Positions 1-64,000 of a stretch of 64,000 nucleotides of DNA are shown piece after piece; within the stretch, counting starts at the first letter, position 1; every line of letters starts with the position of its first letter. This stretch comes from Escherichia phage vB_EcoM_G4498. The position numbers were made by a program, and so were the translations under genes. Below the pieces are notes generated by a model. The model ran no database searches. It worked only from the letters and a program-made list of their open reading frames with translations, and was not told the DNA's origin. The stretch lies in sequence record NC_054918.1; one strand, given 5' to 3'.

Positions 1-212
1 AGTCCGTCAACTTCAATATTTAAATCGGTACGCCAGCGAAGTCCTTCCCATGCGAAGGCTTTAAAGTCAGAAGCCTTTGTAGCTAAGTACCGTTCAATAG
101 GAGCTGTTTTAGGGTCAAAGCCGTTTCCCGATCGGTAGGTCCACTCATCTTTGTTAATGCCTTTGGCCTTTACTACAGAAGCTTCGGCAATAAATTCTTG
201 ATAGGTTTTCAT
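1..212 (-). CDS. Internal protein-like (capsid-targeted), partial; continues beyond window start
   Basis: ATG at 210-212; my rc translation begins MKTYQEFIAEA (T4 internal-protein capsid targeting signature) and runs open to position 1. Confidence 0.6.
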   Translation of the reverse strand, partial: MKTYQEFIAEASVVKAKGINKDEWTYRSGNGFDPKTAPIERYLATKASDFKAFAWEGLRWRTDLNIEVDG

Positions 213-240
213 GTGTTTCCTTGTTTGTTTTGATAGAGTA

Positions 241-270
241 ATTATACCATATTAATACTTAAGCGTAAAC
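241..270 (-). promoter_or_regulatory. T4 early-type promoter (-35 GTTTAC, 18 nt spacer, -10 TATAAT)
   Basis: minus strand GTTTAC (265-270) and TATAAT (241-246), about 29 nt upstream of the ATG at 212. Confidence 0.55.
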
Positions 271-273
271 CGT

Positions 274-534
274 TTAAGCTTTACCGCCAGAAATAATTCC
301 GAAGTTGTTAAAATCATATCCAATATCGTCAACATCTACTTTAGGACTTGCTACAACATAAGCAATTTCACTACGTTTTGCACAGGTGTTGATTTCTTTA
401 CCATCGCCACCTAAGAAAGAATACCCATTACGTTTTAATGAGCCAAAGTCTTCCGCATCACCAATGAAAGCTTTAACTTTAAATTTAGAACCTTTGGCAT
501 CTGCTTCAACGATAAATTCTTGATACATTTTCAT
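274..534 (-). CDS. Internal protein-like (capsid-targeted) small protein, 86 aa
   Basis: ORF with ATG at 534; N-terminus MKMYQEFIVEA matches the CTS motif. Confidence 0.7.
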   Translation of the reverse strand: MKMYQEFIVEADAKGSKFKVKAFIGDAEDFGSLKRNGYSFLGGDGKEINTCAKRSEIAYVVASPKVDVDDIGYDFNNFGIISGGKA

Positions 535-672
535 TTTTCCTTAGTAAATTGATTTACCAAAGTATTTGTACCAAGTCGGACGTTGATCAATTTTTTCATC
601 TAAGCGTGCTTGATTTATCGCAATGGACGCTTCGGACGGGTCATAATTTCCTCCAAGTAGTTGATGAATGTA

Positions 673-701
673 TAGTATCAAAACCCTTGGAGGAAGTAAA
701 C
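673..701 (-). promoter_or_regulatory. T4 early-type promoter (-35 GTTTAC, 17 nt spacer, -10 TACTAT)
   Basis: minus strand GTTTAC (696-701) and TACTAT (673-678). Confidence 0.45.
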
Positions 702-703
702 AA

Positions 704-1944
<1,241 letters not shown>

Positions 1945-1948
<4 letters not shown>

Positions 1949-2307
1949 TTTAATTTCCTGCAATCACTCACAAACTCTTTCATTGATTCATTTTCAATAT
2001 AAGACATGTAGCTATTATATTCTTTTAATTGTATTTTGTAATATTTTTTTCTTTGCCAATTTATTTTAAAATTATCATAATGAAAATATAACATGGTACC
2101 AAAGAATGAAAATAATGAAATAATTTTAGTATAGTGAAGTTCACTCCAAACTTCTGTTATATTTACTGTGCCGTCGATGTTTAAAATAAGACAGTCAATT
2201 AACAATCCAAAAAGACTACCCGCAAGAGCTGCAGCCAACGCCACAGCAAAAATTAAAAATGACTCAGGAAGCGAATATTTGACTTTATTTAGTTTTGGCT
2301 TTTGCAT
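1945..2307 (-). CDS. Small membrane protein (hypothetical)
   Basis: 120 aa ORF with ATG and AAGGAA RBS; hydrophobic segment LIFAVALAAALAGSLFGLLI. Confidence 0.55.
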
Positions 2308-2681
2308 CGTGATTCCTTAACAAATTTCATAATTTCATTAAATTCATACTCAGCAAGTTTAATCTGGTGTTCCTTTTTAATCTTTTTACACTGTGCTTTC
2401 CAATCACGTACGCGTTTACGATAATGCCTTCCTTGATACCAGTATCCTACCCAATTTATAGGTACTAATAAAAATGGAACTATTAATGGAAGAATTAGCA
2501 TTAACACAAGTATTTCGCCAGAATCAATATCAGTCATAACATCTAAAACACCTCCAATAATCAATAGAATTACAAATGATATAAGTATAACAGGACCTAT
2601 TAATACATCAGTAGAAATTATCTGACGCTTTAATTCATACTTCAACGGTTTACTTGGAAGGTATAGTGATGGTTTTGACAT
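2289..2681 (-). CDS. Small membrane protein (hypothetical), about 130 aa
   Basis: track start at 2702 is TTG; first ATG at 2679-2681; two hydrophobic helices; overlaps neighbours. Confidence 0.5.
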   Translation of the reverse strand: MSKPSLYLPSKPLKYELKRQIISTDVLIGPVILISFVILLIIGGVLDVMTDIDSGEILVLMLILPLIVPFLLVPINWVGYWYQGRHYRKRVRDWKAQCKKIKKEHQIKLAEYEFNEIMKFVKESRCKSQN

Positions 2682-3258
2682 ATTCTCTACATTCCTTAAC
2701 AAATTTTTCTAGTAATAAATCACTTTCAAAATTAGGATTTTCCACTAATTTATCAAAAAGATCATCAACAATATTCAAGATATTTCTTTTACTAAGAATA
2801 CGTTTATTTTCATGCTTCGTTTCAGAATCAACTATAAGAGTAAAGAAATATTTCTTTCCCTGAAATTTTACTGTAGTATCAATATAGAATAAATTTGACT
2901 TTTGTAAGTTACGTTTAAACCATGCGTCACTTAAACTATAAACACCGAGATAATCAAAATCGTCGTTTAAATAACAAACTGTCCATTCAGGAGAAATGAA
3001 ATCAGTAAATTCAACATCAAAATCGCATGTCAATGAATAAATTGATTCAATACTGTTAATAAGTATTCCAGGACGTATTAAAGACTTTTTACCTCTGGAA
3101 AATCTTCCAGAAAGGCTTTCGTCTGTTTCATATGAAGAACCCCAATAATAATTACGTCCTTCTGCCATGCGTTTAAGAGCATTTAGCAATTGGTCTGGAA
3201 CATCAACCTGTCTTTGGAACTCTTCAAACATTGAATTGAAATCACTTTGCATTTTCAT
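2650..3258 (-). CDS. Hypothetical early protein, 202 aa
   Basis: long ORF in the minus-strand early gene series between e and the tRNA cluster. Confidence 0.6.
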   Translation of the reverse strand: MKMQSDFNSMFEEFQRQVDVPDQLLNALKRMAEGRNYYWGSSYETDESLSGRFSRGKKSLIRPGILINSIESIYSLTCDFDVEFTDFISPEWTVCYLNDDFDYLGVYSLSDAWFKRNLQKSNLFYIDTTVKFQGKKYFFTLIVDSETKHENKRILSKRNILNIVDDLFDKLVENPNFESDLLLEKFVKECREYVKTITIPSK

Positions 3259-3278
3259 TCCTATTTACTCCAAGTAAT

Positions 3279-3296
3279 AGGGGCCTAAGCCCCTTA
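3279..3296 (-). terminator. GC-rich stem-loop (AGGGGC-CTAA-GCCCCT)
   Basis: inverted repeat just downstream of the 3300..3893 stop; no strong U-tract. Confidence 0.35.
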
Positions 3297-3299
3297 TCA

Positions 3300-3893
3300 T
3301 TATTTCAGAGAATTAATGTATTCCTGAACATCGGCAGAGGTAGTTTCAACCCCAGAAATATTACCATTAAAGGTTTCAACTCGAGCAAGAGTATCTTCAA
3401 TATCAACCTTAGTCAGCGCTGCAATTTCAACTACATCATCAGCAGTACTAATTCCAAGGGCATTTGCTGCACGAGTTTCACGGATATATTCCAATTTAAC
3501 TGCAAGTTCTTGGCGAGCATCATCTAACTCAACTACTTTCTTGGCGATTTCAATTCGCATTTCAGCATAACCATCAGCTTTAGTAGTCAACTGTTCAGCT
3601 GTTCGACGATATAGCAAACCAAGTTTAGCATGCATTGTTACATCTTGACCTTCAGAAAGAAGCTTGCGAATTTCACGCTCTTTTGATTCGGCCTGCTTAT
3701 TCTTTTCGACAATAAGTTCACGAATACGCTTTTCTTCATTAATAGATTTAACAGAAGCAGTTTTTAGATCTTTAATCTTATCAAGTAGTTTTGCTGCCGC
3801 AGCAGTATACTGTTCTTCAACGGATAAATTTTTAGCCATAGCAGAACCAAGTTTAGTGCGAATAAACTCAACAATTTTCTTCAGTGTGTTCAT
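3300..3893 (-). CDS. Hypothetical coiled-coil protein, 197 aa
   Basis: long ORF with charged heptad-like K/E/R-rich composition; family assignment not possible by eye. Confidence 0.65.
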
Positions 3894-3936
3894 AGTATTT
3901 CCTTAGGTTAATTAAGATTTAAAATCCATAAGAGTA

Positions 3937-4101
3937 TTATTTGTAAACTATTTCAACATCGCCTTTTGCTGCTTTATAACCTTCAGCCCAAGATACAACC
4001 GAGTTTTTATCCGAAGATTCAAATTCTGGCATTGGGCTTTCGCCAATGTTCACGCAGTATGTTTCTTCATTTTCGTCAAACCAAATAATTAAAGTAGTCA
4101 T
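3937..4101 (-). CDS. Small hypothetical protein, 54 aa (not in supplied track)
   Basis: my rc translation MTTLIIWFDENEETYCVNIGESPMPEFESSDKNSVVSWAEGYKAAKGDVEIVYK; GGAG RBS before ATG 4099-4101. Confidence 0.4.
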   Translation of the reverse strand: MTTLIIWFDENEETYCVNIGESPMPEFESSDKNSVVSWAEGYKAAKGDVEIVYK

Positions 4102-4137
4102 TTATTTCTCCGTTTCTGTATTTGTTTTGATAAGTCT

Positions 4138-4165
4138 ATAATAACACCGTCCTTGGTGTTTGTAC
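4138..4165 (-). promoter_or_regulatory. Degenerate early promoter/leader cassette copy
   Basis: TATTAT -10 and weak -35 (GTACAA); shares the TTTGTTTTGATA leader with other copies. Confidence 0.25.
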
Positions 4166-4169
4166 ACAA

Positions 4170-4445
4170 TTATTTCATATTATTGAAATATTCTTCTGCG
4201 ATTTCATCGTTATCATGGTAAACTTTAGAAGACAGTTTAACATAACCTTCAGCAGTGAACATGTTAATCACAACCTTTACAGTATACCACTGACCATCTT
4301 CATTACCCATTACTGCGTAAGTTTCAAACATCGGATGATCAGGACCGATAACTTTAATATCATTCACTGTACGACCGAAATCTTCTGAAACACATTTCAT
4401 AAAGAAGTTGAACAGTTCACCGTAATTATCCATTTTATTCTCCAA
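4170..4445 (-). CDS. Hypothetical early protein, 91 aa
   Basis: ORF immediately downstream of an early promoter copy. Confidence 0.6.
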   Translation of the reverse strand: MENKMDNYGELFNFFMKCVSEDFGRTVNDIKVIGPDHPMFETYAVMGNEDGQWYTVKVVINMFTAEGYVKLSSKVYHDNDEIAEEYFNNMK

Positions 4446-4476
4446 GTTGTTTTCTGTATCAGTAGTTGATATTGAT

Positions 4477-4506
4477 ATAGTACCATAGAAGAACAGGGAT
4501 GTAAAC
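4477..4506 (-). promoter_or_regulatory. T4 early-type promoter (GTTTAC, 18 nt spacer, TACTAT)
   Basis: minus strand GTTTAC (4501-4506) and TACTAT (4477-4482), 32 nt upstream of the ATG at 4445. Confidence 0.5.
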
Positions 4507-4626
4507 AGTTTTGTGAAAAATTTTTAGGGAATTTTAGGGCGGGGAGGGGCAATTAAAAGGTAGGATAATATATTATAAAGGATATAAACTAAATGATGCC
4601 TAGAGAGGCCCGGAAAGGCCTAGATA

Positions 4627-4653
4627 CCAAAAAGCCCTATCATTTAGATAGGG
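4627..4653 (-). terminator. Intrinsic terminator (7-bp stem CCCTATC/GATAGGG plus U-run on minus strand)
   Basis: perfect inverted repeat 4635-4653 followed on the minus strand by CTTTTT, just downstream of the 4662 stop. Confidence 0.5.
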
Positions 4654-4661
4654 ATTTAAAA

Positions 4662-5225
4662 TTATTTACATAGTTTAGTTATTATAGCTTCTGCAGCAGC
4701 TTTTAGCTTAGATGCGGTGTTAATACGATTTTTAATTTCAGTATATGCATCGCCAAGAACATCAAGGCTATCAGAATAAACACTTACACTATTGCGTTCG
4801 CTATTTGAAATAGAACCTTTAGTTTTACGATCAAAATCGGTATACACGTCTTGAAGATCGCGGGCTGCCTTCTTTGCATCATCCAATGCATCAAGAGCTT
4901 TATTCAAAGCATTGACATATTTTTTAGTGTCAAACATATTCTTAGAAATTTTAACAGGTGCACGTTCAGGAGTAGCTAATGCAGATTTAGAAACCTGAGC
5001 GCCAGATGCCAATTTCTTAGAAATTTTGAAAAATGCTTTATTGAAACTATTTTCTTGGCTCATCGTAAAAGAACTGTTATCGATGTTATACATTTCAATA
5101 GCTTTAGCTTTCCACTTAAGAAAATCGCCCCGGTCTTTTGGGTCCAAGTGGAAGAATACTTTAGTAAGATCTGCTTCAGATGGTAATTTTGCTGCTTCAG
5201 TTAAAAATTCGGCATAGGTTTTCAT
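4662..5225 (-). CDS. Internal protein-like (capsid-targeted), 187 aa
   Basis: ATG start; N-terminus MKTYAEFLTEA matches the CTS motif; own terminator downstream. Confidence 0.7.
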   Translation of the reverse strand: MKTYAEFLTEAAKLPSEADLTKVFFHLDPKDRGDFLKWKAKAIEMYNIDNSSFTMSQENSFNKAFFKISKKLASGAQVSKSALATPERAPVKISKNMFDTKKYVNALNKALDALDDAKKAARDLQDVYTDFDRKTKGSISNSERNSVSVYSDSLDVLGDAYTEIKNRINTASKLKAAAEAIITKLCK

Positions 5226-5300
5226 TTAAAATCCTTGAAATAATTTATTGGTTATTAATTATTTATTATCCGTAACAGCATTCTCTGAGTGATTCAAACT

Positions 5301-5327
5301 AAAAAGCCCCAACCTTTCGGTCAGGGC
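5301..5327 (-). terminator. Imperfect hairpin plus U-run, candidate 3' end of a stable RNA
   Basis: ACC-TTTC-GGT core hairpin with flanking CCC/GGG, followed on the minus strand by TTTTT. Confidence 0.35.
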
Positions 5328-5329
5328 TA

Positions 5330-5630
5330 AGCCTTGCGGCAACCTTGTCGGGGTTCCACCTGCTAAGGCAAGTGTTTGTACGAAACGCCGGGATTTGAAC
5401 CCGGTTATTAAGTAGTTGACGCTACTCAATATTTTTAAAAGGCCATATCTCGACCATATCCGAACGTTCCGTCAAAAACGCTACTCGGCTTATGGCAAAG
5501 ATATTTCCTCGAATCGATAATTCGGTGCGCCGTTTCTGCTGTAATAGTAAAGAGCCAGAACACAGTAAAACTGTGGGAGGAAACTATACTCCAGGGAACA
5601 TCAGTCCGACGACTTACCGGTAGCGACCCG
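5330..5630 (-). ncRNA. Candidate small stable RNA locus (T4 species 1/2-like position)
   Basis: 300 bp without a credible ORF between tRNA-Arg side genes and a terminator; contains tRNA T-arm-like hairpin CCGGG-TTCAAAT-CCCGG. Confidence 0.3.
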
Positions 5631-5635
5631 GTTTC

Positions 5636-5986
5636 TTAATATTCTTTTAAAGCATCAATCTGTTCACGGCGTTTACGCCATAAATCAATTGCTTCATACG
5701 CGGATTCAGCATTTCGAATTAGCCGGCATTTATGTAAAGACTTATGATTTTGATATTGCGTAAATAACGAAATTTTATCTAAAAGGTCTTTACGATCAAA
5801 ATATTCGTAACCATCTAAACCAAATGAACGATTTTTGAGAAATTGCCAATGACCATATTCGTTTTCGACATAAACATAATCTGCATGCTGATAAAGTAAA
5901 TTAATTACACGTTCAGAAATAACAGTATCGTTATGATTAAAATAGAATGTTAAATCATGAACTACTAAATAGACATTACCTTTCAT
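5636..5986 (-). CDS. Hypothetical protein, about 116 aa
   Basis: track start at 6034 would overlap tRNA-Arg; internal ATG at 5984-5986 has GAGGAAAAT RBS. Confidence 0.5.
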   Translation of the reverse strand: MKGNVYLVVHDLTFYFNHNDTVISERVINLLYQHADYVYVENEYGHWQFLKNRSFGLDGYEYFDRKDLLDKISLFTQYQNHKSLHKCRLIRNAESAYEAIDLWRKRREQIDALKEY

Positions 5987-6004
5987 ATTTTCCTCACTTA
6001 TAAT

Positions 6005-6081
<77 letters not shown>

Positions 6082-6085
6082 TATT

Positions 6086-6160
6086 TGGCGGACGTGATAG
6101 GATTCGAACCTATAACCAATCGCTTAACAGGCGATCGCTCTGCCATTGAGCTACACATCC
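6086..6160 (-). tRNA. tRNA-Asn (anticodon GTT)
   Basis: anticodon arm ATCGC-CTGTTAA-GCGAT; T-loop GGTTCGAATCC; encoded CCA. Confidence 0.8.
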
Positions 6161-6164
6161 AAAT

Positions 6165-6251
6165 TGGTGGGGAGCGATGGAGTCGAACCACCCGAGTCGC
6201 AATGACAATGGATTTACAGTCCACACCGCTACCTCTACGGGATAACTCCCC
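6165..6251 (-). tRNA. tRNA-Tyr (anticodon GTA), long variable arm
   Basis: 87 nt; anticodon arm GTGGA-CTGTAAA-TCCAT; acceptor GGGGAGT/GCTCCCC; encoded CCA. Confidence 0.8.
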
Positions 6252-6260
6252 TAATTAATT

Positions 6261-6335
6261 TGGTGGCCCTGGGTGGAATTGAACCACCATCTGGCGATTA
6301 TGAGTCGCTTGCTTGAACCTTCCAGCTACAGGGCC
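6261..6335 (-). tRNA. tRNA with CAT anticodon (Met or lysidine-modified Ile)
   Basis: anticodon loop CTCATAA; acceptor GGCCCTG/CAGGGCC; encoded CCA. Confidence 0.8.
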
Positions 6336-6336
6336 T

Positions 6337-6412
6337 TGGTGCTGATTGACGGAATCGAACCGCCGACCTTCTCATTACAAGTGAGTTGCTCTACCTACTG
6401 AGCTAAATCAGC
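6337..6412 (-). tRNA. tRNA-Thr (anticodon TGT)
   Basis: anticodon loop CTTGTAA; T-loop GGTTCGATTCC; encoded CCA. Confidence 0.85.
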
Positions 6413-6417
6413 AAAAC

Positions 6418-6507
6418 TGGCGGAGGCGATAGGATTTGAACCTATGAGTCGCCGGAGCGACTGCCGGTTTTCAAGACCGGTGCATTAAACCACTCTGCCA
6501 CGCCTCC
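6418..6507 (-). tRNA. tRNA-Ser (anticodon TGA), long variable arm
   Basis: 90 nt; anticodon arm CCGGT-CTTGAAA-ACCGG; encoded CCA. Confidence 0.85.
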
Positions 6508-6509
6508 AG

Positions 6510-6583
6510 TCTCCGTGACAGGATTTGAACCTACGACATTCTGCTCCCAAAGCAGACGCTCTACCAAACTGAGCTACACGGAG
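6510..6583 (-). tRNA. tRNA-Pro (anticodon TGG), CCA not encoded
   Basis: anticodon arm TCTGC-TTTGGGA-GCAGA; abuts tRNA-Ser as in the T4 Pro-Ser dimeric precursor. Confidence 0.85.
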
Positions 6584-6593
6584 TAAATTAAAT

Positions 6594-6668
<75 letters not shown>

Positions 6669-6672
6669 AATT

Positions 6673-6759
6673 TGGTGCGAGAAGTGGGACTCGAACCCAC
6701 AAGGAAATCATTCCGCAGCATTTTAAGTGCTGTGCCTTTACCAATTTGACCATTCTCGC
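6673..6759 (-). tRNA. tRNA-Leu (anticodon TAA), long variable arm
   Basis: 87 nt; anticodon arm CAGCA-CTTAAAA-TGCTG; encoded CCA. Confidence 0.85.
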
Positions 6760-6760
6760 G

Positions 6761-6834
6761 CTGGGAATAAAGGACTCGAACCTTTGCATCCTGGAATCAA
6801 AATCCAGTGCCTTACCAACTTGGCTAATTCCCAA
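6761..6834 (-). tRNA. tRNA-Gln (anticodon TTG), CCA not encoded
   Basis: anticodon loop TTTTGAT; acceptor TGGGAAT/ATTCCCA; 1 nt from tRNA-Leu (dimeric precursor arrangement). Confidence 0.85.
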
Positions 6835-6929
6835 TTATTAACAAAGGCTCTCTAACAAGAACCCTTGATGATAGAGGGTATTATCAGTGCGGTATGAGTT
6901 AATAATAACAAATAATTCTTAAAGCATAT

Positions 6930-7217
6930 TTACCATTTATGATGATACGTATTTACGATACATTCAAGACCCAAAGGATTCTTGAAAATATCATATTCAA
7001 GAGGACCTTTTTCTGTTTCAATAAAGAAATCAAAATTTACTGTATTAAATTTACGGTCTTCCTTTACTAATTTAACTTGAGAAGATGAACGATCAATGTA
7101 AACCTTTTCAACTTCAAAACACGTTAAAATGCCATAATCATCGATCAAGGCTTTAGCTGCATCTTGATCATATTTATATCCATTTTCAATGGATGATACT
7201 TTAGCATAAAGAATCAT
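6930..7217 (-). CDS. Hypothetical protein, 95 aa
   Basis: ORF with ATG and GAGG RBS, between the tRNA cluster and the internal-protein array. Confidence 0.55.
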   Translation of the reverse strand: MILYAKVSSIENGYKYDQDAAKALIDDYGILTCFEVEKVYIDRSSSQVKLVKEDRKFNTVNFDFFIETEKGPLEYDIFKNPLGLECIVNTYHHKW

Positions 7218-7229
7218 TATCAGCCTCTA

Positions 7230-7628
7230 TCAACGATAGTATGAGTATGGGCATTTACGATTTGCCACCAGTGAAACGATTGGAACCATAATCTGGTTTA
7301 TTTCATTTTCTTTAATAATATCACGCAGCTTATCTTCTGTTTCAGCATACGCAATTAAATCATCATACCCACCACAAGGATAATAATTATCACCTGCGAA
7401 TAAAAGAAAATTTACCTTAGATGGATTTACGTAATAATGGTCTTTAGGATATTTAGTTCCTCTCCAATCAGTTACTTCAACATAACGGTAAGAAAATCCA
7501 TTTTTACTTTCAATCCAACTCCACGCTTCAAAAGGAGTATTAAAAACTTTATCAGGTATTAAATTACCTTCAAAATGAGAAGGATTTGCATAATCCCCGG
7601 CATAAACATAATATTCGTTAATACTCAT
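7230..7628 (-). CDS. Hypothetical protein, 132 aa
   Basis: ORF with ATG start; Tyr/Trp-rich; no recognisable motif by eye. Confidence 0.55.
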   Translation of the reverse strand: MSINEYYVYAGDYANPSHFEGNLIPDKVFNTPFEAWSWIESKNGFSYRYVEVTDWRGTKYPKDHYYVNPSKVNFLLFAGDNYYPCGGYDDLIAYAETEDKLRDIIKENEINQIMVPIVSLVANRKCPYSYYR

Positions 7629-7814
7629 TTATTCACCTTTAGAAATTTTATCCATAACGATAGCGATTAAACCAATTAAAAATGCTACTACAAGTGAAAA
7701 CACATTTTCTGCTGTAGTTAATAATCCGCATATAAATCCAGCAAACATTGAAAAACTAAAAGCGGAAGCAGAAATTGCAATAGCAACATTTCGAATTAAT
7801 TCACAGCGTTTCAT
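7629..7814 (-). CDS. Small membrane peptide, about 61 aa
   Basis: internal ATG at 7812-7814 preceded by GAGGAG RBS; two hydrophobic segments; directly downstream of an early promoter copy. Confidence 0.5.
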   Translation of the reverse strand: MKRCELIRNVAIAISASAFSFSMFAGFICGLLTTAENVFSLVVAFLIGLIAIVMDKISKGE

Positions 7815-7842
7815 TTTATTCTCCTCAGTAGTTGATAGGGTA

Positions 7843-7872
7843 ATAGTATCACAACTAAAACCACATGTAAAC
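7843..7872 (-). promoter_or_regulatory. T4 early-type promoter (GTTTAC, 18 nt spacer, TACTAT) with conserved leader
   Basis: minus strand GTTTAC (7867-7872) and TACTAT (7843-7848). Confidence 0.55.
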
Positions 7873-7875
7873 AAT

Positions 7876-8100
7876 TTATTCAACACCAGCGGCTTTCAAA
7901 AGTTTCTTAAGATTGGCAACACCTTGAGCAGAAAATGTGACCTTTCCACCTTTTTCACTGATAGAACCAACCAATTTAGCAAGTTTATCATTAGGAATTT
8001 TTTTAAAATCAGCCAATGTCCCATCAAAGGTTTTTGAAACAAAAGGCAGTTCATCTTCATGTCTTTTAGCTTCTACAATAAATTTTTGATATGTTTCCAT
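7876..8100 (-). CDS. Internal protein-like (capsid-targeted), about 74 aa
   Basis: N-terminus METYQKFIVEA from ATG 8098-8100; alternative ATG at 8112 adds METK. Confidence 0.6.
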   Translation of the reverse strand: METYQKFIVEAKRHEDELPFVSKTFDGTLADFKKIPNDKLAKLVGSISEKGGKVTFSAQGVANLKKLLKAAGVE

Positions 8101-8137
8101 TTTAGTTTCCATTTAGATGTTTTGTTTTGATAGGGTA

Positions 8138-8167
8138 ATAATATCACTACCCCATCTAAAAGTAAAC
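8138..8167 (-). promoter_or_regulatory. T4 early-type promoter (GTTTAC, 18 nt spacer, TATTAT) with conserved leader
   Basis: minus strand GTTTAC (8162-8167) and TATTAT (8138-8143). Confidence 0.55.
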
Positions 8168-8177
8168 GGTTTATAAA

Positions 8178-8486
8178 CTATTTTATTCCGCGTGATGCAA
8201 TTGTGTTCTGCCGTTTAACGCCAGTTTGTTTAAAGTCATGATTGTCGATTTGATCGGTACGAGCAACTCCGAATGATGATTTGATTTTAGCCTTAGATCC
8301 TTTAGTTATAGAAATAAACATCTCGGAAGCCCCTTTCTTAAAGTCCGAGGCGATTACTTCAACGCCGTTCTTAGCAAGTGACTTCAGAATTGCCTCTGCA
8401 TACTCATCGTCAAGACTCGTCTGAGTATTAATAACGAATGTCTTTGGCGCAGCCGCTTCATTGATAAATTCTTTAAATGTTTTCAT
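8178..8486 (-). CDS. Internal protein-like (capsid-targeted), 102 aa
   Basis: ATG start; N-terminus MKTFKEFINEA. Confidence 0.7.
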   Translation of the reverse strand: MKTFKEFINEAAAPKTFVINTQTSLDDEYAEAILKSLAKNGVEVIASDFKKGASEMFISITKGSKAKIKSSFGVARTDQIDNHDFKQTGVKRQNTIASRGIK

Positions 8487-8517
8487 TTTTATTTTCCTAA
8501 TTAATTTTGATGAGATA

Positions 8518-8547
8518 ATAGTACCACAACCCTATTTAAAAGTAAAC
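8518..8547 (-). promoter_or_regulatory. T4 early-type promoter (GTTTAC, 18 nt spacer, TACTAT)
   Basis: minus strand GTTTAC (8542-8547) and TACTAT (8518-8523). Confidence 0.5.
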
Positions 8548-8820
8548 TCATTTTAAATAAATTGCGTATTTTTTATAACCCGCTGACTCATGACGAAGAC
8601 CATTATCATTAGCAAAACGCTCAATGTTGTTAATTTGATTCTGGTCAAGTTCAGAGATGTCAAACACGAAAAAGTTACGTTTGTTACCAACTGTTACATA
8701 GTCAGTTAAATCAATATCATATAGGTAATTGATGTCAGCAATCAAAGTCTTGACAGCTTTGCTAATTTTTACTTTTTCGTTAAAAGCAGCTTCAGCAATA
8801 AATTCTTGATACGTTTTCAT
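8548..8820 (-). CDS. Internal protein-like (capsid-targeted), about 90 aa
   Basis: track start at 8838 is GTG; ATG at 8818-8820 gives MKTYQEFIAEA. Confidence 0.7.
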   Translation of the reverse strand: MKTYQEFIAEAAFNEKVKISKAVKTLIADINYLYDIDLTDYVTVGNKRNFFVFDISELDQNQINNIERFANDNGLRHESAGYKKYAIYLK

Positions 8821-8856
8821 TTTATTCTCCAATTTCACATTTGTTTTGATAGGGTA

Positions 8857-8886
8857 ATAGTATCACTACTAAAACCCCGTGTAAAC
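8857..8886 (-). promoter_or_regulatory. T4 early-type promoter (GTTTAC, 18 nt spacer, TACTAT) with conserved leader
   Basis: minus strand GTTTAC (8881-8886) and TACTAT (8857-8862), 37 nt upstream of the ATG at 8820. Confidence 0.55.
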
Positions 8887-8898
8887 AACTTTGTGAAA

Positions 8899-9583
<685 letters not shown>

Positions 9584-9584
<1 letters not shown>

Positions 9585-10309
9585 TATAGTACCTTTAGTG
9601 TATTTTTAATTTTAGAAAAAAGTTCTTCAAGAGAACCATCGTTTGTAATTACTAAATCGCCATCACGAATTGGCAATCCAGCTTCTGTAATATGTGTATC
9701 ATTGGATTTTTGACCAGGACGAACTACATGAATTACTGTAGCACCCATCGCCCTAGCCGCATCCATTTCATGATCTTGACGGGTATCAGGAACGATATAA
9801 TAATCATAACCTGAGTTAAATTTATCAAGATAATCTAAAGCAAATAATTTTACCCAGTACATGCGGTCGAAGTTATTAACAATCAAATCCGTACCTAGGG
9901 CTTGCATCAGACGACGGACTGACCATTGATCTTCAATATTATTTATAACGTCAATAATCTTGTTAAATGCTACGGAATTAACTGATTCTTGTCCTTCGTC
10001 ATCAAAAACAAACACACCTTTAATTGGGCTTTTACCATTAAGATAGCAAAATGCTTGTTCCATAATGGTGATTACTTCTAATTTAGTCAGATTTAAATTA
10101 GTCTCACGATCATAGTCAATTCCTTCAAACTCTTTACGAGTTAAGCAAGGATAGTCAGTGTTTGCTGCAAATACTCCCCATGCATAAGCCAATGCATCCT
10201 TAATAGGACCAGCAAGTTGGTATTTAATTGCAGAATAATTGCTCATGATAAAATCAGCAGTAGTATCTTTTCCACTACGCTTTACACCGCTTAAAAAGAT
10301 TAGTTTCAT
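9584..10309 (-). CDS. 1: Deoxynucleoside monophosphate kinase (gp1)
   Basis: 241 aa from ATG 10307-10309 with GAGGAG RBS; P-loop-like LSGVKRSGKDT. Confidence 0.85.
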
Positions 10310-10358
10310 GTGTTTCTCCTCAAATTTAATTAAGATTATAACACACAAAACTGAAGCA

Positions 10359-10889
10359 TTAAACTTCTGCTATAATTTTTCCATCTTTTTCTACTTGAAA
10401 ATAGGTGTAAGGAATCGTTGCTGTACATACTAAAGCCGGGTCTGAATCTTCCGTGTAGCTAAATTCTACTTCAGACAGGTCAGAAACCCAAGGCTTATAA
10501 AAATTTATTGACATCACGATTTCAGTTTTGCTATTATCTAAGATGTAAAGCGTAATGTACTCAGGACCTGTTTTTTGGGCAGTATTTTCACCTGTAAGAT
10601 AGTTGCTAGTTCCTAGCATCCATTCATACATTCCTATCCATGACTTAAGTTCTTCATCAACTATAAATCTCACAATGAGTGGATCATACTCGAATGTAAC
10701 ACCTGGACGTTGTGCTCGGCCCAGTCCAAACGGCCCAGTCACGGTATCAGTAACAGGTATTCTAATTCCTGGAATAGGAACTGACTGAGCATTTAAAGTA
10801 AAAGCAGACGTAGTATTACTATGTGGTATTGATACTACAAAGTTAGTTGTATTTGCTTGGTTAAAAATTTGTTGCAGAGCTTGCGACAT
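10359..10889 (-). CDS. 3: Tail completion / sheath stabiliser protein gp3
   Basis: 176 aa from internal ATG 10887-10889 with GAGGAA RBS; synteny 1-3-2-4. Confidence 0.8.
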   Translation of the reverse strand: MSQALQQIFNQANTTNFVVSIPHSNTTSAFTLNAQSVPIPGIRIPVTDTVTGPFGLGRAQRPGVTFEYDPLIVRFIVDEELKSWIGMYEWMLGTSNYLTGENTAQKTGPEYITLYILDNSKTEIVMSINFYKPWVSDLSEVEFSYTEDSDPALVCTATIPYTYFQVEKDGKIIAEV

Positions 10890-10995
10890 ATATTCCTCAT
10901 AATGCTTTATAACTATTGGTGGTATAATGGGTCTAAGTCCCTTCCATTCAATTCCATTTAGAACAAACAACAGAAAAGAATGGAAGATAATAGAA

Positions 10996-11820
10996 TTAGA
11001 TATTTGACCAGACTTTGTTTGCAGAGAAACGTTTTCCTTTTGAAACGAACTGCTGAAGTGGCATTAACACAACGTTCGCCCAGTCTTTCGGGGCGATTTC
11101 AACAAGGCTACCCATAATATTACCAGGTATATATGCCTTAATCATTTGGTCTGCACCCCTAAATCCTTTCACTTGACTCCAATCAATTTTTAATTTCGTT
11201 TTATTAGTAATAGTAGGTGTATTTGCATATTGCTTTAAAAGCTCTTCTAGGAATTGCTGACGAGCTTTAGGTGGAATATAGTGCAAGTTCAATCCGTACA
11301 TTAAGTTATGCTTACCTAAACCAAGATAAATTATCAAAGGAAATTTATCCCAGTAAGGAAGAGTTTCCTTGTGTTTAGCATCATAAGCAAAAGCATATAT
11401 TCGTCCCGGCTGCGGGCGAACAACTTTATGTCCTTTTACTTGCTTAATAGTTTCAGCAAACCACTTTCTGGTTTTATTATTAATTGCTGCACCTTCATTA
11501 CGAATTTTATCGCGCAATGTTTGTCTGAATGAATTTATCATAAGCAGTTGTCTTTCTTGCTTATTGAGTTTATTCATTGGTTTTGATTCAAGCTTTTGAA
11601 TCTTTTCAGCTGTTTTAATTCCTGAAGCATATTTTGACATTGCCGAAGTAAACGTAGAATATTTAATTCCTCTTTCTTCAGCAAATTGCTTTCCTGTCAT
11701 TCCTTTTGCTTTGGCCTTTTTGTATTCAAGACCTATCTGAATCCATTTCTTTTCGTTTAATGATTGCTTAACCTTTGGAACTTGGGGAGTGCTTTCATTA
11801 ATTATTTGAAAAATAGCCAT
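10996..11820 (-). CDS. 2: DNA end protector protein gp2
   Basis: 274 aa; TAATG overlap with gene 4 stop; synteny. Confidence 0.85.
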
Positions 11821-12272
11821 TATGCCCCCTTAAAGCCAAGAGCTCGTAATCCATCTTCTGTTAGAATTCTAAATTTTATTCCACGCTTTTCAGCTAAAGA
11901 TTGTGCTGCTTTCCATTTGTCAGTATTAACAGAATATGTATAAATTTCATTCATAAATCTTTTCTTCGCTGCAGTTGTTAGATGTGCCGGTTTAACTGGT
12001 GGTTGTGTTTCTTTTTTAGGTTTTATTTCAATAAAAAATTCTTGTCCAGAAGAATCTTTCATCCAAATATCCATGAAGTATCTACGTTTTTTCCCTTCTG
12101 CATTACAAAAATAAGGAATTACTGCTGTTTCACTACCCCATGCAATAATTTCTGGATTTTTATCTAACCATTCAAAAAAGAATTTTTCCCAATTTGATCT
12201 ATACGTAATTTTTTTAGGGTCACCTCTATATTTTGATATATTTTTAGGAACCCATTTTCCAGAATATGCCAT
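11820..12272 (-). CDS. 4: Head completion protein gp4
   Basis: 150 aa; synteny; late promoter about 26 nt upstream. Confidence 0.85.
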
Positions 12273-12283
12273 TGGATTCTCCT

Positions 12284-12291
12284 TATAAATA
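12284..12291 (+). promoter_or_regulatory. T4 late promoter TATAAATA (gene 53)
   Basis: exact TATAAATA about 29 nt upstream of gene 53 ATG. Confidence 0.7.
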
Positions 12292-12298
12292 GATAATA

Positions 12299-12306
12299 TA
12301 TTTATA
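12299..12306 (-). promoter_or_regulatory. T4 late promoter TATAAATA on minus strand (gene 4)
   Basis: plus-strand TATTTATA is the reverse complement of TATAAATA; divergent with the gene 53 promoter. Confidence 0.65.
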
Positions 12307-12319
12307 AACAGGAGGGCCC

Positions 12320-12910
12320 ATGCTCTTTACATTTTTTGATCCGATTGAATATGCGGCCAAAACGGTGAATAAAAACGCGCCGACTATTCCTATGACAGAT
12401 ATTTTTAGAAACTATAAAGACTATTTTAAACGTGCTCTTGCGGGATACCGCTTACGTACTTATTATATTAAAGGTTCACCACGCCCGGAAGAATTAGCAA
12501 ATACTATATATGGAAATCCACAGTTATATTGGGTTTTATTGATGTGTAATGATAATTATGATCCGTATTATGGATGGATTACTTCACAAGAAGCAGCTTA
12601 TCAAGCATCTATACAAAAATACAAAAATGTAGGTGGAGACCAAATAGTATATCATGTGAATGAGAACGGTGAAAAATTTTATAATTTAATATCATACGAT
12701 GATAATCCACATGTTTGGTATGATAAAGGCGATAAAGCTAGAAAATATCCTCAATATGAAGGAGCGCTTGCTGCGGTCGATACGTATGAAGCGGCTGTTC
12801 TTGAAAATGAAAAACTTCGTCAAATAAAAATAATAGCAAAATCAGACATCAATTCATTTATGAACGACCTTATACGTATAATGGAGAAATCTTATGGAAA
12901 TGATAAGTAA
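12320..12910 (+). CDS. 53: Baseplate wedge protein gp53
   Basis: 196 aa; synteny 4-53-5. Confidence 0.88.
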   Translation: MLFTFFDPIEYAAKTVNKNAPTIPMTDIFRNYKDYFKRALAGYRLRTYYIKGSPRPEELANTIYGNPQLYWVLLMCNDNYDPYYGWITSQEAAYQASIQKYKNVGGDQIVYHVNENGEKFYNLISYDDNPHVWYDKGDKARKYPQYEGALAAVDTYEAAVLENEKLRQIKIIAKSDINSFMNDLIRIMEKSYGNDK

Positions 12911-14621
12911 TAACCTTAATTGGTTTGTTGGTGTTGTTGAAGATAGAATGGACCCATTAAAATTAGGTCGTGTTCGTGTTCGTGTGGTTGGTCTGCATCC
13001 ACCTCAAAGAGCACAAGGTGATGTAATGGGTATTCCAACTGAAAAATTACCATGGATGTCAGTTATTCAACCTATAACTTCTGCAGCAATGTCAGGAATT
13101 GGAGGTTCTGTTACAGGGCCAGTAGAAGGAACTAGAGTTTATGGTCATTTTTTAGACAAATGGAAAACTAACGGAATTGTCCTTGGCACGTATGGTGGAA
13201 TAGTTCGCGAAAAACCGAATAGACTTGAAGGATTTTCTGACCCAACTGGGCAGTATCCTAGACGTTTAGGAAATGATACTAACGTACTAAACCAAGGCGG
13301 AGAAGTAGGATATGATTCCTCTTCTAACGTTATTCAAGATAGTAACTTAGACACCGCAATAAATCCCGATGATAGACCACTATCAGAGATTCCAACCGAT
13401 GATAATCCAAATATGTCAATGGCTGAAATGCTTCGCCGTGATGAAGGATTAAGATTAAAAGTTTATTGGGATACCGAAGGATATCCGACAATTGGTATTG
13501 GTCATCTTATCATGAAACAGCCAGTTCGTGATATGGCTCAAATTAATAAAGTTTTATCAAAACAAGTTGGTCGTGAAATTACTGGAAACCCAGGTTCTAT
13601 TACGATGGAAGAGGCGACGACTTTATTTGAGCGTGATTTGGCTGATATGCAACGTGACATTAAATCACATTCTAAAGTAGGACCAGTCTGGCAAGCTGTC
13701 AACCGTTCTCGTCAAATGGCGTTAGAAAATATGGCATTTCAGATGGGTGTTGGTGGTGTAGCTAAATTTAACACAATGTTAACTGCTATGTTAGCAGGAG
13801 ATTGGGAAAAAGCATATAAAGCCGGTCGTGATTCATTGTGGTATCAACAAACAAAAGGCCGTGCATCCCGTGTTACTATGATTATTCTTACGGGAAATTT
13901 GGAATCATACGGTGTTGAAGTGAAAACTCCAGCTAGGTCTCTATCGGCAATGGCTGCTACTGTAGCTAAATCTTCTGACCCGGCTGATCCTCCTATTCCA
14001 AATGACTCGAGAATTTTATTCAAAGAACCAGTTTCTTCATATAAAGGTGAATATCCATATGTTCACACAATGGAAACTGAAAGCGGTCATATTCAAGAAT
14101 TTGATGATACCCCTGGGCAAGAACGATACAGATTAGTTCATCCAACTGGAACTTATGAAGAAGTATCACCGTCAGGAAGAAGAACAAGAAAAACTGTTGA
14201 TAATTTGTATGATATAACCAACGCTGATGGTAATTTTTTGGTAGCCGGTGATAAAAAGACTAACGTCGGTGGATCAGAAATTTATTACAACATGGATAAT
14301 CGTCTTCACCAAATAGATGGAAGCAATACAATATTTGTACGTGGCGACGAAACTAAGACGGTTGAAGGTAATGGAACTATTCTAGTTAAAGGTAATGTTA
14401 CTATTGTAGTTGAAGGCAATGCTGACATTACAGTTAAAGGAGATGCTACCACTTTAGTTGAAGGAAATCAAACTAATACAGTAAATGGAAATCTTTCTTG
14501 GAAAGTTGCTGGGACAGTTGATTGGGACGTTGGTGGTGATTGGACAGAAAAAATGGCATCTATGAGTTCTATTTCATCTGGTCAATACACAATTGATGGA
14601 TCGAGGATTGACATTGGCTAA
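12894..14621 (+). CDS. 5: Baseplate central spike / tail lysozyme gp5
   Basis: 575 aa; internal lysozyme domain MAEMLRRDEGLRLKVYWDTEGYPTIGIGHL paralogous to e. Confidence 0.95.
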   Translation: MEMISNNLNWFVGVVEDRMDPLKLGRVRVRVVGLHPPQRAQGDVMGIPTEKLPWMSVIQPITSAAMSGIGGSVTGPVEGTRVYGHFLDKWKTNGIVLGTYGGIVREKPNRLEGFSDPTGQYPRRLGNDTNVLNQGGEVGYDSSSNVIQDSNLDTAINPDDRPLSEIPTDDNPNMSMAEMLRRDEGLRLKVYWDTEGYPTIGIGHLIMKQPVRDMAQINKVLSKQVGREITGNPGSITMEEATTLFERDLADMQRDIKSHSKVGPVWQAVNRSRQMALENMAFQMGVGGVAKFNTMLTAMLAGDWEKAYKAGRDSLWYQQTKGRASRVTMIILTGNLESYGVEVKTPARSLSAMAATVAKSSDPADPPIPNDSRILFKEPVSSYKGEYPYVHTMETESGHIQEFDDTPGQERYRLVHPTGTYEEVSPSGRRTRKTVDNLYDITNADGNFLVAGDKKTNVGGSEIYYNMDNRLHQIDGSNTIFVRGDETKTVEGNGTILVKGNVTIVVEGNADITVKGDATTLVEGNQTNTVNGNLSWKVAGTVDWDVGGDWTEKMASMSSISSGQYTIDGSRIDIG

Positions 14622-14655
14622 TATACTTCCAATGAGCGCTGATTTAGGAGAATCC

Positions 14656-15150
14656 ATGGAAGGTTCTTCTATCGACGTCACCTTTACCGCTCAATTAGAA
14701 ACAGGTGAAACGTTAGTATCTATAAATATAACTAGTTACGAAGAAACTCCTGGAGTTTCAGTAGAAGAAAATCGCTTATATGGAACGTATGAATCTGTAT
14801 TTGGATTTGGAAATGACGCATTGAAATATCGTTTAGATGATGAATTTAAAACTGCTGCTTCATGGGAAGACCTTCCAACTGATTCTAATACTCAGTTATA
14901 TTTATGGAAAGCTCCTCAAAACCTCCAGAAGACATTCACTTATGAAGTAACATTAATATATGACTACCAAGAACAAAGTGAATCTGGAGGTTCTGGCAGT
15001 AATTCTAGGTCATCTTCTGATACTACTGAACCAACCGATCCTCCAGCTCCAATAAGAAAAACCCTTGTTAAAAATTACACAAAAACTATAGTTGGAAATT
15101 GGAGTCGTTGGGCTAATAAATTGAGAAGCTATGTATATGAGAGGCCATAA
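14656..15150 (+). CDS. Hypothetical protein downstream of gene 5 (5.1-like), about 164 aa
   Basis: ATG at 14656 preceded by TAGGAGAA RBS; track start at 14593 overlaps gene 5. Confidence 0.65.
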
Positions 15151-15444
15151 ATGTCAGGATTAAGTTATGATAAGTGTGTTACTGCTGGCCATGAAGCGTG
15201 GCCTCCAACAGTTGTGAATGCTACACAAAGCAAAGTATTCACTGGAGGAATTGCTGTTCTAGTAGCAGGCGATCCAATTACAGAACATACAGAAATTAAA
15301 AAGCCATATGAAACACATGGCGGAGTGACACAACCTAGAACTTCTAAGGTATATGTCACTGGAAAGAAAGCTGTTCAAATGGCTGATCCAATATCATGTG
15401 GTGATACTGTGGCTCAGGCATCATCTAAAGTATTCATTAAATAG
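15151..15444 (+). CDS. 5.4: PAAR-repeat spike tip protein gp5.4
   Basis: 97 aa Gly-rich protein directly after gene 5 / 5.1. Confidence 0.85.
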
Positions 15445-15452
15445 GATTTAAA

Positions 15453-17435
15453 ATGGCAAATACCCCTGTAAATTATCAATTAACAAGAACAGCAAATGCT
15501 ATTCCCGAGATATTCGTCGGGGGTACGTTTGCTGAAATAAAACAAAACCTCATTGAATGGCTTAATGGCCAAAATGAATTTTTGGATTATGATTTTGAAG
15601 GCTCAAGATTAAACGTTCTGTGTGACCTTTTAGCTTATAATACATTATACATTCAACAGTTTGGTAATGCTGCTGTGTATGAAAGCTTTATGCGTACTGC
15701 TAACTTACGAAGTTCAGTTGTTCAAGCTGCACAAGATAATGGATATTTACCTACTTCAAAATCCGCTGCGCAGACCGAAATTATGTTAACATGCACCGAC
15801 GCATTGAATAGGAATTATATTACAATTCCTCGCGGAACTCGCTTTTTAGCATATGCAAAAGATACTTCTGTTAATCCATATAACTTCGTTTCTACCGAAG
15901 ACGTTATTGCTATTCGTGATAAAAATAACCAATATTTTCCGCGTTTAAAATTGGCCCAGGGACGTATAGTAAGAACTGAAATCATTTATGATAAATTAAC
16001 GCCTATTATCATTTATGATAAAAATATTGATAGAAACCAGGTTAAATTATATGTTGATGGAGCGGAATGGATTAACTGGACGAGAAAGTCAATGGTTCAT
16101 GCTGGTTCTACATCAACAATTTATTATATGCGTGAAACTATTGATGGAAACACTGAATTCTATTTTGGCGAAGGTGAAATTTCTGTTAATGCTTCTGAAG
16201 GAGCTTTGACTGCTAATTATATTGGAGGTCTTAAACCTACTCAGAACTCTACGATTGTTATTGAGTACATTAGTACTAATGGTGCTGACGCGAACGGAGC
16301 AGTCGGATTTTCATACGCAGATACATTAACAAATATAACTGTCATCAATATTAATGAAAATCCAAACGGTGACCCAGATTTTGTTGGAGCAGATGGAGGT
16401 GGTGATCCAGAAGATATTGAGCGTATTCGCGAATTGGGTACTATTAAACGCGAAACCCAGCAACGATGCGTAACTGCGACTGACTATGATACATTCGTTT
16501 CAGAGAGATTCGGTTCTATTATTCAGGCAGTTCAGACTTTCACTGATTCTACTAAACCCGGGTATGCATTTATTGCTGCTAAACCTAAATCAGGACTGTA
16601 TTTAACTACCGTACAGCGTGAAGATATTAAAAATTATCTCAAAGACTATAATTTGGCTCCTATTACACCATCAATTATTTCTCCTAATTATCTTTTTATT
16701 AAGACTAATTTAAAAGTCACATATGCTTTAAATAAACTGCAAGAATCCGAGCAGTGGCTTGAAGGTCAAATAATTGATAAAATTGATCGCTATTATACCG
16801 AAGATGTAGAAATTTTTAACTCGTCTTTCGCTAAATCTAAGATGTTAACTTATGTAGATGATGCAGATCATTCTGTCATTGGTTCATCAGCGACTATTCA
16901 AATGGTTCGTGAAGTACAAAACTTCTATAAAACACCTGAAGCAGGTATTAAATACAATAATCAAATAAAAGATCGTTCTATGGAATCTAATACGTTTTCA
17001 TTTAATTCTGGACGAAAGGTTGTAAATCCTGATACTGGTTTAGAAGAAGATGTATTATATGACGTTCGTATAGTATCAACAGACCGAGATTCTAAAGGAA
17101 TTGGTAAAGTTATTATTGGTCCATTTGCTTCTGGCGATGTTACAGAAAATGAAAACATTCAGCCATATACAGGCAATGATTTTAATAAATTAGCAAATTC
17201 TGATGGACGCGACAAATACTATGTTATCGGTGAAATAAATTATCCGGCTGACATGATTTATTGGAATATCGCTAAAATTAATTTAACATCTGAAAAATTT
17301 GAGGTTCAGACTATTGAATTATATTCTGACCCAACCGATGATGTTATCTTTACCCGTGATGGTTCACTGATTGTATTTGAAAATGATTTACGTCCACAAT
17401 ACTTAACTATCGATTTGGAGCCTATATCACAATGA
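15453..17435 (+). CDS. 6: Baseplate wedge protein gp6
   Basis: 660 aa; synteny. Confidence 0.92.
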   Translation: MANTPVNYQLTRTANAIPEIFVGGTFAEIKQNLIEWLNGQNEFLDYDFEGSRLNVLCDLLAYNTLYIQQFGNAAVYESFMRTANLRSSVVQAAQDNGYLPTSKSAAQTEIMLTCTDALNRNYITIPRGTRFLAYAKDTSVNPYNFVSTEDVIAIRDKNNQYFPRLKLAQGRIVRTEIIYDKLTPIIIYDKNIDRNQVKLYVDGAEWINWTRKSMVHAGSTSTIYYMRETIDGNTEFYFGEGEISVNASEGALTANYIGGLKPTQNSTIVIEYISTNGADANGAVGFSYADTLTNITVININENPNGDPDFVGADGGGDPEDIERIRELGTIKRETQQRCVTATDYDTFVSERFGSIIQAVQTFTDSTKPGYAFIAAKPKSGLYLTTVQREDIKNYLKDYNLAPITPSIISPNYLFIKTNLKVTYALNKLQESEQWLEGQIIDKIDRYYTEDVEIFNSSFAKSKMLTYVDDADHSVIGSSATIQMVREVQNFYKTPEAGIKYNNQIKDRSMESNTFSFNSGRKVVNPDTGLEEDVLYDVRIVSTDRDSKGIGKVIIGPFASGDVTENENIQPYTGNDFNKLANSDGRDKYYVIGEINYPADMIYWNIAKINLTSEKFEVQTIELYSDPTDDVIFTRDGSLIVFENDLRPQYLTIDLEPISQ

Positions 17436-20400
17436 CAGTAAAAGCACCTTCAGTCACTAGTCTCAGAATTTCCAAGTTATCCGCAAATCAGGTGCAAGTA
17501 CGCTGGGATGACGTTGGTGCTAATTTCTACTATTTTGTAGAAATCGCTGAGACAAAAACAGACTCGGGGGAAAATCTCCCGAGTAATCAATACCGATGGA
17601 TTAATTTAGGATATACAGCAAATAATAGTTTCTTTTTTGATGATGCTGATCCACTAACATCATACATCATTAGAGTAGCTACGGCGGCGCAAGATTTTGA
17701 GCAGTCTGATTGGGTTTATACAGAAGAGTTTGAAACTTTTGCTACGAATGCTTATACATTTCAAAACATGATTGAAATGCAATTAGCCAATAAATTCATT
17801 CAGGAAAAATTTACTCTTAATAATTCTGATTATGTTAATTTTAATAATGATACTATAATGGCTGCATTGATGAATGAATCGTTCCAATTCAGCCCATCAT
17901 ATGTTGATGTTTCATCAATCAGTAATTTTATTATTGGTGAAAATGAGTATCATGAAATACAAGGTTCCATTCAGCAAGTATGTAAGGATATTAACCGAGT
18001 TTATTTGATGGAATCAGAAGGGATTCTATATCTTTTTGAGCGCTATCAACCCGTAGTTAAAGTATCTAATGATAAAGGACAAACCTGGAAAGCTGTAAAG
18101 CTCTTCAATGACCGTGTAGGATATCCTTTATCTAAGACAGTATATTACCAATCTGCAAACACAACATACGTTCTAGGATACGACAAGATTTTCTACGGCC
18201 GCAAATCTACTGATGTTAGATGGTCAGCTGATGATGTCAGATTTAGTTCACAGGATATAACATTCGCTAAACTTGGTGACCAATTGCATCTAGGATTTGA
18301 TGTAGAAATTTTTGCCACTTATGCGACTTTACCAGCTAATGTATACCGCATTGCAGAAGCTATTACTTGCACGGATGATTATATCTATGTTGTTGCCAGA
18401 GATAAAGTTAGATACATAAAAACGAGTAATGCACCTATAGATTCTGACCCATTATCTCCAACATATTCGGAAAGACTTTTTGAACCTGATACTATGACTA
18501 TAACCGGAAATCCTAAAGCAGTATGCTATAAAATGGATTCTATCGGTGATAAAGTTTTTGCTCTTATTATTGGTGAAGTTGAAACATTAAATGCCAATCC
18601 GAGAACTTCAAAAATAATTGATTCTACTGATAAAGGAATATATGTTTTAAATCATGACGAAAAGACATGGAAAAGAGTTTTCGGTAATACCGAAGAAGAA
18701 AGAAGACGTATTCAACCCGGATATGCGAATATGTCAACTGACGGTAAATTAGTTTCTCTGTCTTCGAGTAATTTTAAATTTTTAAGTGATAATGTTGTTA
18801 ATGACCCTGAAACTGTGGTGAAATATCAGTTAATCGGTGCTGTTAAATATGAATTTCCTCGTGAATGGTTAGCTGATAAGCATTATCATATGATGGCATT
18901 TATAGCGGATGAAAAATCTGATTGGGAGACTTTTACTCCTCAACCAATGAAATACTACGCAGAACCGTTCTTTAACTGGTCTAAAAAATCTAACACACGT
19001 TGTTGGATAAACAACTCTGATAGAGCTGTAGTAGTTTATGCTGATTTAAAATACACCAAAGTTATAGAAAATATTCCGGAAACATCACCAGATAGATTAG
19101 TTCATGAATATTGGGATGATGGTGATTGTACTATAGTAATGCCAAATGTTAAATTCACTGGATTTAAAAAATACGCATCAGGAATGCTTTTCTACAAATC
19201 CTCTGGTGAAATAATTTCTTACTATGATTTTAACTATCGTGTGAGAGATACAGTAGAAATTATTTGGAAGCCAACTGAAGTATTTTTAAAAGCATTTTTA
19301 CAAAACCAAGAGCATGAGACTCCTTGGTCACCAGAAGAAGAGCATGGATTAGCTGATCCTGATTTAAGACCATTGATTGGCACAATGATGCCTGATTCTT
19401 ATTTGCTACAGGATTCGAATTTTGAGGCATTTTGCGAAGCATATATTCAGTATCTTTCTGATGGATATGGAACTCAGTACAATAATTTACGAAATTTAAT
19501 TCGTAATCAGTATCCTAGAGAAGAACATGCGTGGGAATATCTGTGGTCAGAGATATATAAAAGAAACATTTATTTGAACGCGGATAAGCGAGATGCTGTA
19601 GCAAGATTTTTTGAATCACGCAGTTATGATTTTTATTCTACTAAAGGAATTGAAGCATCATACAAGTTTCTTTTTAAAGTTCTTTATAATGAAGAAGTTG
19701 AAATTGAAATTGAATCTGGGGCTGGTACTGAATATGACATAATCGTTCAATCTGATTCTTTGACTGAAGATTTAGTAGGACAAACGATTTATACAGCCAC
19801 AGGAAGATGTAATGTTACTTATATAGAAAGAAGCTATTCTAATGGTAAATTGCAATGGACCGTAACTATTCATAATCTTTTGGGAAGATTAATTGCTGGT
19901 CAAGAAGTTAAAGCAGAAAGACTCCCTAGTTTTGAAGGCGAAATTATTCGTGGAGTTAAAGGAAAGGATTTGCTTCAAAACAATATAGACTATATTAATA
20001 GAAGTAGATCATACTATGTAATGAAAATTAAATCCAATTTGCCTTCTTCCCGCTGGAAATCTGACGTTATTCGTTTTGTTCATCCAGTAGGATTTGGATT
20101 TATAGCAATTACCCTTTTAACGATGTTTATTAATGTTGGTTTAACTCTTAAACATACAGAGACTATAATTAATAAATACAAAAACTATAAATGGGATTCT
20201 GGATTACCTACTGAATATGCTGATAGAGTAGCTAAATTAACTCCAACCGGTGAAATTGAGCATGATTCAGTAACAGGTGAAGCAATTTATGAGCCTGGCC
20301 CAATGGCTGGTGTAGAATATCCTCTTCCTGATGACTATAATGCTGAAAATAATAATTCAATATTTCAAGGTCAATTGCCGTCTGAACGACGTAAATTAAT

Positions 20401-20530
20401 GAGTCCCCTATTTGATGCTTCTGGAACAACATTTGCGCAATTTAGAGATTTAGTTAATAAACGTCTAAAAGACAATATAGGAAATCCAAGAGACCCTGAA
20501 AATCCAACACAGGTTAAAATAGATGAATGA
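17432..20530 (+). CDS. 7: Baseplate wedge initiator gp7
   Basis: 1032 aa; synteny; ATGA overlap with gene 6. Confidence 0.92.
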   Translation: MTVKAPSVTSLRISKLSANQVQVRWDDVGANFYYFVEIAETKTDSGENLPSNQYRWINLGYTANNSFFFDDADPLTSYIIRVATAAQDFEQSDWVYTEEFETFATNAYTFQNMIEMQLANKFIQEKFTLNNSDYVNFNNDTIMAALMNESFQFSPSYVDVSSISNFIIGENEYHEIQGSIQQVCKDINRVYLMESEGILYLFERYQPVVKVSNDKGQTWKAVKLFNDRVGYPLSKTVYYQSANTTYVLGYDKIFYGRKSTDVRWSADDVRFSSQDITFAKLGDQLHLGFDVEIFATYATLPANVYRIAEAITCTDDYIYVVARDKVRYIKTSNAPIDSDPLSPTYSERLFEPDTMTITGNPKAVCYKMDSIGDKVFALIIGEVETLNANPRTSKIIDSTDKGIYVLNHDEKTWKRVFGNTEEERRRIQPGYANMSTDGKLVSLSSSNFKFLSDNVVNDPETVVKYQLIGAVKYEFPREWLADKHYHMMAFIADEKSDWETFTPQPMKYYAEPFFNWSKKSNTRCWINNSDRAVVVYADLKYTKVIENIPETSPDRLVHEYWDDGDCTIVMPNVKFTGFKKYASGMLFYKSSGEIISYYDFNYRVRDTVEIIWKPTEVFLKAFLQNQEHETPWSPEEEHGLADPDLRPLIGTMMPDSYLLQDSNFEAFCEAYIQYLSDGYGTQYNNLRNLIRNQYPREEHAWEYLWSEIYKRNIYLNADKRDAVARFFESRSYDFYSTKGIEASYKFLFKVLYNEEVEIEIESGAGTEYDIIVQSDSLTEDLVGQTIYTATGRCNVTYIERSYSNGKLQWTVTIHNLLGRLIAGQEVKAERLPSFEGEIIRGVKGKDLLQNNIDYINRSRSYYVMKIKSNLPSSRWKSDVIRFVHPVGFGFIAITLLTMFINVGLTLKHTETIINKYKNYKWDSGLPTEYADRVAKLTPTGEIEHDSVTGEAIYEPGPMAGVEYPLPDDYNAENNNSIFQGQLPSERRKLMSPLFDASGTTFAQFRDLVNKRLKDNIGNPRDPENPTQVKIDE

Positions 20531-21527
20531 TTCAAGTGTTATCTATCGTGCGATAGTTACTTCAAAATTTAGAACAGAAAAAATGTTGAATTTTTATAAT
20601 TCAATTGGGAGTGGTCCGGATAAAAACACTATCTTTATCACATTTGGAAGATCAGAACCGTGGTCATCAAATGAAAATGAGGTGGGCTTTGCTCCACCTT
20701 ATCCAACTGATTCTGTATTGGGTGTAACTGACATGTGGACTCATATGATGGGAACCGTAAAGGTTCTTCCATCTATGCTTGACGCAGTTATTCCTCGTCG
20801 AGATTGGGGAGATACTAGATATCCGGATCCATACACATTTAGAATTAACGATATTGTAGTGTGTAACTCAGCTCCTTACAACGCTACTGAATCAGGCGCA
20901 GGCTGGTTAGTATATCGTTGTTTAGATGTTCCTGATACCGGAATGTGCTCAATAGCATCTTTAACTGATAAGGATGAATGCCTTAAATTAGGCGGAAAAT
21001 GGACACCTTCTGTTAGGTCAATGACTCCTCCTGAAGGTCGAGGAGATGCTGAAGGAACAATTGAACCTGGGGACGGGTATGTATGGGAATATCTATTTGA
21101 GATTCCACCCGATGTATCTATAAATAGATGCACGAATGAATATATCGTGGTTCCTTGGCCTGAGGAATTAAAAGAAGACCCGACTAGATGGGGATATGAA
21201 GATAATCTCACTTGGCAACAAGATGATTTTGGATTAATTTACCGTGTTAAGGCAAATACTATCCGTTTTAAAGCATATTTAGATTCAGTTTATTTTCCTG
21301 AAGCTGCATTGCCAGGAAATAAAGGATTTAGACAAATATCAATAATCACGAATCCTCTTGAAGCTAAAGTTCATCCAAATGACCCAAACGTTAAAGCTGA
21401 AAAGGATTATTATGACCCAGAAGATTTAATGAGGCATTCGGGCGAAATGATTTATATGGAAAATAGGCCACCTATTATTATGGCAATGGATCAAACAGAA
21501 GAAATCAATATTCTGTTTACATTTTAA
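20523..21527 (+). CDS. 8: Baseplate wedge protein gp8
   Basis: 334 aa; synteny. Confidence 0.92.
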   Translation: MNDSSVIYRAIVTSKFRTEKMLNFYNSIGSGPDKNTIFITFGRSEPWSSNENEVGFAPPYPTDSVLGVTDMWTHMMGTVKVLPSMLDAVIPRRDWGDTRYPDPYTFRINDIVVCNSAPYNATESGAGWLVYRCLDVPDTGMCSIASLTDKDECLKLGGKWTPSVRSMTPPEGRGDAEGTIEPGDGYVWEYLFEIPPDVSINRCTNEYIVVPWPEELKEDPTRWGYEDNLTWQQDDFGLIYRVKANTIRFKAYLDSVYFPEAALPGNKGFRQISIITNPLEAKVHPNDPNVKAEKDYYDPEDLMRHSGEMIYMENRPPIIMAMDQTEEINILFTF

Positions 21528-21532
21528 ATTAA

Positions 21533-21556
21533 GGGAGCCCATGGGCTCCCTTTTTT
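21533..21556 (+). terminator. Intrinsic terminator after gene 8
   Basis: GGGAGCCC-ATGG-GCTCCC hairpin followed by TTTTTT. Confidence 0.7.
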
Positions 21557-21559
21557 CTT

Positions 21560-21567
21560 TATAAATA
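21560..21567 (+). promoter_or_regulatory. T4 late promoter TATAAATA (gene 9)
   Basis: exact TATAAATA about 25 nt upstream of gene 9 ATG. Confidence 0.65.
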
Positions 21568-21591
21568 TTATAAACTCATAAGGAAACCGCT

Positions 21592-22458
21592 ATGTTCATT
21601 CAAGAACCAAAGAAATTGATTGATACCGGCGAAATTGGTAACGCTTCTACTGGTGATATCTTATTCGACGGTGGTAATAAAATTAATAGTGATTTTAACG
21701 CAATTTATAATGCGTTTGGCGATCAGCGTAAAATGGCAGTAGCAAATGGCACCGGAGCTGATGGTCAAATTATCCATGCTACTGGATATTATCAAAAACA
21801 CTCTATTGCTGAGTATGCAACTCCAGTAAAAGTTGGCACTAGACATGATATTGATACCTCTACTGTAGGTGTTAAAGTTATCATTGAAAGAGGAGAACTT
21901 GGCGATTGTGTTGAATTCATTAACTCTAATGGATCAATATCAGTTACTAATCCTTTAACGATTCAGGCTATTGATTCAATTAAAGGTGTTTCAGGTAATT
22001 TGGTAGTAACTACTCCATATAGTAAAGTTACTTTACGCTGTATTTCATCTGATAATTCTACGTCGGTTTGGAATTATTCTATTGAAAGCATGTTTGGTCA
22101 AAAGGAATCACCGGTTGAAGGTACGTGGAATATTTCTACATCTGGATCAGTTGACATTCCATTGTTTCATCGCACTGAATATAACATGGCTAAATTGTTA
22201 GTTACATGCCAGTCAGCAGATGGAAGAAAAATTAAAACAGCAGAAATAAATATTCTTGTGGATATTGTTAATTCAGAGGTCATTTCTTCTGAATATGCTG
22301 TCATGCGAGTTGGGAATGAAACCGAAGAAGACGAAATCGCTAATATTGCATTTAGTATTAAAGAAAATTATGTAACGGCGACTATAAGTTCTTCAACTGT
22401 CGGTATGAGAGCAGCAGTTAAAGTTATCGCTACGCAGAAAATCGGGGTGGCTCAATAA
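21592..22458 (+). CDS. 9: Baseplate wedge / long tail fibre socket gp9
   Basis: 288 aa; synteny. Confidence 0.92.
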   Translation: MFIQEPKKLIDTGEIGNASTGDILFDGGNKINSDFNAIYNAFGDQRKMAVANGTGADGQIIHATGYYQKHSIAEYATPVKVGTRHDIDTSTVGVKVIIERGELGDCVEFINSNGSISVTNPLTIQAIDSIKGVSGNLVVTTPYSKVTLRCISSDNSTSVWNYSIESMFGQKESPVEGTWNISTSGSVDIPLFHRTEYNMAKLLVTCQSADGRKIKTAEINILVDIVNSEVISSEYAVMRVGNETEEDEIANIAFSIKENYVTATISSSTVGMRAAVKVIATQKIGVAQ

Positions 22459-24263
22459 TGAAACAAAATATTAATATCGGTAATGTTGTAGATGATAGTA
22501 CCGGTGACTACCTGCGTAAAGGTGGTATAAAAATAAATGAAAACTTTGATGAGCTTTATTACGAGCTTGGTGACGGTGATGTTCCATATTCAGCTGGTGC
22601 CTGGAAAACTTATAATGCTTCATCAGGACAAACATTAACAGCAGAATGGGGAAAATCATATGCCATTAACACTTCATCTGGAAGAGTAACTCTACAACTT
22701 CCTAAAGGAACTGTTAATGATTATAATAAAGTAATTAAAGCTAGGGATGTATTTGCAACATGGAATGTTAATCCAGTTACTCTAGTAGCCGCTTCTGGTG
22801 ATACTATTAAAGGATCATCGTCATCAGTTGAAATTAATGTTCAATTTAGCGATTTAGAATTAGTTTATTGTGCTCCAGGACGTTGGGAATATGTCAAAAA
22901 CAAACAAATTGACAAAATTATTAGTTCAGATATTAGTAATGTAGCACGTAAAGAATTTTTAGTCGAAGTTCAAGGACAAACAGACTTTTTAGATGTTTTC
23001 CGTGGAACTAGCTATAATGTTAATAACATCCGAGTAAAACACCGTGGTAATGAATTATATTACGGCGATGTATTTAGTGAAAACAGTGACTTTGGCTCTC
23101 CCGGAGAAAATGAAGGAGAATTGATTCCTCTTGATGGATTTAATATTAGGTTAAGACAGCCTTGTAATATTGGTGACACTGTTCAAATTGAAACATTTAT
23201 GGATGGTGTATCACAATGGAGAAGTTCATATACAAGACGCCAAATAAAAGTACTGGATTCAAAACTAACGTCAAAAACGTCTTTAGAAGGAAGTATTTAC
23301 GTTACTGATTTATCAACAATGAAATCAATTCCATTTTCTGCATTTGGATTAATTCCTGGAGAACCTATTAATCCTAATTCTCTTGAAGTTCGTTTTAATG
23401 GAATTTTACAACAACAAGCTGGAACAGCAGGATATCCTCTGTTTTTGTGTGAAGGTGCTAACTCAGATACGCAAGCAGGATGTATATCTCTTGGTGGTGA
23501 ATGGAAAGAATCGAACACAGATTATTCTATAGAATATGAAGATGGAAAACCTGTCAGTCTTTTATTTGATAGAAAATTTGAATCAGGTGATATAATCGTT
23601 ATAACATGGTTTAATAATGATTTAGGAACTCTTTTAGAAAAAGATGACATTATTGAATTAACTGATGACCGTTATGTTAGTAAAGGATCATCTACTGAAG
23701 TTACTGGGGATGTAGCCTTAACAGATTTTGATAAAATCGGTTGGCCAAATGTTGAAAAAGTTGATTCTTATACTAGAACGTATAATTCAATATCATCTAT
23801 TTTCGACAGCATTTATCCTGTTGGTTCAATTTATGAAAATGCTATAAACCCAAATAATCCGGTGACTTATATGGGATTTGGTTCATGGAAATTATTTGGT
23901 AAAGGACAAGTTTTAGTAGGATGGAATGATGATGTTACGGATCCAAACTTTGCTTTAAACAATAATGATTTAGATTCTAGCGGAAATCCTTCACATACTG
24001 CCGGTGGAACAGTTGGTACAACATCAGTAACGCTTGAAAACGCAAATCTTCCTGCGACTAAAACTGATGAAAGAGTTTTAATTGAAGACGAAAATGGATC
24101 AGTTATTATTGGAGGATGTCAATATGACCCAGACGAAACTGGTCCTATATATACAAAATATCGTGAAGACTACGCAACAACAAACTCTTCACATACTCCT
24201 CCTACTAATATTAGTAATATTCAACCGTCTATTACTGTATACCGTTGGATAAGGATTGCATAA
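22458..24263 (+). CDS. 10: Baseplate wedge protein gp10
   Basis: 601 aa; synteny. Confidence 0.92.
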
Positions 24264-24922
24264 TGAGTTTACTTAATAATAAAGCGGGAGTTATTTCCCG
24301 CTTAGCAGATTTTCTTGGTTTTAGAACTAAGAAAAATGATATTTCGGTTATGAATAATCAGCCGGTAGGCGCTGTAACAATTTCACAAATAGCAAAAGGT
24401 TTTTATGACTCAAATGTAGAATCTGCTATCAATGATGTTAGAAATATGGCAGAGCAACAGGTTGGAGCTGTATTAATTAATATAAGCGGCGTATCTCCTA
24501 CTGGCGTGCAACAAACCGACTATTGGTCATTTGAAGGAACTGTTACTGATACTTCAGCCAAACCAGGTGACCCAGTTATTGTTAACATGTTTGGTATTCC
24601 AGTTAAAGCTACTAATGGAATGACTTCAATTGAATTTACTAGTGCTGTTAGAACAGCTCTACAGGAAATGGTTGTAAAATTTATTGCAATTGATTCATTT
24701 GAAGACCATCCTACCATAGGGAATAAAATACAAGTTAAGTATTTAGATAACCAAGAACATATCTTAGAACAATACTCTGATAAAGGAATTACTTTCAAAC
24801 AAGAAATAATTTCTCCTTCTAAACCCGGGTATGGAACTTGGCAATTATTAGGTGCGCAAACTGTTACGCTAGATAGTCACACACAACCTACAGTATTTTA
24901 TTATTTTGAGAGAATAGCATGA
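24263..24922 (+). CDS. 11: Baseplate wedge / short tail fibre attachment gp11
   Basis: 219 aa from ATG 24263 (TAATG overlap with gene 10, AAGGA RBS); track start at 24245 overlaps gene 10. Confidence 0.9.
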
Positions 24923-26469
24923 GTAACAATACATATCAGCACGTATCAAATGAATCAAAATATGTTAAATTCGATCCAGTAGGATCGAATTTTCCTGGCA
25001 CTGTTACGACAGTACAGTCTGCATTATCAAAAATAAGTAATATCGGCGTAAATGGTATTCCTGATGCAACTATGGAAGTTAAAGGAATAGCAATGATTGC
25101 ATCAGAGCAAGAGGTTTTAGATGGAACAAATAATTCTAAAATCGTTACACCAGCTACATTAGCAACAAGATTATTGTATCCAAATGCTACTGAAACTAAA
25201 TATGGTTTAACGCGCTATTCAACAAATGAAGAAACATTAGAAGGCTCAGATAATAATTCATCAATAACGCCGCAAAAACTGAAATACCATACTGATGATG
25301 TGTTCCGAAATAGATATTCATCTGAGTCATCAAACGGGGTTATTAAAATATCATCTACGCCTGCGGCTTTGGCTGGTGTTGATGATACTACGGCGATGAC
25401 TCCGCTAAAAACCCAAAAACTCGCAATAAAATTAATTTCACAAATAGCTCCTTCCGAAGATACTGCATCAGAATCTGTGAGAGGTGTGGTTCAATTATCA
25501 ACTGTTGCGCAAACTCGTCAAGGAACTCTCCGCGAAGGATATGCAATTTCTCCGTATACCTTTATGAATTCTGTTGCAACACAAGAATATAAGGGTGTTA
25601 TACGTTTAGGAACACAATCGGAAATTAACAGTAATTTAGGAGATGTTGCAGTAACAGGTGAAACACTAAATGGTCGAGGAGCTACTGGTTCTATGCGTGG
25701 AGTAGTTAAATTAACGACGCAAGCCGGTATTGCCCCTGAAGGTGATAGTTCTGGAGCATTAGCGTGGAACGCAGATGTAATTAATACGCGTGGTGGACAA
25801 ACTATTAATGGTTCTTTAAATTTAGACCATCTTACAGCAAATGGAATTTGGTCACGCGGTGGAATGTGGAAAAATGGCGATCAACCTGTTGCCACTGAAA
25901 GATATGCGTCCGAACGAGTTCCGGTTGGAACTATTATGATGTTTGCGGGTGATTCAGCACCTCCAGGTTGGATTATGTGTCATGGTGGAACCGTGTCAGG
26001 TGACCAATTTCCTGATTATAGAAACGTAGTTGGAACAAGATTTGGTGGCGATTGGAATAATCCTGGCGTTCCTGATATGCGAGGTCTTTTCGTCAGAGGA
26101 GCTGGCACAGGCGGTCATATTTTAAATCAACGAGGACAAGATGGTTATGGAAAGGATAGACTTGGCGTAGGATGTGACGGAATGCATGTTGGTGGTGTTC
26201 AAGCACAACAAATGTCATACCATAAACACGCCGGTGGTTGGGGGGAATATAACAGAAGTGAAGGCCCATTTGGCGCGTCTGTTTATCAAGGATATCTTGG
26301 AACTAGAAAATATGCCGACTGGGATAATGCTTCATACTTCACTAATGATGGATTTGAATTAGGCGGACCGAGAGATGCCCTTGGTACACTTAATCGTGAA
26401 GGATTAATTGGTTATGAAACTAGACCATGGAATATATCATTAAACTATATTATTAAAGTTCATTACTAA
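24919..26469 (+). CDS. 12: Short tail fibre protein gp12
   Basis: 516 aa; synteny; repetitive beta-rich N-terminal region. Confidence 0.9.
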
Positions 26470-26478
26470 GGATTACAA

Positions 26479-27936
26479 ATGATTGAATTAAAAGATTTAC
26501 CTTTTGTTGATAGCGTTCCTGATGAAGGTCAGGAACGTATTTCATGGATTAAAAATGGTGAAGAAATACTAGGAGCTAGCACTAAGTATGGAAACGATGG
26601 ATCAATGAATAGACCAATTGTTTCCGTGTTTAAAAATGTTGAGGTTCTTGACGAAAATATAGGAATTCTTAAAACTGCCATTGAAACATCGCAGAAAGAT
26701 ATTAAAACAATTCAAGGAGTTTTAGATGTATCAGGAGATATAGAAGCACTATCGCAGATCAGTGTTAATAAAAATGACATATCAAATTTAAAGACACTTA
26801 CTAATGAACACACTGATATATTAACTGGAACTAATAATACAGTTGACAAAATTATTGCTGATATAGGTCCATTTAATGATGAAGAAAACTCTGTTTATAG
26901 AACAATTAGAAATGATTTATTGTGGATTAAACAAGAACTAGGGCAATATTCTGGCCAAGACATTAACGGTCTTCCTGTTGTTGGTAATGCTAGCACAGGA
27001 ATGAAACATAGAATAATAACAAATAGTACATTATTATCTTCACAAGGCATTCGTTTAAGTGAATTAGAAAATAAATTTACTGAATCTGACGTAGGATCAT
27101 TGACGGTTGAAGTTGGTAAATTACGCGATGAACTTGGTAATAAACCAGTAGATTTTGGACCAAATATTTATAATAGATTAAACACTATAGATGATAAACA
27201 AACTTTAATAAATTCTGATATAGCAGAAATTAAATCTTCTATTGGATACCCAGAAAATGTTTCTATAATAACAGAAATTAATAATAACAAAAGTAGCATT
27301 GAATCTATTAATAATGAATTAAATCAGAGTGAAGGTGTTAAACAGCGCTTAACGGCTATTGAAACTTCTATAGGTTCAGATGATATTCCTTCTAGTATTA
27401 AAGGAAAAATTAAAAATCACACAACTTCTATTGAGTCTTTAAACGGAATTGTTGGTGAAAACACTTCGTCTGGTTTAAGAGCGAATGTTTCGTGGTTAAA
27501 TCAAATTGTTGGAACTGACTCCAGCGGAGGACAACCGTCTCCTTCTGGATCTCTATTAAATAAAGTTTCAGTGCTTGAAGGAGAAGTTTCAGTTTTAAAC
27601 AATAATGTTCAAAATATACAAGTTGAAATAGGAAATAATAGAACAGGAATTAAAGGTCAAGTTATTGAACTTACTTCACTTATAAATGGAAATAATCCTG
27701 ACGGATCAACTGTTGAAGAACGAGGATTAACTAATTCTATAAAAACGAATGAAACTAACATTGCGGCAGTCACGCATGAAGTAAATACAGCTAAAGACAA
27801 TATATCCTCTTTACAGAGCAGCGTTCAAGCTCTACAAGAAGCGGGTTATATTCCTGAAGCTCCAAAAGATGGCCAAGCTTACGTTCGTAAAGACGGCGAA
27901 TGGGTACTACTTTCTACCTTTTTATCACCAGCATAA
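26479..27936 (+). CDS. wac: Fibritin (whisker antigen control)
   Basis: 485 aa coiled-coil protein with C-terminal foldon-like [27 protein letters not shown]. Confidence 0.92.
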
Positions 27937-27939
27937 CAT

Positions 27940-27955
27940 GGGGCCGCAAGGCCCC
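27940..27955 (+). terminator. GNRA-tetraloop hairpin after wac (GGGGCC-GCAA-GGCCCC)
   Basis: perfect 6-bp GC stem directly after the wac stop; no U-tract, so may be a stability element rather than a terminator. Confidence 0.4.
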
Positions 27956-27967
27956 AAAGGATTTTAA

Positions 27968-29669
<1,702 letters not shown>

Positions 29670-29710
29670 TAAATATTATAAACTAATTAAAGCCCAGATT
29701 AGGAGAAATC

Positions 29711-32851
<3,141 letters not shown>

Positions 32852-32879
32852 TATTAAAGCATATTAAAGAGGATTAAAA

Positions 32880-34859
32880 ATGACTTTATTATCTCCGGGC
32901 ATTGAGCTCAAAGAAACTACGGTTCAAAGCACCGTGGTTAATAACTCTACTGGTACAGCAGCTTTGGCCGGTAAATTCCAGTGGGGTCCTGCTTTTCAGA
33001 TTAAACAGGTTACAAACGAAGTAGATTTAGTTAATACTTTTGGTCAACCTACAGCTGAAACTGCTGACTATTTTATGTCTGCAATGAATTTCTTACAATA
33101 TGGAAATGATTTGCGAGTTGTGCGCGCTGTCGATAGAGATACCGCTAAAAACTCATCTCCGATTGCTGGTAATATTGAATACACAATTTCTACCCCAGGT
33201 AGTAACTACGCGGTTGGAGATAAAATCACGGTCAAATATGTTTCAGAAGATGTTGAAACAGAAGGTAAAATTACCGAAGTAGATGCTGATGGAAAAATTA
33301 AGAAAATTAATATTCCTACTGCAAAAATTATTGCTAAAGCTAAAGAAGTTGGCGAATACCCAACATTAGGTTCTAACTGGACTGCAGAAATTTCTTCATC
33401 TTCTTCCGGTTTAGCTGCAGTAATAACTCTTGGAAAAATTATTACTGATTCCGGTATTTTATTAGCTGAAATCGAGAGCGCTGAAACTGCTATGACAGCA
33501 GTTGATTTTCAGGCAAATCTTGAAAAATATGGAATTCCAGGAGTAGTAGCTCTCTATCCAGGCGAATTAGGCGATAAAATTGAAATTGAAATCGTATCTA
33601 AAGCTGACTATGCGAAAGGCGCTTCTGCATTACTGCCAATTTATCCAGGTGGTGGTACTCGTGCATCTACTGCCAAGGCAGTATTTGGATATGGGCCGCA
33701 GACTGACTCACAGTACGCTATTATAGTTCGTCGAAATGATGCTATTGTTCAAAGCGTTGTTCTTTCAACTAAGCGTGGTGAAAAAGATATTTACGATAGT
33801 AACATCTATATTGATGACTTTTTCGCAAAAGGTGGTTCAGAATATATTTTCGCAACTGCGCAAAACTGGCCAGAAGGCTTCTCTGGAATTTTAACTCTGT
33901 CTGGTGGATTATCATCAAATGCTGAAGTAACAGCAGGAGATTTGATGGAAGCTTGGGACTTCTTTGCTGACCGCGAATCTGTTGACGTTCAGTTGTTTAT
34001 TGCGGGTTCTTGTGCCGGTGAATCTCTTGAAACAGCATCTACTGTCCAAAAACATGTTGTTTCAATTGGTGATGCTCGTCAAGATTGCTTAGTATTGTGC
34101 TCACCTCCGCGTGAAACTGTAGTTGGAATTCCTGTAACTCGTGCAGTAGATAATTTAGTTAACTGGAGAACTGCAGCAGGTTCATACACTGATAATAACT
34201 TTAATATCAGTTCAACCTACGCAGCAATTGATGGTAACTACAAATATCAGTATGACAAATATAATGATGTGAATCGTTGGGTTCCATTAGCAGCTGATAT
34301 TGCTGGTTTATGCGCAAGAACTGATAACGTATCTCAGACTTGGATGTCTCCAGCTGGTTATAATCGTGGCCAGATTCTTAACGTTATTAAACTTGCTATT
34401 GAAACTCGCCAAGCTCAGCGCGACCGTTTATACCAAGAAGCTATTAATCCAGTAACTGGTACAGGTGGCGATGGTTACGTATTGTATGGTGATAAAACAG
34501 CTACTTCTGTTCCTTCTCCATTTGATCGTATTAACGTTCGTCGTCTGTTTAATATGTTGAAAACGAATATCGGACGTAGTTCAAAATATCGTTTGTTCGA
34601 ATTAAACAACGCGTTTACTCGTTCATCATTCCGCACAGAAACTGCCCAATACTTACAGGGAATTAAAGCTCTCGGTGGAATTTATGAATATCGTGTAGTT
34701 TGCGATACAACAAATAACACTCCGTCAGTAATTGATAGAAATGAGTTTGTTGCAACATTCTACATTCAACCGGCTAGAAGCATTAACTACATTACCTTGA
34801 ACTTCGTAGCAACTGCTACTGGTGCAGATTTCGATGAGTTAACTGGTCTTGCTGGTTAA
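32880..34859 (+). CDS. 18: Tail sheath protein gp18
   Basis: 659 aa; synteny. Confidence 0.95.
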   Translation: MTLLSPGIELKETTVQSTVVNNSTGTAALAGKFQWGPAFQIKQVTNEVDLVNTFGQPTAETADYFMSAMNFLQYGNDLRVVRAVDRDTAKNSSPIAGNIEYTISTPGSNYAVGDKITVKYVSEDVETEGKITEVDADGKIKKINIPTAKIIAKAKEVGEYPTLGSNWTAEISSSSSGLAAVITLGKIITDSGILLAEIESAETAMTAVDFQANLEKYGIPGVVALYPGELGDKIEIEIVSKADYAKGASALLPIYPGGGTRASTAKAVFGYGPQTDSQYAIIVRRNDAIVQSVVLSTKRGEKDIYDSNIYIDDFFAKGGSEYIFATAQNWPEGFSGILTLSGGLSSNAEVTAGDLMEAWDFFADRESVDVQLFIAGSCAGESLETASTVQKHVVSIGDARQDCLVLCSPPRETVVGIPVTRAVDNLVNWRTAAGSYTDNNFNISSTYAAIDGNYKYQYDKYNDVNRWVPLAADIAGLCARTDNVSQTWMSPAGYNRGQILNVIKLAIETRQAQRDRLYQEAINPVTGTGGDGYVLYGDKTATSVPSPFDRINVRRLFNMLKTNIGRSSKYRLFELNNAFTRSSFRTETAQYLQGIKALGGIYEYRVVCDTTNNTPSVIDRNEFVATFYIQPARSINYITLNFVATATGADFDELTGLAG

Positions 34860-34875
34860 TACGGTGCATTCTAAA

Positions 34876-34893
34876 GGCCTGTTTCGGCAGGCC
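34876..34893 (+). terminator. UUCG-tetraloop hairpin after gene 18
   Basis: GGCCTGT-TTCG-GCAGGCC stem-loop. Confidence 0.5.
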
Positions 34894-34894
34894 A

Positions 34895-34902
34895 TATAAA
34901 TA
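34895..34902 (+). promoter_or_regulatory. T4 late promoter TATAAATA (gene 19, distal)
   Basis: exact TATAAATA. Confidence 0.55.
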
Positions 34903-34953
34903 CACTATATCCTTAATTCTTTAATTCTATATGCCCTAGGTTAAACATAGGGA

Positions 34954-34961
34954 TATAAATA
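34954..34961 (+). promoter_or_regulatory. T4 late promoter TATAAATA (gene 19, proximal)
   Basis: exact TATAAATA about 15 nt upstream of the gene 19 ATG. Confidence 0.6.
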
Positions 34962-34975
34962 CTACAGAGGCTAAT

Positions 34976-35467
34976 ATGTTTGTAGATGATGTAACACGAG
35001 CGTTTGAATCTGGTGATTTTGCTCGACCTAACTTATTCCAAGTAGAAATTTCTTATCTTGGACAAAATTTTACATTCCAATGTAAAGCCACTGCTTTACC
35101 AGCTGGTATTGTAGAAAAAATTCCAGTCGGATTTATGAACCGTAAAATTAACGTAGCAGGCGATCGTACATTCGATGACTGGACTGTTACAGTAATGAAC
35201 GATGAAGCTCATGATGCTCGCCAGAAGTTTGTTGATTGGCAAAGCATTGCTGCTGGTCAAGGAAACGAAATTACTGGTGGAAAACCTGCAGAGTATAAAA
35301 AGAGCGCTATTGTTCGTCAATATGCTCGTGATGCTAAAACAGTAACAAAAGAAATTGAAATTAAAGGTCTGTGGCCTACTAACGTGGGTGAACTTCAATT
35401 AGATTGGGATTCAAACAATGAAATCCAAACCTTTGAAGTAACTCTTGCTCTCGATTATTGGGAATAA
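34976..35467 (+). CDS. 19: Tail tube protein gp19
   Basis: 163 aa; synteny. Confidence 0.95.
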   Translation: MFVDDVTRAFESGDFARPNLFQVEISYLGQNFTFQCKATALPAGIVEKIPVGFMNRKINVAGDRTFDDWTVTVMNDEAHDARQKFVDWQSIAAGQGNEITGGKPAEYKKSAIVRQYARDAKTVTKEIEIKGLWPTNVGELQLDWDSNNEIQTFEVTLALDYWE

Positions 35468-35474
35468 AATGAAT

Positions 35475-35488
35475 GGGGAGAAATCCCC
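35475..35488 (+). terminator. Hairpin after gene 19 (GGGG-AGAAAT-CCCC)
   Basis: inverted repeat directly after the stop codon. Confidence 0.4.
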
Positions 35489-35499
35489 ATCCTGCTTAA

Positions 35500-37124
<1,625 letters not shown>

Positions 37125-37125
<1 letters not shown>

Positions 37126-37364
37126 TGGAAGGTTTAATTGAAGCTATTAAATCAAACGACCTCGTAGCCGCTCGTAAATTATTTGCTGAAGCCATGGCTG
37201 CAAGAACGACTGATTTAATTAAAGAAGAAAAAATCGCTATCGCTCGTAATTTCTTAATCGAAGGTGAAGAACCTGATGACGAGGATGATGACGAAGACGA
37301 GGATAGTGATGATAAAGACGACAAAAAAGACAAAGACTCTGACGAAGACGAGGATGATGAATAA
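37125..37364 (+). CDS. 67: Prohead core protein gp67
   Basis: 79 aa with poly-acidic D/E C-terminus; synteny. Confidence 0.9.
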
Positions 37365-37789
37365 TGCTTCTGATCCCTGAAACTCATGAATTAGTTCTCG
37401 AGAATGTCGAAGCACTTATTCCTGAAGCACAGGGTCGCTTTGACGAATTGTCTTCTGCTTTAAATAAAGACGATATAAATACAATTGTCGAGAATATGCT
37501 TGATGATGAAACTGATTTAGCGGTTGCATTAGCTTCTATTAATGAAAATATGCCGTTAAATGAATTTATCGTTAAACATGTTTCTGCCCGTGGTGAAATT
37601 ACTCGCACTAAAGATCGCAAAACCCGCGAACGTAATGCATTTCAAACTACCGGGTTGTCTAAAGCAAAACGTAGACAAATTGCTCGTAAAGCTACCAAAA
37701 CGAAGATTGCCAATCCAGCAGGTCAATCTCGTGCTCAGCGTAAGCGTAAAAAAGCTCTTAAACGCCGTAAAGCATTAGGATTAAGCTAA
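37364..37789 (+). CDS. 68: Prohead core protein gp68
   Basis: 141 aa; synteny. Confidence 0.9.
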
Positions 37790-38427
37790 TGAATGAACCC
37801 CAATTACTAATTGAAACTTGGGGTCAACCTGGCGAAATTATTGATGGCGTACCAATGCTTGAATCTCATGATGGAAAAGACTTAGGTTTAAAACCGGGTT
37901 TATACATCGAAGGAATATTCATGCAAGCGGAAGTCGTCAATAGAAATAAACGTCTTTATCCAAAACGTATATTAGAAAAAGCGGTAAAAGACTATATTAA
38001 TGAGCAAGTTTTAACTAAACAAGCTCTCGGAGAATTAAATCATCCTCCACGCGCTAATGTTGACCCGATGCAAGCCGCTATCATTATAGAAGATATGTGG
38101 TGGAAAGGAAATGACGTATACGGACGAGCTCGTGTTATTGAAGGTGACCACGGTCCTGGAGATAAATTAGCAGCTAATATTCGTGCCGGATGGATTCCAG
38201 GAGTTTCTTCTCGTGGATTAGGTTCATTGACTGACACAAATAAAGGTTATCGTATCGTAAACGAAGGATTCAAATTAACTGTAGGTGTTGATGCAGTATG
38301 GGGTCCAAGTGCTCCAGATGCATGGGTAACTCCTAAGGAAATTACCGAATCACAGACGGCGGAAGCCGATACAAGTGCCGATGACGCCTATATGGCTCTC
38401 GCAGAGGCCATGAAAAAAGCGTTATAA
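37789..38427 (+). CDS. 21: Prohead core scaffold protein and protease gp21
   Basis: 212 aa; synteny 68-21-22-23. Confidence 0.95.
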   Translation: MNEPQLLIETWGQPGEIIDGVPMLESHDGKDLGLKPGLYIEGIFMQAEVVNRNKRLYPKRILEKAVKDYINEQVLTKQALGELNHPPRANVDPMQAAIIIEDMWWKGNDVYGRARVIEGDHGPGDKLAANIRAGWIPGVSSRGLGSLTDTNKGYRIVNEGFKLTVGVDAVWGPSAPDAWVTPKEITESQTAEADTSADDAYMALAEAMKKAL

Positions 38428-38457
38428 ATATTATTATCTAAACAACAGGACTACAAA

Positions 38458-39267
38458 ATGCTTAAAGAACAACTGATTGCCGAAGCGCAGAAAATTGATG
38501 CTTCCGTTGCTCTTGATAGTATTTTCGAATCAGTTAATATTTCTCCGGAAGCAAAAGAAACTTTCGGCACTGTATTCGAAGCTACCGTCAAGCAGCACGC
38601 CGTTAAATTAGCTGAATCTCATATCGCTAAAATTGCTGAAAAAGCAGAAGAAGAAGTAGAAAAAAATAAAGAAGAAGCAGAAGAAAAAGCTGAGAAGAAA
38701 ATCGCTGAGCAAGCTTCTAAATTCCTTGACCATCTTGCAAAAGAATGGCTCACTGAAAATAAATTAGCAGTAGATAAAGGTATCAAAGCCGAACTGTTTG
38801 AATCCATGCTTGGTGGATTGAAAGAGCTCTTCGTTGAACACAACGTTGTTGTTCCAGAAGAATCAGTTGATGTTGTAGCTGAAATGGAAGAAGAACTGCA
38901 AGAACATAAAGAAGAATCAGCTCGTCTGTTCGAAGAACTCAATAAGCGTGACGCATATATCAATTATGTGCAGCGTGAAGTGGCATTGAGCGAAAGTACT
39001 AAAGATCTGACTGAGTCTCAAAAAGAAAAAGTCTCTGCTCTGGTCGAAGGTATGGATTATTCAGATGCATTCTCAAGTAAATTGAGTGCAATCGTAGAAA
39101 TGGTGAAGAAATCTAATAAAGATGAAAGCACTATTACTGAGAGTATAAATACTCCTGATACTGAAGCAGCCGGACTGAATTTCGTCACTGAAGCTGTAGA
39201 AGATAAATCTGCACAAGGTGCAGAAGATATTGTAAGTGTATATGCGAAAGTCGCATCTCGTTTCTAA
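38458..39267 (+). CDS. 22: Prohead core scaffold protein gp22
   Basis: 269 aa acidic coiled-coil protein; synteny. Confidence 0.95.
   Translation: MLKEQLIAEAQKIDASVALDSIFESVNISPEAKETFGTVFEATVKQHAVKLAESHIAKIAEKAEEEVEKNKEEAEEKAEKKIAEQASKFLDHLAKEWLTENKLAVDKGIKAELFESMLGGLKELFVEHNVVVPEESVDVVAEMEEELQEHKEESARLFEELNKRDAYINYVQREVALSESTKDLTESQKEKVSALVEGMDYSDAFSSKLSAIVEMVKKSNKDESTITESINTPDTEAAGLNFVTEAVEDKSAQGAEDIVSVYAKVASRF
39144..39151 (+). promoter_or_regulatory. T4 late promoter TATAAATA inside the 3' end of gene 22 (P23-like)
   Basis: exact TATAAATA about 135 nt upstream of the gene 23 ATG. Confidence 0.6.
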
Positions 39268-39285
39268 TTTTAAAGGTTAACACAA

Positions 39286-40851
39286 ATGACTATCAAAACT
39301 AAAGCTGAACTTTTGAACAAATGGAAGCCATTACTGGAAGGTGAAGGTTTACCGGAAATTGCTAATAGCAAACAAGCGATTATCGCTAAAATCTTTGAAA
39401 ACCAGGAAAAAGATTTCCAGACAGCTCCGGAATATAAAGACGAAAAAATTGCTCAGGCATTCGGTTCTTTCTTAACAGAAGCTGAAATCGGTGGTGACCA
39501 CGGTTACAATGCTACCAACATCGCCGCAGGTCAGACTTCTGGCGCAGTAACTCAGATTGGCCCAGCTGTTATGGGTATGGTACGTCGTGCTATTCCTAAC
39601 CTGATTGCTTTCGATATTTGTGGTGTTCAGCCAATGAACAACCCGACTGGCCAGGTATTCGCGCTGCGCGCAGTATATGGTAAAGATCCAATCGCTTCCG
39701 GCGCTAAAGAAGCATTCCACCCAATGTATGGTCCAGATGCAATGTTCTCTGGTCAGGGTGCTGCTAAGAAATTCGCTGCTTTGAAAGCAAGTGATACTCT
39801 TGAAGTCGGAACTATTTACACTCACTTCTTCCAGGAAACTGGTACAGTATATCTGCAAGCTACAGCAGCTAAACAAATTGATTCAGGCGCATCTGACGCA
39901 GACAAATTAGATGCTGAAATTAAGAAACAAATGGAAGCTGGTGTACTGGTAGAAATCGCTGAAGGTATGGCTACTTCTATCGCTGAACTTCAGGAAGGTT
40001 TCAACGGTTCTACCGATAACCCATGGAATGAAATGGGCTTCCGTATCGATAAACAAGTTATCGAAGCTAAATCTCGTCAGCTGAAAGCTGCTTACTCTAT
40101 TGAATTAGCACAAGACCTTCGCGCTGTTCACGGTATGGATGCTGATGCTGAACTGTCTGGTATTCTGGCTACCGAAATTATGCTGGAAATCAACCGCGAA
40201 GTTGTTGATTGGATTAACTACTCCGCTCAGGTTGGTAAATCTGGTATGACCCTGACTCCGGGTTCTAAAGCTGGTGTATTTGACTTCCAGGACCCAATCG
40301 ATATTCGTGGTGCTCGCTGGGCAGGTGAATCCTTTAAAGCTCTGTTGTTCCAGATTGACAAAGAAGCAGTTGAAATTGCTCGTCAGACTGGTCGCGGCGA
40401 AGGTAACTTCATTATCGCTTCCCGTAACGTAGTTAACGTTCTGGCTTCAGTTGATACCGGCATTTCTTATGCTGCACAAGGTCTGGCTACTGGCTTTAAC
40501 ACTGATACTACCAAGTCAGTATTTGCTGGTGTTCTGGGTGGTAAATACCGTGTATATATCGACCAGTATGCTAAACAGGATTATTTCACCGTAGGTTATA
40601 AAGGTCCGAACGAAATGGATGCTGGTATTTACTATGCTCCATATGTAGCTCTGACTCCGCTGCGTGGTTCTGATCCGAAGAACTTCCAACCGGTAATGGG
40701 ATTCAAAACTCGTTACGGTATCGGTATCAACCCATTTGCAGAATCCGCTGCTCAGGCTCCGGCTTCTCGCATCCAGAGCGGTATGCCTTCTATTCTGAAT
40801 AGCCTTGGTAAAAACGCTTACTTCCGCCGTGTATATGTTAAAGGTATCTAA
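39286..40851 (+). CDS. 23: Major capsid protein gp23
   Basis: 521 aa; synteny; high-expression codon usage. Confidence 0.97.
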   Translation: MTIKTKAELLNKWKPLLEGEGLPEIANSKQAIIAKIFENQEKDFQTAPEYKDEKIAQAFGSFLTEAEIGGDHGYNATNIAAGQTSGAVTQIGPAVMGMVRRAIPNLIAFDICGVQPMNNPTGQVFALRAVYGKDPIASGAKEAFHPMYGPDAMFSGQGAAKKFAALKASDTLEVGTIYTHFFQETGTVYLQATAAKQIDSGASDADKLDAEIKKQMEAGVLVEIAEGMATSIAELQEGFNGSTDNPWNEMGFRIDKQVIEAKSRQLKAAYSIELAQDLRAVHGMDADAELSGILATEIMLEINREVVDWINYSAQVGKSGMTLTPGSKAGVFDFQDPIDIRGARWAGESFKALLFQIDKEAVEIARQTGRGEGNFIIASRNVVNVLASVDTGISYAAQGLATGFNTDTTKSVFAGVLGGKYRVYIDQYAKQDYFTVGYKGPNEMDAGIYYAPYVALTPLRGSDPKNFQPVMGFKTRYGIGINPFAESAAQAPASRIQSGMPSILNSLGKNAYFRRVYVKGI

Positions 40852-40866
40852 TCTTTGACGATTTAA

Positions 40867-40895
40867 GGGACCTTCGGGTCCCTTTAGTTGTTTTT
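40867..40895 (+). terminator. Intrinsic terminator after gene 23
   Basis: GGGACC-TTCG-GGTCCC hairpin followed by TTTAGTTGTTTTT. Confidence 0.7.
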
Positions 40896-40899
40896 ATGG

Positions 40900-40907
40900 T
40901 ATAAATA
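40900..40907 (+). promoter_or_regulatory. T4 late promoter TATAAATA (gene 24)
   Basis: exact TATAAATA about 28 nt upstream of the gene 24 ATG. Confidence 0.65.
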
Positions 40908-40934
40908 AATCATATAAACTGAAAGGAAAGCGCA

Positions 40935-42218
40935 ATGGCTAAAATCAACGAACTTCTGCGCGAATCAACCACAACGAATAGCAACTCAATCGGTCGCCCA
41001 AATCTCGTTGCTTTGACTCGCGCTACCACTAAATTAATATATTCTGACATTGTAGCAACGCAAAGAACTAATCAACCTGTTGCTGCTTTTTATGGTATCA
41101 AATACCTTAACCCGGATAACGAATTTACATTTAAAACTGGTGCTACTTACGCCGGCGAAGCTGGATATGTAGACCGAGAACAAATCACAGAATTAACAGA
41201 AGAGTCTAAATTAACTCTCAATAAGGGCGATTTATTCAAATATAATAATATCGTTTATAAAGTATTAGAAGATACACCATTTGCTGATATTGAAGAAAGC
41301 GATTTAGAATTAGCTCTTCAGATTGCAATTGTTCTTTTAAAGGTTCGTCTATTTTCTGACGCAGCGTCAACAAGCAAATTTGAAAGCTCTGATAGTGAAA
41401 TTGCGGATGCTAGATTCCAGATTAATAAATGGCAAACCGCAGTTAAATCTCGTAAACTTAAAACTGGTATCACAGTTGAATTAGCACAAGATTTAGAAGC
41501 AAATGGATTCGATGCTCCTAATTTCTTGGAAGATTTGCTTGCAACTGAAATGGCAGATGAAATCAATAAAGATATTCTGCAGTCTTTGATTACAGTGTCA
41601 AAACGCTATAAAGTTACAGGAATTACTGATACTGGATTCATCGATTTGAGTTATGCATCTGCACCTGAAGCTGGTCGTTCATTATACCGAATGGTATGTG
41701 AAATGGTTTCGCATATCCAAAAAGAATCAACTTATACAGCAACGTTCTGTGTTGCTTCAGCTCGTGCTGCTGCGATTCTTGCTGCATCAGGTTGGTTAAA
41801 ACATAAACCAGAAGATGATAAATATCTTTCACAAAATGCCTATGGGTTCTTAGCTAATGGTTTACCGCTTTATTGCGATACTAACAGCCCATTAGATTAT
41901 GTAATCGTTGGTGTAGTAGAAAATATCGGTGAAAAAGAAATTGTTGGATCAATTTTCTATGCTCCGTATACAGAAGGTCTTGACTTAGATGACCCTGAAC
42001 ATGTAGGTGCATTTAAAGTTGTAGTTGACCCAGAAAGTTTGCAGCCATCTATCGGTTTATTAGTTAGATATGCTTTATCAGCAAATCCTTACACTGTAGC
42101 AAAAGATGAAAAAGAAGCAAGAATAATTGATGGTGGAGACATGGATAAAATGGCGGGTCGTTCAGATTTGTCTGTTTTATTAGGTGTTAAGCTACCAAAA
42201 ATTATCGTTGATGAATAA
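40935..42218 (+). CDS. 24: Capsid vertex protein gp24
   Basis: 427 aa; synteny; paralog of gp23. Confidence 0.95.
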   Translation: MAKINELLRESTTTNSNSIGRPNLVALTRATTKLIYSDIVATQRTNQPVAAFYGIKYLNPDNEFTFKTGATYAGEAGYVDREQITELTEESKLTLNKGDLFKYNNIVYKVLEDTPFADIEESDLELALQIAIVLLKVRLFSDAASTSKFESSDSEIADARFQINKWQTAVKSRKLKTGITVELAQDLEANGFDAPNFLEDLLATEMADEINKDILQSLITVSKRYKVTGITDTGFIDLSYASAPEAGRSLYRMVCEMVSHIQKESTYTATFCVASARAAAILAASGWLKHKPEDDKYLSQNAYGFLANGLPLYCDTNSPLDYVIVGVVENIGEKEIVGSIFYAPYTEGLDLDDPEHVGAFKVVVDPESLQPSIGLLVRYALSANPYTVAKDEKEARIIDGGDMDKMAGRSDLSVLLGVKLPKIIVDE

Positions 42219-42224
42219 AACAAA

Positions 42225-42245
42225 GGGACCTTTCGGTCCCTTTTT
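42225..42245. terminator. Bidirectional intrinsic terminator between gene 24 (+) and rnlB (-)
   Basis: GGGACC-TTTC-GGTCCC hairpin flanked by T-runs on both strands. Confidence 0.7.
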
Positions 42246-42247
42246 AT

Positions 42248-43252
42248 TTAACTTACCAATTCAATCCAAGCCGGACGAAGTACATCTTGTACCATTTTAA
42301 CTAATTCCTTTTTAACCAAAGAAGGATTATCTGCTCGAGTTAGAGTAATACCTTCACGAGAAGTTTCTTCCAAAATATCTTGAACAGTTAGTCCCATCAC
42401 CTTTCCAAAATCCTTCGGACCAATTTCACCAATTTTAGAAATAACGTTATTTACTCGGTTCAGTGTAACGTAGCAAGCTAAAATTCCCACCAATTTGTTA
42501 TCAGCTTCTGATAGTTCAACTTTAGCTTTAATAGGCTTATCAGACTTTTTCTTTTCACTAAATTTGGAATTCTTGCATTTGATGGCTACACGATTTCCAT
42601 TATGAAGCCAAGAAGGATAACAAGGTTTCAATACATATCCTTCAGCGGTAAATACTTCGCCTTTGGCTTCAGCTTTCCAAACACATTTGTTAGCGTCAAC
42701 TAATCCAGCATGGTCTACTGTAAAATTATAATCTTGGACGACAGAATCTAAATCATTTGGCAATTTAATAAGTTCTTCAAATTTACCACGACCTAAAAGT
42801 GGAGCCATTTTAAATTTAAATGTATTACAAAATGATTCCATCATATAATCATCGACATAAGTCACATCACCACTTTCTGTAGTGACAATAATGTCAAATA
42901 CATAAAAATCTTTATCGCCATAATCGACATTCTTCTGAATGCCAGGTCCAGCGAATTCGCCAAAGACTTGATAAGATACAACCGCTGAGGTTTCCATAAT
43001 ATCTTGTACTGCTTTAATAGAATCTTCGTAATTCTTTAGAATAATTTCATACCCAAAGAAATCTTCAGCAGGAAGAATCGGTCCAGTACGTTTAGCGCAA
43101 GTTACTTTATCACGCTCAATAATCAATGAGAAATTTGTGCCGTGAATCTTTTCACGAGCTACCCACTCCCCACCAGTCAATCCCAAGCTATAAAGTTTTT
43201 CAATAAATTTAGAGTTGTAATGATTTTCAAGACTGCTATACTTTTTAAACAT
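42248..43252 (-). CDS. rnlB: RNA ligase 2 (Rnl2)
   Basis: 334 aa; nucleotidyltransferase lysine motif KIHGTN; synteny. Confidence 0.9.
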
Positions 43253-43261
43253 AATTAATCC

Positions 43262-43540
43262 TCAAAATGTAATTTCTAACCAATCACCATCACGCTGATC
43301 ACTATTGACTTTAAAGCTGAATCCTTCTTTTCTCAGCCAATCACCAATTTCTTCAGTAATCAATTTATCACGAGCAATACAATAATAACTAAAATGTGTT
43401 TTACCTTGTTCAGCTGCTTTATTAGCAAGTTCCGAAAAATCTTTAATAAAACACTCTAGCTTAAACTGTTTACTTTTAAGTGCTTTTTCGCGCAATTGAT
43501 TAGCAAAAGATTCATTTTCATAAAGATCATACTGTTCCAT
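43262..43540 (-). CDS. Hypothetical protein, 92 aa (24.2 position)
   Basis: ORF between rnlB and hoc. Confidence 0.65.
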   Translation of the reverse strand: MEQYDLYENESFANQLREKALKSKQFKLECFIKDFSELANKAAEQGKTHFSYYCIARDKLITEEIGDWLRKEGFSFKVNSDQRDGDWLEITF

Positions 43541-43742
43541 TTTTCACCTTTTTATTGATATGTCTTTTTCTATAGACGACTTTTTCTCGAGTTTCAAATT
43601 TATTTTTAGCAGTCATAGCTCGAGCCCATAATACAGCCACTTCTTTTGCCTGTAAGTTTAATTCACGAGCAATTTCAATGAATGACTTTCCAGACTCATG
43701 AAGAGTAAACACCACAACCTCAGTTCTCATAATCAATCTCAT
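43527..43742 (-). CDS. Hypothetical small basic protein, 71 aa (24.3 position)
   Basis: ORF; possible helix-turn-helix SFIEIARELNLQAKEV. Confidence 0.6.
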   Translation of the reverse strand: MRLIMRTEVVVFTLHESGKSFIEIARELNLQAKEVAVLWARAMTAKNKFETREKVVYRKRHINKKVKNGTV

Positions 43743-43810
43743 GTTATCGAGTTGGTGCCATTATATACATCATTTTCTGATTGTGTTTTGTGTGCTTTCA
43801 AAATGAAGAA

Positions 43811-43826
43811 AGGGGCCGAAGCCCCT
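43811..43826 (-). terminator. Terminator after hoc (AGGGGC-CGAA-GCCCCT plus U-rich run)
   Basis: GC hairpin downstream of the hoc stop with T-rich run on the minus strand. Confidence 0.6.
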
Positions 43827-43831
43827 TATGA

Positions 43832-45250
43832 TTATGGATAGGTATAGATGATACCAGTTTCTAAAGCAGTTTTATGAATGATGTATCCATTACGCGATTC
43901 TTGAACATCAACTTCTGGATAGTCTTTCATCATCTTCTGAAGAGTGTAACGATGTAGGTAATATTTACTATCTGGGTCGTCAGTTTTCCAATCTTTACCT
44001 TCTTCGGTCATTTTTTGGATTTCATCCATAACCCACCAACCGCACCAGATATAAGCTGAAGTACGATGTGGAAGAGGATGAACATAAGGTAGTTCACCTT
44101 CTGGTTCTGGAGCAACTTTATCAGTTACCTGAACTTGACCTTCTGCTGTAATAGTTTTGCTATCGTAATCAGTTGCAGTAACGACAGCAGTAACTTCAAT
44201 AGTTTGACTTCCAACAGATGAGGTATCGACAGTATATACGTTAGTTGACCCTTCTACAGGAGAAGAATCTTTCTTCCATGAGTAAGTAATTTGTGCTTCT
44301 TCTGGAGCACCCGTAACATTAGCCGTAAATGTAGCCGAAGCATCTTGCTGAACATTAATAGAAGGAGGAGTCAATGTAACCTGTGGATTCATTGTCTTCT
44401 TATTAACTGTCAATGATACTTCATTAGAAGTAACTTCCTTTTCATTGTAATTTTCAGCAGTTACTTGGGCTACGCATTTAATTCTTTTTACTCCACTTGT
44501 AGTTGGAGTATAGCTAAATGTAGAGTTAGTTTCTCCACCAACTTGTGAATCATCTACATACCACTGATACGTAGCAGACGCTCCATCAGGTTGAGAAGCT
44601 AAGGCAGCAGTAAATTGAACTGGGGTTCCGATTACTCCCGCTGGAGGACTATCAGGAGTTACTGCCAAAGTAGTTGTCTGCGTCTTTTTATTAACAGTCA
44701 GTGACACTTCATTGGAAGTAACTTCCTTTGTATCATAATCTGTCGCGGTTACTTGAGCTACGCACTTAATTGTTTTAACTCCGCTTGCGTCAGGAGTGTA
44801 ATTGAATGTAGTGCTAGTTGCTTCGCCCACAGGAGAACCGTCAACGTACCATTGATACGTAGCGTTTGCACCTGATGGCTGTGAAGCTAAGGCAGCGGTA
44901 AATTCAATTGGAGTTCCAATCACTCCAGCATCAGGGCTACCAGGAGTTACTGCCAAAGTAGTTGTTTGTGTCTTATTTTGAACTGTGATAGTTGTACTAA
45001 TTTCAGCTGTTTCAGGTTCAGATTCTGCAACTTGATTGGTTGCAACTACTTTAATAGTCTTTTGACCGGCAGGTCCTTTTAGTACATAACTAAAAGTTGC
45101 TGACGTTTCTTCCTGTGGAGCGTCGTCTACAGTCCAAGCATATGTAATAGTTCCGCCTCCAGTTTCACCACTGGGTGTAGCAGTAAACTGCTTAGTTTCA
45201 TCAATAACCCCTGTCGGTGTTTTAGGAGTTATATCAACTGTAAAAGTCAT
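43832..45250 (-). CDS. hoc: Highly immunogenic outer capsid protein Hoc, four Ig-like domains
   Basis: 472 aa; repeated about 96-aa Ig-like units plus C-terminal capsid-binding region; position between 24.3 and inh. Confidence 0.88.
   Translation of the reverse strand: MTFTVDITPKTPTGVIDETKQFTATPSGETGGGTITYAWTVDDAPQEETSATFSYVLKGPAGQKTIKVVATNQVAESEPETAEISTTITVQNKTQTTTLAVTPGSPDAGVIGTPIEFTAALASQPSGANATYQWYVDGSPVGEATSTTFNYTPDASGVKTIKCVAQVTATDYDTKEVTSNEVSLTVNKKTQTTTLAVTPDSPPAGVIGTPVQFTAALASQPDGASATYQWYVDDSQVGGETNSTFSYTPTTSGVKRIKCVAQVTAENYNEKEVTSNEVSLTVNKKTMNPQVTLTPPSINVQQDASATFTANVTGAPEEAQITYSWKKDSSPVEGSTNVYTVDTSSVGSQTIEVTAVVTATDYDSKTITAEGQVQVTDKVAPEPEGELPYVHPLPHRTSAYIWCGWWVMDEIQKMTEEGKDWKTDDPDSKYYLHRYTLQKMMKDYPEVDVQESRNGYIIHKTALETGIIYTYP
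44399..44974 (-). repeat. Tandem in-frame duplication of an Ig-like domain unit in hoc (two units of 288 bp)
   Basis: protein residues about 93-188 and 189-284 both read QTTTLAVTP...SNEVSLTVNKKT with roughly 85 percent identity. Confidence 0.75.
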
Positions 45251-45259
45251 AAGTTATCC

Positions 45260-45940
45260 TTATTTTAATGTTACGAAAGAAGAGTTGCGTGTTTCACGAA
45301 TTAGAACTGATCCGTCACGGTTAATGTAATAAATTAAGCTAAATAAAGTTTGGTGTGCTGACGCATGTTCAAAACTAGTTGGGTGAGATTTCCAATCAGG
45401 AGTTTCAGCAATCCATTGATAAATCCACCAAGGAACAGTACAGAATCCTGGATTTTTTCCAATCAACTGAAGATTCGGGCTAAAGTTTTCCGGAAGAGTA
45501 AATACAGACGGCTTTTCAGATTCAATAATCTCAGCTACAGCCTGTTCAAATTTTTCTTCAACAAATGGAGTATCTTCAATCAAAACATCGGTATTTTCAG
45601 GAATTTTATCTGTTTCTACTACTTCAATTTTAATGTCAGATTTAACCGGAGAATCAATCAAAAGTGCTGCTTCTGGATTGACTTCTTCATCGTCATATTT
45701 TAACCCCTCTGCAGCATCAGCAGCATCAATTAAGTCTTTAATAGATAACCCATCAGTCTCCGGCATAGGTTCACTAGCGAGCTTCTGGAGAGCTTCTTCA
45801 ATATCATTAACGATATTATCAAAAGATTTATTCTTTTTGACCTTTATACCAAACTGTTCAGCATATTCAGCTAATTTAGCTTTAGCTTCTTTATTATCAT
45901 CAAGAGCCTTCAGCTCTGCAATATAATCTTTATCTATCAT
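45260..45940 (-). CDS. inh: Inhibitor of prohead protease (Inh)
   Basis: 226 aa; synteny hoc-inh-uvsW. Confidence 0.85.
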   Translation of the reverse strand: MIDKDYIAELKALDDNKEAKAKLAEYAEQFGIKVKKNKSFDNIVNDIEEALQKLASEPMPETDGLSIKDLIDAADAAEGLKYDDEEVNPEAALLIDSPVKSDIKIEVVETDKIPENTDVLIEDTPFVEEKFEQAVAEIIESEKPSVFTLPENFSPNLQLIGKNPGFCTVPWWIYQWIAETPDWKSHPTSFEHASAHQTLFSLIYYINRDGSVLIRETRNSSFVTLK

Positions 45941-45953
45941 AATATTTCCTCAG

Positions 45954-45961
45954 TATAAATA
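45954..45961 (+). promoter_or_regulatory. T4 late promoter TATAAATA (uvsW)
   Basis: exact TATAAATA 30 nt upstream of the uvsW ATG. Confidence 0.6.
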
Positions 45962-45990
45962 TAGATATATTTATTACATGGTATTTAGAC

Positions 45991-47502
45991 ATGACTGACA
46001 TTAAAGTACATTTTTATGATTTTAGTCACGTGAGAATTGATTGCGAAGAAAGTACATTTCATGAACTCCGTGATTTCTTTAGCTTTGAAGCTGATGGGTA
46101 TCGTTTTAATCCGAAGTACAAATATGGCCACTGGGATGGACGAATTCGTCTTTTAGATTATAATCGCCTTCTTCCATTCGGTTTAGTCGGGCAAATTAAA
46201 AAGTTCTGCGATAACTTTGGCTATAAAGCCTGGATTGACCCACAGATTAACGAAAAAGAAGAATTATCAAGAAAAGATTTTGATGAATGGCTTTCTAAAT
46301 TAGAAATCTATTCAGGAAATAAAAGAATTGAACCGCATTGGTATCAAAAAGATGCAGTGTTCGAAGGATTAGTTAATCGTCGTAGAATTCTTAATCTTCC
46401 AACATCCGCTGGTAAATCGTTAATTCAAGCTTTGCTTGCGCGATATTATTTGGAAAATTATGAAGGTAAAATTCTTATCATTGTTCCAACAACTGCTCTA
46501 ACAACTCAGATGGCTGATGACTTCGTTGACTATCGTTTATTCAGTCATGCAATGATAAAGAAAATTGGTGGCGGAGCATCAAAAGATGATAAATATAAAA
46601 ATGATGCACCAGTCGTTGTTGGTACATGGCAAACTGTAGTAAAACAACCGAAAGAATGGTTCTCACAGTTTGGAATGATGATGAATGATGAATGCCATCT
46701 TGCTACAGGAAAAAGTATTTCATCTATCATATCAGGTTTAAATAACTGCATGTTCAAATTTGGTCTATCTGGTTCATTACGTGATGGCAAAGCCAATATC
46801 ATGCAGTATGTTGGAATGTTTGGTGAAATATTTAAGCCAGTAACGACTTCTAAGTTAATGGAAGATGGACAAGTAACTGAGCTAAAAATTAATAGTATTT
46901 TTCTTCGCTATCCCGATGAGTTCACTACTAAATTAAAGGGAAAAACTTATCAAGAAGAAATAAAAATTATTACGGGGCTTAGTAAAAGAAATAAATGGAT
47001 CGCTAAATTGGCTATTAAGCTTGCACAAAAAGATGAAAACGCTTTTGTCATGTTTAAACATGTATCACATGGTAAAGCTATTTTCGATTTAATTAAAAAT
47101 GAATACGATAAAGTTTATTACGTATCAGGGGAAGTTGATACCGAAACCCGCAATATAATGAAAACCTTAGCTGAAAATGGTAAAGGAATAATTATAGTAG
47201 CTAGTTATGGTGTATTTTCTACTGGTATTTCAGTTAAAAATCTGCATCACGTTGTTTTAGCGCACGGTGTTAAATCAAAAATCATTGTATTACAAACAAT
47301 CGGTCGTGTATTACGTAAGCATGGTTCTAAAACAATCGCAACAGTCTGGGACCTCATAGATGACTGTGGTGTCAAGCCAAAATCTGCTAATACTAAAAAG
47401 AAATATGTTCACTTGAACTATCTTTTAAAACACGGCATTGATCGTATTCAGCGCTACGCAGATGAAAAATTTAATTACGTAATGAAAACAGTTAATTTAT
47501 AA
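45991..47502 (+). CDS. uvsW: UvsW RNA-DNA and DNA-DNA helicase
   Basis: 503 aa; helicase motif I PTSAGKS and DECH box. Confidence 0.95.
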   Translation: MTDIKVHFYDFSHVRIDCEESTFHELRDFFSFEADGYRFNPKYKYGHWDGRIRLLDYNRLLPFGLVGQIKKFCDNFGYKAWIDPQINEKEELSRKDFDEWLSKLEIYSGNKRIEPHWYQKDAVFEGLVNRRRILNLPTSAGKSLIQALLARYYLENYEGKILIIVPTTALTTQMADDFVDYRLFSHAMIKKIGGGASKDDKYKNDAPVVVGTWQTVVKQPKEWFSQFGMMMNDECHLATGKSISSIISGLNNCMFKFGLSGSLRDGKANIMQYVGMFGEIFKPVTTSKLMEDGQVTELKINSIFLRYPDEFTTKLKGKTYQEEIKIITGLSKRNKWIAKLAIKLAQKDENAFVMFKHVSHGKAIFDLIKNEYDKVYYVSGEVDTETRNIMKTLAENGKGIIIVASYGVFSTGISVKNLHHVVLAHGVKSKIIVLQTIGRVLRKHGSKTIATVWDLIDDCGVKPKSANTKKKYVHLNYLLKHGIDRIQRYADEKFNYVMKTVNL

Positions 47503-47527
47503 GGGCTTCGGCCCTTTGGAGAAAAAG

Positions 47528-47758
47528 ATGTTACTAGAATTTAAACAATTTCTTTATGAAGCTTCTATTGATGAATTTATGGGTAAAATTGCCTCTTGTC
47601 AAACATTAGAAGGTTTAGAAGAACTTGAAGCTTATTATAAGAAAAGAGTTAAAGAAACTGAATTAAAAGATACTGATGACATCTCAGTCAGAGATGCTTT
47701 GGCAGGAAAAAGAGCTGAATTAGAAGATTCAGACGATGAAGTAGAAGAAAGCTTTTAA
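47528..47758 (+). CDS. uvsW.1: UvsW.1 small acidic protein
   Basis: 76 aa from ATG 47528 with GGAG RBS; track start at 47516 is TTG. Confidence 0.8.
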   Translation: MLLEFKQFLYEASIDEFMGKIASCQTLEGLEELEAYYKKRVKETELKDTDDISVRDALAGKRAELEDSDDEVEESF

Positions 47759-47813
47759 ATTAAAAAAGGCCCAACCAAAAAGGAAGGGCCAAAACTATAG
47801 ACTAAAGGTCACA

Positions 47814-47981
47814 CTATAGCAAAAGTTGGGTTTCATTTAATTGTTCTTCCGAACTTTCTGAAACTGGTAGTTCTTTAATGTAATTATAGCAAGGCCCAGG
47901 ATGTACAGGACCTTTGTCTGTTTCAACAACCAATGCAGAATCGATTGGAGTTTTACAGACAACACAAATCTTATCTGACAT
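47814..47981 (-). CDS. uvsY.-2: Small Cys-rich protein, 55 aa (uvsY.-2 position; below track cutoff)
   Basis: my rc translation MSDKICVVCKTPIDSALVVETDKGPVHPGPCYNYIKELPVSESSEEQLNETQLLL; late promoter upstream. Confidence 0.55.
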   Translation of the reverse strand: MSDKICVVCKTPIDSALVVETDKGPVHPGPCYNYIKELPVSESSEEQLNETQLLL

Positions 47982-48006
47982 GATTGTCTCCTCTGAATTA
48001 TATATC

Positions 48007-48014
48007 TATTTATA
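48007..48014 (-). promoter_or_regulatory. T4 late promoter TATAAATA on minus strand (uvsY.-2)
   Basis: plus-strand TATTTATA about 26 nt upstream of the ATG at 47981. Confidence 0.55.
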
Positions 48015-48234
48015 CAACTCTCATATGCATATCAATGCCCATATCTTTAGAATAAAAATATTCATCAAGATATCCGGCAAATTTTCCTTTAATATAAAGA
48101 ACATCTTCACCGCACGGGTGGTCGGCCAGGATACGAATATCCTGACGCTTAAGATTATGCTTTTTCATTAAGAATTGAATTTCCGTTTCAAATTCTTCTT
48201 CATAATTAAAAGCATCATCAATGTTATATCTCAT
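48010..48234 (-). CDS. uvsY.-1: Hypothetical protein, 74 aa (uvsY.-1 position)
   Basis: ORF; TAATG overlap with the uvsY stop. Confidence 0.7.
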   Translation of the reverse strand: MRYNIDDAFNYEEEFETEIQFLMKKHNLKRQDIRILADHPCGEDVLYIKGKFAGYLDEYFYSKDMGIDMHMRVV

Positions 48235-48647
48235 TATTTTCCAGCCTCAAATGCTCGCATGTCTTGAATATGCTTAATAGCAAATCCACGTGATTTAATA
48301 GCATCAAGAGCTCCGCTACAGAAATCTAATAAAATCCCCCAATACTGTAACGAGGTATCAACCTTTAAAACATCCTTATCAGCTGATAGAACTGTCTTCA
48401 TTTCTGATTTCTCGTAACGATCCATACTAAATTCATCACCATCTCCTCGTCCCGAGTAGTAGTCTAATTTAGCTTTAAGAGCAACTTTTTTCTGTGCTTC
48501 AATTCTAAGCATTTCCTTTTTAATACTTGAATGCTTATTAAGCCATTTACTATATAACATCACATTATTAGCTGCTTCATACTGTAATTTAGTCGAATCT
48601 ATAAACACATCTTTCTTCAATTCTTCTTGAAGATCTTCTAATCTCAT
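48234..48647 (-). CDS. uvsY: UvsY recombination mediator protein
   Basis: 137 aa; synteny next to gene 25. Confidence 0.92.
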   Translation of the reverse strand: MRLEDLQEELKKDVFIDSTKLQYEAANNVMLYSKWLNKHSSIKKEMLRIEAQKKVALKAKLDYYSGRGDGDEFSMDRYEKSEMKTVLSADKDVLKVDTSLQYWGILLDFCSGALDAIKSRGFAIKHIQDMRAFEAGK

Positions 48648-48713
48648 ATTGTTCTCTATTCAATTGTTATTGGATGGACTTAGATTCATTATACCACGTT
48701 TATACGTGAAGCA

Positions 48714-49112
48714 TTATACTCTATTACTGGAAGCCAGTTGTAGTTTTATCTGCTCAATATCATCAGGGTTATCGATGACTGAAAAGCGTATTTCTACTAT
48801 CAAAGTATAATCATCATAAACCGGTATTACATTAACTGCTAATTTATCAATACGTGGCTCATAGTTTCTTACTGCGCTTTCGATATTACGCTCAACCGTG
48901 TCAGCAGTAAGAGGAGTCATATTCTCAAAAAGTTGGTCAGATAAATCGCATCCAAATTCAGGGTCAAACGGTCTTGAACCTTTTCTTGTTGTAATAATTC
49001 CTAAAAGACTATTTTTAATTGACCTTAATCCAAGTGATCTTGAAACGTCTTTGTTCCAATCCATTTTCATCTCTGGGTCAATATCAGAATAAAGCTTATT
49101 AATATTTGCCAT
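48714..49112 (-). CDS. 25: Baseplate wedge protein gp25
   Basis: 132 aa; synteny; TAATG overlap with gene 26. Confidence 0.92.
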   Translation of the reverse strand: MANINKLYSDIDPEMKMDWNKDVSRSLGLRSIKNSLLGIITTRKGSRPFDPEFGCDLSDQLFENMTPLTADTVERNIESAVRNYEPRIDKLAVNVIPVYDDYTLIVEIRFSVIDNPDDIEQIKLQLASSNRV

Positions 49113-49738
49113 TACAATAGCTCAAAGAATTCTTTGAGTCCTCTTATTACATGAGCGTGAGTTTTTCCACACTCTGGACATTTAATTGGAACAGCCAAAT
49201 AAACAGTAGGCTTTAAAAGCATATCTTTTATAGCTACAATATCTGACTCTGTGATGATAGAATATAAATCTTCTAGTTCCTTTTCATTTAAGTCTTCAAC
49301 TGGAATGCTTTCCCCGTTAGCATGAATCGTTTCTATACATGATACTATCATGTGGGCTATATTTTTATCATCAAAAATTTTAGGGTATCGGAATTTAATT
49401 TTAATGTCACCCAGTGTATACCAAAGGTCTTCTGGTGCATCTATTTGTGTATGTAATAGATTTATATGGGTTGGTATTTCAGTTCCGCAGGTGCACTTCC
49501 AGGAGTTTTCGTGATTAACTTCTCCAAGAGAATGCGCCCATAAATGAATCAACAATAGTTCTGATTCTTGGCGATTTAAATCTTTTGCATTTGTGCAGTC
49601 TTTGATTAGCTTTTTAACAATTACTTCTACAGAACCATTATTTTTGGCAGTAATAAGTTCTAGATATTCTTTAAGAGTAAATGCGCGACAGTTGATTATT
49701 TTAGAACCAACTCTCACATCAAATTTGTATTCATACAT
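49112..49738 (-). CDS. 26: Baseplate hub protein gp26
   Basis: 208 aa; synteny. Confidence 0.9.
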
Positions 49739-49759
49739 ATTTAGCTCCTTTATTTATCA

Positions 49760-49767
49760 TATTTATA
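49760..49767 (-). promoter_or_regulatory. T4 late promoter TATAAATA on minus strand (gene 26)
   Basis: plus-strand TATTTATA 22 nt upstream of the gene 26 ATG. Confidence 0.6.
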
Positions 49768-49771
49768 AATA
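49764..49771 (+). promoter_or_regulatory. T4 late promoter TATAAATA (gene 51)
   Basis: exact TATAAATA overlapping the divergent gene 26 promoter, 18 nt upstream of gene 51. Confidence 0.6.
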
Positions 49772-49788
49772 GAATAAAAGGAGCATCT

Positions 49789-50538
49789 ATGGCAAACATT
49801 ATTCGTTGTAAATTACCAGATGGTGTTCATCGTTTTAAACCATTTACGGTAGAAGATTATCGAGATTTTTTGTTAGTTCGAAACGATATAGAGCATCGGT
49901 CACCACAAGAACAAAAAGAAATAATTACTGATTTAATTGATGATTATTTTGGAGACTATCCGAAGACTTGGCAACCATTTATATTTTTGCAGGTATTTGT
50001 AGGTTCAATAGGTAAAACTAAAGTACCAGTCACATTTGTATGTCCAAAATGTAAAAAAGAAAAGACAGTTCCATTTGAAATATATCAAAAAGAATTAAAG
50101 GAACCTATTTTTGATGTAGCTAATGTTAAAATTAAATTAAATTTTCCTTCTGAGTTTTATGAAAATAAAGCAAAGATGATTACTGAAAATATTCATTCTG
50201 TTCAAGTAGATGAAATGTGGTATGATTGGAAGGAAATTAGTGAATCGAGTCAAATAGAACTTGTTGACGCCATCGAGATAGAAACATTAGAAAAAATTCT
50301 CGATGCAATGAATCCTATTAATTTAACATTGCACATGTCGTGTTGTGATAAGTACATTAAAAAATACACTGATATAGTAGATGTGTTTAAGCTATTAGTT
50401 AATCCAGATGAGATATTTACTTTTTATCAAATTAATCACACGCTTGTAAAAAGTAATTATAGCTTAAATTCAATAATGAAAATGATTCCTGCCGAGCGCG
50501 GATTCGTATTAAAACTGATTGAGAAGGATAAACAATAA
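49789..50538 (+). CDS. 51: Baseplate hub assembly catalyst gp51
   Basis: 249 aa; synteny. Confidence 0.9.
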
Positions 50539-51710
50539 TGAGTATGTTGCAACGCCCCGGATATCCAAATCTCAGCGTTAAATTATTTGAGAGTTATGAC
50601 GCTTGGAGTAATAATAGATTTGTTGAATTAGCTGCTACTATTACCACATTAACTATGCGGGATTCTCTTTATGGTCGAAATGAAGGAATGCTACAATTTT
50701 ATGATTCTAAAAATATCCATACAAAAATGGATGGAAATGAAATAATTCAGATTTCTGTAGCTAATGCAAACGATATTAATAATGTTAAAACAAGAATTTA
50801 TGGATGTAAGCATTTTTCTGTATCTGTAGATTCAAAAGGTGATAACATCATTGCTATTGAATTGGGAACTATTCATTCTATAGAAAATCTTAAATTTGGT
50901 AGACCATTTTTCCCTGATGCAGGTGAATCTATAAAAGAAATGCTTGGTGTCATTTATCAAGACCGCACATTATTAACTCCAGCAATAAATGCTATAAATG
51001 CTTATGTTCCTGATATTCCATGGACTAGCACATTTGAAAACTATTTGTCATATGTAAGAGAAGTTGCTCTAGCGGTAGGAAGCGATAAGTTCGTATTTGT
51101 ATGGCAAGACATCATGGGAGTTAACATGATGGACTATGATATGATGATAAATCAAGAACCATATCCAATGATTGTAGGTGAGCCAACTTTAATAGGTCAA
51201 TTCGTCCAAGAATTGAAATATCCATTAGCATATGATTTTGTTTGGTTGACTAAATCAAACCCGCATAAACGTGATCCAATGAAAAATGCTACTATCTATG
51301 CTCATTCATTTTTAGATTCTTCATTACCAATGATTACTACAGGAAAGGGTGAAAACTCTATTGTAGTGTCAAGGTCAGGTGCTTATTCTGAAATGACTTA
51401 TAGAAATGGATATGAAGAAGCTATTCGTCTTCAGACTATGGCGCAATATGACGGCTATGCTAAATGTTCTACTGTCGGTAATTTTAACTTGACTCCTGGC
51501 GTTAAAATTATTTTTAATGATAGTAAAAACCAATTTAAAACAGAATTTTACGTTGATGAAGTTATTCACGAATTATCAAATAATAATTCCGTAACTCATC
51601 TATATATGTTCACTAATGCAACGAAACTGGAAACAATCGACCCAGTTAAGGTTAAAAATGAATTTAAAACTGATACTACCACTGAAGAAAGTAGTTCTTC
51701 CGATAAGTAA
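50538..51710 (+). CDS. 27: Baseplate hub protein gp27
   Basis: 390 aa; synteny. Confidence 0.92.
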
Positions 51711-52191
51711 TAAAGAAGTTTCTATTCCTAAGATGGGTCTTAAACATTATAACATTTTAAAAGATGTTAAAGGTCCTGATGAAAATTTAAAGCTTCTTAT
51801 TGATTCTATTTGTCCAAATTTATCACCGGCAGAAGTTGATTTCGTTTCTATTCATTTATTGGAATTTAATGGAAAGATTAAATCTCGTAAAGAAATAGAT
51901 GGCTATACTTATGACATTAATGATGTTTATGTATGCCAAAGATTAGAATTTCAATACCAAGGAAATACATTTTATTTTAGACCTCCTGGAAAATTTGAAC
52001 AATTTTTAACGGTGAGCGATATGTTATCTAAATGCTTGCTTAAGGTCAACGATGAAGTTAAAGAAATTAATTTTCTTGAGATGCCAGCATTCGTTTTAAA
52101 ATGGGCAAATGATATTTTTACAACTTTAGCAATTCCTGGCCCTAATGGTCCAATAACTGGAATTGGCAATATTATTGGATTATTTGAATGA
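51658..52191 (+). CDS. 28: Baseplate hub distal subunit gp28
   Basis: 177 aa from ATG 51658 (MNLKLILP); overlaps the gene 27 3' end. Confidence 0.85.
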
Positions 52192-53960
52192 AAAAGCCAC
52201 AAGAAATGCAAACGATGCGTAGAAAAGTTATTTCAGATAATAAACCAACACAGGAAGCGGCTAAATCCGCTTCCAATACTTTATCTGGACTTAATGACAT
52301 TTCTACAAAATTGGATGATGCTCAAGCTGCTTCTGAATTAATAGCTCAAACCGTTGAAGAAAAATCGAATGAAATAATTGGAGCAATTGACAATGTAGAA
52401 AGCGCAGTGAGTGATACTACTGCTGGTTCTGAGTTAATTGCTGAAACTGTCGAAATTGGCAATAATATTAATAAAGAAATCGGTGAATCGCTCGGAAGTA
52501 AATTAGATAAATTAACGAGTTTACTCGAGCAAAAAATCCAGACAGCCGGAATTCAACAAACAGGAACTAGTTTAGCTACGGTTGAAAGCGCTATTCCTGT
52601 TAAAGTTGTTGAGGACGATACAGCTGAATCCGTGGGTCCTTTATTACCAGCTCCTGAAGCAGTTAATAATGATCCTGACGCTGATTTTTTCCCTGCCCCT
52701 CAACCAGTTGAACCTAAGCGAGAGTCACCGGAAGAAAAACAGAAAAAAGAAGCATTTAATTTAAAATTATCTCAAGCTTTAGATAAATTAACAAAGACTG
52801 TTGATTTTGGATTTAAAAAATCCATTTCAATTACTGATAAAATATCAAGCATGCTATTTAAGTATACTGTCAGTGCTGCTATTGAAGCTGCTAAAATGGT
52901 TGCATTAATAATGGCTGTTGTTATTGGAATAGACCTACTGATGGTTCATTTTAAATATTGGTCAGATAAATTTTCAAAAGCCTGGGATTTGTTTAGCACT
53001 GATTTTAAAACTTTTTCAAGCGAAACCGGAACTTGGGGTCCTTTATTACAGAGCATCTTTGAATCTATTGATGAAATTAAAAAGTTCTGGGAAGCGGGAG
53101 ATTGGGGCGGTTTGACGGTAGCTATTGTAGAAGGGCTTGGAAAGGTTCTTTATAATTTAGGAGAACTTATTCAGCTTGGAATGGCTAAATTATCAGCAGC
53201 AATTCTTCGAGTTATTCCTGGTATGAAAGATACTGCTGACGAAGTAGAAGGAAGAGCACTGGAAAATTTCCAAAATTCTACTGGAGCATCTCTCAATAAA
53301 GAAGACCAGGAAAAAGTTGCGAATTATCAAGATAAACGAATGAATGGAGACCTTGGTCCGATAGCAGAAGGACTAGACAAAATTGCGAACTGGAAAACTC
53401 GTGCATCTAACTGGATTCGTGGTGTTGATAATAAAGAAGCATTGACAACTGATGAAGAACGCGCAGCAGAAGAAGAAAAATTAAAGCAGCTTTCACCAGA
53501 AGAAAGAAAAAATGCTTTAATGAAGGCTAATGAAGCCCGTGCCGCGATGATTCGTTTTGAAAAATATGCTGATTCAGCTGATATGAGTAAAGACTCAACG
53601 GTTAAATCAGTTGAAGCTGCCTATGAAGACCTTAAAAAACGAATGGATGACCCGGATTTAAATAATTCACCGGCAGTTAAAAAAGAACTTGCTGCTAGAT
53701 TTTCTAAAATTGATGCTACTTATCAAGAGCTCAAGAAAAATCAGCCTAATGCCAAACCTCAAACTTCTGCTAAATCGCCAGAAGCAAAACAAGTCCAGGT
53801 AATAGAAAAGAACAAAGCACAGCAAGCTCCTATTCAACAAGCATCTCCTTCAATCAATAATACTAATAATGTTATTAAGAAAAATACTGTCGTTCATAAT
53901 ATGACACCCGTAACGAGCACGACTGCTCCTGGTGTATTTGATGCGACTGGAGTTAATTAA
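52188..53960 (+). CDS. 29: Baseplate hub / tail length determinator gp29
   Basis: 590 aa; synteny. Confidence 0.92.
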   Translation: MKKPQEMQTMRRKVISDNKPTQEAAKSASNTLSGLNDISTKLDDAQAASELIAQTVEEKSNEIIGAIDNVESAVSDTTAGSELIAETVEIGNNINKEIGESLGSKLDKLTSLLEQKIQTAGIQQTGTSLATVESAIPVKVVEDDTAESVGPLLPAPEAVNNDPDADFFPAPQPVEPKRESPEEKQKKEAFNLKLSQALDKLTKTVDFGFKKSISITDKISSMLFKYTVSAAIEAAKMVALIMAVVIGIDLLMVHFKYWSDKFSKAWDLFSTDFKTFSSETGTWGPLLQSIFESIDEIKKFWEAGDWGGLTVAIVEGLGKVLYNLGELIQLGMAKLSAAILRVIPGMKDTADEVEGRALENFQNSTGASLNKEDQEKVANYQDKRMNGDLGPIAEGLDKIANWKTRASNWIRGVDNKEALTTDEERAAEEEKLKQLSPEERKNALMKANEARAAMIRFEKYADSADMSKDSTVKSVEAAYEDLKKRMDDPDLNNSPAVKKELAARFSKIDATYQELKKNQPNAKPQTSAKSPEAKQVQVIEKNKAQQAPIQQASPSINNTNNVIKKNTVVHNMTPVTSTTAPGVFDATGVN

Positions 53961-53968
53961 GGAATAAT

Positions 53969-55063
53969 ATGGCAATTGTTAAAGAAATAACTGCTGATTT
54001 AATTAAAAAGTCCGGTGAGAAAATTTCAGCCGGACAGAGTACTAAATCAGAAGTAGCAACTAAAACATACACTGCCCAGTTTCCAACTGGGCGTGCTAGT
54101 GGTAATGACACTACAGGGGACTTCCAGGTAACAGATCTATATAAGAATGGATTATTATTTACTGCATACAATATGTCATCTAGGGATTCTGGAAGTCTTA
54201 GAACGATGAGATCTAACTACTCTTCTTCATCTTCGAGTATTTTACGTACAGCCAGAAACACTATCAGTAATACAGTATCAAAACTATCAAATGGACTAAT
54301 ATCAGATAATAATTCAGGAACAATAAGTAAAGTTCCTGTTGCAAATATTCTTTTACCTAGATCTAAATCTGACGTCGATACGTCATCACATAGATTTAAT
54401 GATGTTCAAGATAGTCTTATTACAAAAGGTGGAGGTACTGCTACTGGTGTGCTAAGCAATATGGCTTCAACCGCAGTATTTGGAGCGCTGGAAAGTATAA
54501 CACAAGGTATAATGGCTGATAATAATGAACAGATTTATACGACAGCCAGAAGCATGTACGGCGGTGCTGAAAATAGAACTAAAGTGTTCACTTGGGATTT
54601 GACTCCGCGCTCAACAGAAGATTTAATGGCTATTATTAATATCTATCAGTATTTTAACTATTTTTCTTACGGTGAAACTGGTAAATCTCAATATGCTGCT
54701 GAAATAAAAGGATATCTAGATGAGTGGTACCGTTCTACTTTTATTGAGCCGTTAACTCCAGAAGATGCAGTTAAAAATAAGACGTTATTTGAGAAAATGA
54801 CATCGAGTTTAACTAACGTTCTTGTAGTTTCAAACCCGACAATTTGGATGGTGAAAAACTTTGGTGCAACATCTAAGTTTGATGGAAAAACGGAAATATT
54901 CGGTCCATGTCAAATCCAGAGTATCAGATTTGATAAAACACCTAATGGTAACTTTAACGGATTAGCTATTGCTCCAAATCTCCCTAGTACATTTACTCTC
55001 GAGATTACTATGAGAGAAATTATCACGTTAAACCGTGCTTCTTTATATGCGGGGACTTTTTAA
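53969..55063 (+). CDS. 48: Baseplate tail tube cap gp48
   Basis: 364 aa; synteny. Confidence 0.92.
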   Translation: MAIVKEITADLIKKSGEKISAGQSTKSEVATKTYTAQFPTGRASGNDTTGDFQVTDLYKNGLLFTAYNMSSRDSGSLRTMRSNYSSSSSSILRTARNTISNTVSKLSNGLISDNNSGTISKVPVANILLPRSKSDVDTSSHRFNDVQDSLITKGGGTATGVLSNMASTAVFGALESITQGIMADNNEQIYTTARSMYGGAENRTKVFTWDLTPRSTEDLMAIINIYQYFNYFSYGETGKSQYAAEIKGYLDEWYRSTFIEPLTPEDAVKNKTLFEKMTSSLTNVLVVSNPTIWMVKNFGATSKFDGKTEIFGPCQIQSIRFDKTPNGNFNGLAIAPNLPSTFTLEITMREIITLNRASLYAGTF

Positions 55064-56028
55064 TGTATTCTTTAGAGGAATTTAATAATCAAGCAATAAA
55101 CGCAGATTTCCAACGTAATAATATGTTCAGCTGTGTTTTTGCTACAACTCCATCAACTAAAAGCTCTTCGTTGATAAGTTCAATTAGCAACTTTTCTTAT
55201 AATAACTTGGGCCTAAATTCAGATTGGTTAGGATTAACTCAAGGCGATATTAATCAGGGAATTACTACGCTAATTACAGCTGGCACACAAAAACTGATAA
55301 GAAAATCAGGGGTTAGTAAATATCTTATTGGTGCCATGAGTCAACGTACAGTTCAAAGTTTATTAGGCTCATTTACAGTTGGTACATATTTAATTGACTT
55401 CTTTAACATGGCATATAACTCATCTGGATTGATGATATACTCTGTAAAAATGCCAGAGAATAGATTATCCTATGAAACTGACTGGAACTATAATTCTCCT
55501 AATATTCGTATAACTGGGAGAGAATTAGACCCTTTGGTTATTTCATTCAGAATGGATTCAGAAGCTTGTAACTATCGTGCAATGCAAGACTGGGTTAACG
55601 CTGTTCAAGACCCAGTAACTGGATTGCGTGCTTTGCCGCAAGATGTCGAGGCTGATATTCAGGTTAATCTTCATTCTCGCAATGGATTACCACATACTGC
55701 GGTGATGTTCACTGGATGCATTCCAGTGTCCGTAAGCGCTCCTGAGTTATCATATGATGGAGATAACCAAATAACTACATTTGATGTTACTTTTGCGTAT
55801 AGAGTCATGCAGGCTGGAGCAGTTGATAGACAAGCTGCGCTTGAATGGCTTGAATCTGCTGCTATAAATGGTATTCAAAGCGTTCTCGGAAATAGTGGAG
55901 GTGTCACTGGACTATCTAATTCGCTTTCACGACTTAGTAGATTAGGGGGAACTGCAGGAAGCATTTCAAATATTAACACTATGACAGGAATTGTCAATTC
56001 GCAAAGTAAAATATTAGGAGCAATATAA
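55063..56028 (+). CDS. 54: Baseplate tail tube initiator gp54
   Basis: 321 aa; synteny. Confidence 0.92.
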   Translation: MYSLEEFNNQAINADFQRNNMFSCVFATTPSTKSSSLISSISNFSYNNLGLNSDWLGLTQGDINQGITTLITAGTQKLIRKSGVSKYLIGAMSQRTVQSLLGSFTVGTYLIDFFNMAYNSSGLMIYSVKMPENRLSYETDWNYNSPNIRITGRELDPLVISFRMDSEACNYRAMQDWVNAVQDPVTGLRALPQDVEADIQVNLHSRNGLPHTAVMFTGCIPVSVSAPELSYDGDNQITTFDVTFAYRVMQAGAVDRQAALEWLESAAINGIQSVLGNSGGVTGLSNSLSRLSRLGGTAGSISNINTMTGIVNSQSKILGAI

Positions 56029-56032
56029 CAAT

Positions 56033-56058
56033 GGGGACCTTTCGGTCCCCATATTTTT
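56033..56058. terminator. Bidirectional terminator between gene 54 (+) and the Alt operon (-)
   Basis: GGGGACC-TTTC-GGTCCCC hairpin flanked by T-runs. Confidence 0.7.
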
Positions 56059-56347
56059 ATTTACGGAATGAAATGAAAGCAGCAACTGAAGCAACTAAAC
56101 TGTCTTCAATATAAACTTCAATTTTTACCGGAGCTTCTGACTCAAATTTACCTGTTACTACACCCTGAAAAATACTTTCAGTCTGTTCTGGCTTTGAAAA
56201 ATTTTCAGAAGGAAAAATTCCGAACTTTTTATCTGTTCCAAAAATTTTGATAAATTCATCGTAAACTGCTTCATTAAAAGCATTATCAGCAGGAATAACG
56301 CCTTCAACTACAAGTTCTTGACCTAAAAAGCGCAAAGAAGATTTCAT
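56057..56347 (-). CDS. Hypothetical protein, 96 aa, downstream of the Alt paralogs
   Basis: ORF co-oriented with alt. Confidence 0.6.
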   Translation of the reverse strand: MKSSLRFLGQELVVEGVIPADNAFNEAVYDEFIKIFGTDKKFGIFPSENFSKPEQTESIFQGVVTGKFESEAPVKIEVYIEDSLVASVAAFISFRK

Positions 56348-56407
56348 TTTGTGTTCCTCATGTTATGTCAGTAAGACTACTATAACACAACACGAGGGAC
56401 TTGTAAA

Positions 56408-58465
56408 CTACATCTTGAACTTTTTAGACATTCCGTTGATGTTAACCAAAGAAGCTAAGATTTGAGAAACTTCGTTTTCCTCTTCTTTTGATTCTTCTAC
56501 AAGGAATTGATTAAATCCAGCCATTGGACGAACTTCACCAGTTTCCATTAGATGGTCGCCATCATATACTGATTCTTCTAATTGTTCAGAAGGAGGAACG
56601 ATTGTACCTTCGATTAGATACTTGTTATAAGCAGTTTCTTTCATAAAGTAAGTACTTACTTTATTAATCTTCAGTAAAATTCCACGTGGTAGAATAACTT
56701 CAGCTTCTGACGGAAATCCTGATAAATGACCCGGAACGATAACTTTGATTCGCTCAGCTCCTTTAATTACCATACCCACGCTAGTTTCAGCATCTTCATT
56801 AGCATATGTAGAATGACTACCCATATGCATCAAATCTTCTGCATCAACGGAACCTTCTCCTTCACCAGAAAATACTGCGCCGGAATCATCTAGAGCCATA
56901 TAGTTTTTACCATGCTCACCGAAGATATTTGGTTTAAGCGATGTGGATACGAAGTTCTTGAAATAGAACATTTTATTTTCAATGTTATGACGCAAAGTTT
57001 TAAAGGTAACTTCTTGTCCACGGTAAAGTGTAGTTCCTGGAGGAAGAACTGAACCTTTAGCGAATGCAGAATCAAGCGTCTCAATATGTTTAATAGCTCG
57101 TTCCATATATTCTTCACGGGTAGAATCTGGTTTACCCAAAAGGAACGAGTTCATTTCAACATATGAATCTGCACAATAATCTTCAATTACATCAGATTCA
57201 GCTTGAGTTAATCCTTTTGGAGTTACTTCAGTGCTTGCGTATTCATATGCCTGAGCAGCAGATTCATTAATCAATTTATAAATGCCATTCATGACAAATT
57301 GAATAATAGCTGTCTTTTCATCTGGCGTAGCTTTAGAACCTTTAACCAAATCATTGATAATTTTCTTAATAACATCAAAGCTATTAGAAATATTAATATC
57401 AGCAAGATCGCTTAAAATTTTATCAGTCTTATAATCAAAGAATTCTTTATTCTTTAAATATTCTTGAGAACCTTGATATGTTATATCGCTCTGTAACTTG
57501 ATAGATGGATCACGTAAACGTGCATGGGCTAATGCAATATGATTTCGGAAGCTTTCGAGTTCATAATCACTAGATTTAAAACGAGAAGCGCTTCTCATAC
57601 CGCCTATAGCTCCTTTGCTGAAGTTTGAACCAATTTGAATAACGCCAGAGTTCATTGGTCCTTCTGCTTTATACACCGGAACTTTAGATTCAAACTCTTG
57701 ATATTTCTTAGCAGCGAAGCTATCACCCTGAAGTGAAGCATCAACAGTAGAATATTGAGCTTGTGCTGCTAATCGACGACTAATTTTAGTTTTCTGAATA
57801 ACAGCTTGGTCCGTGCGCTTATCATTTTCTAAAGCAATAGAAGCAGCAACAGCAACAGCTTTAGGAACAGCATTACCTGTTTTAACATCTACATAAACAT
57901 CACCAACCTTTGATTCAACTTTTGTGAATAACTCAGTTGAAATAGGAGGTACACCTGGAATGTCTTCTAAATTGGCATTTTTACGATAAACCATAATATA
58001 TGCGTACTTTTTATCATAATCCCAGATTTCCTTTAAAAGAACATATCGACCTGCTCCTTTAGTACGTACTAAACGGTCAGCAATAACTTGCATTTGACGA
58101 GCAGCGCCATTTGTTTTACTCTTTAGTACGCGGAATAAGCATGCATCAATTTTATACTGTTTCATTGTTTGAAGAGCAGTATCAAAAACAGCGTTAATGA
58201 CGCCAATTGGATTTCCACCCAAGTTTCTAAGTTTAACCAGTGATAATTTCTCGTTGACACCTATCATTACGATATGCATCATTTTATCGCCCGGCTTAAC
58301 GTTTTTATTTGTATCACCTCCAGAGGTGTATGTACAAAATCTAAATCCAGGAAGCACGCTTTCTTCGCCGGCTTGAATAGCAAAAATTTGAGGTATTTTA
58401 TGCTTAGGATTTAAGTTAACAACCGGCGCCGAAGCGCCGTCAAATAATTCTGTAATAAGTTCCAT
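56408..58465 (-). CDS. Alt-like ADP-ribosyltransferase paralog, 685 aa
   Basis: shares N-terminal MELITELFD and overall length with the adjacent Alt; R-S-E signature (TLYRGQ, FVSTSL, SEAEVILP). Confidence 0.85.
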   Translation of the reverse strand: MELITELFDGASAPVVNLNPKHKIPQIFAIQAGEESVLPGFRFCTYTSGGDTNKNVKPGDKMMHIVMIGVNEKLSLVKLRNLGGNPIGVINAVFDTALQTMKQYKIDACLFRVLKSKTNGAARQMQVIADRLVRTKGAGRYVLLKEIWDYDKKYAYIMVYRKNANLEDIPGVPPISTELFTKVESKVGDVYVDVKTGNAVPKAVAVAASIALENDKRTDQAVIQKTKISRRLAAQAQYSTVDASLQGDSFAAKKYQEFESKVPVYKAEGPMNSGVIQIGSNFSKGAIGGMRSASRFKSSDYELESFRNHIALAHARLRDPSIKLQSDITYQGSQEYLKNKEFFDYKTDKILSDLADINISNSFDVIKKIINDLVKGSKATPDEKTAIIQFVMNGIYKLINESAAQAYEYASTEVTPKGLTQAESDVIEDYCADSYVEMNSFLLGKPDSTREEYMERAIKHIETLDSAFAKGSVLPPGTTLYRGQEVTFKTLRHNIENKMFYFKNFVSTSLKPNIFGEHGKNYMALDDSGAVFSGEGEGSVDAEDLMHMGSHSTYANEDAETSVGMVIKGAERIKVIVPGHLSGFPSEAEVILPRGILLKINKVSTYFMKETAYNKYLIEGTIVPPSEQLEESVYDGDHLMETGEVRPMAGFNQFLVEESKEEENEVSQILASLVNINGMSKKFKM

Positions 58466-58468
58466 GAT

Positions 58469-60517
58469 TTATCCTTGAACGAACTTGTAAGGCATGTTTG
58501 TAATATCTATGCAAGACGCAATAATTCCAAGAGATGATTCTACTTTCTGTTTAACATTTGATGAAACAAATGATGCAAAGTCAACTCTATCTTCTATATC
58601 ACCTGTCATTGTAACTACTTCGCCGGTTTCCATTAAACGGTCACCGTCATAAATTACTGATTCGGTGAGTTCTTCGGTGGTCATAACTTCAGCTTGAATA
58701 AGCTTGTTGTTAGTTTTGACTGTTCCATCATTGTAAGATGCATCAGTTATTTTATTAACTTTGACCATTAATCCACGTGGCAAAATGACTTCCATTTCAT
58801 TTGAAGGCGCTAAACTTCCACCGGGTAAAACAACATTGACTTTATCAGCCCCAGTAATAACCCATCCAATTCCGACTAAATTATCGCTAGAATTAACAAG
58901 CCCTTCATCATTTTTATCGATAGAAATGTTTAGACGCTTTTCATCTGGTAAAACACCAACAGCTGAATCAGTCATCCAAGTACCAAAAATGTTTGGATAT
59001 AATGATGTTGATACAAAATTTCTAAAATAAAAAACTCGATTTTTTACCATTGCTTCGTATATTGAAGGTAACATTCGTTGTGAACGATACAAAGTAATAC
59101 CTTTTGGTAATCGTTCACCATTTTTAAAGGCTGAATCTAAATTATCAATAGCTTTTTCTATGTCAGATGCTGTCAAAATACTTGTACGCTCATCTGGATT
59201 ATATAATCCCAAAAGAGCATTATTTATGTCTACATATCCTGAACCTACGTATTCACGAATTCCGCGTTTTTGTGCTGGTGTGTATTTAGATGAATCTTTA
59301 TTTTCGACTATAGGATGTAATGACCATCCAGCTGTAAGAGCATATCCACGTAATTCTCTTCGAATAATCTTTGTTTTTATTGCATTCCAAGAATTTTGTA
59401 CTAACTCATTTGCAGCATCTTGGTTTAAATGCGAATGTTTGTTAATATTTCTTTCAAACCAAGCACCTTTATATTTTTCTAAAGTATCATCGACGATAGA
59501 AGCAATAGTTTCTAAAGTTTTTATTGAAGTAATAGATTCTTTTCGTAATTTTTCTAAAGCTTTATTTTTTATTTCTGCATTAATAATGGATTCTTTATCT
59601 TCAGGAATTATAGAAGCTTCTCTGAATGCCATCCCAGCTGTAACACTGCTAAGAGCATTCTCTAGTGCAAATCCTGAAGTAGAAATTACCGTTAATTCAT
59701 TAGAATCAGAAATTAAAGGCGCATCAGCGGGTTTATTTAATTCTGCTGCTGAAGCCTCAAATTTTTGAAACATCGGTGTTTCAAATCTAGAAGATTCCAA
59801 TGACTGACTTTGTGCAATTGCTCTACGGGAAATTTTAACTTTAACGATTACAGCTTGGTCAGAACGTTTATCATTTTCTTGTGCAATAGATGCTGCAATT
59901 GCCTCATTTTTGGTTACTTGAGCTCCGGTATCTTTATTGATATAAACATCACCGACCTTCGATTCAACTTTAGTAAAGAGCTCGGTACTAATTTCCGGAA
60001 CTCCTGGAATGTCTTCTAGTGATACATTTTTGCGATGTATAAGAATATATGCATACTTTTTATCATAATCCCAGAGTTCCTTAAGAAGGACGTATCTGCC
60101 ACCTGAACGACTACGGATAAGTCTATCAGCAATAACTTGAATTTGTCGAGCTTGACCAGCGGTTTTAGACTTAAGAATACGAAGCATACAAGCATCAATT
60201 TTATACTGACGCATTGTTTGCATTGCAACAGTAAAAACTGAATTGATATAATTAATTGGGCTTGGACCAAGACCTTTTAATTTAGCAATTGAACCTTTAG
60301 CGGTTAATGTAAAAGGAACAATATGCATCATTTTATCGCCCATTTTTAAATCGCGATTAGTATCACCTCCAGATGTATAGGTACATAAACGAAAGCCTGG
60401 TTGTTCAATTGCATCATCAACATGAACTGAAAAAATTTGCGGTATTTTCTTCTTTGGATTTAAGTTTGTAATCGGAAGAGTAGTATCTTCGTCAAATAAT
60501 TCTGTAATAAGTTCCAT
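58469..60517 (-). CDS. alt: Alt ADP-ribosyltransferase (capsid-packaged), 682 aa
   Basis: R-S-E signature (TLYRSQ, FVSTSL, NEMEVILP); late promoter upstream; second ATG chosen for RBS spacing. Confidence 0.88.
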   Translation of the reverse strand: MELITELFDEDTTLPITNLNPKKKIPQIFSVHVDDAIEQPGFRLCTYTSGGDTNRDLKMGDKMMHIVPFTLTAKGSIAKLKGLGPSPINYINSVFTVAMQTMRQYKIDACMLRILKSKTAGQARQIQVIADRLIRSRSGGRYVLLKELWDYDKKYAYILIHRKNVSLEDIPGVPEISTELFTKVESKVGDVYINKDTGAQVTKNEAIAASIAQENDKRSDQAVIVKVKISRRAIAQSQSLESSRFETPMFQKFEASAAELNKPADAPLISDSNELTVISTSGFALENALSSVTAGMAFREASIIPEDKESIINAEIKNKALEKLRKESITSIKTLETIASIVDDTLEKYKGAWFERNINKHSHLNQDAANELVQNSWNAIKTKIIRRELRGYALTAGWSLHPIVENKDSSKYTPAQKRGIREYVGSGYVDINNALLGLYNPDERTSILTASDIEKAIDNLDSAFKNGERLPKGITLYRSQRMLPSIYEAMVKNRVFYFRNFVSTSLYPNIFGTWMTDSAVGVLPDEKRLNISIDKNDEGLVNSSDNLVGIGWVITGADKVNVVLPGGSLAPSNEMEVILPRGLMVKVNKITDASYNDGTVKTNNKLIQAEVMTTEELTESVIYDGDRLMETGEVVTMTGDIEDRVDFASFVSSNVKQKVESSLGIIASCIDITNMPYKFVQG

Positions 60518-60540
60518 CATAGCCTCTCTAGTGTTTATTC

Positions 60541-60548
60541 TATTTATA
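60541..60548 (-). promoter_or_regulatory. T4 late promoter TATAAATA on minus strand (alt)
   Basis: plus-strand TATTTATA about 21 nt upstream of the alt ATG. Confidence 0.6.
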
Positions 60549-60553
60549 AAATT

Positions 60554-60571
60554 AAAGGCCCGAAGGCCTTT
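60554..60571 (-). terminator. Hairpin (AAGGCC-CGAA-GGCCTT) ending the upstream early transcript
   Basis: perfect inverted repeat overlapping the stop of the 60570..60758 ORF. Confidence 0.5.
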
Positions 60572-60758
60572 AGTAATCTAGTGGTAAGAGAGTACGATAT
60601 ATTTCAAACTTTGGTCCTTTTTCATAGGCATCAAATGTTTCTGTAAATTTATTATAAGCGTATGCATCTACAAATTCGAGAATGACTTGTGATACAGAAG
60701 TAGAAACATCTCCACCTTCTTTTTGAGCAATGACAATTGTTTCTAAGTAAGCTTTCAT
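60570..60758 (-). CDS. Hypothetical small protein, 62 aa
   Basis: ORF with ATGA overlap to the ligase stop. Confidence 0.6.
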   Translation of the reverse strand: MKAYLETIVIAQKEGGDVSTSVSQVILEFVDAYAYNKFTETFDAYEKGPKFEIYRTLLPLDY

Positions 60759-62218
60759 AAACCAGTTACCTCATGAAAATCACCAAATACATCCTCGAAT
60801 GTATTAGCTTTAGTTTTATCTTCACGTAAACGAATCGCAATCGGAAGAAATAATTTAACGTAATCAGTGCGGCCATCAGATTTTAACCAACCGTTGCATT
60901 CGCACTCTAGAATTTTTCCAATATAATAATTTTGGTTTTCCATAATGCGAGTACGGTCAAGTTCATGCGATTTTACACCGGCTTTATCTTTTAAGCCTGA
61001 ACCAGCATTTACCTTAATTTTTCCACACTCTGATTCAAGAATAAATCCACCCGCTTTAGTAGGGTCTTTACGGTGAGGATAAATTCCTACAATTTTTAAA
61101 TCAACATCAATTACTTCTTTAAATTTATAGAGATTTTTTGAACGAGCATTTTCCCACAATCCATCGGTATTTTTGAGAATAATACCTTCAAGACCTTGGT
61201 CAATATACTTTTTATAAATTACCTTAGCTTCATCTAGGTTATTTACTACCTGGTTTTCAATTAAAATTACTTTATCATAACCTGATGTCATTTGTTCTAG
61301 TTTAGAAAAACGTACATCATATTTCAAACGAAATGCAGGAAGACCGTATATTTCTACCAACGGGACATAATCCCAGACCTGAAACTTCATGCATTGAGCT
61401 TCTTTTTCAGAAATGGTTCCCTTTAAAGATTTATTGGCGATGCCATTAGATGCAGTACGTGATTCAGCTACTTCGGCGAATTCTTTAGCTTTACTAATTT
61501 CAGGATAAGCATCAAAAAGAAAATCTAGGCCTTCTGGCTCCTTTTCAACTTGCTCATGGTATACCAATTCGCCATCAATTAACACACCTTCTGGATGAAT
61601 CTGGCGAGCTTCTGCAGTCATTTTGATTAACTCTTCCTTAAGAAGATCTAATCCTAGATATTCATTACCAGCTCGTGATAAAAGACGAACATCATCTAAT
61701 TCATCACCTCTGACTTCAGCAAAACACCGAGCTCCATCAGCTTTTAACTGGGCAAAGGCTGGAAATTTGATATTCTTATTAATGCCTTTTTCATCATAAG
61801 AACTTGCAAGCATTTGAGGTTGTTCAGGAATTAAACCTGGCCAAACTTTGTTTGCAATAGATACTGAAGCACCGCATTCAAGGTCTCGCATCATCACCCG
61901 ACGCAAAACTTCAACATCATCTTTTTTACCGTCAGTAATATATCCAGTTAATTCCTCAATTGCCGCATTTCCAGTCAATTTCCGAGTAGCTAACGTGAAT
62001 TCAATGAAGTCAAGCATATCGGTAAGAGTCAACATTCCAAAACTCTGGGTAGCAATACCTGGTTTAGGCCATTTCTTGATATAATACTGTAACCCACGAG
62101 AATAAGTCAGACGATATACTCGTTTAAGCAATTCATTATCTTTATTCTTTTCAAGAATTGCTTGCTTCTGCTTAGTTGAACCAATAGATGCTATTTCGTT
62201 CAGAATTTTAAGAATCAT
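60755..62218 (-). CDS. 30: ATP-dependent DNA ligase gp30
   Basis: 487 aa; adenylation motif KADGAR; synteny next to alt. Confidence 0.95.
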   Translation of the reverse strand: MILKILNEIASIGSTKQKQAILEKNKDNELLKRVYRLTYSRGLQYYIKKWPKPGIATQSFGMLTLTDMLDFIEFTLATRKLTGNAAIEELTGYITDGKKDDVEVLRRVMMRDLECGASVSIANKVWPGLIPEQPQMLASSYDEKGINKNIKFPAFAQLKADGARCFAEVRGDELDDVRLLSRAGNEYLGLDLLKEELIKMTAEARQIHPEGVLIDGELVYHEQVEKEPEGLDFLFDAYPEISKAKEFAEVAESRTASNGIANKSLKGTISEKEAQCMKFQVWDYVPLVEIYGLPAFRLKYDVRFSKLEQMTSGYDKVILIENQVVNNLDEAKVIYKKYIDQGLEGIILKNTDGLWENARSKNLYKFKEVIDVDLKIVGIYPHRKDPTKAGGFILESECGKIKVNAGSGLKDKAGVKSHELDRTRIMENQNYYIGKILECECNGWLKSDGRTDYVKLFLPIAIRLREDKTKANTFEDVFGDFHEVTGL

Positions 62219-62484
62219 TGTTCATCCTTTAGAGTTTGGTTTACAGCTCTATTATAAATCAATTCATCATTAAGCTCAGTCAAAGACCTGTGGTACGTGG
62301 TTCTAACTTTATTTCCTTGCATCCAGTGCTTGACGTAAATGAAACCTTGCTCTACACATTTTTTAAAAATTCGTTCGTCTTTTTGAGCTCGGAATTCTGG
62401 ATTGCATCTAAAAAATTGATTTACGTGACCGTAATCACGTGTAGTATTACCTTCATTTTCATAAATAGTATGAACAACAAACAT
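62215..62484 (-). CDS. Hypothetical protein, 89 aa
   Basis: ORF translationally coupled (ATGA) to the ligase gene. Confidence 0.65.
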   Translation of the reverse strand: MFVVHTIYENEGNTTRDYGHVNQFFRCNPEFRAQKDERIFKKCVEQGFIYVKHWMQGNKVRTTYHRSLTELNDELIYNRAVNQTLKDEQ

Positions 62485-63323
62485 TAGAATGCTCCTTGGA
62501 AAATATTATCACCACTAGTAGGTCTATTATACAAATACTCTATGCCACCAGGTTTAATATAGTTCCATGTCTGAAACGGATGTGTCTGATATGGATGATA
62601 TAGATGATTATAAGGATTAAATCCAGGAGTTCTCCAGGTAGTGTTCCAAGGAAAAGAATCGTTTTTGATCATCTTCTCAATTACATCTTTTATAGCTTTT
62701 TCACTATCAAAACTTTCTTTATTTTCCTTTGGTGAAAAAAGCTTATTTTCTACATCATTCCATGTATAAACTCGCTGTGCAGTTTTTGGAATATTGTCAC
62801 GCTCTCCTCGAGCCATCCAATAAACAGGAACATTTAATATTTCACTCGCGTGATCGCAGTGGTGAGCGAGATCGTCAATATAACAAATTACGTTATATTT
62901 CTCTTTTGCCTTTTTGAACAACTCTTCTTTTGAAGAATCATGACCACACATCAATACTTCTGAGAAGGCACCAGGAAAAAGAGCATTCAAATTAAATTGA
63001 CGATTCAGCAGAGCGTCAATAGAATCACCCAATGCTGTAACAGCTACAAAATTATAATCTTCTTTTAATTTGTTAATTACACACAGGGCATCTTTATATG
63101 GAGACAAGTAACGAATAAAATCTGAACGATTGTATTTTTCAATTAACTTGACGCCAAGTTCTTCATCACAATTAAAGAGTTTACCAGGAGAAATAAATTT
63201 CTCATCTTGGATCATTTTTAAAATATGTTCTAACGGAAGATTATATTTCTGAGCAAAATAAGGAAGGCCTGATTGCCAGCTTAAACATACTCCATCAATA
63301 TCAGTTAAAATAGTAGGCTTCAT
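62484..63323 (-). CDS. HAD-superfamily hydrolase-like protein, 279 aa
   Basis: N-terminal motif ILTDIDGV (HAD motif I DxDG); TAATG overlap downstream. Confidence 0.65.
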   Translation of the reverse strand: MKPTILTDIDGVCLSWQSGLPYFAQKYNLPLEHILKMIQDEKFISPGKLFNCDEELGVKLIEKYNRSDFIRYLSPYKDALCVINKLKEDYNFVAVTALGDSIDALLNRQFNLNALFPGAFSEVLMCGHDSSKEELFKKAKEKYNVICYIDDLAHHCDHASEILNVPVYWMARGERDNIPKTAQRVYTWNDVENKLFSPKENKESFDSEKAIKDVIEKMIKNDSFPWNTTWRTPGFNPYNHLYHPYQTHPFQTWNYIKPGGIEYLYNRPTSGDNIFQGAF

Positions 63324-63778
63324 AGAGAGTCTCTTAATAGGTTTAACACATCAATAAATTCAGCTTCGGTTAATATTGTATCATCTTTTGTTAGACCACT
63401 AGCCATGCTGTGCTTCAAAACTTTTCCTTTCGAGGCGTGTAATGCATCACGAAAGCCCTTGTTTTGGATCGCTGCTTCAAAATATGCATTTGTGTATAAT
63501 TCTTTCCATGCTGGGGAGTATCTTGAAAACGGAACTCCAAGCCAGAAGAGGGTCCCACGGTCCTGAGCTCTAGCATAAGACCTTCCAGCTTGTTGGGCGG
63601 CAAGCCCGGATAACCCAAATATACGACGTTGTTGTTCAGCATTTTTCACCTTGCATCCTTGGAGGAATCCTTCAAGACCTCCGAATTGAATACCATCCAT
63701 GACGAAAGGCCATTGGGCGAAATTACTTAATGCACACGATGGCCATCTAAAATTGCTTCTAATCTCTAACTCAGACAT
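63320..63778 (-). CDS. NADAR / YbiA-like (DUF1768) protein, about 152 aa
   Basis: segment LSNFAQWPFVMDGIQFGGLEGFLQGCKV resembles the YbiA core FSNFAAWPIKVDGKTWPTSEHYFQAQKF as I recall it; track start at 63784 is TTG, ATG at 63778. Confidence 0.6.
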   Translation of the reverse strand: MSELEIRSNFRWPSCALSNFAQWPFVMDGIQFGGLEGFLQGCKVKNAEQQRRIFGLSGLAAQQAGRSYARAQDRGTLFWLGVPFSRYSPAWKELYTNAYFEAAIQNKGFRDALHASKGKVLKHSMASGLTKDDTILTEAEFIDVLNLLRDSL

Positions 63779-63977
63779 TTTCAATACTTATAATTTCAAC
63801 ATCAGCCCAATGACCATAGCAAGGAAGACGAAATTCAACTGGCCAGTTAGGGTCCTTTTCTAATATAATAGACTTAACTTGTGGTTCTTCATGTTCATCA
63901 GTATATGGATTTTTATCTGTTACTTTATATGTGACCTTAATGTACTGAATTCCAAAAATCTTATTAATTATATTCAT
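63771..63977 (-). CDS. Hypothetical protein, 68 aa
   Basis: ORF with ATG and AAGGAA RBS; overlaps the downstream gene start. Confidence 0.6.
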   Translation of the reverse strand: MNIINKIFGIQYIKVTYKVTDKNPYTDEHEEPQVKSIILEKDPNWPVEFRLPCYGHWADVEIISIENV

Positions 63978-64000
63978 ACTAATTCCTTTAATCCGTAGAT

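Follow-up and report, generated by a model that had tools for sequence, protein, structure and literature searches.

ORF187, a gene for a protein of 187 aa in Escherichia phage vB_EcoM_G4498, probably encodes a T-even internal protein that has gone unlabelled (estimated probability about 0.75): one made late in infection, directed to the core of the prohead, cut by gp21 and injected, an anti-defence function being the best guess by analogy. The whole stretch of DNA that was analysed, referred to here as the window, comprises 64 000 nt of sequence record NC_054918.1. The kind of gene is familiar; its family, locus and target are undescribed as far as the searched literature shows.

Gene, leader and protein family

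A sequence-only reading of the window had pointed to a 187 aa ORF at 4662–5225 starting MKTYAEFLTEA, and the ORF was confirmed on the minus strand. The elements of the gene, together with the two head genes predicted to act on its capsid targeting sequence (CTS), are as follows.

4662–5225, minus strand: coding sequence of ORF187, a precursor of 187 aa (20.8 kDa, pI 9.3), based on dN/dS and a full-length match to PHROG 2280
5232–5236, minus strand: Shine–Dalgarno sequence AAGGA, 6 nt 5′ of the ATG, read from the sequence
5196–5225, minus strand: CTS, codons 1–10 (MKTYAEFLTE), with Y4, F7, L8 and E10 matching the positions defined by IPIII mutagenesis
37789–38427, plus strand: gp21 prohead protease (Pfam Peptidase_S77, E = 1.5e-111), the enzyme predicted to remove the CTS
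38458–39267, plus strand: gp22 scaffolding core protein (Pfam T4_CASP, E = 5e-90), the predicted docking partner of the CTS

The start codon is the first ATG following a stop (MKTYAEFLTEAAKLPSE...), and the encoded protein begins MKTYAEFLTEAAKL. Relative to the RB14 and D5505 orthologues there are 15–16 synonymous and 3–7 non-synonymous differences. The resulting dN/dS of 0.05–0.12, together with the good ribosome-binding site, indicates a real gene. Searches against Pfam and NCBIfam returned no family, only sub-threshold coiled-coil noise, and a literature search found no published papers under the ORF names. Codon 186 (4668–4670) is Cys (TGT) in the window and Gly, Asp or Ser in all other orthologues seen (…TKLCK versus …TKLGK); Cys186 is the sole difference from the protein of phage HY03.

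The first ten residues of IPIII, MKTYQEFIAE, suffice for the packaging of foreign proteins (PMC9026906; PMC3012670). Mutagenesis of IPIII has shown that residues 4 and 7 govern targeting and residues 8 and 10 processing (PMC9026906), and the gp21 protease cleaves after L/I-x-E (PMC9026906; PMC3012670). In the ORF187 leader Y4 and F7 are identical to those of IPIII, and all four experimentally defined CTS positions are satisfied. The protein has a single [LI]xE site, L8-T9-E10|A11, and a gp21 cut is predicted after Glu10 (L-T-E|A). The predicted mature protein, residues 11–187, would have a mass of 19.6 kDa, a pI of 9.4 and 31 K+R, with a neo-N-terminal peptide from Ala11 of AAKLPSEADLTK; it is basic like T4 IPII and IPIII.

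A six-frame scan of the 64 kb window with a loose regular expression for the CTS (M..[YF].[EK]F[ILVM].E) matched seven ORF starts. ORF187 is one of them, and the other six belong to the two classical internal-protein loci; the match is not due to chance. The sequence-only reading had called ORF187 twice the size of the other internal-protein-like proteins in the window. This holds for five of the other CTS ORFs (74–102 aa) and fails for the sixth, which is the true ipIII; 187 aa is a normal size for an internal protein, since T4 IPIII has 193 aa and RB14 Ip4 157 aa.

ORF187 matched PHROG 2280 (‘unknown function’) with E = 3.1e-53, residues 1–181 aligning to profile positions 1–178 of 178. A word-indexed search of 5.8 billion proteins recovered only relatives of at least 90 % identity and chimeric fragments. 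It was an exhaustive HMMER search of 1.84 billion representatives that yielded the one informative distant relative, P0016 (29 % identity), which opened up the family. Searching with P0016 brought in members from Karamvirus, Mosigvirus (JS09_035), Dhakavirus (IME08 orf129), Marfavirus and Kosakonia phages, 349 phage records in total. ORF187, fD1 g140, JS09_035, Marfa gp137 and P0016 each gave a full-length hit to PHROG 2280 (E 1e-36 to 1e-60). The gene lies directly 3′ of the tRNA/rnaC block and 5′ of e.8 or e.6 in every case examined, a position occupied in at least five lineages of T4-like phages. Full-length profile matches and the shared position after the tRNA/rnaC genes make this a coherent family.

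The earlier description of the gene as novel stands as regards annotation and function, which are missing; the gene itself is present at ≥85 % identity in 163 deposited phage records, all annotated as hypothetical, and about 720 records share its flanks. Carriers of ORF187 include RB14, HY03, D5505 and the BASEL phage Paracelsus. Several hundred further genomes beyond these 163 carry PHROG 2280 members. The RB14 copy of ORF187 is RB14ncORF136c, and the RB69 copy is frameshifted, its halves being ORF148c/149c. Four metagenome proteins (P0010, P0011, P0012 and P0015) are chimeric or truncated products: P0011 joins the middle part of ORF187 to the C-terminus of NudE, P0015 joins the N-terminus of e.8 to the C-terminus of ORF187, and P0012 continues from the N-domain into unrelated sequence. 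They could have arisen by recombination or deletion, or through faulty assembly.

The leader persists across this divergence. Eleven family members with 18–29 % identity to the ORF187 protein all keep the same pattern, in which position 4 is aromatic, position 7 hydrophobic, position 8 L/I and position 10 E, and Glu10 is one of only 13 invariant columns of the family alignment. Many members have a second [LIV]xE protease site just ahead of a conserved AGERMTK, the start of the folded domain. Leaders of this kind include MKTYNEFLNE|SVLTE|AG (IME08), MYTFNEFLAE|TEVITE|AG (JS09), MITFNEFLNE|SEMINE|AG (P0016), MINFKQFIAE|SESDMITE|AG (P0019) and MLKFKDILTE|SEELVLE|SG (P0023); that of Marfa reads MLKFKDILTE|SS. 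No other computational argument for a functional leader is as strong as its survival through such divergence.

AlphaFold2 modelled ORF187 poorly with near-identical sequences only (pLDDT 63) and reached a mean pLDDT of 75 with the broader alignment. The model has three parts.

5001–5192, minus strand: small helical N-domain, residues 12–75, pLDDT 68–86 per 10-residue block
4926–5000, minus strand: disordered variable linker, residues ~76–100, pLDDT <50 at 77–90
4668–4925, minus strand: C-terminal antiparallel helical hairpin, residues 101–186, from the AlphaFold2 model

The N-domain is the best-conserved part of the family, with T21, K22, D28, R32, D34, K37, Y46, I48, A64 and F65 invariant in the alignment. 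Linker length varies, and other genera have a long stretch rich in Pro/Ala/Lys here. In the orthologue of Shigella phage CT01 (1201–1689), ~25 residues are lost in frame, precisely the stretch flanked by two KISK repeats, and with them the predicted linker. In P0021–P0024 the C-terminal domain has been exchanged. Fold searches with the model gave no functional hint, and neither sequence nor fold similarity was found between ORF187 and IPI* or any of the solved inhibitors.

Locus and cassette

The genome in the window is a Tequatrovirus mosaic. Around ORF187, 1.3 kb is 99.9 % identical to phage HY03, but none of the deposited genomes reaches that level over the first 12 kb of the window. Past ~5630 the HY03 deposit continues with an Alt-like gene and tail-tube genes in place of the tRNA cluster, which would mean a rearrangement or assembly error in HY03 or else another mosaic relative as the source of the window. 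Gene order on the minus strand is T4-like: gene 4, 2, 3, 1, 57A, 57B, three small CTS genes (the ipI locus) and tRNA.4-2-like genes, then ten tRNA genes, the rnaC-like RNA, ORF187, e.8, e.6...e.2, nudE and e. After gene e come two more small CTS genes and, at the left edge, the start of ipIII. The earlier reading placed ORF187 in the e-to-tRNA region away from the other internal-protein-like genes, and the gene indeed lies outside both classical loci, between e.8 (4170–4445) and the rnaC-like RNA with its ten neighbouring tRNA genes (6005–6833). The surrounding features are listed here from left to right.

274–534 and 704–985, minus strand: CTS genes of 86 and 93 aa between e and ipIII, matching PHROG 2667/35655 (‘internal head protein’) and PHROG 3499, in that order
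4477–4505, minus strand: early-type promoter (TTTACA, 17 nt, TG-extended TACTAT) from which transcription into e.8 resumes past the cassette, conserved in T4 and RB14
4627–4653, minus strand: intrinsic terminator of ORF187, a 7 bp stem (4 G-C pairs) with a 5 nt loop at 4653→4635, followed by CTTTTTGG
4629–4637, minus strand: right copy of the 9 bp direct repeat GGGCTTTTT, from a sequence scan
5297–5328, minus strand: terminator of the rnaC-like RNA, left border of the cassette, a 10 bp stem and TTTTT (−18.5 kcal/mol, z = −3.7), aligned to T4 rnaC
5301–5309, minus strand: left copy of GGGCTTTTT, from the same scan
5301–5560, minus strand: homologue of the small stable RNA rnaC (species 1), nearly identical to T4, with a tRNA-like GGTTCAAATCC arm and a strong terminator
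5636–6034, minus strand: ORF of up to 132 aa between the rnaC/rnaD region and tRNA-Arg, its 5′ end overlapping tRNA-Arg
6005–6833, minus strand: ten tRNA genes including Asn, Tyr and Met/Ile(CAT), ten by ARAGORN and only nine by Rfam
7876–8100, 8178–8486 and 8548–8820, minus strand: three tandem CTS genes of the ipI locus, starting METYQKFIVEA, MKTFKEFINEA and MKTYQEFIAEA

Several of these neighbours depart from T4. The gene at 704–985 and the end of gene e share a few bases, and in T4 nothing lies between e and ipIII. Each CTS gene of the ipI locus has its own early-type promoter (GTTTAC, 17 nt, TAnTAT), where T4 has one gene. The ORF at 5636–6034 is the counterpart of a 351 nt hypothetical gene in D5505, CT01 and HY03; in that neighbourhood T4 has rnaD and, past tRNA-Arg, segB. 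T4 has eight tRNA genes to the ten found here, and no segB homing endonuclease lies among the tRNA genes of the window. The rnaC-like RNA matched no Rfam family at the gathering threshold.

The terminator that the sequence-only reading had assigned to ORF187 at 4627–4653 was borne out by folding, which recovered the hairpin and T-run (−11 kcal/mol, z = −2.2 versus shuffles), and the same element is annotated by ARNOLD in phage D5505. Its 5′ arm and loop are specific to the cassette, while its 3′ end, the final three stem bases plus the T-run (GGGCTTTTTGG), has the same sequence as its counterpart in the rnaC terminator. Thus, the ORF187 terminator is a hybrid of a private 5′ arm and loop with the end of the rnaC terminator. 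The shared GGGCTTTTT occurs in just two copies on the minus strand of the 64 kb window and not at all on the other strand. By alignment, the 672 bp between the two copies, carried by both the window and RB14, is exactly what T4 lacks: in T4 the rnaC terminator (…GACCGAAAGGTTG-GGGCTTTTTGGTATCTA…) runs straight into the region upstream of e.8.

The same interval is occupied differently in other phages. In fD1 it holds g140, a gene for 157 aa flanked by two near-identical complete copies of the rnaC terminator; genes of the g140 type are found in 512 phage records. D5505 and many others carry a g140-type gene and ORF187 in tandem, the order in D5505 being rnaC terminator, TATAAATA, g140-type gene, duplicate rnaC terminator, AATAAATA, ORF187, hybrid terminator and e.8. 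From the layouts of T4, the window and D5505 it follows that the interval between rnaC and e.8 holds zero, one or two paralogous promoter–gene–terminator cassettes. ORF187 is an accessory gene, without its cassette in T4, frameshifted in RB69 and accompanied by a tandem paralogue in D5505. Gain, loss and duplication of the cassette would have proceeded by recombination between the terminator repeats. As a self-contained recombining cassette, it would make the tRNA-to-e.8 interval a third polymorphic internal-protein locus.

Expression, packaging and function

A promoter-like element lies within the cassette, immediately after the rnaC terminator.

5260–5267, minus strand: late-promoter-like AATAAATA, matching 7/8 positions of the T4 late consensus TATAAATA and starting 42 nt 5′ of the ATG

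The same position is occupied by GATAAATA in RB14 and CT01, by TATAAATA in JS09, IME08 and fD1 g140, and by CATAAATA in Marfa, with differing flanks. The 7-mer of the late promoter occurs 36 times in the A+T-rich window against 37 expected, and is thus not enriched. An early-type promoter (GTTTAC…TAnnAT) stands just 5′ of all six other CTS genes of the window and of T4 ipI, ipII and ipIII; none was found just upstream of ORF187. The AATAAATA element is likely a T4 late (gp55) promoter, judging by its match and placement, and a late promoter-like element would fit a prohead component. A middle promoter of the MotA type 5′ of ORF187 was weighed as well and dismissed, since TGCTGTTA makes a poor MotA box and a −10 element at the right distance is lacking.

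A sequence of events can be proposed on this basis. ORF187 would be transcribed late, from the gp55-type promoter just past the rnaC terminator. Going by the CTS match, its 10-residue CTS would dock the precursor on the gp22 scaffolding core during prohead assembly. Cleavage by gp21 after Glu10 (Leu-Thr-Glu|Ala) would then leave a basic protein of 177 residues in the head with the DNA. The mature protein would be injected with the genome and could act ahead of any phage gene expression. Its likeliest role would be to neutralize a host defence; by analogy, modification-dependent (type IV) restriction enzymes would head the list of candidate targets. The steps up to injection follow from well-established CTS behaviour, whereas the later action of the protein is what we infer.

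The analogy is drawn from proteins with demonstrated targets. Ip1, Ip2 and Ip3 inhibit GmrSD, a different variant in each case (PMC12373910), and Bas37_0260 blocks McrBC (bioRxiv 10.1101/2025.11.20.689424). Because all four CTS proteins of known role inhibit modification-dependent (type IV) restriction, an anti-defence role by this precedent is the best guess for ORF187. The loss in T4, the decay in RB69, the tandem paralogues and the domain swapping would agree with such a role. The protein is a plausible packaged effector, as the sequence-only reading had suggested.

Virion data come from a paralogue. In LC-MS/MS of ultracentrifuged fD1 virions, g140 was marked as particle-associated at the strict threshold (PMC8309999, Table S3). 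The head proteins g129 (Ip4-type) and g146 (94 aa, at the ipI position) were marked in the same table, while g138 and the e.8 homologue g139, the neighbours of g140, were unmarked (PMC8309999). In that proteome 113–137 of the 277 gene products were scored as particle-associated (PMC8309999), a proportion implying many false positives and low specificity. Additionally, g140 is a paralogue and not an orthologue of ORF187, and its detection is as much a caution as a support. A virion proteome of an ORF187-carrying phage was not found in the literature; the fPS-65/fPS-90 paper and the Sfk20 paper are without virion mass spectrometry. In the deposited record of ValerieMcCarty01 (Jiaodavirus; proteome in PMC13119998) the homologue is a 58 aa fragment.

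It is possible, though rather unlikely, that the packaged protein has a structural or physical role, neutralizing or organizing DNA or aiding ejection as a general head component. The basic mature form (pI 9.4, 31 K+R) and the long Pro/Ala/Lys-rich linker of other genera would suit such a role, as would the contacts that lysines of T4 internal proteins make with DNA phosphates (PMC3012670). However, basic charge is common to Ip2 and Ip3, both of them restriction inhibitors. The position is held in at least five T4-like lineages under strong purifying selection, unlike that of the fast-turnover internal proteins; as a fixed position across genera and such selection fit a narrow inhibitor less well, a general role in the head or in DNA entry keeps some probability. 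T4, on the other hand, is without the gene and the RB69 copy is frameshifted, and the coexistence of two divergent paralogues and the exchange of the C-terminal domain (P0021–P0024) fit an arms race better.

It is improbable that the protein stays unpackaged and acts late in the cytoplasm, its CTS-like N-terminus being a relic of recombination between the starts of internal-protein genes. The near-identical 5′ ends of these genes could indeed serve as recombination substrates. Nevertheless, the leader and its cleavage Glu are kept down to ~20 % identity, where neutral sequence would have decayed, ten residues are enough to package unrelated proteins, and the paralogue fD1 g140 was detected in virions.

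The earlier suggestion of an IPIII-like protein failed at the sequence level. A BLASTP comparison with T4 IPIII aligned residues 1–12 only, and the alignment with RB14 Ip4 was likewise confined to residues 1–12. With T4 IPII, BLASTP gave E = 0.001 over residues 1–37, driven by the CTS and an FH-L-KDR patch; hhalign assigned this pair a probability of 13 %, so that the weak extension to residue 37 is without profile support. The true ipIII orthologue starts at window position 212 on the minus strand and runs off the left edge (1–212), with MKTYQEFIAEASVVKAKGINKDEWT identical to T4 IPIII. That ORF187 is a displaced orthologue or homologue of T4 IPIII is therefore very unlikely: the two are of similar size (187 versus 193 aa), basic and CTS-bearing, but their similarity ends at residue 12, the true ipIII start, MKTYQEFIAEASVVKAKGINKDEWT as in T4, is present at ≤212, and they fall in different PHROGs, which refutes homology at the sequence level.

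The preferred reading, an injected internal protein with a candidate anti-defence role, bears on a class of proteins that act before phage gene expression because they enter with the genome; those of known function in T-even phages all disarm host restriction. ORF187 would add an unlabelled family and a third locus to this repertoire. All members are ‘hypothetical’ in the databases, in hundreds of therapeutic-candidate coliphages as well as in phages of Shigella, Yersinia, Klebsiella and Enterobacter, and a simple annotation rule would be an N-terminal CTS on members of PHROG 2280. The terminator-bounded cassette would explain the gain, loss and duplication of such genes. A more speculative and doubtful extension is that PHROG 2280 is an ancient injected family of many Tevenvirinae at a fixed third locus, modular and directed at something other than type IV enzymes. 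If so, the family could act on some other defence system or on a host function required as the DNA enters, and the modular build would consist of a conserved N-domain, a variable linker, an exchangeable C-terminal hairpin and tandem paralogues.

Comparison with known systems

ORF187 shares with the classical T-even internal proteins (1994 work cited in PMC12373910) a 10-residue N-terminal CTS with an L/I-x-E gp21 site. Like them it is small, basic and non-essential, varies in presence and absence among close relatives and has no clear similarity to other members past the leader. It differs in its locus, a third one between rnaC/tRNA and e.8, whereas the classical genes adjoin gene e or gene 57B. 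It also has a late-type promoter element in place of the early-type promoter 5′ of the other internal-protein genes. The classical proteins turn over among close strains, whereas its family has kept a single position in several genera, and unlike them it has never been annotated as an Ip. A comparable protein is Bas37_0260 (bioRxiv 10.1101/2025.11.20.689424), which was likewise recognized only by its N-terminal leader, is unrelated to Ip1–3 and lies in a polymorphic cassette. Bas37_0260 differs in belonging to the ipI locus and in having a demonstrated target, McrBC.

The g140 gene of fD1 (phiD1, a Yersinia phage) shares with ORF187 its locus, the PHROG 2280 profile (E = 4e-60) and the type of leader (MKSYTQFLNE|AVLNE|A). 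Both proteins comprise a helical domain, a linker and C-terminal helices, and both genes have copies of rnaC terminator sequence at their flanks. However, g140 encodes 157 aa with a different N-domain sequence and has the canonical TATAAATA promoter, and in pairwise BLASTP the CTS alone aligns with ORF187. The C-terminal domain of g140 aligns with that of an Enterobacter-phage member at E = 1e-7.

In its architecture the ORF187 cassette resembles the PeSL modules, which Arbiol et al. reportedly described in 2010 as mobile cassettes of T4-type genomes bounded by promoter and stem–loop. In both cases one accessory gene lies between repeated regulatory sequences that are able to mediate gain, loss and tandem duplication by recombination. 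The repeated unit differs: an early promoter and stem–loop in the PeSL modules, and in the ORF187 cassette the 3′ part of an intrinsic terminator (GGGCTTTTT), extended to the whole rnaC terminator in fD1 and D5505.

Follow-up and report, generated by a model that had tools for sequence, protein, structure and literature searches.

Ip9, Ip7 and Ip8 modules at the variable ipI-type locus of Escherichia phage vB_EcoM_G4498

The internal proteins of phage T4 bind to the scaffolding core of the prohead by means of a capsid-targeting sequence of about 10 residues, which is removed by the gp21 protease (PMC9026906, PMC5694885), and the core to which proteins are directed by this sequence includes gp22 (PMC5694885). 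In T4, targeting is governed mainly by residues 4 and 7 of the sequence and processing by residues 8 and 10 (Mullaney and Black, PMC9026906). About 1000 internal-protein molecules are embedded in the T4 DNA, with their lysines touching the DNA phosphates, and are injected together with that DNA (PMC3012670). Specific targets have been found for the T4 proteins, as Ip1 (IPI*) inhibits GmrSD-CT596, Ip2 inhibits GmrSD-ECOR21 and Ip3 inhibits GmrSD-ECOR17, with no cross-protection (Silas et al. 2025, PMC12373910). In the same work ip4-10 gave no reproducible inhibition of further GmrSD variants, and apparent signals for ip7 with CLS_011 and for ip8 with CLS_018-019 failed on repeat; the GmrSD family is very diverse, and the variants assayed so far make up a small part of it (PMC12373910).

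The variable internal-protein locus was originally described in 1994 (Repoila 1994, as represented in the citing papers PMC2839356 and PMC4122927), and recombination in shared cassettes is the published model for its variability (Repoila 1994, as so represented; Arbiol 2010, PMC2839356; Comeau 2014, PMC4122927). Elements associated with internal-protein genes were reported to have weak AT-rich stem-loops (Arbiol et al. 2010, PMC2839356), and the consensus of the early-promoter shuffling elements (PeSLs) as derived from the PST/T4 pair is TTTACW-N17-TAYWAT (Comeau et al. 2014, PMC4122927). Here we describe such a locus in a stretch of 64,000 nucleotides from Escherichia phage vB_EcoM_G4498 (NC_054918.1), which as a whole is referred to as the window. 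We find that it is very probably the variable ipI-type locus of Tequatrovirus, carrying ip9, ip7 and ip8 modules that would be shuffled by recombination and whose products would be targeted to the prohead, cleaved and injected, probably serving as inhibitors of host defence.

Gene content between 57B and tRNA.4

From 5.6 to 11.8 kb of the window every gene lies on the minus strand, in the order, from high to low coordinate, of gene 3, gene 1, 57A, 57B/Acb1, ip9, ip7, ip8, tRNA.4, tRNA.3, tRNA.2 and a cluster of ten tRNA genes. Internal-protein genes have two variable loci, of which the position between 57B and tRNA.4, the slot of T4 ipI, is one; in T4 ipI stands alone there, in agreement with the single T4 gene that a preliminary description of this DNA had given for the position. 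The conserved flank on one side of the locus is 57B/Acb1 (8899..9357, minus strand; Pfam PF23474, E 2.7e-60), also named as the neighbour in that description. On the other side the conserved flank is tRNA.4 (7629..7814, minus strand), a name taken from the annotation of T4 and RB32, which encodes a 61-aa hydrophobic membrane protein (phrog_1692, E 5.4e-35) and not an internal protein. The interval 7629-8898, earlier presented as an array of internal-protein genes, does hold three ip genes and also takes in tRNA.4.

The three small ORFs between these flanks were found at the coordinates given earlier, all of them on the minus strand. The first in the direction of transcription, ip9 (8548..8820), encodes 90 aa with the N-terminus MKTYQEFIAE/A, where the slash marks the predicted cleavage site, and belongs to phrog_7673 (E 2.8e-54); its cargo is 95% identical to that of RB15 Ip9, with 94-95% identity for the protein. 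It is followed by ip7 (8178..8486; 102 aa, N-terminus MKTFKEFINE/A; phrog_2667, E 5.2e-41), whose product is about 99% identical to RB15 Ip7, with a single substitution in the alignment, and by ip8 (7876..8100; 74 aa, N-terminus METYQKFIVE/A; phrog_8765, E 9.5e-25), whose product is 99% identical to RB15 Ip8. All three targeting motifs given in the preliminary description are thereby present, having been listed there in reverse order relative to the coordinates. The order of ip8, ip7 and ip9 is the same as in RB15, with protein identities ranging from 94 to 99%, and the products fall into three separate PHROGs, each labelled as internal head or internal virion protein. In RB32 the annotation of the locus names Ip7, Ip9 and Ip5, with the remarks "replaces ipI" and "flanked by 43 bp direct repeat". 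Because of the identity to RB15, the RB32 annotation and the PHROG labels, the three ORFs are, as judged by sequence, the known and named alleles ip9, ip7 and ip8 (RB15 type) of T4-like phages.

Megablast of 7600-8920 against a phage collection gave matches in 641 records, nearly all of them from Tequatrovirus and relatives, with at least 80% of the query found at a single place in 12 records. The best relative was Escherichia phage 310Ecol104PP, which covers 100% of the query at 98% identity and has an identical three-gene layout. The ip9-ip7-ip8 array is hence already known and no novelty, the locus having been first described and its genes named in 1994, as far as the papers citing that work relate.

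Promoter cassettes and the exchange of modules

The locus contains four copies of a 46-nt direct repeat, at 7832-7877, 8127-8172, 8507-8552 and 8846-8891, and these form part of promoter cassettes that, read on the coding strand, consist of GTTTAC(A/T), a 17-nt spacer and TG-n-TA(C/T)TAT, followed by ACCCTATCAAAA, a Shine-Dalgarno sequence and the ATG. The cassette of ip9 (8821..8898, minus strand) has TTTACA as its -35 element and TACTAT, preceded by TG, as its -10 element (8885 to 8857), with GGAG as the subsequent Shine-Dalgarno sequence, and shares 91% identity with the copy at 7832-7877 across 46 nt. In the ip7 cassette (8487..8547, minus strand) the -35 element is TTTACT (8546-8541), separated by a 17-nt spacer from TACTAT (8523-8518) preceded by TG, and in that of ip8 (8101..8177, minus strand) TTTACT and TATTAT, the latter again preceded by TG, are likewise spaced by 17 nt (8166 to 8138). 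The fourth copy (7815..7875, minus strand), having TTTACA, a 17-nt spacer and TACTAT (7871 to 7843), lies before tRNA.4 and drives it, so that internal-protein genes are not alone in having the cassette. Using a sigma-70 scan with extended -10, three of the four copies passed, while the ip7 cassette scored 8/12, was therefore below the scan threshold and was read by eye. All four cassettes fit TTTACW-N17-TAYWAT, and the same type of cassette is also found at T4 ipI, at RB15 Ip5 and at the ipIII gene of the window.

A near-identical early promoter and leader had been proposed for each of the three genes. A cassette is indeed present before each of them, with the amendments that there are four copies instead of three and that these are 60-91% identical over 46-78 nt (67-91% across the 46-nt element); a weaker similarity between cassettes runs on through the leader and the codons of the targeting sequence. 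As for stem-loops upstream of the promoters, we found a weak 9-nt AT-rich inverted repeat at the ip7 copy only (8533-8541 / 8551-8559). A scan for intrinsic terminators found none within the array, nor was the T4 late promoter TATAAATA found inside it, the nearest one upstream on the strand of the array being located at 9940-9947, within gene 1. As packaging takes place late and the array is without a late promoter, the proteins needed at the prohead stage must either be supplied by read-through or have been made beforehand. The early-promoter arrangement of T4 ipI is the same.

Comparing 7500-9400 by BLASTN with RB15, RB32, 310Ecol104PP and T4, we found that the differences between relatives end within these repeated segments. 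RB32 lacks the ip8 module (about 7880-8126), the end-points being in the repeats 7832-7877 and 8127-8172. Conversely, the window has no counterpart of the Ip5 module carried by RB15 and RB32, and its cassette upstream of ip9 aligns to the upstream cassettes of both Ip9 and Ip5 in those relatives. With T4, homology runs up to position 7877, within the tRNA.4 cassette, and restarts at 8799, inside the codons for the targeting sequence, with T4 ipI standing in place of ip9-ip7-ip8. Since the end-points of these insertions and deletions lie in promoter, leader and targeting segments, the cargo modules are gained and lost by recombination therein, and the modular, diversifying character ascribed to the array in the preliminary description is borne out by the indels relative to RB32, RB15 and T4 that end inside the repeated cassette.

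Targeting sequences, cargoes and possible functions

A relaxed regular expression for the capsid-targeting sequence gave seven matches in the 64-kb window and none in 200 Markov shuffles, with about 1.6e-6 matches expected by calculation, so that the motif is not due to chance. Ip7, Ip8 and Ip9 each keep Tyr or Phe at residue 4, Phe7, Ile8 and Glu10-Ala11. Across the three family alignments no variation was seen at Phe7, Ile8 or Glu10, and every row displayed has Tyr or Phe at residue 4; the K2E change of Ip8 was found in none of 12 aligned relatives. The machinery that would act upon these sequences is also encoded in the window, as genes for gp21, gp22, gp20, gp23 and gp67 are all present. 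These include the gene 21 prohead protease (37789..38427, plus strand; Pfam Peptidase_S77, E 1.5e-111), which is the enzyme expected to remove the targeting sequence, and the gene 22 scaffolding core protein (38458..39267, plus strand; Pfam T4_CASP, E 5.2e-90). After cleavage, mature Ip8 is predicted to have 64 aa and a pI of 9.6, mature Ip7 92 aa and a pI of 9.65, and mature Ip9 80 aa and a pI of 6.8, the latter protein being neutral, unlike the basic Ip7, Ip8 and T4 internal proteins. Ip8 and Ip9 also have internal Ile-Ser-Glu sites, at which further cleavage could occur. We found no report or proteomics on virion presence or cleavage of Ip7, Ip8 or Ip9 in the accessible literature, and we infer packaging, gp21 cleavage and injection of these proteins from their targeting sequences and from what is known of T4.

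Besides ip7, ip8 and ip9, four further ORFs of the window have a targeting N-terminus. One is ipIII, which is cut by the edge of the window and is 100% identical to T4 over its visible 70 aa; another, at 274-534, encodes 86 aa, and a third, at 704-985, encodes a 93-aa paralogue of Ip5 that is 48% identical to RB15 Ip5. The fourth, at 4662-5225 (MKTYAEFLTEAA), encodes 187 aa and lies outside both classical internal-protein loci; it occurs in 163 phage records and is called "hypothetical protein" or "Phage protein" in all 20 of the rows listed.

For comparisons of the cargoes the first 11 residues were removed. Hidden homology among the Ip7, Ip8 and Ip9 cargoes was rejected (BLASTP E >= 0.83, hhalign probability <= 1.4%), and so was homology to the cargoes of T4 IPI, IPII or IPIII (BLASTP E >= 2.8). 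Judged by sequence and by profile, the cargoes are thus unrelated, in agreement with the preliminary description, which had called the three proteins unrelated.

Searches for function were made along several lines. Pfam gave only sub-threshold noise, PADLOC a lone weak match to Csn2 (E 0.006) that was taken as noise, and a sequence search of PDB no match below E 0.02. In the AlphaFold2 model of Ip9 (pLDDT 77) a helix leads into a small alpha/beta sandwich, and in that of Ip7 (pLDDT 67) a disordered basic tail is attached to a ferredoxin-like core of beta-alpha-beta-beta-alpha-beta order. With Foldseek against BFVD a single match at E <= 0.001 was obtained (6.2e-06), to an unnamed 535-aa protein, the named matches all being weaker and all being uncharacterised proteins. 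That cargo function could not be assigned from sequence, as stated before, is therefore also the outcome of the Pfam, PADLOC, PDB and fold searches. In large protein databases only close T4-like relatives were found, in 13-16 clusters per protein.

An exhaustive search with the Ip9 cargo gave eight representatives. Outside the T4 group, homologues of the Ip9 domain that lack a targeting sequence were seen standing alone in siphoviruses, as a 72-aa protein of the Guernseyvirinae phage M01 and an unannotated ORF of the Seuratvirus ECP2304, and as a domain close to the C-terminal end in a 759-aa Kuttervirus protein and in an 861-aa relative. A database protein of phage OLB35 was a chimera of the middle of Ip7 with the C-terminal 35 residues of Ip9.

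In the reading that we favour, one module would comprise a T4-type early promoter, a Shine-Dalgarno leader, ten targeting codons and an unrelated small cargo. The N-terminal peptide, with its aromatic residue 4 and Phe7, would dock the protein onto the gp22 core of the prohead, whereupon gp21 would cut after Ile8-x-Glu10, and the mature proteins of 64, 92 and 80 residues (Ip8, Ip7 and Ip9, respectively) would remain in the head with the DNA. These would then be injected at the start of infection, probably inhibiting either a nuclease of the host or some other first-line defence, and the repeated promoter and targeting segments would provide the homology for adding, deleting or swapping modules between co-infecting phages. 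It is from the parallel with the T4 proteins that we infer injection of Ip7, Ip8 and Ip9 as defence inhibitors. The earlier overall reading of the locus, as capsid-targeted, injected, modular and plausibly anti-defence, corresponds to its published view and is supported by our analysis.

Two other accounts of the proteins would dispense with a specific injected inhibitor. They could be packaged as bulk head contents only, acting in charge neutralisation or in condensation or ejection of DNA with no specific host target, for which the small size and basic nature of mature Ip7 and Ip8 (pI 9.6, net charge of +4 to +5) would be suitable, as would the precedent of the approximately 1000 T4 molecules with lysines on phosphates (PMC3012670), and with which the lack of a target in the published GmrSD screens would also be consistent. 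We nonetheless consider this improbable, because Ip9 is neutral, because three unrelated and well-conserved cargoes would be needless for a role of charge only, because all three T4 internal proteins are specific inhibitors (PMC12373910), and because presence or absence of the proteins differs among close relatives in a manner typical of host-range genes. It would seem yet more improbable that they are mainly early cytoplasmic proteins made after infection, with an N-terminus that is a relic of recombination homology instead of a packaging signal. T4 ipI has an early-promoter arrangement equal to that seen here, yet IPI is packaged and injected (PMC3012670), which weakens the argument that could be drawn from the array having early-type promoters only and no late promoter. 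The homologues of the Ip9 cargo lacking a targeting sequence in Guernseyvirinae and Seuratvirus phages would fit with a cytoplasmic role, and T4 IPIII without its targeting sequence, when expressed in the host, still rescues infection (PMC9391042), but in every family member, across genera, conservation at the protein level extends to the residues on which targeting and cleavage depend.

If Ip7, Ip8 and Ip9 are injected anti-defence proteins, they could be aimed at targets other than GmrSD; candidates would be DNA glycosylases, further modification-dependent nucleases, or systems with no link to restriction. In favour of such targets, ip4-10 did not reproducibly inhibit any of the active GmrSD variants assayed, the cargoes bear no relation to those of IPI, IPII and IPIII, and the Ip9 domain is present in phage lineages outside the T4 group. 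As few members of the very diverse GmrSD family have been assayed, and as there is no positive evidence for any other target, we hold this to be a genuine possibility though not the expected outcome. A related proposal, which we put forward tentatively and regard as somewhat unlikely, is that the Ip9 cargo is a small accessory domain, widespread among phages, that became an injected effector by capture of a targeting sequence, with Ip9, and perhaps Ip7 and Ip8, acting against a defence other than GmrSD.

As a discovery the locus carries little weight, since the genes are named, the variable internal-protein locus is textbook knowledge and the shuffling cassette has been described. Ip7, Ip8 and Ip9 are nevertheless orphan proteins, while each of the three T4 internal proteins is now known as a specific inhibitor of a type IV restriction enzyme, and the present phage carries at least seven ORFs with a targeting N-terminus. 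Matching Ip proteins to the defence repertoires of wild E. coli could yield new pairs of inhibitor and defence, which in turn could help to explain the host range of therapeutic T4-like phages.

Comparison with known systems

The cassettes of the window resemble the PeSL cassettes in that they conform to the consensus, are repeated between small variable ORFs and contain the end-points of indels, and they differ in having no convincing stem-loop upstream of the promoters. With T4 IPI* the proteins share the genomic position, the type of early-promoter cassette, a propeptide for gp21 to cleave off and the small size of the mature form, whereas the cargoes are without detectable similarity and the IPI propeptide has 19 residues compared with 10 here; IPI* is an inhibitor of GmrSD, and Ip7, Ip8 and Ip9 are without known GmrSD target. 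The genes for T4 Ip2 and Ip3 lie in the second of the internal-protein loci, beside the lysozyme gene e, and the cargoes of these proteins are unrelated, but the targeting sequence of Ip9, MKTYQEFIAEA, is identical in T4 IPII and IPIII, and those of Ip7 and Ip8 are near-identical versions thereof. The closest likeness is to RB15 and RB32, with regards to gene order, strand, the flanking 57B and tRNA.4 genes and the promoter cassettes, from which the window differs in that both of these phages have an extra Ip5 module beside 57B and that RB32 is also without Ip8.

Recombination traces and the distribution of the Ip9 cargo

The database protein P0029, annotated as 'ip7 protein' in phage OLB35 (77 aa), was found to be a chimera in which approximately residues 28–72 of Ip7 are followed by the last 35 residues of Ip9, so that cargo regions, too, undergo internal recombination. 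Similarity between copies of the cassette, the repeated early-promoter and leader element preceding ip9, ip7, ip8 and tRNA.4, reaches into the final codons of the preceding gene (8893–8909 and 8542–8558). 57B and Ip9, as well as Ip5 of the T4-like phage RB15, have a common C-terminal end of Leu-Lys-stop (TTATTTTAAAT on the plus strand). This may be the upstream boundary of the recombination homology.

The cargo domain of Ip9 also occurs in phages unrelated to T4, there lacking the capsid-targeting sequence, i.e. the N-terminal stretch of about 10 residues after which the prohead protease gp21 cleaves. It is seen as a stand-alone protein of 72 aa in phage M01 (L006:2504–2722), as an unannotated ORF in Seuratvirus ECP2304 (L007:2432–2716), and near the C-terminus of two larger proteins of unassigned function (phrog_3867), one of 759 aa in Kuttervirus SeKF_19 (L008:455–2734) and the other of 861 aa (P0050).

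Start region, late promoters and internal gp21-like motifs

Ip8 of the window carries Glu in place of Lys at position 2 (METYQ), as compared with MKT in all of the 12 aligned relatives. In its start region (8095–8112, minus strand), the single A-to-G change behind this substitution gives the tandem arrangement ATGGAAAC-TAAA-ATGGAAAC, and a second in-frame ATG lies four codons upstream, at 8112. No T4 late promoter TATAAATA was found within the ip9-ip7-ip8 array (7600–9400), the closest one upstream on its coding (minus) strand being located inside gene 1, at 9940–9947. Ile-Ser-Glu is present inside both mature Ip8 (residues 47–49) and mature Ip9 (residues 55–57), where it fits the consensus at which gp21 cuts, [Leu/Ile]-x-Glu, as a putative internal site; mature Ip7 and IPI, IPII and IPIII of T4 have no such internal motif.

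Other known and possible internal-protein genes and the tRNA cluster

An ORF of 187 aa (4662–5225, minus strand; phrog_2280, function unassigned), positioned outside both classical internal-protein loci, begins with MKTYAEFLTEAA, a good match to the capsid-targeting sequence and gp21 site. The ORF is found in 163 phage records and is annotated as 'hypothetical protein' or 'Phage protein' in all 20 of those listed; it may encode an internal protein that has so far been overlooked.

A second variable internal-protein locus lies directly downstream of the lysozyme gene e (982–1470), at 3–985 on the minus strand. It encodes an Ip5 paralogue of 93 aa (704–985, 48% identity to RB15 Ip5), an 86-aa ORF starting with MKMYQEFIVEA (274–534; phrog_2667/35655) and ipIII, truncated by the window edge (3–212, 100% identity to T4 across 70 aa), with the early-promoter cassette before ipIII only. 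T4 has only ipIII and ipII at this locus. The ten tRNA genes at 6005–6833 on the minus strand (Arg, Asn, Tyr, Met(CAT), Thr, Ser, Pro, Gly, Leu and Gln) do not have the segB homing endonuclease between tRNA Arg and the remaining genes, whereas the eight tRNAs of T4 are split by segB and followed by rnaC and rnaD.

Follow-up and report, generated by a model that had tools for sequence, protein, structure and literature searches.

The analysed window, a 64,000-nucleotide stretch of Escherichia phage vB_EcoM_G4498 (NC_054918.1; hereafter G4498), is collinear with positions 66.2–129 kb of the T4 genome in a blastn map, and its sequence assigns G4498 to the T4-type phages of the genus Tequatrovirus. 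Across the 24 kb surrounding the hoc gene, identity to G4498 amounts to 99.3% for Escherichia phages G29 and G4500 and to 99.1% for Salmonella phage UAB_60. The gene order rnlB, 24.2, 24.3, hoc, inh, uvsW is common to G4498 and T4; hoc is carried on the strand opposite to that of the late head genes 20–24, and its position between inh and 24.3/24.2/rnlB is conserved. The locus comprises the following features:

45260..45940, minus strand: inh (226 aa), the upstream neighbour of hoc, an open reading frame positioned as T4 inh and serving as a synteny anchor
43832..45250, minus strand: hoc coding sequence, 472 aa plus stop, supported by the open reading frame list, by a phmmer match to T4 Hoc and by identical deposited genes
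43810..43827, minus strand: terminator-like GC-rich hairpin followed by a T run, directly 3' of the hoc stop codon, identified by a consensus scan
43527..43742, minus strand: counterpart of T4 24.3 (71 aa), the downstream neighbour, an open reading frame with a phrog_1566 match, placed as in the T4 gene order and serving as a second synteny anchor

A terminator is also annotated at the equivalent post-hoc position in phages D5505 and G29.

The deduced G4498 Hoc protein, whose N-terminus reads MTFTVDITPK, matched T4 Hoc (5vf3_Z, 376 aa) with an E-value of 1.7e-222 in a phmmer search against PDB sequences. The alignment consists of two collinear pieces, in which residues 1–114 of G4498 Hoc correspond to T4 residues 1–114 and residues 189–472 to T4 residues 93–376, and the G4498 protein is longer than that of T4 by exactly 96 residues, inserted at domain 2. 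The genes measure 1419 bp in G4498 and 1131 bp in T4 (NC_000866), and the protein lengths given in the original prediction, i.e., 472 aa as opposed to 376 aa in T4, thus agree with the open reading frame, with 5vf3_Z and with the T4 gene. Sequence, synteny and the conservation of capsid-binding residues identify the gene as hoc. The likeness to T4 Hoc (PDB 5vf3, 8t1x) extends to the gene, the locus, the collinear N-terminus, domains 1 and 3 and the capsid-binding domain, whereas domain 2, which occurs once in T4 Hoc, occurs twice in that of G4498. The features within the gene, of which the two domain 2 copies are termed units A and B, are as follows:

44975..45250, minus strand: Ig-like domain 1 (aa 1–92), aligning to T4 residues 1–92 and predicted by AlphaFold2 as a beta-sandwich with pLDDT around 90
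44687..44974, minus strand: repeat unit A (aa 93–188), the upstream copy of Ig-like domain 2 and the one more diverged from T4 domain 2 (dS 0.89), defined by Tandem Repeats Finder, a repeat search and the codon register
44941..44965, minus strand: unit A copy of the longest stretch identical between the units (25 nt), within which the deletion crossover of phages ESCO58 and APTC-EC-2A falls
44399..44686, minus strand: repeat unit B (aa 189–284), the downstream copy of Ig-like domain 2 and the closer counterpart of T4 domain 2 (dS 0.27), aligning to T4 residues 93–188
44653..44677, minus strand: unit B copy of the same 25-nt stretch, from the comparison of the two units
44123..44398, minus strand: fourth Ig-like domain (aa 285–376), equivalent to T4 domain 3, aligning to T4 residues 189–280, with Pfam Ig_3 and I-set matches at 289–373 and AlphaFold2 strands at 290–376
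43832..44122, minus strand: C-terminal capsid-binding domain (aa 377–472 plus stop), with 16 conserved T4 residues at an offset of +96

Domain searches and structure prediction are in agreement with this arrangement. The Pfam PKD profile matched unit B at residues 195–267 with 44.8 bits (cut-off 23.5) and Ig_2 matched the repeat units with 30.3 bits (cut-off 27); the matches of PKD, Ig_2 and BiPBP_C to unit A include residues 123–177, while Ig_3 and I-set matched the last Ig domain just under their cut-offs. AlphaFold2, supplied with a shallow alignment of 30 closely homologous sequences, predicted four beta-sandwich modules with strand blocks at residues 4–91, 99–187, 194–283 and 290–376 and a pLDDT mostly above 90 over residues 1–376. 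The second and third of these blocks coincide with units A and B, each unit spanning precisely one Ig module and the linker attached to it. The top Foldseek matches in the PDB were four-Ig-domain fragments of Dscam1, Sidekick-2 and ICAM-5 (E about 1e-13). The C-terminal domain was modelled with low confidence (pLDDT below 50 for residues 381–472), and the capsid anchor was judged by residue conservation and the model kept out of considerations of whole-fibre geometry. All 16 T4 residues that were checked, i.e., Y293, H295, H299, R300, Y304, W306, W309, W310, D313 and Q354–Y360, the last of which contains the E355-S-R-N-G359 loop, are identical in G4498 at +96; these T4 Hoc residues contact gp23 or are conserved (Fokine et al. 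2023, PMC10385173). Furthermore, the C-terminal 96 residues of the two proteins are only two nonsynonymous sites apart (dN 0.009). G4498 Hoc is therefore predicted to consist of four Ig-like domains and a conserved capsid-binding domain, as compared to three Ig-like domains in T4 Hoc, and the domain count that had been proposed from the G4498 sequence is upheld by the T4 alignment, Pfam, AlphaFold2 and Foldseek alike.

The additional domain resides in a tandem repeat, for which Tandem Repeats Finder reported a period of 288 and 2.0 copies at positions 44394–44974 (score 708), and a separate repeat search likewise returned two 288-nt copies at a spacing of 288 nt. The units are arranged head-to-tail and are of equal length, 288 bp or 96 codons, in frame and in register with the domain boundaries, and the boundaries originally proposed for them (44399–44686 and 44687–44974, approximately aa 93–188 and 189–284) proved exact in codon register. 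The same prediction had described near-identical copies sharing 80–85% of their DNA, which is too high: in codon register, 221 of the 288 nucleotides (76.7%) and 76 of the 96 amino acids (79.2%) are identical. This nevertheless lies far beyond chance, since codon-shuffled controls yielded 87 +/- 7.5 in-register matches with a maximum of 119 in 10,000, and comparison of unit A to unit B returned E-values of 2e-62 (blastn) and 2e-53 (blastp). The junction sequences are TVQNKTQTTTLAVTP between domain 1 and unit A, LTVNKKTQTTTLAVTP between units A and B, and LTVNKKTMNPQVTLTP between unit B and domain 3. The A/B junction is a hybrid in which the end of domain 2 is joined to its own start (SLTVNKK|TQTTTLAVTP), the form expected of a tandem duplication. 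By all of these measures, G4498 hoc holds T4 domain 2 as an in-frame tandem pair. The remaining Ig domains are 31–46% identical to each other and to units A and B, which suggests that the whole Ig string descends from older duplications and that A and B form its youngest pair.

It is scarcely conceivable that the repeat was wrongly expanded during assembly and that the true gene is of the 1131-bp, T4-like form. Assemblies can indeed be upset by repeats, and two related records bear marks at this very location, KNP5 containing a 990-N gap exactly at the hoc repeat and G29 having its coding sequence split by a direct duplication of 55 bp within unit A. Against this, 67 of the 288 positions distinguish the G4498 units, whose longest identical run is 25 nt, so that the arrangement cannot be produced by read reuse and the units can be told apart by short reads; the hoc reading frame is intact and both units are under purifying selection (see below). 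Moreover, a megablast search of 50,697 phage records, in which 677 matched G4498 hoc, returned 1419-bp genes that are 100% identical in Yersinia phage PYps5T and Salmonella phage UAB_60 and 99.8–99.9% identical in G9062, Ptacy1496 and JK23, obtained by independent laboratories from different hosts. The possibility of an assembly error that expanded or collapsed the repeat, which had been raised together with the original prediction, is thus rejected on the grounds of the 67 differences and of independent assemblies that agree to the base.

The frequency of the long gene was estimated from 60 rows taken at even steps down the ranking of the 677 matching records, 50 of which span the whole gene; this systematic sample is biased by sequencing effort towards E. 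coli phages, and its counts derive from match spans. A form of approximately 1419–1425 bp was found in 20 of these 50 full-length Tequatrovirus hits, for example in AR1, wV7, PST and phiD1, and a form of approximately 1131 bp in the other 30, among them T4, T2, T6 and RB10. Among the best 120 protein clusters, drawn from genomes and metagenomes, 79 are of 376 aa, 29 of 472 aa and eight of 568–570 aa, the last group including Escherichia phages UGKSEcP1 and UGKSEcP2, with three domain 2 units and five Ig-like domains. The four-Ig Hoc is consequently best regarded as an ordinary long form, which about one third or more of the sequenced relatives possess. The view that it marks a notable departure from T4-like phages does not hold, given that about 40% of the sampled Tequatrovirus records carry the 1419-bp gene, that identical genes have been deposited and that five-Ig forms exist; four domains are, as the 20 of 50 sampled hits indicate, common in T4-like phages.

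The units are, furthermore, of considerable age. Nei-Gojobori estimates for the A/B comparison were dS = 1.03 and dN = 0.137 (dN/dS = 0.13), with 40 of the 67 differences located at third codon positions, which places both units under purifying selection. In the comparison of G4498 with T4, dS amounts to 0.215 for domain 1, 0.267 for unit B against T4 domain 2, 0.227 for domain 3 and 0.135 for the C-terminal domain, while unit A against T4 domain 2 gives 0.89. Since dS between A and B is approximately 1.0, as opposed to 0.13–0.27 for the orthologous G4498/T4 segments, the A/B split is several times older than the split between the G4498 and T4 alleles.

These values bear directly on a recent, lineage-specific duplication that would set G4498 apart from T4-like phages, which is how the earlier description of the repeat would naturally be read. 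The 1131-bp length of the classical T4, T2, T6 and RB10 genes would suit such an event, yet it is highly improbable: the A/B divergence is four to eight times the orthologous G4498-versus-T4 dS, the long form occurs in about 40% of sampled records, including AR1, wV7, PST and phiD1, and among the closest relatives of G4498 the derived state is a one-unit form with an A/B chimeric unit. A young duplication was likewise not seen elsewhere, as none of the 30 four-Ig cluster representatives have units that are more than 85% identical. A recent duplication in G4498 was rejected on the dS comparison.

The chimeric one-unit form is best illustrated by ESCO58, whose hoc locus equals that of G4498 minus exactly 288 bp, leaving a 1131-bp gene. 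The two phages are identical over both 300-bp flanks, over domain 1 (276/276) and over domain 3 plus the C-terminal domain (567/567). Of the 67 diagnostic sites that tell A from B, the first two are in the A state in the single ESCO58 unit and the remaining 65 in the B state, and the unit has no change of its own. The crossover is confined to the 25-nt stretch ACAACTACTTTGGCAGTAACTCCTG, the longest run shared by A and B. APTC-EC-2A follows the ESCO58 pattern except for two substitutions, one in domain 1 and one in the unit, and the two loci are accordingly exact 288-bp deletion derivatives. In D5505, the single unit is of type A with a switch to B states close to its 3' end, and domain 3 and the C-terminal domain are 567/567 identical to those of G4498; a second deletion, independent of the first, would fit this pattern, if less cleanly than in ESCO58. 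All three phages are 99.1% identical to G4498 over the 24 kb around hoc. In the vicinity of G4498, the four-Ig gene is thus the parent and the three-Ig gene the derivative, the recent event being a loss and not a gain. The suggestion that the repeat acts as a recombination hotspot is therefore supported, at least as a recombination substrate, by the ESCO58 and APTC-EC-2A deletions, with a polarity that is the reverse of the gain originally implied.

A wider comparison likewise indicates that copy number does not represent a deep split in Hoc. The flanks of three-Ig proteins have a median identity of 97.5% to those of the nearest four- or five-Ig protein (17 of 79 reaching at least 99%), which equals the flank identity of four-Ig proteins among themselves. 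The position of a unit, in turn, is well preserved: among cluster representatives of multi-unit proteins, 36 of 37 first units are more similar to A and 38 of 38 second units to B, and the first unit of two is on average 88% identical to the first of three as against 80% to the second of two. Domain 2 units are therefore positional orthologues across two- and three-unit proteins. One-unit proteins include pure A and pure B types, A-to-B chimeras (P0070, P0080), a B-to-A chimera (P0019) and many complex mosaics, T4 Hoc among them. The ancestral state could not be read from simple A-to-B patterns of the one-unit alleles, most of these being complex mosaics relative to the A and B units of G4498. 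An account in terms of a single ancient duplication with positional orthology is thus a simplification, because the domain 2 units are heavily mosaic across the family and their history includes extensive recombination between alleles as well as gene conversion.

Recombination is very frequent among T-even phages, and the two units might alternatively have been brought together by unequal recombination during co-infection, joining an A-type and a B-type domain 2 from diverged one-unit hoc alleles. Such a heteroallelic origin would explain the high divergence of the units without requiring the two-unit state to be very old, and pure-A, pure-B and mosaic one-unit proteins all exist. We nonetheless consider it decidedly unlikely, as the positional orthology of first and second units extends across two- and three-unit proteins, and as the A-type unit of D5505 and the almost pure B units of ESCO58 and APTC-EC-2A lie, at the DNA level, between flanks identical to those of G4498, which marks these alleles as deletion products and not as independent old lineages. 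In-place duplication and heteroallelic joining would both yield the structure seen today, and extensive mosaicism makes it difficult to distinguish between them.

The reading that we prefer, and regard as very probably correct, is that G4498 carries an ordinary long hoc allele of Tequatrovirus in which domain 2 is present as two ancient, in-frame 96-codon units whose copy number is driven by recombination. According to this reading, domain 2 would have been duplicated long ago and both copies retained by purifying selection; the number of units would be polymorphic among close relatives, with one (376 aa), two (472 aa) or three (568 aa); and it would change through homologous recombination between units, as suggested by the precise one-unit deletions of the nearest relatives.

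Comparison with other Hoc proteins places this allele in a broader context. The 472-aa Hoc proteins of PYps5T, UAB_60, G9062, AR1, wV7, PST and phiD1 are identical in architecture to that of G4498, and those that are not identical in sequence differ from it by allelic mosaicism within the units. The 568–570-aa proteins of UGKSEcP1, UGKSEcP2 and metagenomic relatives possess the G4498-type domain 2 unit and junctions, with an A-like first and a B-like second unit, and differ by the presence of a third. Within an IMG/VR sister clade that is 35–62% identical to G4498 Hoc, lengths of 279–282, 367–377 and 471–472 aa occur, and in one member, L014 (471 aa, approximately 48% identical to G4498 Hoc), an offset-identity scan revealed that a different adjacent domain pair is 80% identical, which is interpreted as an independent duplication. 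It has previously been reported that Hoc homologues carry strings of one to ten Ig-like domains (PMC10385173) and that domain number differs among T4-like phages (PMC13435897). For example, the Hoc-like protein of Serratia phage Muldoon has ten Ig-like domains (PMC10385173) and that of Klebsiella phage PMBT63 one additional Ig-like domain (PMC13435897), while a natural domain-loss variant, the Hoc of phage PNJ-9, which lacks domain 3, has been characterized (PMC11853027). These three proteins share with G4498 Hoc a conserved C-terminal capsid anchor and a variable string of Ig modules, but they belong to other genera and have gained or lost other units.

The existence of the long allele is thus already known in the sense that it has been deposited many times and that variation in Hoc domain number has been published. 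Literature searches for the 472-aa Tequatrovirus form, or for a copy-number polymorphism or deletion mechanism within the genus, returned only general statements on variable domain number and the domain-loss variant, and the explicit one-, two- and three-unit polymorphism within Tequatrovirus, with its clean deletion derivatives, is considered mildly new.

With respect to function, the T4 Hoc fibre is present as one monomer per gp23 hexamer and has a roughly linear Ig string of 180 Å (PMC10385173). From the identity of its binding domain, G4498 Hoc would be expected to bind at the hexamer centre, forming a monomeric fibre whose C-terminal domain occupies the centre of each gp23 hexamer and whose Ig string projects outward; the extra domain would then lengthen the fibre by about one Ig module, some 40–45 Å in addition to the 180 Å of T4, an increase of about a quarter. 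Residues S183-L184-T185 in domain 2 of PNJ-9 Hoc are needed for binding to MUC2 (PMC11853027), and domains 2 and 3 of Hoc bind E. coli surfaces, as cited by Fokine et al. (PMC10385173). The S-L-T motif is present in both G4498 units (residues 183–185 and 279–281), such that the duplication adds a second copy of this domain 2 motif, which may influence mucin binding. By analogy with these systems, a changed reach, valency and mucus adherence of the four-Ig Hoc, as had been put forward for this gene, is plausible.

Alternatively, the number of domain 2 units might be a neutral length polymorphism with no measurable effect on adhesion or fitness, left to drift by the dispensability of Hoc and the recombination of its repeat. 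This is a serious alternative, possible if somewhat unlikely: Hoc is non-essential in the laboratory (PMC10385173), and forms with one, two or three units occur side by side in nearly identical backgrounds, as reflected by the median flank identity given above. Arguments against neutrality are, on the other hand, the low dN/dS of both units and the reported requirement for domain 2 residues in MUC2 binding by PNJ-9 (PMC11853027). Moreover, although one crossover suffices to delete a unit, the two-unit form has lasted until its copies reached a dS of about 1, and this points to its retention by selection in some settings. A more far-reaching proposal, which we put forward tentatively and consider rather unlikely, is that unit number (one, two or three) acts as a dial, quickly switched and open to selection, by which fibre length and glycan-binding valency are set. 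Selection would then have maintained two units over long periods, synonymous divergence of the units would have been favoured as limiting deletion to a few short identical stretches, and units would be lost and regained according to the niche, e.g., mucosal versus non-mucosal.

Hoc is the standard scaffold for display and vaccine applications of T4 and also underlies the ‘adherence to mucus’ model. While the value of the present observations as a discovery is small, their practical value is modest: users of T4-like therapeutic phages should be aware that Hoc occurs naturally with three, four or five Ig domains, and, since one crossover in the 25-nt stretch can turn a four-Ig into a three-Ig form, a given lysate may be mixed. 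Natural pairs of near-isogenic phages, i.e., G4498 or G4500 versus ESCO58 or APTC-EC-2A, exist and could be used for a comparison of mucin adherence.

A 471-aa Hoc is encoded by L014, an IMG/VR relative (IMGVR_UViG_2974546015_000001) from a sister clade that shares about 48% identity with the window Hoc. Two adjacent Ig-like domains of this protein, at residues about 186-370, match each other at 80% identity when offset by 94 aa. They are not the pair duplicated in the window Hoc, and they represent an independent tandem domain duplication. Hoc forms of 279-282 aa and 367-377 aa are also found in this sister clade. Longer proteins of 568-570 aa, represented by the Hoc clusters P0001-P0008 (e.g., those of Escherichia phages UGKSEcP1 and UGKSEcP2), possess three domain-2 units and five Ig-like domains. 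The third of these units is of a distinct type, which recurs as the second unit in some 472-aa proteins and as the sole unit in some 376-aa proteins.

The domain-2 repeat of hoc was also observed to be troublesome in two public records. In Shigella phage KNP5 (NC_055713.1), unit A is replaced by a gap of 990 N, the Hoc annotation covering only the 3' 588 bp, while Escherichia phage G29 (MK327940.1) carries a 55-bp direct duplication within unit A that breaks hoc into two CDSs.

Elsewhere in the window, comparison with T4 indicated that none of the four T4 GIY-YIG homing endonuclease genes of the region, i.e., segB, segC (with 5.3), segD and segE, is present.

Sites in the window at which T4 homing endonuclease genes are missing
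about 5637-6315, segB site, T4 gap of 845 bp
about 15147-15152, segC (with 5.3) site, T4 gap of 557 bp
about 40863-40922, segD site, T4 gap of 789 bp
about 45978-45996, segE site, T4 gap of 635 bp

The segB position is occupied by genes for tRNA-Asn and tRNA-Tyr, which are the two additions to the eight tRNA genes of T4 in a window cluster of ten (6005-6833, minus strand; Arg, Asn, Tyr, Met/Ile(CAT), Thr, Ser, Pro, Gly, Leu and Gln).

Two full-length genes for Alt-like RNA polymerase ADP-ribosyltransferases lie in tandem at 56408-58465 and 58469-60520 (both minus strand), encoding proteins of 685 and 683 aa that are 41% identical to each other, whereas T4 possesses at this locus a single alt gene and the short remnants alt.-1 and alt.-2. 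The T4 ipI and ipIII neighbourhoods are replaced or supplemented in the window by small ORFs (274-1000 and 7876-8838, both minus strand) with matches to PHROG families annotated as 'internal head/virion protein'; relative to T4, the window has insertions of 764 bp and 921 bp here. A further segment of 644 bp, near the rnaC/rnaD region and without a T4 counterpart at the same position, harbours a 187-aa ORF of unknown function (4662-5225, minus strand) that matches phrog_2280 (E = 3e-53). Finally, a tandem repeat with a period of 24/48 bp (14361-14492; 2.5-2.8 copies, 72-83% matches) sits within the stretch collinear with T4 gene 5, and presumably corresponds to the 8-residue repeat of the gp5 beta-helix.

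Follow-up and report, generated by a model that had tools for sequence, protein, structure and literature searches.

The alt locus

The window, a stretch of 64,000 nt from Escherichia phage vB_EcoM_G4498 (NC_054918.1), carries two adjoining genes of the Alt type on its minus strand. The upstream gene, alt, occupies 58469-60517 and encodes 682 aa, and the downstream gene, a second copy here called Alt2, occupies 56408-58465 and encodes 685 aa. An ORF lister puts the alt start one codon upstream, at 60520 (MMELITE..., 683 aa). A sequence-only reading of this DNA had described two such ORFs as a tandem, divergent pair, and the description held. The two proteins align over their full length with 41% identity in BLASTP (E = 5e-162), and both match PF03496 ADPrib_exo_Tox, for which the cut-off is 23.4 bits (125 bits for Alt and 71.9 bits for Alt2). 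Moreover, both match phrog_802 over their full length (854 and 872 bits), and both carry PF26846 Tevenvirinae_ADPRT in the N-terminal module by precomputed assignment. We conclude from these matches that the likeness of Alt and Alt2 reflects true homology and not chance resemblance. Identity is uneven, at 68% in the N-terminal module, 12% in the middle and 37% in the ADP-ribosyltransferase (ART) domain. The ends were said to be shared, which is right for residues 1-9 (MELITELFD in both) and inexact for the C-terminal motif, which reads DGDRLMETGEV in Alt and DGDHLMETGEV in Alt2, the H form being also that of T4 Alt. The gene pair itself was already known. RefSeq labels both genes "Alt-like RNA polymerase ADP-ribosyltransferase", and Alt duplications were remarked on in papers from 2006, 2014 and 2026 (PMC1524935, PMC4177764, PMC13600099), such that the novelty is less than the sequence-only reading implied.

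The first copy (58469..60517, minus strand; PF03496, phrog_802) is identical to T4 Alt (NP_049811) at 672 of 682 residues (99%) and is its ortholog. T4 Alt is described in the literature as present at about 40 copies per head, cleaved at both ends, injected, and active on RNA polymerase alpha, and its published cleavage sites for the prohead protease gp21 are ITE-6 and LTE-619 (PMC5694885). The same two motifs are found in the Alt of the window, and residues 7-619 give a computed mature mass of 68.2 kDa, in agreement with the published value (PMC5694885).

Alt2 appears to be built of four parts, all encoded on the minus strand. The N-terminal module (aa 1-235; 57761..58465) is the PF26846 Tevenvirinae_ADPRT part and contains the gp21 motif ITE-6 at 58448-58456. 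An all-helical middle region (aa 236-410; 57236..57760), with its helices seen in an AF2 model, is specific to the paralog class and shares 12% identity with Alt and 47% with copy C of Dhakavirus QL01. The ART domain (aa 411-631; 56573..57235; PF03496, 71.9 bits) ends at the gp21 motif LEE-631, and the P1 Glu, E631, is invariant. At the level of motifs, gp21 sites are present at both ends of the protein. Finally, aa 632-685 and the stop codon (56408..56572) make up a C-terminal propeptide predicted by alignment with that of T4 Alt; these residues align with the 63 that gp21 cuts off T4 Alt after LTE-619 (PMC5694885), and they hold the family-invariant YDGDxLMETGE...F..F...KF residues.

Both copies sit between ligase/alt.1 and alt.-3/gene 54, behind a single T4-type late promoter motif. 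The motif, TATAAATA (60541..60548, minus strand), lies about 20 nt upstream of alt and is the sole one near the pair; 23 of its type occur in the 64-kb window against 9.4 expected, and just one falls within 49771-64000. A terminator-like GC hairpin (60553..60572, minus strand) stands between alt.1 and the late promoter, where a terminator is annotated in phage G4507. The gap from the alt stop to the Alt2 start is 3 nt (58466-58468), and a Shine-Dalgarno sequence for Alt2, AAGGA (58472..58476, minus strand), lies inside the last alt codons (...GTTCAAGGATAAATCATGG...). Going by motif matches alone, alt and Alt2 would be co-transcribed late. A generic promoter scan of the sequence found 19 candidates against 18.7 expected, which is the chance level, and sigma-70-like matches within alt, such as 58758-58730 and 59232-59203 (minus strand), are at chance frequency. 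The Alt2 stop codon is followed, ahead of alt.-3, by an early-type promoter, (G)TTTACA-17-TATAGT (56379..56407, minus strand), with 10 of 12 matches, a TG extension and a -35 element that resembles the T4 early GTTTAC consensus (PMC1524935). The gene that follows, alt.-3 (56057..56347, minus strand; 96 aa, DUF5498; PF17602, 215 bits), is found in the same place in T4, T2, T6, QL01, CF1 and MM02 and on that evidence is a conserved flank of the array, outside the ADP-ribosyltransferase pair. Gene 54 and alt.-3 are separated by a bidirectional terminator hairpin (56031..56052, no strand assigned), annotated as a terminator in G4507, which evidently ends the alt transcription unit.

Active site and predicted fold of Alt2

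Arg, Ser-Thr-Ser (STS) and Glu-x-Glu motifs had been reported in both copies, and translation bears this out, with FVSTSL present in each. In Alt2, they are LYRGQ with R482 at 57020-57022, STS 507-509 at 56939-56947 and EAE 587-589 at 56699-56707; in Alt, they are LYRSQ with R478 at 59084-59086, STS 503-505 at 59003-59011 and EME 574-576 at 58790-58798. The possibility had been raised that careful alignment would reveal one copy to lack catalytic residues. Alignment of 19 sequences from both paralog classes, however, found the residues corresponding to R482, S507, S509, E587 and E589 of Alt2 to be invariant. Mutation of the catalytic Glu of T4 Alt, described as "E577A", yields an inactive enzyme (PMC11404850). 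The loops of Alt2 are class specific and include a conserved F/Y before Glu-x-Glu and an acidic insert after STS unlike that of Alt. The AF2 model of Alt2 is moderately confident (pLDDT 74.7) and omits residues 516-540, the insert between STS and Glu-x-Glu, as well as residues 629-663. Foldseek with this model returned 66 hits at E <= 0.001, among them the Vis toxin, Certhrax, C3, CDTa and VIP2; the lowest E was 1.9e-7 and the target TM about 0.6. Thus, as a predicted structure, Alt2 has the ART fold, and it is most likely an R-S-E, arginine-specific ADP-ribosyltransferase, as the Glu-x-Glu form implies.

Paralog history and loss in T4

Alt2 is under strong purifying selection and shows no decay. 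In the ART domain, synonymous differences outnumber non-synonymous ones by 23 to 1 against ECML-134, 23 to 2 against PST and 39 to 6 against P0003. Against the same three phages, dN/dS is 0.011-0.036 in the ART domain and 0.03-0.05 in the middle region, or about 0.01-0.05 across the effector half. Full-length Alt2 differs from T2 Alt2 by 61 synonymous and 5 non-synonymous changes, and the dS of 0.15 is similar to that of the flanking genes (0.09-0.18). Between Alt and Alt2, dS is 1.2-1.7, and dN is 0.28 in the N-terminal module versus 0.73-0.93 elsewhere. At this dS, the synonymous sites of the two copies are saturated, and therefore the pair is ancient and not a recent duplication for dosage. 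In trees of the middle and ART regions, Alt2 clusters with QL01 copy C, JS10 and CF1 copy B (bootstrap 80-100%), and Alt clusters with QL01 copy A and MM02 (bootstrap 82-100%). The trees indicate that the Alt2 effector class predates the split of Tequatrovirus, Dhakavirus and Moonvirus and is distinct from the Alt class. We also considered Alt2 as an ortholog of T4 Alt, the modifier of RNA polymerase alpha Arg265, and rejected this on the 41% identity and on the separate clade of its middle and ART regions.

The sequence-only reading was uncertain whether T4 itself has an Alt-like paralog at this position, and comparison with the alt-flanking ORFs of T4 answers that it has a remnant only. The T4 genes alt.-1 and alt.-2 (NP_049810, NP_049809) lie in a 421-bp region that matches the Alt2 region at 93% identity over the first 351 nt and 97% over the last 78 nt, and by these matches they are what is left of Alt2. 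Two changes make up the lesion: 1,699 bp were deleted between direct repeats of 9 bp (CTAAAGAGT / CTAAAAAGT), and the loss of 1 nt from an A-run shifts the frame. Moreover, the PHROG family of alt.-1, phrog_23015, scores 138 bits on Alt2 and 78 on Alt, and that of alt.-2, phrog_15247, scores 129 and 70 bits. We note that, in the T4 record, alt.-1/alt.-2 is said to duplicate the first part of alt and that the T6 record describes the intact gene as an "apparent insertion in alt.-2". The comparison shows the reverse, in that the ancestral state is the intact gene and the deletion is on the side of T4. As T4 has only a remnant, Alt2 is not the ortholog of any characterized T4 gene, and the suggestion that both copies might be such orthologs falls away.

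Of some 500 Tequatrovirus records, some 400 (approximately 80%) contain Alt2, T2 and T6 included, and its ORF is intact at >=95% identity in about 395 records. The deletion of T4 is common to 91 Tequatrovirus records. Three cultured phages, ECML-134, SCS4 and PST, possess just one gene at this site, a chimera whose 5' end is of the Alt type and whose body is that of Alt2; in ECML-134 and PST, this gene stands where alt normally does, and the Alt N terminus runs straight into the Alt2 body. On this gene content, it appears that Alt2 can serve as the sole Alt-family effector.

Function of Alt2 and known systems

Purifying selection, an N-terminal module of the Alt kind, protease motifs at both ends and the 3-nt spacing behind one late promoter together make it most likely that Alt2 is packaged in the head and injected. 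Moreover, the Alt2 effector appears to be an old and separate paralog class, and therefore distinct targets are plausible; most likely the host proteins that Alt2 modifies differ in part from those of Alt. Overall, we think it probable that Alt2 is a functional paralog of Alt that T4 has lost, a second head-packaged, injected, arginine-specific ADP-ribosyltransferase likely with partly different targets. We infer every biochemical step for Alt2; the protein for which packaging, cleavage and injection have been shown is T4 Alt. The one TATAAATA promoter ahead of alt would drive late transcription of both genes, and Alt2, whose start lies 3 nt past the alt stop, would have a Shine-Dalgarno sequence of its own for translation. 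The shared N-terminal module would bring both proteins into the scaffolding core of the prohead, where gp21 would cut each after ITE-6 and again after (L/I)-x-E close to the C terminus (LTE-619 in Alt and LEE-631 in Alt2). Both proteins would then leave the head with the DNA and enter the next host, where each would use NAD+ to mono-ADP-ribosylate arginines of host proteins.

Alt2 might instead be active and packaged yet redundant with Alt, a dosage or backup copy for the same targets, such as RNA polymerase alpha Arg265. Viable isolates can do without one or the other effector: Alt2 is missing from the T4-type phages (91 records) and the Alt effector from ECML-134 and PST. As those 91 isolates, T4 among them, do well and Alt itself is nonessential, the function is dispensable in at least some hosts and could be redundant, and the two copies do not differ in their catalytic residues or in having Glu-x-Glu, the form usual for arginine-specific enzymes. 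Redundant copies, however, would not be expected to be kept as separate effector classes across genera with each purified by selection, nor do they fit with a middle region of 12% identity between classes, active-site flanking loops that differ class by class, and a dS that makes the pair ancient. We consider redundancy unlikely, if the most serious of the alternatives.

It is less probable still that Alt2 is made late and neither packaged nor injected, such that it acts in the producing cell like the Mod enzymes, or that it is made early from an unrecognized promoter inside alt. We found no activity assay, virion proteomics or target list for Alt2 in the literature, and the sigma-70-like matches inside alt could be taken for an early promoter, though their frequency is that of chance. 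Set against this are the retention of the whole N-terminal module with its low dN, an identical MELITE propeptide and an invariant C-terminal cleavage Glu, which would have no obvious use in an unpackaged protein, and the joining of an Alt N terminus to the Alt2 body in the alt slot of ECML-134 and PST. Very improbable is a dead or decaying Alt2, be it a pseudo-enzyme or a protein with no role but a structural one in the head core. The T4 version did decay to alt.-1 and alt.-2, and the ortholog in Moonvirus CF1 is split into two CDS. The PF03496 score of Alt2, at 72 bits versus 125 for Alt, points the same way and counts against our main reading. Intact ORFs in about 395 records, invariant catalytic residues, the low dN/dS of the ART domain and a predicted fold that matches active toxins nonetheless argue for a working enzyme.

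T4 serves as the standard for the takeover of E. coli by phage ADP-ribosyltransferases, of which three are counted: Alt, ModA and ModB. T4 is atypical, however, as about four in five of the Tequatroviruses sequenced, T2 and T6 among them, keep an intact and strongly conserved fourth, putative enzyme, and a few phages carry only Alt2. If Alt2 has targets of its own, the three-enzyme picture would be incomplete for some 80% of Tequatroviruses, and a natural experiment would be ready, as two-copy phages, T4-type deletions and single-gene chimeras exist as isolates. Their comparison could tell apart what the injected ADP-ribosyltransferases each contribute to early host takeover or to evading host defense. 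Perhaps, and we offer this tentatively, the alt locus is a polymorphic-effector array in which a lineage-specific scaffold for head delivery, the N-terminal module and C-terminal propeptide, carries exchangeable ADP-ribosyltransferase cassettes. The cassettes would include T4-type Alt, T2-type Alt, Alt2 and more classes in other genera, and recombination in the conserved ends would reshuffle, fuse or delete them. On this view, T-even phages would have in Alt2 a fourth ADP-ribosyltransferase, and its host targets would be its own, perhaps a component of defense or translation and not RNA polymerase.

Alt2 resembles T4 Alt in length, in its four-part layout (N-terminal Tevenvirinae_ADPRT module, helical middle, R-S-E ART domain and C-terminal propeptide), in the MELITE propeptide and (L/I)-x-E C-terminal cleavage motif, and in its locus and late transcription unit. 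It differs in sequence (41% identity over the whole length, 12% for the middle region and 37% for the ART domain), in its active-site loops and in its membership of a separate clade with other genera. The closest counterparts in that clade are the third copy of Dhakavirus QL01 and JS10 and the second copy of Moonvirus CF1 and KM16. Their middle and ART modules group with Alt2 at 47-58% identity, and like Alt2 they come last in the array, adjoining alt.-3. Their N-terminal modules, however, follow their own phage lineage, with 42-44% identity to that of the window versus 67-89% among the QL01 copies. The QL01 array has three copies, and the CF1 copy is annotated as two CDS.

ModA and ModB of T4 are short single-domain proteins. 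The literature places them in the same Alt/VIP2 R-S-E clade (PMC5512222, PMC9503650), and unlike Alt, they are products of early genes, made in the infected cell and unpackaged. RNAylation of host proteins had been attributed to T4 Alt, but the efficient RNAylating enzyme is ModB; Alt "slightly RNAylates" RNA polymerase in vitro, an activity abolished by 10 equivalents of NAD (PMC10468400). Finally, the C3, VIP2, iota-CDTa, Vis and Certhrax toxins share with Alt2 its predicted catalytic fold and its arrangement of Arg, Ser-Thr-Ser and Glu-x-Glu.

The alt gene pair and the Alt2 remnant in T4

The phage studied here is a Tequatrovirus, and the 5-kb stretch of the window at 55900-60900 matches 532 phage records, with 100% identity to FL08, G4500, G29, and ESCO58. 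Two adjacent minus-strand ORFs lie at 58469-60517 (682 aa; Alt, the first copy) and 56408-58465 (685 aa; the second copy, here called Alt2), exactly where the sequence-only reading had placed them. That reading had also called them a divergent pair of Alt-type ADP-ribosyltransferases (ARTs), and indeed, full-length comparison of the two proteins gives 41% identity (E = 5e-162), both score well over the cut-off for PF03496 (ADPrib_exo_Tox), and both give full-length matches to the PHROG family of Alt-like RNA polymerase ADP-ribosyltransferases. Every motif that had been quoted was found in both translated ORFs, save that the supposedly shared C-terminal string DGDHLMETGEV reads DGDRLMETGEV in the first copy. 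The observation itself is confirmed. The RNAylation that had been assigned to Alt belongs elsewhere, however, as ModB is the RNAylating enzyme and Alt has slight activity in vitro only (PMC10468400).

Alt matches T4 Alt at 672 of 682 residues and is its ortholog. Alt2 is only 41% identical to T4 Alt, and comparison of the T4 space between alt and alt.-3 gave no intact counterpart. What lies there instead is a pair of small ORFs, alt.-1 (61 aa) and alt.-2 (67 aa), which, according to the T4 record, arose long ago by duplication of the first part of alt. By DNA comparison, the 421-bp T4 segment aligns with both ends of the Alt2 region: it has 93% identity to the initial 351 nt (3 nt upstream of the gene and its first 348 nt) and 97% identity to the final 78 nt. 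In T4, these two pieces meet across a 1,699-bp deletion flanked by 9-bp direct repeats (CTAAAGAGT / CTAAAAAGT), and a 1-nt deletion in an A-run divides the remnant into alt.-1 and alt.-2. The PHROG families of these two ORFs provide an independent check, scoring 138 and 129 bits, respectively, on Alt2 versus 78 and 70 bits on Alt. We conclude that T4 holds a deletion remnant of Alt2 and not a partial duplication of its own alt. In the T6 record (locus extract L017, 2302-4359), the 685-aa gene is intact but carries the label "hypothetical protein; apparent insertion in alt.-2." The label is T4-centered and inverts the direction of the event, which was a deletion in T4.

By tblastn, Alt2 is found at full length and at least 80% identity in 401 phage records, T2, RB7, wV7, PP01, and ime09 among them, and both copies were directly confirmed in T2 and T6. 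The T4-type deletion was counted with a 120-nt probe centered on the T4 junction; the 421-bp remnant was rejected as a probe for T4-type genomes, being confounded by the 83% of its length that lies left of the junction. Of 496 records, 91 matched the junction probe along its whole length; in the rest, its two halves lay apart. Together, the tblastn and junction-probe counts put the two-gene state in about four-fifths of sequenced Tequatroviruses and T4's single deletion event in about 18%.

Predicted activity and delivery of Alt2

We argue strongly that Alt2 is unlikely to be a decaying or inactive copy, on the grounds of invariant residues, low dN/dS, predicted fold, and natural isolates. A 19-sequence alignment covering both paralog classes shows no variation at the catalytic residues R482, S507, S509, E587, and E589. 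By Nei-Gojobori counting, the Alt2 ART domain differs from that of ECML-134 by 23 synonymous and 1 non-synonymous changes, from that of PST by 23 and 2, and from that of P0003 by 39 and 6, and dN/dS is 0.011-0.036 in the ART domain and 0.03-0.05 in the middle region. Over the whole gene, Alt2 and T2 Alt2 show 61 synonymous and 5 non-synonymous differences, with a dS of 0.15 that resembles those of flanking gp54 (0.18) and alt.-3 (0.09). The C-terminal domain is predicted to adopt the R-S-E ART fold (AlphaFold2 model, pLDDT 74.7), and the best solved matches to the model are Vis toxin, Certhrax, C3, CDTa, and VIP2. This fold comparison, by AF2 and Foldseek, stands in place of a solved active site; a PDB search by sequence gave no match for Alt2 and only CdtA for Alt (E = 0.008). 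Finally, there are viable isolates whose sole Alt-family gene bears the Alt2 effector, that is, the middle and ART regions. In all likelihood, Alt2 is a functional ADP-ribosyltransferase, the fourth of the T-even phages and one that the model phage T4 has lost.

How Alt2 would reach the host can be read against the route published for T4 Alt, a component of the prohead scaffolding core that numbers about 40 copies per head. The prohead protease gp21 cleaves T4 Alt behind ITE-6 and LTE-619 to give a 68.2-kDa mature protein (PMC5694885), a value with which the computed mass of Alt residues 7-619 (68.2 kDa) agrees. T4 Alt is then ejected together with the DNA, and RNA polymerase alpha is among the host proteins that it ADP-ribosylates (PMC5512222, PMC10468400, PMC9503650). 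Alt2 has kept every sequence feature tied to this route. Its N-terminal module is 68% identical to that of Alt, with the first nine residues the same and ITE-6 included, LEE-631 is an (L/I)-x-E motif followed by S that aligns with LTE-619 and has an invariant P1 Glu, and the C-terminal propeptide (YDGDxLMETGE...) is kept. The sole T4 late-promoter motif near the pair, TATAAATA, lies at 60541-60548 upstream of alt, and Alt2 starts 3 nt past the alt stop codon behind its own Shine-Dalgarno sequence, AAGGA. A generic sigma-70 promoter scan was uninformative, with 19 sites found versus 18.7 expected. From the kept route features and the promoter and Shine-Dalgarno layout, the best-supported reading is that Alt2 may be a second packaged, injected enzyme: it would be a late product that enters the head, is trimmed by gp21 to a predicted mature mass of 69.1 kDa, and passes into the host, where it would modify arginine residues.

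Two further points concern the ends of the proteins. The C-terminal propeptide, removed by gp21 in T4 Alt (aa 620-682; window 58472-58660) and predicted in Alt2 (aa 632-685; window 56411-56572), holds residues that rank among the most conserved in the whole family, namely, YDGDxLMETGE, two Phe, and a terminal K-F. Possibilities for so conserved a discarded segment are targeting, tethering, or auto-inhibition. At the other end, the alt start is ambiguous (ATGATG, window 60517-60520): RefSeq takes the second ATG, giving 682 aa, and the ORF listing offers an alternative start one codon upstream, at 60520. The first ATG (683 aa) agrees with a published "7-residue propeptide" and with the catalytic mutant "E577A," which lacks activity in T4 Alt (PMC11404850); we infer that E577 is the final residue of EME when numbering begins at the upstream ATG. 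Another paper has six residues removed, at ITE-6.

Proposed exchange of effector cores and the targets of the two enzymes

The alt locus is variable. Alt-family copy number between alt.1 and alt.-3 differs among relatives, with one copy in Mosigvirus MM02 and Klebsiella phage K65, two in the Tequatroviruses T2, T6, and the window phage and in Moonvirus CF1, two plus a partial copy in the Biquartavirus Aeromonas phage 31, and one plus a short stand-alone ART in Krischvirus KFS-EC (locus extract L008, 7053-7877). Dhakavirus QL01 has three tandem full-length paralogs (L003, 864-7124), of which copy C carries S-A-S, not S-T-S. For the second CF1 copy (L004, 5001-7123), the annotation gives two overlapping CDS, perhaps the result of a frameshift or a sequencing error. 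Upstream of the array, alt.1 (62 aa; window 60570-60758, minus strand), a match to Pfam PF24647 "Phage_blade" at 101.9 bits, is kept in all relatives examined. Directly downstream of the pair lies alt.-3 (96 aa, DUF5498; 56057-56347, minus strand), with an early-type promoter-like site at 56379-56407 on the same strand (TTTACA-17-TATAGT). In T4, mutations that lengthen the Alt.-3 C terminus give escape from the CmdTAC defense system, the toxin of which is an mRNA ADP-ribosyltransferase (PMC11618068).

A third state of the locus was found in ECML-134 (L014, 3001-5061), SCS4, and Yersinia phage PST (L015, 3001-5061; annotated simply "alt"), in which the one gene between alt.1 and alt.-3 is an Alt2 body joined in frame to an Alt-type 5' end. 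Chimeras of the same type occur in four metagenome contigs (L010-L013), with four different crossovers, near nt 150, 300, 540, and 660, all within the N-terminal region of homology. Metagenome assembly artefacts were rejected as an explanation, as the complete isolate genomes of ECML-134, SCS4, and PST have the same architecture. The natural single-gene chimeras lack the canonical Alt effector altogether and show at least four crossover points. The first slot is itself polymorphic, being occupied by a T2-type Alt of 697 aa (L016, 904-2997) or a T4-type Alt of 682 aa (window 58469-60517), which are about 70% identical and account for about 320 and 174 database records, respectively. T2 Alt and the window Alt differ at one residue over positions 1-246, diverge strongly over about 247-575, and are nearly identical in the last 95 or so residues, with dS of 0.06 in the N-terminal segment, 1.17 between, and 0.37 in the C-terminal segment. 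Alt2 is more uniform than first-copy Alt (at least 95% identity in about 395 records). The overall pattern suggests exchangeable effector cores set between conserved delivery ends, and recombination in those ends would yield swaps, fusions, and deletions.

The question of shared or distinct targets was approached through the history of each domain. A whole-length phylogeny left the deep nodes unresolved (bootstrap 16-50) because the signal is mosaic, and per-domain trees were used instead. The N-terminal module groups by phage lineage, with the window Alt and Alt2 together (100% bootstrap) and the three QL01 copies together with MM02 (98%). In the middle and ART regions, the grouping follows paralog class: Alt2 falls with the Dhakavirus sequences QL01 copy C and JS10 (98-100%) and with CF1 copy B (80-89%), and Alt falls with QL01 copy A and MM02 (82-100%). 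Middle-region identity is 12% between Alt and Alt2 and 47% between Alt2 and QL01 copy C. Recent gene conversion could have made the window N termini alike, but dS between the copies has reached saturation in all regions (1.2-1.7). This marks the pair as ancient and rejects recent conversion in this genome; the N-terminal similarity reflects protein-level constraint.

Members of the Alt2 class have a conserved aromatic residue immediately before Glu-x-Glu and an acidic insert of their own after STS, both of which the Alt class lacks. In C3/iota-type toxins, such active-site loops contribute to substrate recognition, and by analogy the class-specific loops offer a lead that points to different substrate recognition. 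Distinct target sets for Alt and Alt2 are plausible. Alternatively, the two may be redundant, since some isolates do without one effector or the other.

Relation to described alt loci

Our search of the searchable literature found no account of alt.-1/alt.-2 as a microhomology deletion of a conserved gene, of the three natural states of the locus, or of the domain-wise mosaic history of Alt and Alt2. The same search found no experiment on Alt2 and nothing usable on the virion proteomes of two-copy phages or on ADP-ribosylation by T2 or T6. The gene pair itself is real and has already been annotated and commented on. The finding is already known because RefSeq names both genes "Alt-like RNA polymerase ADP-ribosyltransferase" and alt duplication has been noted in print. 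Nolan et al. (2006) included among the alt paralogs alt.-1/alt.-2 as well as a duplication in phage 44RR that is full length (PMC1524935), and Jin et al. (2014) noted duplicated alt in Ac42, JS98, and Bp7 (PMC4177764). Moreover, a 2026 paper described a Tequatrovirus with two paralogous Alt-like proteins, 43% identical, and suggested that they have diverged in function (PMC13600099).

Follow-up and report, generated by a model that had tools for sequence, protein, structure and literature searches.

We consider it very probable that the 64,000-nucleotide stretch of Escherichia phage vB_EcoM_G4498 DNA analysed here (NC_054918.1; the window) carries, in its 30.4-to-30 gene block, an anti-DarT NADAR protein, AdfN, encoded by gene 30.3, and beside it a separate HAD phosphatase, encoded by gene 30.2, which is dispensable against DarTG1 and linked to DNA ligase. 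The window matches Tequatrovirus genomes from several T4-like coliphages at 99.9% DNA identity, and by sequence its source is a Tequatrovirus. The gene order is the same as in T4, and the genes make up the early block 30.4-30.3-30.2-30.1-30 of a T4-like coliphage, with the following features.

63771..63977, minus strand: gene 30.4 (68 aa; phrog_2042, E 2.2e-35)
63320..63778, minus strand: gene 30.3 = adfN (152 aa, ATG start; PF08010 and identity to T4 gp30.3)
63671..63673, minus strand: codon of E36, adfN catalytic residue
63650..63652, minus strand: codon of K43, adfN catalytic residue
63410..63412, minus strand: codon of H123, the last-strand His of adfN
62484..63323, minus strand: gene 30.2 (279 aa; identity to T4 gp30.2)
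62215..62484, minus strand: gene 30.1 (89 aa, DUF3045; PF11243, E 2.9e-64)
60755..62218, minus strand: gene 30, ATP-dependent DNA ligase (PF01068, E 1.1e-32)
58469..60520: Alt-type ADP-ribosyltransferase gene (PF03496, E 3.1e-36)

Both open reading frames of the pair described in an initial annotation of this DNA (63320..63778 and 62484..63323) are present on the minus strand, overlapping by 4 nt (ATGA), and they are real genes rather than chance reading frames because gp30.3 matches PF08010 with an E value of 1.7e-69 and both products are 98% identical to T4 proteins. The HAD gene had been called the upstream member, which holds in plus-strand coordinates only; as the genes are transcribed, 30.2 is the downstream one. 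A mechanical list of reading frames starts 30.3 at 63784, an in-frame TTG two codons upstream of the ATG. Gene 30.4, for which no Pfam match was found, is immediately upstream of adfN in the direction of transcription and shares 8 nt with the start of adfN (junction sequence ATGTCTGA). Gene 30.1 separates 30.2 from the ligase gene and overlaps both, at its start with the stop of 30.2 (TAATG) and at its stop with the start of the ligase gene (ATGA); the DNA ligase (PF01068) and ADP-ribosyltransferase (PF03496) neighbours adjoin the pair, as had been described. An alternative-frame reading frame, 30.3', is conserved in close relatives only and is therefore not counted in the system. A scan of 60400..64000 for promoters and terminators gave sites no more numerous than in shuffled sequence, the sole notable one being a terminator-like hairpin after alt.1 (60572..60553).

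The adfN product is identical to T4 gp30.3 at 149 of 152 positions (98%), and its three conservative substitutions (A47V, H114Q and M125I), none of them on an invariant column, are the sole differences from T4 AdfN; the two proteins have in common their length, gene neighbours, E36 and K43, the last-strand His and an intact C-terminal helix. The match to PF08010 (Phage_30_3) scores 232 bits against a cutoff of 36 and spans profile positions 1-138 of 138, and all 49 of the gp30.3 relatives sampled match the same family. The SNFA-WP...DG...E..Q..K core picked out in the initial annotation was found between S18 and K43 (S18-N19-F20-A21-x-W23-P24, D28-G29, E36, Q40, K43). The 49 relatives show no variation at P13, A16-F20 (the ALSNF motif), E36-F38, Q40 or H123, and K43 is nearly invariant (at least 90%); roles have been described for the catalytic Glu and Lys and for the clade-specific His of the last strand (PMC11825919; PMC11125620; PMC11543638).

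Membership of the NADAR superfamily rests on PF08010, the relatives and the fold, because a direct match to PF08719 (NADAR) is absent: a search of gp30.3 from this phage with that profile gave no match at E<=1, although 17 of the 49 relatives match it (best E 1.5e-7). A phmmer comparison with YbiA (2b3w) was weak (E 1.3), spanning SNF..WP..DG..E..Q..K. In the AF2 model (pLDDT 92.9) H123 ends the last strand (residues 120-123) and a C-terminal helix (138-151) is present; the C-terminus matches T4 through residue 152, with no frameshift truncation of the RB69 type. The top three PDB matches of the model in Foldseek, and the only ones at a probability of at least 0.95, were E. coli YbiA (2b3w; E 7.8e-5, TM 0.69), the Phytophthora NADAR PnNADAR with ADP-ribose (8bau) and the Geobacter (G. 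lovleyi) NADAR (8bat). We conclude that gp30.3 is a member of the NADAR superfamily, in the phage gp30.3 clade. The original NADAR call is borne out by the family, by the fold matches to YbiA and two NADARs and by the conserved catalytic residues, and the comparison with YbiA then suggested gave the best PDB match; the NADAR/DUF1768 profile hit that was expected is replaced by a hit to the sister family PF08010 and by the relatives and the fold, PF08719 itself giving no direct match.

The further proposal, that this protein counters DarT-type ADP-ribosylation of DNA, is correct and already published, experiments with the 98%-identical T4 protein having demonstrated the anti-DarT role (PMC11825919; PMC11125620; HIDEN-SEQ preprint 10.1101/2025.11.20.689424). 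T4 gp30.3 was renamed AdfN, for anti-DarT factor NADAR, in 2025 (Johannesman et al. 2025, PMC11825919). It hydrolyses guanine-ADPr in vitro (PMC11125620) and takes ADP-ribose off DarT1-modified DNA in vitro, it is impaired by E36A, K43A or an RB69-type C-terminal truncation, and deletion of adfN makes T4 sensitive to DarTG1 (PMC11825919). According to the literature AdfN does not relieve the toxicity of DarT1 in cells that are not infected. Published transposon data for T4, which cover one phage and one DarTG1 allele under laboratory conditions, show insertions in 30.3 depleted on DarTG1 with a log2FC of -7.25 (padj 0), and the sole other T4 gene depleted was 30.4 (log2FC -1.79, padj 0.014).

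In a DarTG1 host that senses infection, DarT1 would ADP-ribosylate guanine N2 in single-stranded phage DNA and replication would be blocked. AdfN would cleave that N-glycosidic bond, the distal ribose being held by E36 and K43 and H123 on the last strand standing in for the Glu/Asp of cellular NADARs, and with the release of ADP-ribose replication would resume. We infer these steps for this phage from the 98% identity, the conserved residues and the fold; they have been shown by others in the T4 protein. No cognate DarT adjoins adfN, whose neighbours are 30.4 and the HAD gene 30.2, and the nearby ADP-ribosyltransferases match PF03496 (Alt type) and not DarT. We therefore class adfN as an orphan antitoxin-like gene and not a DarTG1 toxin-antitoxin system; by homology its product is a predicted DNA guanine-ADP-ribose glycohydrolase, the function shown in the T4 ortholog.

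The DarG1/DarT1-associated NADAR antitoxins (BC4488 family; G. lovleyi 8BAT, E. coli C7) have the same fold as gp30.3 (Foldseek probability 0.95 to 8bat) and, going by the T4 ortholog, would share with AdfN the hydrolysis of guanine-N2-ADP-ribose in DNA. They carry an Asp in the last strand, where gp30.3 has His, and they stand beside DarT, whereas gp30.3 has no DarT adjoining it. YbiA (2B3W), representing PF08719, is the best structural match and has the SNF...W-P...DG...E..Q..K core in common with gp30.3, but it has Glu in place of the last-strand His and is 18% identical to gp30.3. YbiA has a reported role in riboflavin-intermediate N-glycoside cleavage.

The product of 30.2 is identical to T4 gp30.2 at 274 of 279 positions (98%). 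Its N-terminus, MKPTILTDIDGV, carries a DxDGV motif at residues 8-12, in agreement with the HAD motif I (DIDGV) recognised in the initial annotation. The protein divides as follows.

62724..63323, minus strand: residues 1-200, C1-capped HAD-superfamily domain
63300..63302 and 63294..63296, minus strand: HAD motif I, D8/D10
63036..63038, minus strand: HAD motif II, T96
62928..62930, minus strand: HAD motif III, K132
62871..62876, minus strand: HAD motif IV, D150-D151
62484..62723, minus strand: residues 201-279 and stop, low-confidence tail

D8, D10 and K132 do not vary among 39 relatives; T96, D150 and D151 are conserved in at least 90%. The predicted structure has a Rossmann-like HAD core fold, with the HAD motifs placed where strands 4-7, 91-96 and 145-150 end, and a 60-residue four-helix C1 cap (helices 16-65). 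The tail is rich in Pro, Asn and aromatic residues, has pLDDT below 50 over residues 239-279, and is missing in relatives of about 200 residues and variable in others; its motif G-I-E-Y-L-x-x-R/Q-P-T recurs in other long-tailed relatives.

Single-sequence searches with gp30.2 gave no Pfam match, no NCBIfam match and nothing usable among PDB sequences, and because of this the HAD assignment rests on the family alignment, the motifs, the predicted structure and fold searches. A HAD profile hit, absent for gp30.2 itself, was obtained for its relatives: 10 of the 39 match PF00702 (best E 3.5e-4), six match PF06941 (NT5C; best E 1.2e-4) and five PF13419. The family profile found the 5'(3')-deoxyribonucleotidase 2jao in the PDB, weakly (E 0.074). 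Identity to NT5C proteins (human cdN/mdN; S. epidermidis 3BWV) is 14-20%, the PF06941 matches are weak, and gp30.2 has an extra disordered tail of 80 residues that the NT5C family lacks. These features suggest that gp30.2 would be an Mg-dependent aspartyl-phosphate (HAD) phosphatase with a four-helix C1 cap, an enzyme separate from AdfN; the substrate predicted from fold and motifs alone is most likely a small phosphorylated molecule, for example a (deoxy)nucleotide. A scan of 185,579 prokaryotic species genomes turned up a single match to gp30.2. Its contig, 178 kb long, is probably a phage, and this locus therefore offers no usable cellular context; the family is confined to T4-like phages. 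A literature search for gp30.2 or gene 30.2 found no relevant paper.

Whether the two overlapping genes act together can be judged from their linkage and from the T4 transposon data. Their stop-start overlap (ATGA) and common operon, and the adjacency of gp30.3 to gp30.2 in 22 of 80 gp30.2 loci, are consistent with a two-step pathway in which AdfN frees ADP-ribose or a phosphorylated derivative and the HAD enzyme degrades the product. Full AdfN activity has been seen only in T-even infection and the involvement of a further phage protein has been proposed (PMC11825919), which would also accommodate gp30.2 as the T-even protein that AdfN needs. We regard both versions as very unlikely. Insertions at 71 sites in T4 30.2 were neutral on DarTG1 (log2FC -0.12, p 0.61), against -7.25 for 30.3. 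Across loci that are phylogenetically non-independent, only 36 of the 80 gp30.2 loci have gp30.3 within 6 kb, gp30.2 is absent near 48 of 66 gp30.3 loci with adequate flanks and gp30.3 is absent near 37 well-flanked gp30.2 loci, whereas in 70 of 80 viral loci a ligase homolog shares the strand of the gp30.2 homolog and lies within 700 nt of it. In several phage genomes 30.2 and 30.3 are about 57 kb apart. The functional coupling of NADAR and HAD genes put forward in the initial annotation is thus not supported, and gp30.2 as the missing AdfN cofactor is rejected by the transposon data and the linkage counts. Gene 30.2 is dispensable for DarTG1 counter-defence under the conditions of the transposon experiment, though it may contribute under others, and tracks evolutionarily with DNA ligase more than with adfN; the 4-nt overlap would reflect compact operon packing in T-even phages, with no shared pathway.

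That linkage raises the tentative idea that gp30.2 is a partner of DNA ligase, either a nick-healing 3'-phosphatase acting before sealing by gp30, in the manner of the HAD domain of polynucleotide kinase-phosphatase (Pnkp), or an enzyme clearing a nucleotide that affects ligation. Such a role would explain why 30.2 keeps its place beside ligase in 70 of the 80 loci, even when the order of the genes is reversed, and the short conserved motif in which the disordered tail of gp30.2 ends could possibly serve for docking in a ligase module. In the HAD superfamily, capped members act on small molecules and capless members, Pnkp among them, on polymer ends. The HAD 3'-phosphatase of T4 Pnkp (1LTQ, 5UJ0) is capless and fused to a kinase, unlike gp30.2, whose model has the helical cap and no kinase domain and whose best whole-protein structural match is the capped, NT5C-like 3bwv. 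In addition, 30.2, unlike the essential ligase, is a non-essential gene, and synteny is broadly conserved across T4-like genomes, so that adjacency alone is weak evidence. A dedicated accessory of the T4-type DNA ligase, in a heal-and-seal or nucleotide-clearing module, seems to us unlikely. Least probable of the readings, and highly improbable, is that AdfN serves mainly to undo or adjust ADP-ribosylation carried out by the Alt, ModA or ModB transferases of the phage itself; action on the phage's own modification products, the other possibility raised in the initial annotation, is likewise not supported. Such a task would explain its position near the alt genes, two alt paralogs lying 2.8-7 kb from adfN and being transcribed in the same direction. 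However, all NADARs assayed so far act on guanine-linked and not thymine-linked ADPr in DNA (PMC11125620), DarTG1 sensitivity is the only adfN phenotype found in T4, and adfN is non-essential on a plain K-12 host; many gp30.3 homologs, moreover, lie on contigs that have neither alt nor ligase close by (18 of 80 loci have a ligase near them).

Read as an anti-DarT NADAR, AdfN is an example of a phage with an orphan antitoxin that undoes a host DNA modification, and the presence of adfN here only confirms that resistance to DarTG1 is to be expected of this phage.

Six genes, all transcribed from the minus strand, occupy the final 3.5 kb of the window, with stop and start codons that overlap or all but touch:

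63771..63977, minus strand, gene 30.4
63320..63778, minus strand, gene 30.3 (adfN)
62484..63323, minus strand, gene 30.2
62215..62484, minus strand, gene 30.1 (DUF3045)
60755..62218, minus strand, gene 30 (DNA ligase)
60570..60758, minus strand, alt.1, with a terminator-like hairpin after the gene

The junctions read ATGTCTGA (30.4/30.3), ATGA (30.3/30.2), TAATG (30.2/30.1) and ATGA (30.1/30). Gene order is that of the T4 reference annotation. Several Tequatrovirus genomes share 99.9% identity with the DNA at 62215..63977, and at least 80% of this stretch is covered by 494 phage records. Promoter-like and terminator-like sites were not commoner in the 30.4 to alt.1 block than in shuffled sequence. 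The initial annotation had the coordinates of 30.3 and 30.2 right; the HAD gene it called upstream, 30.2, in fact lies downstream of 30.3 in the direction of transcription. Position 63784 lies at an in-frame TTG, two codons before the ATG (63778) that serves as the start of 30.3 in T4. Two full-length Alt-type ADP-ribosyltransferase paralogs stand in tandem at 56408..58465 and 58469..60520 (both minus strand; 685 and 683 residues, 41% identical). In both, the alignment shows the active-site stretches YR..., STS and E-x-E to be retained. According to the record notes, all that T4 has of the second alt copy is two fragments, alt.-1 and alt.-2.

The gp30.3 protein (152 residues) is identical to T4 gp30.3 at 149 positions, and its match to Pfam PF08010 (Phage_30_3) is full-length (E 1.7e-69). 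The NADAR motif recognised in the initial annotation is present (S18-N19-F20-A21, W23-P24, D28-G29, E36, Q40 and K43). Across an alignment of 49 relatives, with identity down to 34%, P13, A16-L17-S18-N19-F20, F25, E36-G37-F38, Q40 and H123 are invariant and K43 is conserved in at least 90%. The NADAR/DUF1768 profile, suggested in the initial annotation as a check, gave a divided answer: the window protein itself fell short of PF08719, but 17 of the 49 relatives matched it (best E 1.5e-7). With phmmer, the sole match among PDB sequences was E. coli YbiA (E 1.3), over the same motif stretch. The alignment yielded a confident AlphaFold2 model (pLDDT 92.9, pTM 0.88), which Foldseek matched to YbiA (2B3W; E 7.8e-5, TM 0.69), to a Phytophthora NADAR with ADP-ribose (8BAU; probability 1.00) and to the Geobacter lovleyi NADAR (8BAT; 0.95); only these three are credible, lower-ranked matches having probabilities of 0.07 or less. 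In the model H123 ends the last beta strand (120-123), a position occupied by Glu in YbiA-type NADARs, Asp in DarT1-linked NADARs and His in the phage gp30.3 proteins (PMC11125620; PMC11543638). Profile, conserved residues and fold therefore establish, independently of the literature, that gp30.3 belongs to the phage clade of the NADAR superfamily.

The match of gp30.3 to the 296-position profile phrog_652 covers positions 126-272, so some members of that PHROG must carry about 125 extra N-terminal residues; N-terminal extensions are present in two 201-residue relatives (P0133 and P0135). An alternative-frame ORF inside adfN (63415..63642, minus strand, 75 residues) corresponds to 30.3' of the T4 annotation ('internal translation in a different reading frame'). 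An alternative-frame ORF of 53-75 residues with an ATG start is retained in close T4/RB69-like relatives and is missing from the majority of distant gp30.3 genes, which gives little indication that a second product is conserved.

Resistance of T-even phages to DarTG1 has been mapped to gene 30.3, renamed adfN (Johannesman et al., Nat Commun 2025; PMC11825919). Ectopic AdfN(T4) restored plaquing of RB69 on DarTG1 hosts; E36A, K43A and an RB69-type C-terminal truncation impaired AdfN; and the purified T4 protein strips ADP-ribose from DarT1-modified DNA and does not bind DarT1 (PMC11825919). Independently, T4 gp30.3 was found to hydrolyse guanine-ADPr and not thymine-ADPr (PMC11125620). In a T4 transposon screen 30.3 was non-essential on K-12 and lost on DarTG1 (log2FC -7.25, adjusted p 0). 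The window allele is full length with every residue assayed in the T4 studies; the anti-DarT role favoured in the initial annotation is therefore correct, and already published for the T4 ortholog (PMC11825919). From these T4 results, the adfN product is almost certainly an active DNA guanine-ADP-ribose glycohydrolase that would protect this phage from DarTG1. The placing of T4-like NADARs among early genes adjoining ARTs was pointed out in 2022 (PMC9503650). A role for AdfN in reversing Alt-type modifications is, we consider, very unlikely.

The gp30.2 protein (279 residues, 274 identical to T4 gp30.2) gave, as a single sequence, no matches in Pfam, NCBIfam or PDB sequences, and in PHROG only one unannotated family and a weak match to a polynucleotide-kinase family (E 0.0027). 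In a large protein database 100 relatives were found, almost without exception from T4-like phages; a few of them are auto-named HAD-superfamily hydrolase or 5'(3')-deoxyribonucleotidase. All four HAD motifs are conserved across 39 aligned relatives: motif I, as proposed for this product, is borne out (D8-x-D10-G11, invariant), as are K132 (invariant) and T96 and D150-D151 (at least 90%). Weak profile matches were found among the 39 (PF00702 in 10, PF06941 NT5C in 6), and the family profile best matched mouse 5'(3')-deoxyribonucleotidase among PDB sequences, at an E value of 0.074, which is marginal. Confidence of the AlphaFold2 model is high over residues 1-200 (mostly >90); the model has a Rossmann-like core (strands 4-7, 91-96, 120-125, 145-150 and 167-169), a four-helix insertion at 16-65 forming a C1 cap, and disorder at 239-279; the best 50 Foldseek matches in the PDB were all HAD enzymes. 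Motifs, relatives' profiles and fold thus make the HAD assignment sound. Capped HAD enzymes are expected to act on small phosphorylated molecules, and the closest whole-protein matches point to nucleotides. On fold and motifs, gp30.2 is very probably a Mg-dependent HAD phosphatase whose substrate would be a small phosphorylated metabolite, with a nucleotide as the leading, still tentative, candidate.

The C-terminal tail of gp30.2 (62484..62723, minus strand; about 80 disordered residues after the HAD domain) is rich in Pro, Asn and aromatics. It is highly variable in length and sequence, and many relatives have none; near the end of long-tailed forms G-(I/T)-E-Y-L-x-x-(R/Q)-P-T recurs, which looks like a putative docking peptide for a partner. 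When one genome from each of 185,579 prokaryotic species was scanned, the only gp30.2 relative came from a locus (NZ_JBHSCL010000010.1, 120304-130939) on a 178,077-bp contig of a Flagellimonas marina assembly. That contig resembles T4-like phage contigs in size and in its 48% identity (for example locus L038, 178,768 bp) and is probably a phage genome assembled along with the bacterium; the family is therefore essentially phage-only.

The coupling initially proposed between the HAD and NADAR genes holds physically, as a 4-nt overlap, but the evidence speaks against a functional one. In the T4 transposon dataset, insertions in 30.2 were not depleted on DarTG1 (71 insertion sites, log2FC -0.12, p 0.61), against -7.25 for 30.3. 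We searched 80 viral loci anchored on gp30.2 relatives with profiles and phmmer, and 80 anchored on gp30.3 relatives; as the loci are phylogenetically non-independent, the linkage figures are descriptive counts and not statistics. Around gp30.2, gp30.3 lay within 6 kb in 36/80 loci and directly adjacent in 22/80, and 37 of the 80 lacked it with at least 3 kb present on both sides. Around gp30.3, gp30.2 was found in 19/80 and was missing from 48 of 66 well-flanked loci. In several complete phage genomes common to both sets, some 57 kb separate 30.2 from 30.3. AdfN and gp30.2 are thus most probably not an obligate pair, and a two-step pathway joining them is very unlikely. By descriptive counts with a clear direction, 30.2 travels with the ligase and not with adfN: a same-strand ligase homolog was present in 75 of the 80 gp30.2-anchored loci and within 700 nt in 70, lying upstream rather than downstream of gp30.2 in five. 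The intervening 30.1/DUF3045 gene comes and goes among the loci. A ligase-associated role, in keeping with these counts, is the main rival reading of 30.2; we consider it unlikely.

The NADAR finding in the window is confirmed and supported, but already known. Besides adfN, 30.4 is the sole T4 gene significantly depleted on DarTG1 in the published transposon dataset (log2FC -1.79, adjusted p 0.014), a signal that its authors do not discuss. The 8-nt overlap of 30.4 with the start of adfN makes polarity or translational coupling the simple explanation. Alternatively, 30.4 could be the T-even-specific helper that AdfN reportedly needs; single-sequence phmmer found its homologs only in close T4/RB69-like loci.
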